Virus record (IMG/VR): IMGVR_UViG_3300026885_000082
Location: 1 to 9,760 of that record
Reading direction: 5' to 3' (one strand)
DNA length: 9,760 bases
This document shows, piece after piece, positions 1 through 9,760 of this stretch (within the stretch, counting starts at the first letter, position 1; the number at the start of each line of letters is the position of its first letter). The notes under the pieces were generated by a model. The model worked only from the letters and a program-made list of their open reading frames with translations, made no database searches and was not told the DNA's origin. A program made the translations under genes and the position numbers.

Positions 1-63
1 CTAATAATAGTTGCCCTAATATTCGTTATAAGATACTTGATGAAGTCCACAGACACGTTCTAA
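1..63 (+). CDS. 3' end of a hydrophobic protein (partial, begins before the window)
   Basis: Frame 1 reads LIIVALIFVIRYLMKSTDTF then TAA (61-63), followed by a T-rich tract. Not in the ORF track. Confidence 0.55.
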   Translation, partial: LIIVALIFVIRYLMKSTDTF

Positions 64-68
64 GCTAA

Positions 69-88
69 ATTTTATTTTTTAATTTTTC
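69..88 (+). terminator. Oligo-T tract: archaeal-type terminator and/or AT-rich promoter of the next ORF
   Basis: TTTTATTTTTTAATTTTT lies just after the stop at 61-63 and about 20-30 nt before the ATG at 104. Confidence 0.4.
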
Positions 89-103
89 CTCCTATTTCTT
101 CTT

Positions 104-373
104 ATGAACATCTATAAGGGAAGAAGGAGTTGTTACTATAGAAGGGAAGGTATTTTAGTCACTCACGACTGGGAAATCCCTGACATGATAATGAGGGACC
201 TGAGGAGGGGTTATACTTACGATCATGAGTGTAACGTCATTAAGATGGATGACGACTTAGCGAAGGCCAGACTAGCGTTCCTCGAGAAGATAACAGCTGA
301 CGAATTAGCAAGGGAAAAAGCTAGGAGATATTTACACGAATTGAAAGAAGGAGAACGCGTTTTTATTTATTAG
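104..373 (+). CDS. Hypothetical protein, 89 aa, charged
   Basis: ATG-started ORF filling the space between AT-rich intergenic tracts; no family recognised. Confidence 0.7.
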   Translation: MNIYKGRRSCYYRREGILVTHDWEIPDMIMRDLRRGYTYDHECNVIKMDDDLAKARLAFLEKITADELAREKARRYLHELKEGERVFIY

Positions 374-394
374 TGTATTTATGGATTCTTTTTT

Positions 395-703
395 ATGGCA
401 CAACAGGAACAAATATCAATCGTATCCATAATAGTTATAGCCTTATTTGCGATTTTCATCTTCTCCACAATATTGCAAGGCATATTGTTTGTACTTGACC
501 CTGTTAAAGATATGGTCTCTTCTGCACCTTCTCCTCAAGTTTCATGGACTTTAGCCATTTATCAAGACCTCTATGTGGTTTATAGTTACATCTTGACAGT
601 TCTTTCAAATCAGTACGCAGTTGCCGTACTCATTGCTCTAGGTATAGTTGTAATCTCGTTAACGTATTATTGGTACTGGAGACAACAGACATACGGTGCC
701 TGA
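395..703 (+). CDS. Small two-helix membrane protein, possible virion structural or pilin-like subunit
   Basis: Two long hydrophobic segments (ISIVSIIVIALFAIFIFSTILQGILFVL; YAVAVLIALGIVVISLTYYWYW) joined by a region containing SSAPSPQVS. Confidence 0.75.
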   Translation: MAQQEQISIVSIIVIALFAIFIFSTILQGILFVLDPVKDMVSSAPSPQVSWTLAIYQDLYVVYSYILTVLSNQYAVAVLIALGIVVISLTYYWYWRQQTYGA

Positions 704-738
704 TGGCTCCCCGTCTGTAAGGCTCTTCGCCCTCTTGT

Positions 739-1110
739 TCAGATAAACATTTGATACAAGTAGTCGAATAACTTTAATAATCTAGCTTGATCCTCCTCAA
801 CTTCTTTAATTTTTTTCATCTTGTCAGCGAAGTCTCTGAAGGAAGTCGAGTTCGTGTAATAATTTAAGTCGCTCAGCGCTATGTACTTCTTTTCCATACT
901 TTTGAACTCATTACCGTTCCCACGCCATTTTATAATCGGTACTACGTAGTTTCTACCCTGCTTTTCAGGTTTAAAGAACTCAAAGCATGTATCTCCCTTA
1001 CATATCATAACGTGGTTTTCTTTTGCCTCGACTATTTGGAGTGGTTTATTATTACTCGAAACTCTGTATTTTATGTCCTTTATCGTTTTATAAGCCTCCA
1101 ATATACCCAT
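739..1110 (-). CDS. Hypothetical Lys-rich protein, 123 aa, adjacent to and divergent from the 38-bp array
   Basis: ATG-started ORF with AT-rich upstream region; no family recognised. Confidence 0.75.
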   Translation of the reverse strand: MGILEAYKTIKDIKYRVSSNNKPLQIVEAKENHVMICKGDTCFEFFKPEKQGRNYVVPIIKWRGNGNEFKSMEKKYIALSDLNYYTNSTSFRDFADKMKKIKEVEEDQARLLKLFDYLYQMFI

Positions 1111-1181
1111 AAGAAATAGTTAGAAAAGAGAGCTAAAAAATAAAAAGCCGGAAATTATTATCTAGCATTGGGTACCCCTAT

Positions 1182-1339
1182 TGCACATAAGCAAGGAGAA
1201 ACGTCAATAATTGACGACCTGCACATAAGCAACAAATAAGATCAATAAGTTATATTTTGCACGCAAGCAAGAATTCATCTTAATAATCATTTCGCTGCAC
1301 ATAAGCAACAAGATGCTTTAATAATTGTAAACATGCACA
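1182..1339 (+). repeat. Dual-repeat array with 38-bp period (TIGR-like candidate guide-RNA array): 4 full units plus a terminal partial repeat
   Basis: TGCACATAAGCAA at 1182, 1220, 1258 (variant TGCACGCAAGCAA) and 1296, partial TGCACA at 1334. Second repeat TYAATAA at 1204, 1242, 1280, 1318. All eight intervening segments are exactly 9 nt and all differ. Strand is inferred. Confidence 0.85.
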
Positions 1340-1344
1340 ATAGT

Positions 1345-1362
1345 GTTGGGGAAATCTCCAAC
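1345..1362. terminator. Hairpin between the array and the end of the convergent acyltransferase gene
   Basis: GTTGGGG-AAAT-CTCCAAC, 7-bp stem with one G.U pair. Confidence 0.4.
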
Positions 1363-1366
1363 TAAG

Positions 1367-2299
1367 CTACACTTCTATTACCCTTTTTGTTATTTCCTTT
1401 CTTCTCAGCGGAAACTCCGTAGCAATTGCAGTTAGGATGCCGTAAAGTATTCCACTTGCTCCAGAAAGTTCCTGAAAGAGTAAAGTCCACAGATAAACTC
1501 CGTAACTCACCTCTCCAAGGAAGACCGTTACACGACTAAGTACCTTAGGCGGATTTAAGATAAGAAGGGCAAAAACGGGTAACGCCAAGTTGTAAATCAG
1601 GAATCGCGTGAAGAACTCATAAGTTATCTCGTCACGTGTATTTAATGCTATGTATAGTACAAGCAGTAATCCTAATATAATATAATGTATATTGTTCGCT
1701 CTATAGCCCTTCTTCTTCAAAAGGTAAACGATTATCCCCCACCCGTACGCCCCTAACCAAAAGGGGGGCATGAAGTAAAGTAAGTGAAACTCATTGTAGG
1801 GGAGAAGAACTATAAACGCACTATATATTAACGTTGTAATGATTAGAAATGTTGCGATACGAAACTTCCATTTATCGGGAAGCTTGTGTAACATTGGTAT
1901 GATAAGATACATCCATTCTTCCAGCTGAAGAGACCAGAAGAGATATTGGAAGGAAAACGGTGTAAGAACATAGGAAACGAATGCAAAATGGAGTATCAAA
2001 TCGTAATATGTCACTCTCAGGTTGAACATGTATCTGTCGACTAAGAATACTACGATGACAGCAAGGAAATAAAGTGGCCATATCCTCTTCACTCTTCTCT
2101 TGAAATAACGAGAGAGTGAGGGGTTTTCATCGAGTCTGCTCATAAGGAGAAAAATCGATAACTCGAAGAAGAGAGGCACACCCAACCAACCAGGGCGAAA
2201 AAACGCAAGAGGGATTAACTGAAGAGTCCATAAATGATATAAAGCGACGGAAAAAGATGCGAAAAAACGTAATTGAGCTATTCGTGGATCATACTTCAT
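1367..2299 (-). CDS. Acyltransferase family 3 (OafA/YrhL-like) integral membrane O-acyltransferase
   Basis: Motifs LRFFASFSVALYH, GWLGVPLFFELS, RRVKRIWPLY, WSLQLEEWMY and LGEVSYGVYLW; multiple TM segments. ATGA overlap with the upstream gene at 2296-2299. Confidence 0.9.
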   Translation of the reverse strand: MKYDPRIAQLRFFASFSVALYHLWTLQLIPLAFFRPGWLGVPLFFELSIFLLMSRLDENPSLSRYFKRRVKRIWPLYFLAVIVVFLVDRYMFNLRVTYYDLILHFAFVSYVLTPFSFQYLFWSLQLEEWMYLIIPMLHKLPDKWKFRIATFLIITTLIYSAFIVLLPYNEFHLLYFMPPFWLGAYGWGIIVYLLKKKGYRANNIHYIILGLLLVLYIALNTRDEITYEFFTRFLIYNLALPVFALLILNPPKVLSRVTVFLGEVSYGVYLWTLLFQELSGASGILYGILTAIATEFPLRRKEITKRVIEV

Positions 2300-3021
2300 G
2301 TTGATCGCCTGGCATATATTAAGCCGATCTTCTTCTTGTTTCCTTTAATCGTAACGTTAAACCCTCTAAGTAGATCTGCAAGATGTTGAACGCCGTTATG
2401 ATATTCTACGATAATCGTATGATATCTATTAATCAGTGAAGCAGTACTAAAGAAACCATATTCACACCCTTCGCAATCGACTTTAAGTACAGATCCAGAA
2501 GGAATATTATATTTGAGTGTTATAACATCTAAATTATTTGAAAGTCCACACTCGCAACTAATTGGCTCAATAACGTCTTTTAGATTATTTTCTCCTATGT
2601 TCTTTTCTAAGTAAGTCGTGTTGACATCAAACGCATAGACTTTCTTTGCACCGTTTAACGCAAAATAAATTGGCGAATCTCCTATTCCCGCACCGACATC
2701 AACTACTGTCCTTCCTTTTACATCAACGTCGTATATACCCTCTCTGAAGATTTCCCCGAAAGCCACAAAATCATTTATATCGAAATAGAACTTTAGCACC
2801 CTGTCCATGTACCTAAATAGTATAAATCTATCAGTGACAAAAATGATGTCAAGGTCACGTAACGTTGTAAAGAAATAGGCGTGCCTTTTCGACTTTATTT
2901 CTACTTCCAATCCATTCCTTAATTTCGCTGTAAAAGGGAACCTGTTTAATGCCGTTCTGAACATTACATTTAATGGATTATCATATGCAGACATATACGC
3001 CTTAAGCATTTTGAGATTCAT
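2296..3021 (-). CDS. FkbM-family SAM-dependent methyltransferase (241 aa; start corrected to ATG 3021)
   Basis: VVDVGAGIGDS SAM-binding motif, KKVYAFD and LKVDCEGCEY. The track's extra 96 N-terminal codons are the antisense of the IS left end and tnpB. SD-like AGGTGTGA on the minus strand at 3033-3026. Confidence 0.88.
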   Translation of the reverse strand: MNLKMLKAYMSAYDNPLNVMFRTALNRFPFTAKLRNGLEVEIKSKRHAYFFTTLRDLDIIFVTDRFILFRYMDRVLKFYFDINDFVAFGEIFREGIYDVDVKGRTVVDVGAGIGDSPIYFALNGAKKVYAFDVNTTYLEKNIGENNLKDVIEPISCECGLSNNLDVITLKYNIPSGSVLKVDCEGCEYGFFSTASLINRYHTIIVEYHNGVQHLADLLRGFNVTIKGNKKKIGLIYARRST

Positions 3022-3058
3022 CTTTTCACACCTGAGATCCAGTCCGTTAGGACGGGGA

Positions 3059-3073
3059 GCTAAGTATAAATAT
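3059..3073 (+). promoter_or_regulatory. Putative TATA box for tnpB
   Basis: GCTAAGTATAAATAT just inside the left-end hairpin, about 25-30 nt upstream of SD-like GGGGATG (3096-3102). Confidence 0.5.
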
Positions 3074-3106
3074 GAATTAAAATAAAAAAAAGATTGGGGA
3101 TGTTCC

Positions 3107-4243
3107 CTGAAAGCAGAAGTTAAAGTAGCAGTACAGGGGAAGATTCTGAACCCTAACAAAGAGAAGAGACACAAACTGAACGTCGTTCTGGAGAAGTACC
3201 TAAAAGCTGTGAAATTCTTCGCTTCCTTTAAGATTAAGGATAAGAAACTTCTCCAACAGAAAGCGTACAAGGAGGCGAGAAGAAGGTTCGGTCTATCCTC
3301 CACTCTCACACAGACTGCTAGGGATAAAGCAGTAGAACTGGTTAAGGCTAATGAGGGAAGAGAGTTTCACATTCATAAAGTATCCATACGAGTGAACTAC
3401 CGTGCTTTCAAGCTCGTGAGGAGGGACACTAAATTAACACCTTATTGGTTATATCTTCAGCTGGACGGTGATGGTGTATGGTATCCAGTACAATTTGGAG
3501 AAAGACAAAGACAGATGATAGATGACGCCCTCTCTGATAACAGTGAATGGTATTTGCAACAAGTTGAACTCGTAAAGAGAGATGGAGAATGGTACGTTTA
3601 TTTCACTCTCGAAAAGCCCTTCAAGAATTATGAGCCGAAAACACCTATAGGAATAGATTTGGGTGAAAAGAACTTCGCTACAGTAATAGCACTAGTTAAC
3701 GGTAAACCGACAAAGGGTACCTTCTTCAAAGGGTCGAAAATCAAGGAAGTCAGGCACAAGTACTTCAATATCAGGAAGAAACTACAGGAAAAGAAAAGGT
3801 TGAACGTGATTAAGAGGCTGAGAGGTAAAGAGAGAAGGATCGCAAACCATGAGCTTCACGTTATCTCCAAGAAGATTGTGGAATACGCTAAACAGTTCCC
3901 TTCTCCTGTGATAGTGATGGAGAAGCTCACAGGTATTAGAGAGAACTTCAAGAAGGGTAAGAAACTCAATAGGAGGTTTCACTCCTTACCCTTCAGGAAG
4001 CTACAGAAGATGGTGGAGTACAAGGCTAAGATACAAGGAATCAAGGTGGTATACATAGACCCTAAGAATACGTCAAAAACATGCCACAGGTGTGGATATG
4101 TTACCCACGTTGAAGGAAGGGAATATCACTGTCCTAAGTGCGGTCTCAAGTACAACCGTGACCTGAACGCATCTATTAACATAGCCCGTGCCTTAATGAG
4201 AGGTACGGGTCGGGGGTACGTAAACACCCCGAAGGGGAGATGA
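3107..4243 (+). CDS. tnpB: RNA-guided endonuclease TnpB
   Basis: RuvC-I GIDLG, RuvC-II VMEKL, Zn ribbon CHRC...CPKC, RuvC-III NRDLNAS. The frame is open upstream of the track's 3209 start (LKAEVKVAVQGKILNPNKEKRHKL...), which resembles a TnpB N-terminus. The start at CTG 3107 is inferred. Confidence 0.93.
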   Translation: MKAEVKVAVQGKILNPNKEKRHKLNVVLEKYLKAVKFFASFKIKDKKLLQQKAYKEARRRFGLSSTLTQTARDKAVELVKANEGREFHIHKVSIRVNYRAFKLVRRDTKLTPYWLYLQLDGDGVWYPVQFGERQRQMIDDALSDNSEWYLQQVELVKRDGEWYVYFTLEKPFKNYEPKTPIGIDLGEKNFATVIALVNGKPTKGTFFKGSKIKEVRHKYFNIRKKLQEKKRLNVIKRLRGKERRIANHELHVISKKIVEYAKQFPSPVIVMEKLTGIRENFKKGKKLNRRFHSLPFRKLQKMVEYKAKIQGIKVVYIDPKNTSKTCHRCGYVTHVEGREYHCPKCGLKYNRDLNASINIARALMRGTGRGYVNTPKGR

Positions 4244-4325
4244 AGGTGCGTCGTGAAGACCACTGGAAACCCCAAAGCCCCGTCCGTGAGGGCGGGGTAG
4301 CTTACACCGATTCATCCCAAATCAC
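4150..4325 (+). ncRNA. Predicted TnpB omega/reRNA: scaffold to 4305, guide about 4306-4325
   Basis: TnpB guide RNAs are known to span the tnpB 3' end, the right end and flanking DNA. GC-rich stems are visible in 4190-4297. The 5' end is a guess. Confidence 0.6.
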
Positions 4326-4739
4326 TTTGTAATCCTTTAACACACTTTTTGCAGAACTTATCAACGAATTATTTACAATGTTCAACACTTCTCTCTCCTG
4401 TTCATCTATCCTTATGTATTTACTTTTTATTTTATTCATCAATGATTTACTCTCCTTGAGCGCGCTTATCAATTTCTCCTTAGCATTCCAAACGTTAAAG
4501 AGCGGGATTGTATAATCGTTAAAGTCGGAGAGCAGTATTTCGAGTGCCTTGGTTACGTATTTGACAAATTTGTCATCAACGTCTTTACCATACCTCAGAT
4601 GGAGGTCAAGTAACTCTCCCTTCAGGAAGTCCCATATTTGGTCGTCATTACGCTCACCGCTGAGCTTTGCGGTCAGTAACTGTATCAGTATCTCTTCGAC
4701 GTAACTACGTCTGTGTTGTTGTTGCTGTTGTAGACTCAA
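4302..4739 (-). CDS. Hypothetical helical protein with N-terminal poly-Q
   Basis: TTG start with SD-like GGTGAG at 4750-4745; overlaps the upstream gene; the stop codon lies in the IS right end. Confidence 0.75.
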   Translation of the reverse strand: MSLQQQQQHRRSYVEEILIQLLTAKLSGERNDDQIWDFLKGELLDLHLRYGKDVDDKFVKYVTKALEILLSDFNDYTIPLFNVWNAKEKLISALKESKSLMNKIKSKYIRIDEQEREVLNIVNNSLISSAKSVLKDYKVIWDESV

Positions 4740-5292
4740 ACAATCTCACCGCGTTTCTATTCAGAAGAAGAATAAAATAGCTTAAGTTATCTGTGACTTT
4801 TACGAAGAAGTACATGGGGGGGATCAAGAGGGGTTTTGATATGTCCACTTCAATATCGATATGGCTTGTCTCCAAAAACGTGGTGTCTGACTCTGGTAGT
4901 ATCGTTTTCCTTTTGACTTTTTTCAAGGGTAAATATTTATTTCTTACGAGACCGAAGAAAAGGAACGGTCTGCCAATGAACTGTTTCGCGATAAATGCAT
5001 AGGAAAGTTTGTTCAGGAAGTCGTCATCGAGTTTTGAAGTTTTCGTTCTCTTCATCAACTTGTCCATTTTTAGATTGACGTTGTGAATAGGTGAAGTAAG
5101 GTATGCGTATTGTCCGTACACCTTGTCGATAACTTTAGGTTTTGTAGAGTTAAGCATCTTCGGGGAAATGTGTTTATCGATCCACCATACTACATTTCTT
5201 TCGGTGTACACGGGTTTCTTTTTCTTTTTTCTCAAAAGTAAAGCGGCTGCTGTTATCCCTGCGCCTGCAGCTATTATCAGTGCTGTTTCCAT
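4705..5292 (-). CDS. Hypothetical protein with N-terminal membrane anchor followed by poly-Lys
   Basis: METALIIAAGAGITAAALLL-RKKKKK; part of an overlapping gene string. Confidence 0.75.
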   Translation of the reverse strand: METALIIAAGAGITAAALLLRKKKKKPVYTERNVVWWIDKHISPKMLNSTKPKVIDKVYGQYAYLTSPIHNVNLKMDKLMKRTKTSKLDDDFLNKLSYAFIAKQFIGRPFLFFGLVRNKYLPLKKVKRKTILPESDTTFLETSHIDIEVDISKPLLIPPMYFFVKVTDNLSYFILLLNRNAVRLFESTTATTTQT

Positions 5293-5849
5293 ATATCGTA
5301 CCCTGTCAATATCTCGTTTATCAAACGCGGTGCCTTATCAGCAGGTAAGTTCGTGTTTAAGAGATTTACTATCATAATGCTTATATTATCAACTGCAAGA
5401 TAGAAACTGTTTACTATATCAACATAGTGCTGTAAGAGCTTTAGATCCTCAGTCAACTTCTCGCTATCATCGGTATCTTTACTTATTTTGTTCATGATTT
5501 GTGTATAAACTGCGTCCTGAATAACTATCATATTTCTGATGACGTTTCTCACGGAATTTTTGAACAGAGGAAGTATAAGCGAGGGGACAGTGATGTAACG
5601 TACTTCTTGCTGTAAATCCTCAAGTAATGCAGCAATGACAGCGGACTCGAATTGTTTGAGCTTATTGATGTTGTTAATTACGTCGTCATCTTTCAACTCT
5701 TCAAGGAGGTTTATCTTTGATAAGGGCTGTTTGACCAGTTTTACGAGTCCGTGGTTCTCGTCAAAGGTGAGGGGGTTTACTTTTACTACTACGGTTTTTG
5801 CGCTTGTCCCCCTCACTCCAGTTTGTTGCTGTTGTTTTTCGTCACTCAT
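5277..5849 (-). CDS. Hypothetical alpha-helical protein (start likely ATG 5849, MSDEKQQQQ)
   Basis: SD-like GGTGAGG at 5859-5853 precedes ATG 5849; long amphipathic helical pattern. Confidence 0.75.
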   Translation of the reverse strand: MSDEKQQQQTGVRGTSAKTVVVKVNPLTFDENHGLVKLVKQPLSKINLLEELKDDDVINNINKLKQFESAVIAALLEDLQQEVRYITVPSLILPLFKNSVRNVIRNMIVIQDAVYTQIMNKISKDTDDSEKLTEDLKLLQHYVDIVNSFYLAVDNISIMIVNLLNTNLPADKAPRLINEILTGYDIWKQH

Positions 5850-6048
5850 CTTCCTCACCGTTTGTTGGGTAATACCACCTTATATAGGCATATTTACTTC
5901 TCCTCTTTTGAAAAATCTGAATTCTTGCGTTATATGATTTTGCAAGCTCTCTTACCTGATTGACGTAGTCTAAAGGCACCATAATTACGTTCTCTTTCTC
6001 CGGAGAAAACAGGGGGTTATACGCTATAATTATATCAATAACATCCAT
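5842..6048 (-). CDS. Small hypothetical protein (68 aa), first gene of the leftward operon
   Basis: ATG about 20-28 nt downstream of a minus-strand TTTTTATTA; overlaps the next gene by 8 nt. Confidence 0.65.
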   Translation of the reverse strand: MDVIDIIIAYNPLFSPEKENVIMVPLDYVNQVRELAKSYNARIQIFQKRRSKYAYIRWYYPTNGEEDE

Positions 6049-6157
6049 AGATATACGTTTCCGTGTAATAATAAAAATCTAGCATTGGGGGTTTTAGGGG
6101 GTTTCCCCCTAATAATAAAAGTTTTAAATCGAGATTATGAATTCATTACATAATGAA
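6049..6157. promoter_or_regulatory. Divergent promoter region with a central hairpin
   Basis: Minus-strand TATA-like at about 6076-6068. Plus-strand AAAAG-TTTTAAAT (6117-6129) lies about 24 nt before ATG 6153, a leaderless geometry. Perfect hairpin TAGGGGG-TTT-CCCCCTA at 6095-6111. Confidence 0.65.
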
Positions 6158-6368
6158 GGAACTTTACGCAGTTTCTAGGTATAAGAAACTACTCGGAATG
6201 CGGTGGTTAATCTTAACTGCTGAGAAGAAGAATATTGATTTGTTAGAGTCTGTCAAGGAGAAAAAATGTCCCATATGTGGTCAACAGTTTAAAAACGTGT
6301 TCTTCCTGCAAAGACATTTAGATATTACAGAATGCGGTACTGTTTTAGAAAAAACGTTAAGAGAATAA
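6153..6368 (+). CDS. Small C2H2/C2HC-type zinc-finger protein, putative transcription regulator
   Basis: CPICGQQFKNVFFLQRHLDITEC = C-x2-C-x3-F-x5-L-x2-H-x5-C; such proteins are common in crenarchaeal viruses. Confidence 0.8.
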   Translation: MKELYAVSRYKKLLGMRWLILTAEKKNIDLLESVKEKKCPICGQQFKNVFFLQRHLDITECGTVLEKTLRE

Positions 6369-6698
6369 TTCAAACGAACTCCCTTTTTTTGTGAATATTT
6401 TTATTATTAACAGAAAAGCCGATACTATCGTTATGACAAACCCTATCATGAAAAGGGGGGCAAAGGGATCGGGCTTGTAAACAGGCGTTATTATAATTGT
6501 CGAGTTGTTTATCTTTGTTTCGTTCTCACCAGCTACATATATTATGCTATTTAGGTATGAAGCGAAATTAAAGATCGTCAGAAAAATTGTAATAACAGCG
6601 TCAAGGTAAATCGGGGTGTCCTTGTTGAAGAGATAGAGTTGGAGTGCCAGTGCTATGAAGTCAATCGAAAGCGTAATAATCAACTCATTGCCTAACAC
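6357..6698 (-). CDS. Small membrane protein (about 3 TM)
   Basis: Three hydrophobic segments and a loop with N-x-S/T sequons (NET, NNS, NST). Confidence 0.75.
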   Translation of the reverse strand: MLGNELIITLSIDFIALALQLYLFNKDTPIYLDAVITIFLTIFNFASYLNSIIYVAGENETKINNSTIIITPVYKPDPFAPLFMIGFVITIVSAFLLIIKIFTKKGSSFELFS

Positions 6699-7017
6699 TT
6701 TGCATCAGCCTCTTTAACTCATCTATGTTTACTGGTAAATTAAAAAATATTCTACCATAGATGTAAATCGCCGGTGGGTAGTTCTCTCTTTCTGCGCAAT
6801 AGTTTAGCAACTTCGACACGCACATCTCCAACGTGTTATACTTCTTTTCACATATTTCCACTATCTCCTCATCATCCTCGATAAAGTACTTCAACTTTCT
6901 TGCTTGGACACCGTAGTAGCTGTAAAACCCGTTCTTCTTGTCACTAAAATAATATACTTTGCTCTTTGCTTTTCTGATAATATCGTTCACGAATTTCTCG
7001 CACATCTCACGACCCAA
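6685..7017 (-). CDS. Hypothetical protein, about 110 aa
   Basis: Overlaps neighbours on the same strand; start may be the internal ATG (MCEKF). Confidence 0.7.
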   Translation of the reverse strand: MGREMCEKFVNDIIRKAKSKVYYFSDKKNGFYSYYGVQARKLKYFIEDDEEIVEICEKKYNTLEMCVSKLLNYCAERENYPPAIYIYGRIFFNLPVNIDELKRLMQSVRQ

Positions 7018-7750
7018 GTACTACACCTCTCACATAACCGTTGTGAACGTAAATGTACAAGACGTTATCGGAAACTATGTAGGAAATATTATATCCGATC
7101 ACGGTCACGTTTCCGAAAACTGGCTGGTAAAGTATCACAGTACCATTCACGACGATACCGTTATTATAGGAAAGTTTGGTTCCCGGAGTGAGCTCGATAT
7201 ACCAACCCCACGGTAATGCCTCGTTATACTTCCCGCTGTAATACAGTACGGAAAAGTCTGGGTTGATGATAAGAGGCCTAGTTATGTTAGGTGTTACGTA
7301 AACTGGGGAGTTTACAAAATCATACCCTGAGTAGACCTGGACGAAGATCCTAGTAAAAGGCGGTATGAAGTAAAGGGGTGATGGCGCAGAGATATTGATC
7401 AGACGCCATGAGTGAGGCGGGATAACAGTCAGTGGACTATTGTAAGGTGCGTAAGCCATGATCTGACTTGAAACGACCCACCTCTTCTCACTACCGAGCA
7501 TGTAAAGGAGGAAAATAGGGTAAACCGGAGAGTTTCCGTGATTGGTAACGTTTAAGCACACTACGTCCCAGTATCCTACATCGCCGACATCGTAGACTTT
7601 CACGATGTAAACTGACAGCGGTAACGTCGGTTTCAACAATAAAGAGATTGTAAGTATTTCAAGCACGATGATACTAACCAAAAATATAATAGCAGTGGGG
7701 GTGTGGGGGTACCCCCCACTAGGGGGTACTCCCCTAAATGTCCAGTTCAT
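7007..7750 (-). CDS. Membrane-anchored, beta-rich exported (glyco)protein; start uncertain
   Basis: N-terminal TM helix, V/Y/P/N-rich sequence, several sequons (NVT, NIS, NIT, NGT). The first 20 or so codons run through a G/C hairpin cluster. Confidence 0.75.
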   Translation of the reverse strand: MNWTFRGVPPSGGYPHTPTAIIFLVSIIVLEILTISLLLKPTLPLSVYIVKVYDVGDVGYWDVVCLNVTNHGNSPVYPIFLLYMLGSEKRWVVSSQIMAYAPYNSPLTVIPPHSWRLINISAPSPLYFIPPFTRIFVQVYSGYDFVNSPVYVTPNITRPLIINPDFSVLYYSGKYNEALPWGWYIELTPGTKLSYNNGIVVNGTVILYQPVFGNVTVIGYNISYIVSDNVLYIYVHNGYVRGVVLGS

Positions 7751-8759
7751 AACTACTCACCCATACTGTTACGTAAAATAAGAAATAGTTCAAATCCCTC
7801 CAGCTCACGAGCCAGATAAAAGCCGGGAGGATCCACTTCCACTTAGTGTTAGGTTTGTACATCAACAACAACGCGATGTAGAGCGTTAGGAAGGCAACAG
7901 TATATGCGATGTGCGGTATAGGTACGCCTACCATGGTCAACAGGCTGACAGAAATACCTTGGTTCGCTATGGGTTGCGTGAGAGGACCTAATACGTCGAA
8001 AGCCCACTCTAACGAGATAAAGGGTAAATTGGGGATTAGGAAAACGGCTATCGGTATGATGATGTTCTTTGCCAGTTCTTTAGCAGTGAGGGCGTGGGGG
8101 TATTTCTCACTAAGACAATCCTTCCATATAAACGACAAGTAAAGTAACGTATATTGTTTAATGTCACCGCTCAGCGCCATAAGTGTCGTCCTAGCCCAAC
8201 CTTTTGTCGTGAGTGCCACGATTGCGATAGCTAAGGATATTATGTCAAACGCCCCACCTGTAAAAGCCGAGTAGCTCCCTTCAATCAACATGACGATGAA
8301 GAATAACTTCTCCTTACCCTTCCACCTCAGAAAGAGGTAAAGCAAGGACGTCGTGACGAGTGTAGCGATCTGAGGGTATACGACTGAGGCTATCTCGAAA
8401 TATAACGCAGGGTAACCCAACACATTAACGTAATAGGTGGGGGAGAGTGTAGCCGTGACCACGGGTTCAGCTACTGGAAACATCCTATAAGCGTTAATGA
8501 GGTTCGTTGTATAGGGATTAACCCCATGCCTAAAGAGATATGCCGCGTATAATATTAGACTTTCCTCATCGGTTTGCGAAGGAAGCCTATATACCGAGAC
8601 TGCAGTAAATGCAGCAACAAATGTAAAAAACACGATTAAATCGGCAAACCTTTTGTCATCTTTTACTAAATAGAGGAAAGTAAACACTATACCTAATATA
8701 TAAAATAGGTATATTATAGAAGAAGCTACTTCTAAGGAGAATATACCGTTGACGAACAT
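7734..8759 (-). CDS. Multi-pass membrane protein, GT-C-fold (GT87/DUF2029-like) glycosyltransferase
   Basis: Acidic TDEE in the first large loop, GVNPY, GYPALY, GGAFD and IKQY motifs, many TM segments. Confidence 0.7.
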   Translation of the reverse strand: MFVNGIFSLEVASSIIYLFYILGIVFTFLYLVKDDKRFADLIVFFTFVAAFTAVSVYRLPSQTDEESLILYAAYLFRHGVNPYTTNLINAYRMFPVAEPVVTATLSPTYYVNVLGYPALYFEIASVVYPQIATLVTTSLLYLFLRWKGKEKLFFIVMLIEGSYSAFTGGAFDIISLAIAIVALTTKGWARTTLMALSGDIKQYTLLYLSFIWKDCLSEKYPHALTAKELAKNIIIPIAVFLIPNLPFISLEWAFDVLGPLTQPIANQGISVSLLTMVGVPIPHIAYTVAFLTLYIALLLMYKPNTKWKWILPAFIWLVSWRDLNYFLFYVTVWVSSYELDI

Positions 8760-8779
8760 TAAAGCCCCTAGAAATACAG

Positions 8780-9760
8780 CTACTCTCTCAACTTCTTTAT
8801 GCAGTTCTCATCACCTCCTTTACAGTGATAAATAATTCTTTCCAAGTCACTTAGAGTATACCTCCTCGGTGTTGCTCTAATGTTGTATGCACTGAAGATG
8901 ATGTTGATCATGTCTTCGTTATACTCGTCCACGTGGAAAACTTCCTTTCCTAACACGTTCTCTCCTACCACAACAATCGGGACATTAGCAACACGAAACA
9001 GCTCTTTTATCGGTATCCCGCTCCTCTCATCTACAATGAGCACAGCGTTATACGTTTCAGCCACCTTTATCGCCTCATCCAGCCCCTTCGCGTTATAAAC
9101 GACTACGTTTCCCTTACCAACAGAGACGAAATAGGCAGCAAGTACAGGTATTCCGAGGTCTGGGTTAGCCTTCACGAAGTAGAGCTCAGGATAGTCAAGT
9201 GATGAGAAGAACCTCTCAAGCCTCCTATCCGTATAAGGTTTCTTAACGTAAATTATCCTGTAACCGCGAAGTGATTCCTCAGGCAGTCTGTCTATACCGT
9301 ATTGTAACCTTTTCAGATAGGACACTATGTTGGCGAAGTTCTGCATTGATGAGGCAAGTTTTGAGGCTAATTCTTCCCGTCTATCAAGGAATTGCGGGAA
9401 CTTCCTCTCTATGAGTATTTCTATAGCATCTTTGGTAGGCACTGGAACGTAGACTGGTTCACCGAACCTCCCTTCTCTTTTCAACGCACTGTCAATGAGA
9501 GAAGGCGAAATATTGGTTATTGCAATAAATAGTACATCACTTTCCCTCATCTTGGACATTGTATCGAGTAGCATCGACTTAATGTTAAGGTCTGCAGACG
9601 AAACACCTATTCTTTGTATTATGACTTCTCTTTGCATGAGCAACGTGTCAGCCTCGTCGATTATGAGAGCAGAAGGTCGTGATCTTACAGCTTCGTCGAT
9701 TTTTGCTTGGAAACCTTTTTCGCTTTGCCCAACATAGGGGCCTAATACTTCAGCGAAGTT
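8780..9760 (-). CDS. Classic-clade AAA ATPase (Cdc48/Vps4-like), 5'-truncated by the window edge
   Basis: The frame is open to 9760: NFAEVLGPYVGQSEKGFQAKIDEAVRSRPSALIIDEADTLL (pore loop YVG, Walker B IIDEAD), then sensor-1 AITN and SRH IDSALKREGRF. Walker A lies outside the window. Confidence 0.88.
   Translation of the reverse strand, partial: NFAEVLGPYVGQSEKGFQAKIDEAVRSRPSALIIDEADTLLMQREVIIQRIGVSSADLNIKSMLLDTMSKMRESDVLFIAITNISPSLIDSALKREGRFGEPVYVPVPTKDAIEILIERKFPQFLDRREELASKLASSMQNFANIVSYLKRLQYGIDRLPEESLRGYRIIYVKKPYTDRRLERFFSSLDYPELYFVKANPDLGIPVLAAYFVSVGKGNVVVYNAKGLDEAIKVAETYNAVLIVDERSGIPIKELFRVANVPIVVVGENVLGKEVFHVDEYNEDMINIIFSAYNIRATPRRYTLSDLERIIYHCKGGDENCIKKLRE

Follow-up and report, generated by a model that had tools for sequence, protein, structure and literature searches.

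A GC-rich palindromic repeat that behaves like a small mobile element in archaeal viruses

What is a short G-rich motif doing at several places of one viral genome fragment? The question was raised by the 9,760-nt stretch of DNA analysed here (the window; positions 1 to 9,760 of IMG/VR record IMGVR_UViG_3300026885_000082), which is a 9.76-kb fragment of a Sulfolobales virus YNP1/YNP2-like spindle virus and represents only 26% of a genome. An earlier note had recognised a recurrent TAGCA(T/G)TGGG...CCCCTA element at three sites, and had inferred from it an element-specific regulatory, recombination or replication/packaging signal that would tie a nearby repeat array into the element's own regulon. 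We found that the observation is real, whereas the interpretation is supported only in part: the element is genuine, not due to chance, specific to mobile genetic elements and linked to recombination, but its reading as a switch for this virus's own genes is not supported.

The motif is where it had been reported. ATCTAGCATTGGG is exact at 1160-1172 and 6077-6089; with up to 2 mismatches 0.18 matches are expected, and 4 of 200 shuffles gave 2 or more. TAGCAGTGGG is at 7690-7699, and the G/C palindromes following the copies, at 1170-1177, 6095-6111, 7703-7719 and 7720-7736, were confirmed. The absence of further copies had been named in advance as evidence against the note's inference; in fact, a scan for TAGCAKTGGG with up to 1 mismatch gave 4 matches against 0.66 expected, and a fourth, degenerate copy lies at 8081-8116 (TAGCAGTGAGGGCGTGGGGGTATTTCTCACTAAGAC). 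Moreover, clusters of G4+/C4+ runs number 6 in the window, against 0.69 expected and a maximum of 4 in 200 shuffles. Other details required correction. Both copies of the exact motif had been placed in divergent-type intergenic regions, but only the second lies between divergent genes; the first lies between two minus-strand ORFs (739..1110 and 1367..2299), and the third is not intergenic. The AT-rich tract described before each copy is, when read on the minus (gene) strand, a TATA-like or oligo-T tract lying downstream of the element.

The motif is the 5' end of a unit of about 30 nt with a fixed architecture: TAGCATT, G5, 3-5 nt, and then a palindrome of the form N2-3-G5-loop-C5-N2-3. The palindrome is maintained by compensatory changes; its stem flanks covary (GTG/CAC, TTA/TAA, GAA/TTC, CTG/CAG, ATG/CAT); among 54 units collected from unrelated contexts, the 2-bp stem extension is complementary in 46, against a mean of 21.3 and a maximum of 32 in 5000 permutations, with five pair types.

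How do the copies of the window compare with this unit, and are they conserved in relatives, a further point on which the note had staked its reading? Site 1 (1160..1180, plus strand) is a collapsed unit, ATC-TAGCATT-GGGTACCCC-TA, in which the first and second G-runs are merged; it lies between a 38-bp tandem array and the TATA-like tract upstream of the minus-strand ORF 739..1110. It is conserved next to the array in the relative L003 and, in degenerate form, in the relative G002, while the whole region is absent in G001 (another relative), YNP1 and YNP2. Site 2 (6080..6113, plus strand) is one type-B unit, TAGCATT-GGGGG-TTTTA-GGGGG-TTT-CCCCC-TAAT, between the divergent ORFs 5842..6048 (minus) and 6153..6368 (plus). 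The site is empty in 5 of 9 genomes (G001, G003, L004, YNP1 and YNP2), but holds one type-A unit in L003, 3-4 units in G002 and about 3 in L009; empty alleles are present in the same hot-spring samples (joint 6076->6135). A copy of TAATAATAAAA precedes the unit at 6066..6076 (plus strand) and a second follows at 6110-6120, whereas the empty allele has a single copy, so that this is either a target-site duplication or an A/T tail carried in with the element.

Site 3 (7680..7740, plus strand) is an inserted block composed of an A/T tract (7680-7689), a type-A unit (7690-7719) and a truncated type-B hairpin (7720-7736) with tail. It lies inside the overlap of two minus-strand ORFs: ORF 7734..8759, which encodes a 341-aa multi-pass membrane protein and whose stop codon is the element's CTA at 7734-7736, and ORF 7007..7750, which encodes a 247-aa protein with an N-terminal membrane anchor and reads through the element, after residue 3, as TFRGVPPSGGYPHTPTAIIF; homologues of the latter mostly match from residue 20 onward. 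Relatives with the empty site read MNWKVLVIISLIVL, whereas the window (+48 nt), G002 (+54) and L040 (+57) carry the block in frame; an empty allele is present in sample X4 (joint 7666->7741). Site 4 (8081..8116, plus strand) is a degenerate type-A unit in frame in ORF 7734..8759, where it encodes SEKYPHALTA in a hydrophilic loop. It is empty in G001, L004, L009 and YNP2; insertions are +21 nt in the window, L003 and G002, +27 in L040 and +51 (two units) in G003, and YNP1 holds an inverted unit. Site 5 (7327..7337) is a hot spot inside ORF 7007..7750 that is empty in the window but holds 1-2 units in relatives, namely metagenome contigs L253, L262, L283, L302, L337 and L352, and L009 at position 4417; contig joints 7315/7327 -> 7690 were seen in samples X1, X3 and X4. 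At the two copies of the window that lie inside ORFs, seven of seven length variants with clean sequence are multiples of 3.

Presence/absence and copy-number polymorphism was seen at eight orthologous loci, that is sites 2-5 and four loci in relatives (A-D). At orthologous sites in eight relatives the units are present or absent, single or in arrays of up to four, and once inverted. Occupancy is patchy on the tree of flanking genes: at site 3 the window is filled but its sister L003 is empty, and G002 is filled but its sister L009 is empty; at site 4 G002 is filled and L009 empty. Filled and empty alleles, and other unit junctions, coexist in samples X2-X4. Loci A, B and D are empty in 2-3 genomes each. 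At these same three loci the units start 0-21 nt after a stop codon, and at loci A-D they are followed by AATGCTA and then TTTATTTTTT or a similar tract. In all six intergenic loci the AATGCTA end faces a TATA-like tract 0-16 nt away, in the orientation of the downstream gene.

The unit is not restricted to this virus; it is shared with fuselloviruses, pRN-type plasmids and many uncharacterised contigs, and occurs in at least 94 distinct metagenomic contexts, while SMV1, ATV2 and ATSV have none. It directly abuts the tRNA-derived attP core, inside the int gene, in all ten SSV-type integrases examined (SSV1, SSV2, SSV4, SSV7, SSV-Lassen, SSV-RH, pXZ1, pSSVi and two metagenomic elements). Cell genomes carry few copies: of 401 Thermoproteota genomes 6 matched the strict pattern, and in four of these the hits lie at integrase-N/tRNA junctions or in a CRISPR array, while the other two hits look like chance; five cell genomes carrying the unit have 1-8 loose-pattern hits each. 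Five CRISPR spacers match the unit, 2 in genome G323 and 3 in metagenomes, in arrays with three different repeats.

Taken together, these data are best explained, with a confidence only somewhat better than even, by a short, non-autonomous, GC-rich hairpin repeat that spreads among mobile genetic elements of Sulfolobales and behaves like a mobile GC cluster, rather than by an operator of this virus's regulon. The analysis itself establishes the architecture of the unit and its covariation; the gain, loss, tandem duplication, truncation and inversion of units at orthologous sites of closely related viruses and within single hot-spring communities; their location between a stop codon and the next gene's TATA/oligo-T tract or in frame in tolerant parts of proteins (a loop, an N-terminal extension); the attP association; and the presence of CRISPR spacers in hosts. 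What we infer beyond this is that new copies arise by copy-and-paste of the hairpin during co-infection, sometimes together with an adjacent A/T tail, that existing insertions then spread by homologous recombination between co-circulating strains, that copy number changes by slippage at the G/C runs, and that the mobilising activity is supplied in trans by a mobile element; the SSV-type integrase is the prime suspect only because of the attP association, and the enzyme is unknown. Effects on expression, such as a 3' RNA hairpin or an insulator just upstream of TATA boxes, would be secondary.

Several data weigh against this view. No transposition event was observed, and polymorphism among metagenomic strains could also come from recombination plus deletion. 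Flanking duplications vary, being 11 bp of A/T tract at site 2, 9-10 bp of TTTATTTTT at locus D, 3-4 bp (GCTR/TAG-like) at loci A and B and none at site 4, a pattern that speaks neither clearly for nor clearly against the consistent short target-site duplication expected of mobile GC clusters. Copy number is low (0-10 per viral genome), and within-genome homogeneity of unit variants is only suggestive (p = 0.075). No candidate mobilising enzyme is encoded in the related viral genomes: no match to an SSV-type integrase was found in five of them, four of which are 98-100% complete by CheckV, and a search with PF01797 (Y1/HUH transposases) gave no match in G001-G005, host genomes not being included in this search; only an unrelated 244-aa tyrosine-recombinase-like ORF was found, with no unit nearby. 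In fuselloviruses the unit is found only beside attP, which points to a site-bound function rather than free mobility, and all intergenic copies share one orientation relative to the downstream gene, which a purely selfish element need not show.

Among the alternatives, the least unlikely, although still doubtful, is that the units are functional accessory or recognition sites of SSV-type integrase recombination, and that the dispersed copies in YNP-like viruses are secondary recombination sites, or portable homology arms, through which integrative plasmids, fuselloviruses and large spindle viruses exchange DNA. In three of the ten attP sites (SSV-Lassen, SSV7, G008) both flanks carry a unit, in inverted orientation; the unit is the only G5/C5 palindrome in SSV2 and SSV-RH, and its G4/C4 version is the only one in SSV1. 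The minimal SSV att site is undefined and, for related integrases, the strictly shared att stretch is not sufficient in vitro (PMC8371274). Moreover, the same samples hold pSSVi-like integrase/tRNA junctions joined to the window's unit (loose ends at 7688 and 7719), and site 1 borders a 3.1-kb indel relative to YNP1/YNP2. However, no tRNA-like sequence lies at any site of the window, whereas the att flanks elsewhere do have one; the window's copies have no integrase gene around them, and the five related viral genomes examined lack an SSV-type integrase. Placement at attP is itself polymorphic, left only in SSV1 and pSSVi and right only in SSV2, SSV4, pXZ1 and SSV-RH; as SSV1 and SSV2 both integrate (PMC8371274), neither flank is individually required. 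The palindrome loop of 2-4 nt is too short for a tyrosine-recombinase overlap region, and when the sites were compared with synteny breakpoints, as the note had suggested, sites 2-5 did not mark mosaic breakpoints. A more speculative and improbable possibility, not excluded by the data, is that the attP flank is the home of the unit and that these tyrosine recombinases, or a partner protein, mobilise the hairpin in trans, a REP/RAYT-like relationship built on a tyrosine recombinase; co-infecting viruses and plasmids would be seeded with portable, near-identical homology arms permitting swapping of attP cassettes and interviral recombination, while hosts answer with CRISPR spacers against the shared unit.

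The regulon reading, in which the units are operators or upstream elements that are bound by a virus-encoded regulator and coordinate a set of promoters, is very unlikely. In its favour are the palindromic and G-rich sequence, the AATGCTA end that faces a TATA-like tract in all six intergenic loci and the presence beside site 2 of ORF 6153..6368 (plus strand), which encodes a 71-aa protein with a C2H2-like zinc finger, the candidate binding protein (Pfam zf-C2H2 matches are below the curated cut-off). But orthologous promoters in close relatives lack the unit or carry 1-4 units of different type; the zinc-finger ORF is intact in YNP2, YNP1 and G003, all with an empty site 2, and YNP2 keeps it and the same promoters without any canonical unit in 34.8 kb. 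Sites 3, 4 and 5 lie inside ORFs, copies also occur in frame inside ORFs and inside integrase genes of unrelated elements, and compensatory changes in the stem flanks fit a hairpin better than base-specific protein recognition. It is also unlikely that the units are selected chiefly as RNA 3'-end modules, a stable hairpin followed by an oligo-U tract that terminates or stabilises the upstream transcript and insulates the next promoter, with mobility being incidental. The position after stop codons fits, predicted RNA hairpins are stable (-12 to -45 kcal/mol) and, after integration, the left-flank unit of SSV1 would lie just downstream of the restored tRNA gene, followed by TTTCATTTTT. Transcript ends were not examined, as the only read data were assembled DNA contigs. 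On the other hand, empty alleles keep the oligo-T/TATA tract and presumably function, archaeal termination needs only oligo-T, copies inside ORFs and in the reverse orientation cannot serve this role, and fold z-scores are unremarkable against shuffles. Chance or low-complexity coincidence, suggested by a short motif with only 2 to 4 copies in 9.8 kb, is refuted by the shuffle tests, the recurrence of the 30-nt unit and the covariation.

Comparable elements exist in other systems. The palindromic GC clusters of yeast mitochondrial DNA, for example GC42 (PMC4478555), are likewise short GC-rich palindromes in an AT-rich genome, sporadically present among close strains, with units that merge, shuffle and form tandem arrays, a palindrome under constraint, exchange by recombination at conserved flanks and an unresolved mobilising mechanism; the unit described here resides instead in archaeal viruses or plasmids, has a conserved non-palindromic 5' head (TAGCATT-G5) and a far lower copy number, shows inconsistent flanking duplications, whereas GC42 has an AG target duplication, and is strictly associated with an integrase attP. 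Bacterial REP/BIME elements, with their RAYT transposases, are also imperfect GC-rich palindromes of about 30 nt with a conserved 5' tail, clustered in tandem or inverted arrangements between a stop codon and the next promoter and variable in copy number between strains, but they are chromosomal, extragenic and number in the hundreds, whereas these units are on mobile elements, some lie in frame in ORFs, and no Y1/HUH (RAYT-like) gene was found in the related viral genomes G001-G005. Rickettsia palindromic elements are inserted in frame into genes and tolerated as extra peptide segments, but are 100-150 bp long and chromosomal, whereas these units add 7-19 residues and are shared across viruses and plasmids. 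Folded-hairpin sites of tyrosine recombinases, such as integron attC and CTX phage attP, offer a pure analogy: recognition by structure would explain both the compensatory changes and the link to a tyrosine recombinase, but attC sites are 57-141 nt with extrahelical bases, and no binding or cleavage data exist for the unit. The review of SSV-type ('suicidal') integrases of fuselloviruses and pRN-type plasmids does not describe the attP flanks as a repeat family (PMC8371274), and we found no published description of the unit.

If confirmed, this would be, as far as we could find, the first family of miniature palindromic mobile repeats described in archaeal viruses and plasmids. It would give a marker of DNA traffic between fuselloviruses, satellite plasmids and large spindle-shaped viruses in hot springs, explain small in-frame length polymorphisms in viral membrane proteins, and point to an unnoticed conserved feature right beside the attachment site of SSV-type integrases. 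One CRISPR spacer against the shared unit could hit many unrelated mobile elements, which bears on virus-host arms races; for annotation, the motif should not be read as a promoter element of this virus's regulon.

Finally, the array next to site 1, to which the note had assigned a leader, is not part of the element and is not a CRISPR-like array. It consists of four 38-bp units at 1182..1339 (plus strand; TGCACATAAGCAA-N11-TCAATAAT-N), iteron-like whole-unit tandem copies, 64-77% identical, with two conserved boxes. Nothing ties it to the hairpin unit beyond adjacency in three genomes. G002 has 8 units, YNP1 also carries it, and the same unit forms a 915-bp annotated repeat_region in Acidianus tailed spindle virus (ATSV).

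The record in which the motif was noted, 9,760 bases long and a complete IMG/VR entry, was judged to represent 26% of a genome and is about 80% identical in DNA to the Sulfolobales viruses YNP1 and YNP2. Almost all of its genes lie on the minus strand, and the recognisable products are an Acyl_transf_3 membrane protein, a methyltransferase, a TnpB (IS605 OrfB) element, a C2H2-like zinc-finger ORF and an AAA ATPase; the acyltransferase/methyltransferase block is shared with SMV1. Eight related contigs, all of them metagenomic, were retrieved for comparison and five of these were read whole, namely G001 (50 kb), G002 (37.5 kb), G003 (17.8 kb), G004 (YNP2) and G005 (YNP1).

The recurrence described in the earlier note is real. 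In fact, the 13-mer is exact at 1160 (site 1) and 6077 (site 2), its variant is found at 7690 (site 3), and a repeat search adds a fourth, degenerate copy of 32 nt at 8081 (site 4); comparison with shuffled sequences makes this unlikely by chance. The placement proposed for the copies, however, needs to be corrected, because site 1 lies between two same-strand genes, site 3 inside the overlap of two ORFs and site 4 inside a membrane-protein ORF.

In order to define the element, 54 units were collected from the window, its relatives, fuselloviruses, plasmids and cell genomes. They share one plan, composed of TAGCATT, a G5 run, 3-5 nt and then a palindrome of G5, a 2-4 nt loop and C5; since the units were collected by pattern, estimates of their identity are biased. 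There are two main types, GTG-G5...C5-CAC (type A) and TTA-G5...C5-TAA (type B), while GAA/TTC, CTG/CAG and ATG/CAT are rarer. MAFFT did not register the stems of types A and B in the same columns, so pairs were counted with a parser of our own: the two base pairs outside the G5:C5 stem are complementary in 46 of 54 units, whereas permuting the partners gives a mean of 21.3 and a maximum of 32 in 5000 trials. The palindrome itself is therefore maintained. The folding energies of the units are not exceptional against dinucleotide shuffles (z = -1.1 to -2.7), because the shuffles keep the G and C runs; covariation was the better test. The head and the first G-run are nearly invariant although they are not part of the hairpin. 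Site 1 is a collapsed unit in which the two G-runs are merged, and the second hairpin of site 3 is a type-B unit lacking 9 nt relative to the relative L040. Long variants of the type-A hairpin, which carry a conserved loop insert of about 20 nt (GTGGGGG-TGTCCGAAGGGTCTTTAAGTTT-CCCCCAC), are a further module of the family and are found in G002 (18644-18733 and 13840-13885) and in the contigs L009 (810-925) and L037 (5515-5625). Homogeneity of the TCTTA and TTTTA variants within genomes was not significant (p = 0.075).

Whether the motif is conserved in relatives had been named in advance as a test of the proposed signal, and flanking anchors were used to compare the same places across genomes. 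Site 2 is empty in five genomes (GTGTAATAATAAAAGTTTTAAAT), holds one type-B unit in the window and one type-A unit in the relative L003, and holds three to four units in G002 and L009. Site 3 is empty in seven genomes, where the ORF begins MNWKVLVIISL, while the window, G002 and L040 carry +48, +54 and +57 nt; the block at this site brought an A/T tract with it, so the mobile segment may include an A/T tail. Site 4 is empty in four genomes and carries +21, +21, +21, +27 and +51 nt in five others, and in YNP1 there is a unit in the opposite orientation. Every coding variant with clean sequence (7 of 7) is a multiple of three, whereas intergenic variants are not constrained. The site-4 insert falls in a hydrophilic loop and the site-3 insert precedes the membrane anchor.

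Four more intergenic loci in relatives (A-D) show the same pattern, with between 0 and 4 units sitting between a stop codon and the TTTATTTTTT tract of the next gene. A fifth coding hot spot, at window ~7327-7337, is empty here but filled in several contigs. The surrounding stretch at 7299-7366, inside ORF 7007..7750, gave the only match in an Rfam scan of the window, a sub-threshold one to the RAGATH-1 hammerhead (25 bits against a gathering score of 56, E = 0.93), which was taken as chance. On a tree of the flanking genes the occupied states are patchy, and sister genomes differ at sites 3 and 4. Moreover, assembled contigs of four hot-spring runs hold both filled and empty alleles of sites 2 and 3, as well as other unit-to-unit junctions. 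Flanking duplications do not follow a single rule, being 11 bp at site 2, 9-10 bp at locus D and 3-4 bp or none elsewhere, and some empty alleles keep a GCTA/AGC remnant.

The distribution of the unit outside these viruses was established mainly by pattern scans and by look-ups guided by integrase genes, because a BLAST search of the phage and plasmid collections with a three-unit cluster found nothing, probably as a result of the low-complexity filter. Scans of IMG/VR found the unit in other hot-spring contigs. A scan of genome contigs with 16 specified bases was swamped by chance hits in unrelated bacteria, and a sample of 401 Thermoproteota genomes was more informative: six had strict matches, and in four of these (G112, G233, G323 and G335) the unit sits between the end of an integrase N-fragment and a tRNA gene, or in a CRISPR array, while the matches in the other two look like chance. 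A plasmid-like contig of 5.7 kb shows the episomal form, in which a unit, a tRNA fragment and an inverted unit lie in frame inside a 401-aa integrase of the fusellovirus SSV type. In all ten SSV-type attP regions inspected (SSV1, SSV2, SSV4, SSV7, SSV-Lassen, SSV-RH, pXZ1, pSSVi and two metagenomic elements) at least one unit abuts the tRNA-derived core, although the side that is occupied varies. It is the only such palindrome in SSV1, SSV2 and SSV-RH, and SMV1, ATV2 and ATSV have none. A MITE-like model (unit, core, inverted unit) was considered, but it holds only at attP, the clusters of the window being unidirectional.

A strict pattern applied to metagenome contigs returned at least 120 stretches, with at least 94 distinct contexts, comprising att flanks, promoter-proximal sites, tandem and head-to-head arrays, coding sites and three more CRISPR spacers. 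In total, five spacers target the unit, in arrays with three different repeats (GTTAATCCTTCATGGAATTGAAAG; GTTGATCTTGGATAGAATTGAAAG; GTAGCGATCCTTTGAGGGTTTGAAAC), found on contigs L173/L185 of genome G323 and on L255, L271 and L319; one spacer spans a unit-unit junction. Literature searches for the sequence itself and for GC-rich palindromes in fuselloviruses or Sulfolobales viruses, which did not extend to subscription papers, found no description of the element.

The interpretation offered in the earlier note, which proposed a regulatory, recombination or replication/packaging signal tying the array beside site 1 into the element's own regulon, is only partly supported. The zinc-finger ORF, whose protein had been put forward for binding assays, is intact in YNP2, YNP1 and G003, all with an empty site 2, and YNP2 has no canonical unit at all. 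The array itself, at 1182-1339, is a 38-bp tandem repeat with two conserved boxes (TGCACATAAGCAA ... TCAATAAT); the same unit fills a 915-bp annotated repeat_region in Acidianus tailed spindle virus (NC_029316 9232-10146), is present in 8 copies in G002 and also occurs near the end of YNP1. It looks like an iteron or origin-type array shared by large spindle viruses, and a CRISPR-like reading of it was rejected.

Whether the sites mark synteny breakpoints, suggested beforehand as a check, was also examined. Site 1 borders a 3.1-kb accessory block (window ~1150-4300) composed of the unit, the array, the acyltransferase, the methyltransferase and the TnpB element, which is absent from YNP1 and YNP2; there, the promoter of the 123-aa ORF abuts the homologue of ORF 4302..4739. 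G001 has a different insert at the same place, and the acyltransferase/MTase part is 81% identical to SMV1. Within this block, at 3030-4300, lies a TnpB-only IS200/IS605-type element (ORF ~3098-4243) without TnpA, whose end hairpins (CCAGTCCGTTAGGACGGGG near 3041; CCCCGTCCGTGAGGGCGGGG near 4278) are unrelated to the G5/C5 unit. By contrast, a sliding identity scan at 100-nt resolution found no mosaic breakpoints at sites 2-5. No SSV-type integrase and no Y1 transposase was found in the related viral genomes. All complete YNP-like relatives do encode a conserved tyrosine-recombinase-like protein of 242-245 aa (HSLRY...GH...Y), marginal to Pfam Phage_integrase (G001 30108-30842, G002 704-1438, G004 18639-19373, G005 complement of ~20049-20774), but there is no partitioned att and no unit nearby.

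Taken together, the data fit a small, non-autonomous, hairpin-forming repeat that is copied among Sulfolobales mobile elements and is tolerated where it does little harm, that is, after stop codons and in front of TATA boxes, in protein loops and in the linker of integrases. The architecture of the unit, its covariation, its polymorphism, the preservation of reading frame, its distribution and its targeting by CRISPR rest directly on the analysis; copy-and-paste in trans, spread by homologous recombination, slippage and any effect on transcripts are instead deduced. No insertion event was seen directly, and the read data were contigs, so no RNA ends could be mapped. The nearest analogues are the GC clusters of yeast mitochondria (PMC4478555), which share the sporadic distribution, the merging of units, the constrained palindrome and the unknown mechanism; bacterial REP/BIME elements and Rickettsia palindromic elements are also close.

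The strict attP association is the main fact that the simple selfish-element model does not explain, and it motivates two alternatives: that the units serve the recombination of SSV-type integrases, which we consider unlikely, and that these integrases or a partner protein mobilise the hairpin in trans, which is more doubtful still. A review of archaeal tyrosine recombinases states that the minimal SSV att site is undefined and that for related enzymes the strictly shared stretch is insufficient in vitro (PMC8371274); a role of the flanks in integration therefore cannot be excluded.

Some contexts of the unit involve other repeats. On the metagenome contigs L244, L282 and L341 units are interspersed with another short repeat (GGCATCATATATCCGCCAT) in an unidentified element, and a second recurrent context (GTGGCTCAGAGAACCACTCCC - unit - GGGGACTTTCATTACCAAGCTCTAGTCCC) appears on seven contigs, including one of 136 kb. 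The loose pattern ATTGGGGG-N3-5-GGGGG-N2-4-CCCCC also hits giant-virus MAG contigs (L206, L208, L211 and L223) and other viral contigs (L220 and L224) that carry their own tandem G-run/G-run/C-run units, for example GGGGGGCTCAGGGGGGTTTCCCCCC repeated in L224, which may be convergence on a G-G-C run architecture, or chance.

Follow-up and report, generated by a model that had tools for sequence, protein, structure and literature searches.

The window, by which we mean the whole stretch of 9,760 nt analysed here, is JGI contig Ga0208662_100869 from metagenome 3300026885 (IMG/VR record IMGVR_UViG_3300026885_000082) and, as judged by its matches to sequenced viruses, is a metagenomic fragment (9.76 kb) from a large spindle virus of the Sulfolobales whose relatives include YNP1, YNP2, and ATSV. 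About 40% of the window aligns with YNP1 and YNP2, both Sulfolobales viruses, with a nucleotide identity of roughly 80%, and the acyltransferase region matches SMV1 and ATV-2, which are Bicaudaviridae-like large spindle viruses, at ~81% nucleotide identity. Homologues of the ORFs at 739–1110 and 4302–4739 are neighbours in YNP1 (contig L002, 1422–1511) and YNP2 (contig L001, 1491–1553), and window positions 1111–4301 therefore constitute a variable insert, which contains a short repeat array, an acyltransferase gene, a methyltransferase gene, and a TnpB element. The flanking genes are present at the syntenic site of YNP1 and YNP2 and the array is absent there, as are the acyltransferase and methyltransferase genes, with which it makes up a variable cassette. 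The TnpB element is a tnpB-only, IS200/IS605-type element of 1,284 bp (3022–4305) with GC-rich subterminal hairpins at both ends, inserted exactly between the start codon of the methyltransferase gene and the stop codon of ORF 4302–4739. Its tnpB gene (3209–4243) has Cas12f1-like_TNB (E = 2.5e-26) and OrfB_IS605 matches, and positions 4244–4305 are presumed to be the omega-RNA region of the element. The 337-aa ORF at 2296–3309 (minus strand) is over-extended, its upstream part running into the IS element; according to the JGI gene call and the homologue in the related contig L015, the real methyltransferase gene spans 2296–3021 (241 aa).

Four units of exactly 38 bp each can be read directly at 1182–1333 (plus strand). 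Each is composed of a 13-nt edge repeat (TGCACAYAAGCAA), a 9-nt spacer A, a 7-nt loop repeat (TYAATAA), and a 9-nt spacer B (13 + 9 + 7 + 9 = 38 nt). Unit 1 (1182–1219) consists of edge repeat TGCACATAAGCAA (1182–1194), GGAGAAACG, loop repeat TCAATAA (1204–1210), and TTGACGACC, and the array thus starts with a full edge repeat that is not 5′-truncated. Unit 2 (1220–1257) has the same edge and loop repeats (TGCACATAAGCAA, TCAATAA) around spacer A CAAATAAGA and is closed by spacer B GTTATATTT. Unit 3 (1258–1295) has the variant edge repeat TGCACGCAAGCAA, spacer A GAATTCATC, loop repeat TTAATAA, and spacer B TCATTTCGC, and unit 4 (1296–1333) has TGCACATAAGCAA, spacer A CAAGATGCT, TTAATAA, and spacer B TTGTAAACA. 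A 3′-truncated terminal edge repeat, TGCACAATAG, follows at 1334–1343 (plus strand). A repeat-finding program returned four copies with spacings of 38, 38, and 38 bp, and the 13-mer occurs four times in the window with at most two mismatches, as compared to 0.17 expected occurrences and at least four in 0 of 200 shuffled sequences. TRF did not detect the array at 1182–1333, because identity between whole units is only 64–77%. The array fills the gap between ORF 739–1110 and the acyltransferase ORF 1367–2299 (both minus strand). Between its end and the stop codon (1367–1369) of the convergent acyltransferase gene lies the hairpin GTTGGGG-AAAT-CTCCAAC (1345–1362, plus strand, stem 1345–1351/1356–1362), which has a 7-bp stem including one G·U pair (−10.3 kcal/mol), is weak and not significant alone (z = −0.76), and is a possible bidirectional terminator. 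A previous sequence-only reading had described the 38-bp period, the four units of 13 + 9 + 7 + 9 nt, eight 9-mers each preceded by YAA and followed by T, the location in an intergenic gap, and a partial repeat with a hairpin at the end; all of this was confirmed, down to every one of the quoted 9-mers.

Archaeal box C/D sRNAs carry a box C and a box D that form k-turns, and have guides of 10–12 nt. Such an identity was rejected for the array, given that neither TGATGA nor CTGA (box C RUGAUGA, box D CUGA) occurs within 1182–1343 and that Rfam yielded no match in the array region, even at E-values up to 1. A CRISPR array would have a single repeat of about 23–50 nt, spacers of similar length, and cas genes or a repeat that fits the host Cas proteins. 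Identity as a CRISPR array was rejected on account of the repeats of 13 and 7 nt and the spacers of 9 nt, and no Cas domains were found in the window ORFs scanned. A sub-threshold match to the RAGATH-1 hammerhead in a coding region at 7299–7366 (plus strand; 25.4 bits versus a gathering threshold of 56.3, E = 0.93) is most likely due to chance.

Twelve further viral contigs with these repeats, YNP1 among them, were recovered by an exact-pattern scan of IMG/VR, and ATSV was found separately. Long arrays of 8–46 units with a period of 38 nt, occasionally 39 nt, are present in 11 of these 12 contigs. The YNP1 array is located at 39652–40860, and the 24 units of ATSV correspond to the annotated repeat_region 9232–10146 (KU645528.1). 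Across arrays, 149 of the 159 exact 38-nt units are unique and ten are duplicates. A sequence logo over the 149 unique units contains information only at positions 1–13 and 23–29, with both 9-nt blocks close to random. The edge repeat starts with UG and ends with CAA, the loop repeat starts with UC and ends with UAA, and UGC and GCA of the edge repeat can pair. The arrays are non-coding, because stop codons occur in every frame on both strands and 38 is not a multiple of 3. According to the same logo, spacer A is A-rich at positions 2–4 (56–64% A), and spacer B shows hardly any bias apart from the rarity of G at its last position (3%); equivalent spacers would not be expected to differ in base composition in this way.

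Every long array for which DNA was available starts 1–35 bp past the stop codon of a conserved gene for a ~343-aa protein on the same strand (e.g., ALG97163.1 of YNP1, ATSV_B343, and ORFs in contigs L005–L014 and L016). ATSV_B343 and the Tas homologue encoded by L011 share 79% identity, and 71 close homologues (at least 59% identity) of the 343-aa protein were found in hot-spring metagenomes, where they are annotated as zinc-ribbon proteins or unannotated. A narrow family profile matches PDB entry 9mty, a TIGR-TasR/tigRNA/DNA complex, at E = 0.0038 in the helix-hairpin-helix 'GIGP' region. A HMMER search of 1.84 billion representative proteins recovered 310 distant relatives of the family, several of which match Pfam Transposase_20 (the IS110 C-terminal domain) and one of which, P0081 (E = 2.4e-19 to the viral profile), matches TasR at 3.5e-15. 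An extended profile that includes the distant relatives matches TasR (1.8e-44), TasH (6e-24), IS621 (4.5e-5), and ISCro4 (1.3e-4). An AlphaFold (AF2) model of the 343-aa protein from a 53-sequence alignment reached a pLDDT of 93.9 and a pTM of 0.87, as compared to a pLDDT of 65 for an earlier model from nine close sequences, and the top 20 PDB matches of the model in Foldseek were all TasR, TasH, IS621, or ISCro4 (probability at least 0.98, TM 0.38–0.65). As judged by profile matches and modelled structure, the ~343-aa protein of the relatives is a Tas homologue with a Nop-type fold.

Pfam searches with the 343-aa protein gave no match to RuvC, HNH, or DEDD_Tnp and only weak zinc-ribbon matches. 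The N-terminus of the model comprises a long helix, a CHCC zinc ribbon (residues 32–77), and a second helix, and the Nop domain is interrupted by another zinc ribbon. The viral Tas was classed as TasA-like because no nuclease domain was recognisable by Pfam or in the fold model, and it appears to be nuclease-free in so far as the model can tell. Three residues that do not vary within the family, Y280, Y288, and H294, are located in or beside the non-helical stretch that follows the Nop domain (the C-terminal loop); a Tyr/His processing dyad on the C-terminal loop is said to be conserved in dual-repeat Tas systems. YNP2 has neither tas nor array, and the TIGR-Tas module is therefore accessory in this virus group. 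Two of the deposited loci are irregular. In YNP1 (L017, KP282679.1, 38605–40860) N/X positions occur in both tas and the array, and the spacings of the array vary (31, 41, 54, 71–75, and 94–96 bp), which suggests assembly errors or decay. Contig L013 (IMGVR_UViG_3300005860_000274, 7192 bp) has the same tas and the same eight units at both ends in inverted orientation (23–328 on the minus strand, 6865–7170 on the plus strand), probably as a palindromic assembly artefact.

The recurrence of these repeats in arrays of up to 46 units, 149 of 159 of them unique, and the attachment of the long arrays to the Tas-homologue gene in a single orientation bear on whether the repeats could instead be double-stranded DNA sites, i.e. 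iterons or operators that control the divergent promoter of ORF 739–1110 or serve replication or partition. Iterons do not have two hypervariable inserts of a fixed 9-nt length per unit, and the repeat logic matches that of tigRNAs. We therefore regard DNA-binding sites as very improbable, even though the array is intergenic and adjoins a promoter region, and the methods text of Faure et al. 2025 (PMC12045711) covers an association of TIGR with parB-like genes.

With the same repeats found in arrays of 8–46 units downstream of a Tas homologue in related viruses, the proposal of the sequence-only reading that this is a TIGR-type array in an archaeal mobile element is well founded. Its further suggestion of a candidate new RNA-guided system has to be given up, since the effector family is recognisable and this array type was already annotated in ATSV and cited in 2025. 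Hochstein et al. reportedly described the ATSV repeat region in 2016. Faure et al. 2025 (PMC12045711), citing the 2016 ATSV work, refer to the ATSV array as a TIGR-like array of an archaeal virus, and state that TIGR loci occur in archaeal viruses; in those of their supplements that were searched, the ATSV and YNP loci are not listed. The ATSV-type array is thus already known, its first record dating from 2016 and its citation as TIGR-like from 2025. TIGR arrays can be recognised from raw sequence.

None of the window ORFs matches the 343-aa Tas family, and the 9.76 kb contain no Tas ORF. An exact-protein search with one window ORF recovered this contig and no longer assembly. The closest relative of the window, the 17.5-kb contig L011, encodes proteins with 83–96% amino acid identity to the window ORFs and has, in this order when read in the window's orientation, tas, a 20-unit array, two small ORFs, homologues of window ORFs 104–373, 395–703, and 739–1110, a 5-unit mini-array, and the acyltransferase gene. 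Window position 1 aligns to L011 position 2650, with ~90% identity right up to the contig end, and this position is ~820 bp from the end of the L011 main array, with the stop codon of tas ~1.7 kb away. Truncation of the contig is therefore the best explanation for the missing tas, and the tas of the window virus most likely lies just beyond the left end of the contig, as extrapolated from this one close relative. Contigs often end at repeats, and another contig with this tas family ends 72 bp past tas, inside the array. The earlier statement that no Tas gene is visible was accurate for the window, but it describes an effect of where the contig ends; likewise, of the effector options then offered, 'encoded elsewhere' stands, and an effector too divergent to recognise or borrowed from elsewhere does not, as Tas is recognisable and adjoins the arrays in relatives. 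That an effector is missing from a short metagenomic contig does not by itself speak for a new system.

Wherever DNA is available, repeats of this type come with a recognisable Tas, in L011 at a place just off the contig end of the window, and the array region has neither box C/D motifs nor an Rfam match. An orphan array of a new system, with an effector that is too divergent, borrowed from the host (e.g., Nop5/fibrillarin/L7Ae), supplied by a co-infecting virus, or identical with the TnpB encoded at 3209–4243, is thus extremely improbable in our view. It would account for the lack of Tas in the window and could draw on the TnpB 1.9 kb away, and YNP2 shows that related viruses can lack tas, which makes a co-infecting virus's Tas acting in trans conceivable. 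TnpB was rejected as the array effector: it resides in the 1,284-bp IS insertion, for which L015 has an empty site while still carrying the mini-array.

The mini-array locus is shared by the window, L011, and L015, the last with a mini-array only, and comprises four, five, and four units, respectively. It is preceded in all three by a nearly identical leader of ~70 nt (window 1111–1181, plus strand, from the start codon of ORF 739–1110 to the first repeat), and the units differ. An A/T box at 1135–1147 fits the TATA box of the leaderless minus-strand ORF 739–1110, and a BRE/TATA-like box, GGAAATTATTAT, at ~1150–1161, ~25 nt before the first edge repeat, fits a candidate array promoter. Both assignments are by analogy with Sulfolobales promoter architecture, a sigma-70 promoter scan not being applicable to archaea. 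Unit 1 is private to the window, and L011 has two different units and L015 none at this leader-proximal position. Unit 2 belongs to the core: L011 and L015 have the same two spacers, and in L015 the entire 38-mer is identical. Unit 3, likewise a core unit, is present in L011 and L015 with point differences, and its edge-repeat variant TGCACGCAAGCAA also occurs in the long arrays of L006 and L014. Unit 4 is private to the window, and L011 and L015 have a unit with TCGTAATCT there. The three mini-arrays thus have the core units CAAATAAGA/GTTATATTT and GAATTCATC/TCATTTCGC in common and differ at both the leader-proximal and the distal end; together with the 149 of 159 unique units across arrays, this agrees with a turnover of spacers between conserved repeats, which the sequence-only reading had suggested looking for among relatives. 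One unit of the L011 mini-array, AGGAATTTC/TTTTACCTT, duplicates the last unit of the L011 main array (AGGAATTTC/TTTACCTTA), and units therefore move between arrays. In L011, mini-array, main array, and tas all run in one direction.

The DNA flanking the mini-array has diverged to 84–87% nucleotide identity among the window, L011, and L015, and the repeats are nevertheless intact and spaced at exactly 38 bp in all three contigs. This is difficult to reconcile with a decaying by-product, i.e. a main-array fragment that was copied by repeat recombination and is neither expressed nor used. Such an origin would be in keeping with the small number of four units, with the exchange that the duplicated L011 unit demonstrates, with the absence of the array from the syntenic site in YNP1 and YNP2, and with a terminal hairpin that is not significant. 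We consider it improbable, in view of the conserved leader with its TATA-like box at the right distance, the gain and loss of units at both ends while the core pair is kept, and the truncated terminal repeat, as in bona fide TIGR arrays. The array is very probably a secondary 'satellite' TIGR array of the TIGR-Tas system of ATSV/YNP1-like Sulfolobales large spindle viruses.

CRISPR arrays have one repeat of 24–37 nt, spacers of ~30–40 nt, and host Cas proteins, whereas the system described here combines a pair of short repeats and split spacers of 9 nt with a Tas that the virus itself encodes. The virus-borne mini-CRISPR arrays of Sulfolobales viruses are also short guide arrays, with a plausible role in inter-virus conflict. 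The closest known counterpart is ATSV (KU645528.1), which has the same edge repeat (TGCACAYAAGCAA), loop repeat (TCAATAA), 9 + 9-nt spacers, and 38-bp period, and, like the window virus, belongs to the large tailed spindle viruses of Sulfolobales. With its 24 units, the ATSV array directly adjoins tas, whereas the window array has four units at a second site with its own conserved leader, several genes away from the position of tas in relatives.

TIGR arrays have alternating edge and loop repeats of 8–12 nt and 9-nt spacers, are located next to genes for Nop-domain Tas proteins, are processed to 36-nt tigRNAs, and end with a truncated edge repeat and a terminator (Faure et al. 2025, PMC12045711). 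The viral arrays share the edge/loop alternation and the two 9-nt spacers with the dual-repeat TIGR-Tas systems TaTasR (PDB 9mty), SpTasH, and FpTasA (PMC12045711), and the long viral arrays also share with them the co-oriented array adjoining a Nop-domain gene. The truncated terminal edge repeat is present in the window at 1334–1343, and the fold predicted for the viral Tas, like its profiles, matches TasR and TasH. The TaTIGR unit (Faure 2025 supplement) consists of edge repeat UGCGAGCCA, spacer A, loop repeat UGAAACCCA, and spacer B, with 9-nt spacers, and the frame of its edge repeat, UGC-GA-GCCA, is shared with UGC-ACAYAA-GCAA here. The viral repeats differ in length (13 and 7 nt versus 8–12 nt in published TIGR arrays), as does the unit (38 versus 36 nt). 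In TasR arrays, box D (UG) opens and box C (CCA) closes both repeats. The viral repeats have the same layout (U-x...YAA) with other letters: box C is CAA/UAA, and the loop repeat starts with UC instead of UG. TasR has RuvC and TasH has HNH, whereas neither was found in the viral Tas, which has two zinc-ribbon insertions, and the viral main arrays reach 46 units versus the usual 5–15 in TIGR-Tas systems.

TasA and dead TasR are RNA-guided transcriptional repressors (Xu et al. 2026, bioRxiv 10.64898/2026.09.09.750476) and are Nop-domain proteins without an active nuclease, as predicted for the viral Tas. MbTasA and BlTasA (bioRxiv 10.64898/2026.09.09.750476) are bacterial, the latter from a locus with a stem-loop array, whereas the viral system is of the dual-repeat type and from a hyperthermophilic archaeal virus, with a function deduced by comparison only.

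For a satellite array of this system, we propose the following mode of action. The array would be transcribed rightwards from its own conserved leader, in what we take to be the orientation of tas and the main array. The viral 343-aa Tas would bind the precursor RNA through its Nop-type domain, at the edge repeat UGCACAYAAGCAA and the loop repeat UCAAUAA; homology and synteny place this Tas beyond the left end of the contig, next to the main array. Cleavage inside the edge repeats would release four guides of ~38 nt, by analogy with the 36-nt tigRNAs. Each guide would read double-stranded DNA, its two spacers, A and B, recognising opposite strands, if the mode of TaTasR can be transferred by homology. 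The outcome would be RNA-guided DNA binding or repression, as for TasA, and this is likelier than cleavage because the viral Tas is without RuvC and HNH.

The corresponding target has the form 5′-[spacer A][reverse complement of spacer B]-3′, a geometry that was confirmed for TaTasR from published oligonucleotides. Bipartite 18-mer targets of this kind had been put forward in the sequence-only reading, and none were found above chance: matches of 187 unique spacer pairs to 251 kb of related viral DNA (both topologies, up to three mismatches, gaps of 0–2) were no commoner than those of shuffled pairings. The four targets of the window, for units 1–4, had 0, 19, 4, and 19 exact matches in IMG/VR, which are unrelated in that they have no tblastx similarity to the Sulfolobales virus set and unrelated GC contents. 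A genome scan with the AT-rich 18-mer of unit 2 gave, among the matches listed, chance matches in unrelated taxa, and no self-targets with up to three mismatches were found. Natural targets of TIGR systems are hard to find (Faure et al. 2025, PMC12045711).

There is a small chance that the mini-array is more specialised, being either an independently promoted satellite that acts in trans, or part of a travelling cassette with the acyltransferase and methyltransferase genes that could be used by the Tas of a co-infecting virus. As such a satellite, its core guides (units 2 and 3) would direct the nuclease-less Tas to a fixed regulatory target of the host or a rival element, and the end units would turn over. 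If the mini-array acts in trans in this way or travels with this cassette, it would be the first example from an archaeal virus of TIGR guides at a distance from tas.

The Sulfolobales large spindle viruses harbour a coherent and widespread TIGR-Tas clade with 38-nt units and non-canonical box motifs. Of interest beyond the known ATSV-type system is the separate conserved mini-array with its own leader, several genes from tas, in some genomes. Further interest lies in the non-canonical repeat motifs and in the apparently nuclease-free, zinc-ribbon-bearing Tas of hyperthermophilic archaeal viruses. Archaeal-virus Tas proteins are natural candidates for thermostable RNA-guided DNA binders, and these systems are suited to studying what TIGR does for viruses.

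Two minor observations concern the arrays of the relatives. The second repeat region of ATSV (annotated at 11703–11992; L018 9506–9795), recorded as a 'possible viral CRISPR locus', has a different repeat (…GGAAGAACTAAAAG…) that is unrelated to the TIGR repeats. A recurrent, conserved unit with a degenerate loop repeat, GGGTTGGTT-TTCAACA-AGAAYCCTA, is often the last in the array; it is located at L005 13295 and 12609, L008 4046, L016 1516, and L018 (ATSV) 7910, with variants at L011 3833, L012 2137 and 1885, and L014 6738. By eye, pairing is possible between the 5′ portion of spacer A and the 3′ portion of spacer B in this unit, and changes between contigs look compensatory (GGGTT/AACCC, GGAT/ATCC, AGGC/GCCT). 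This unit may be a structural or terminator unit and not a guide.
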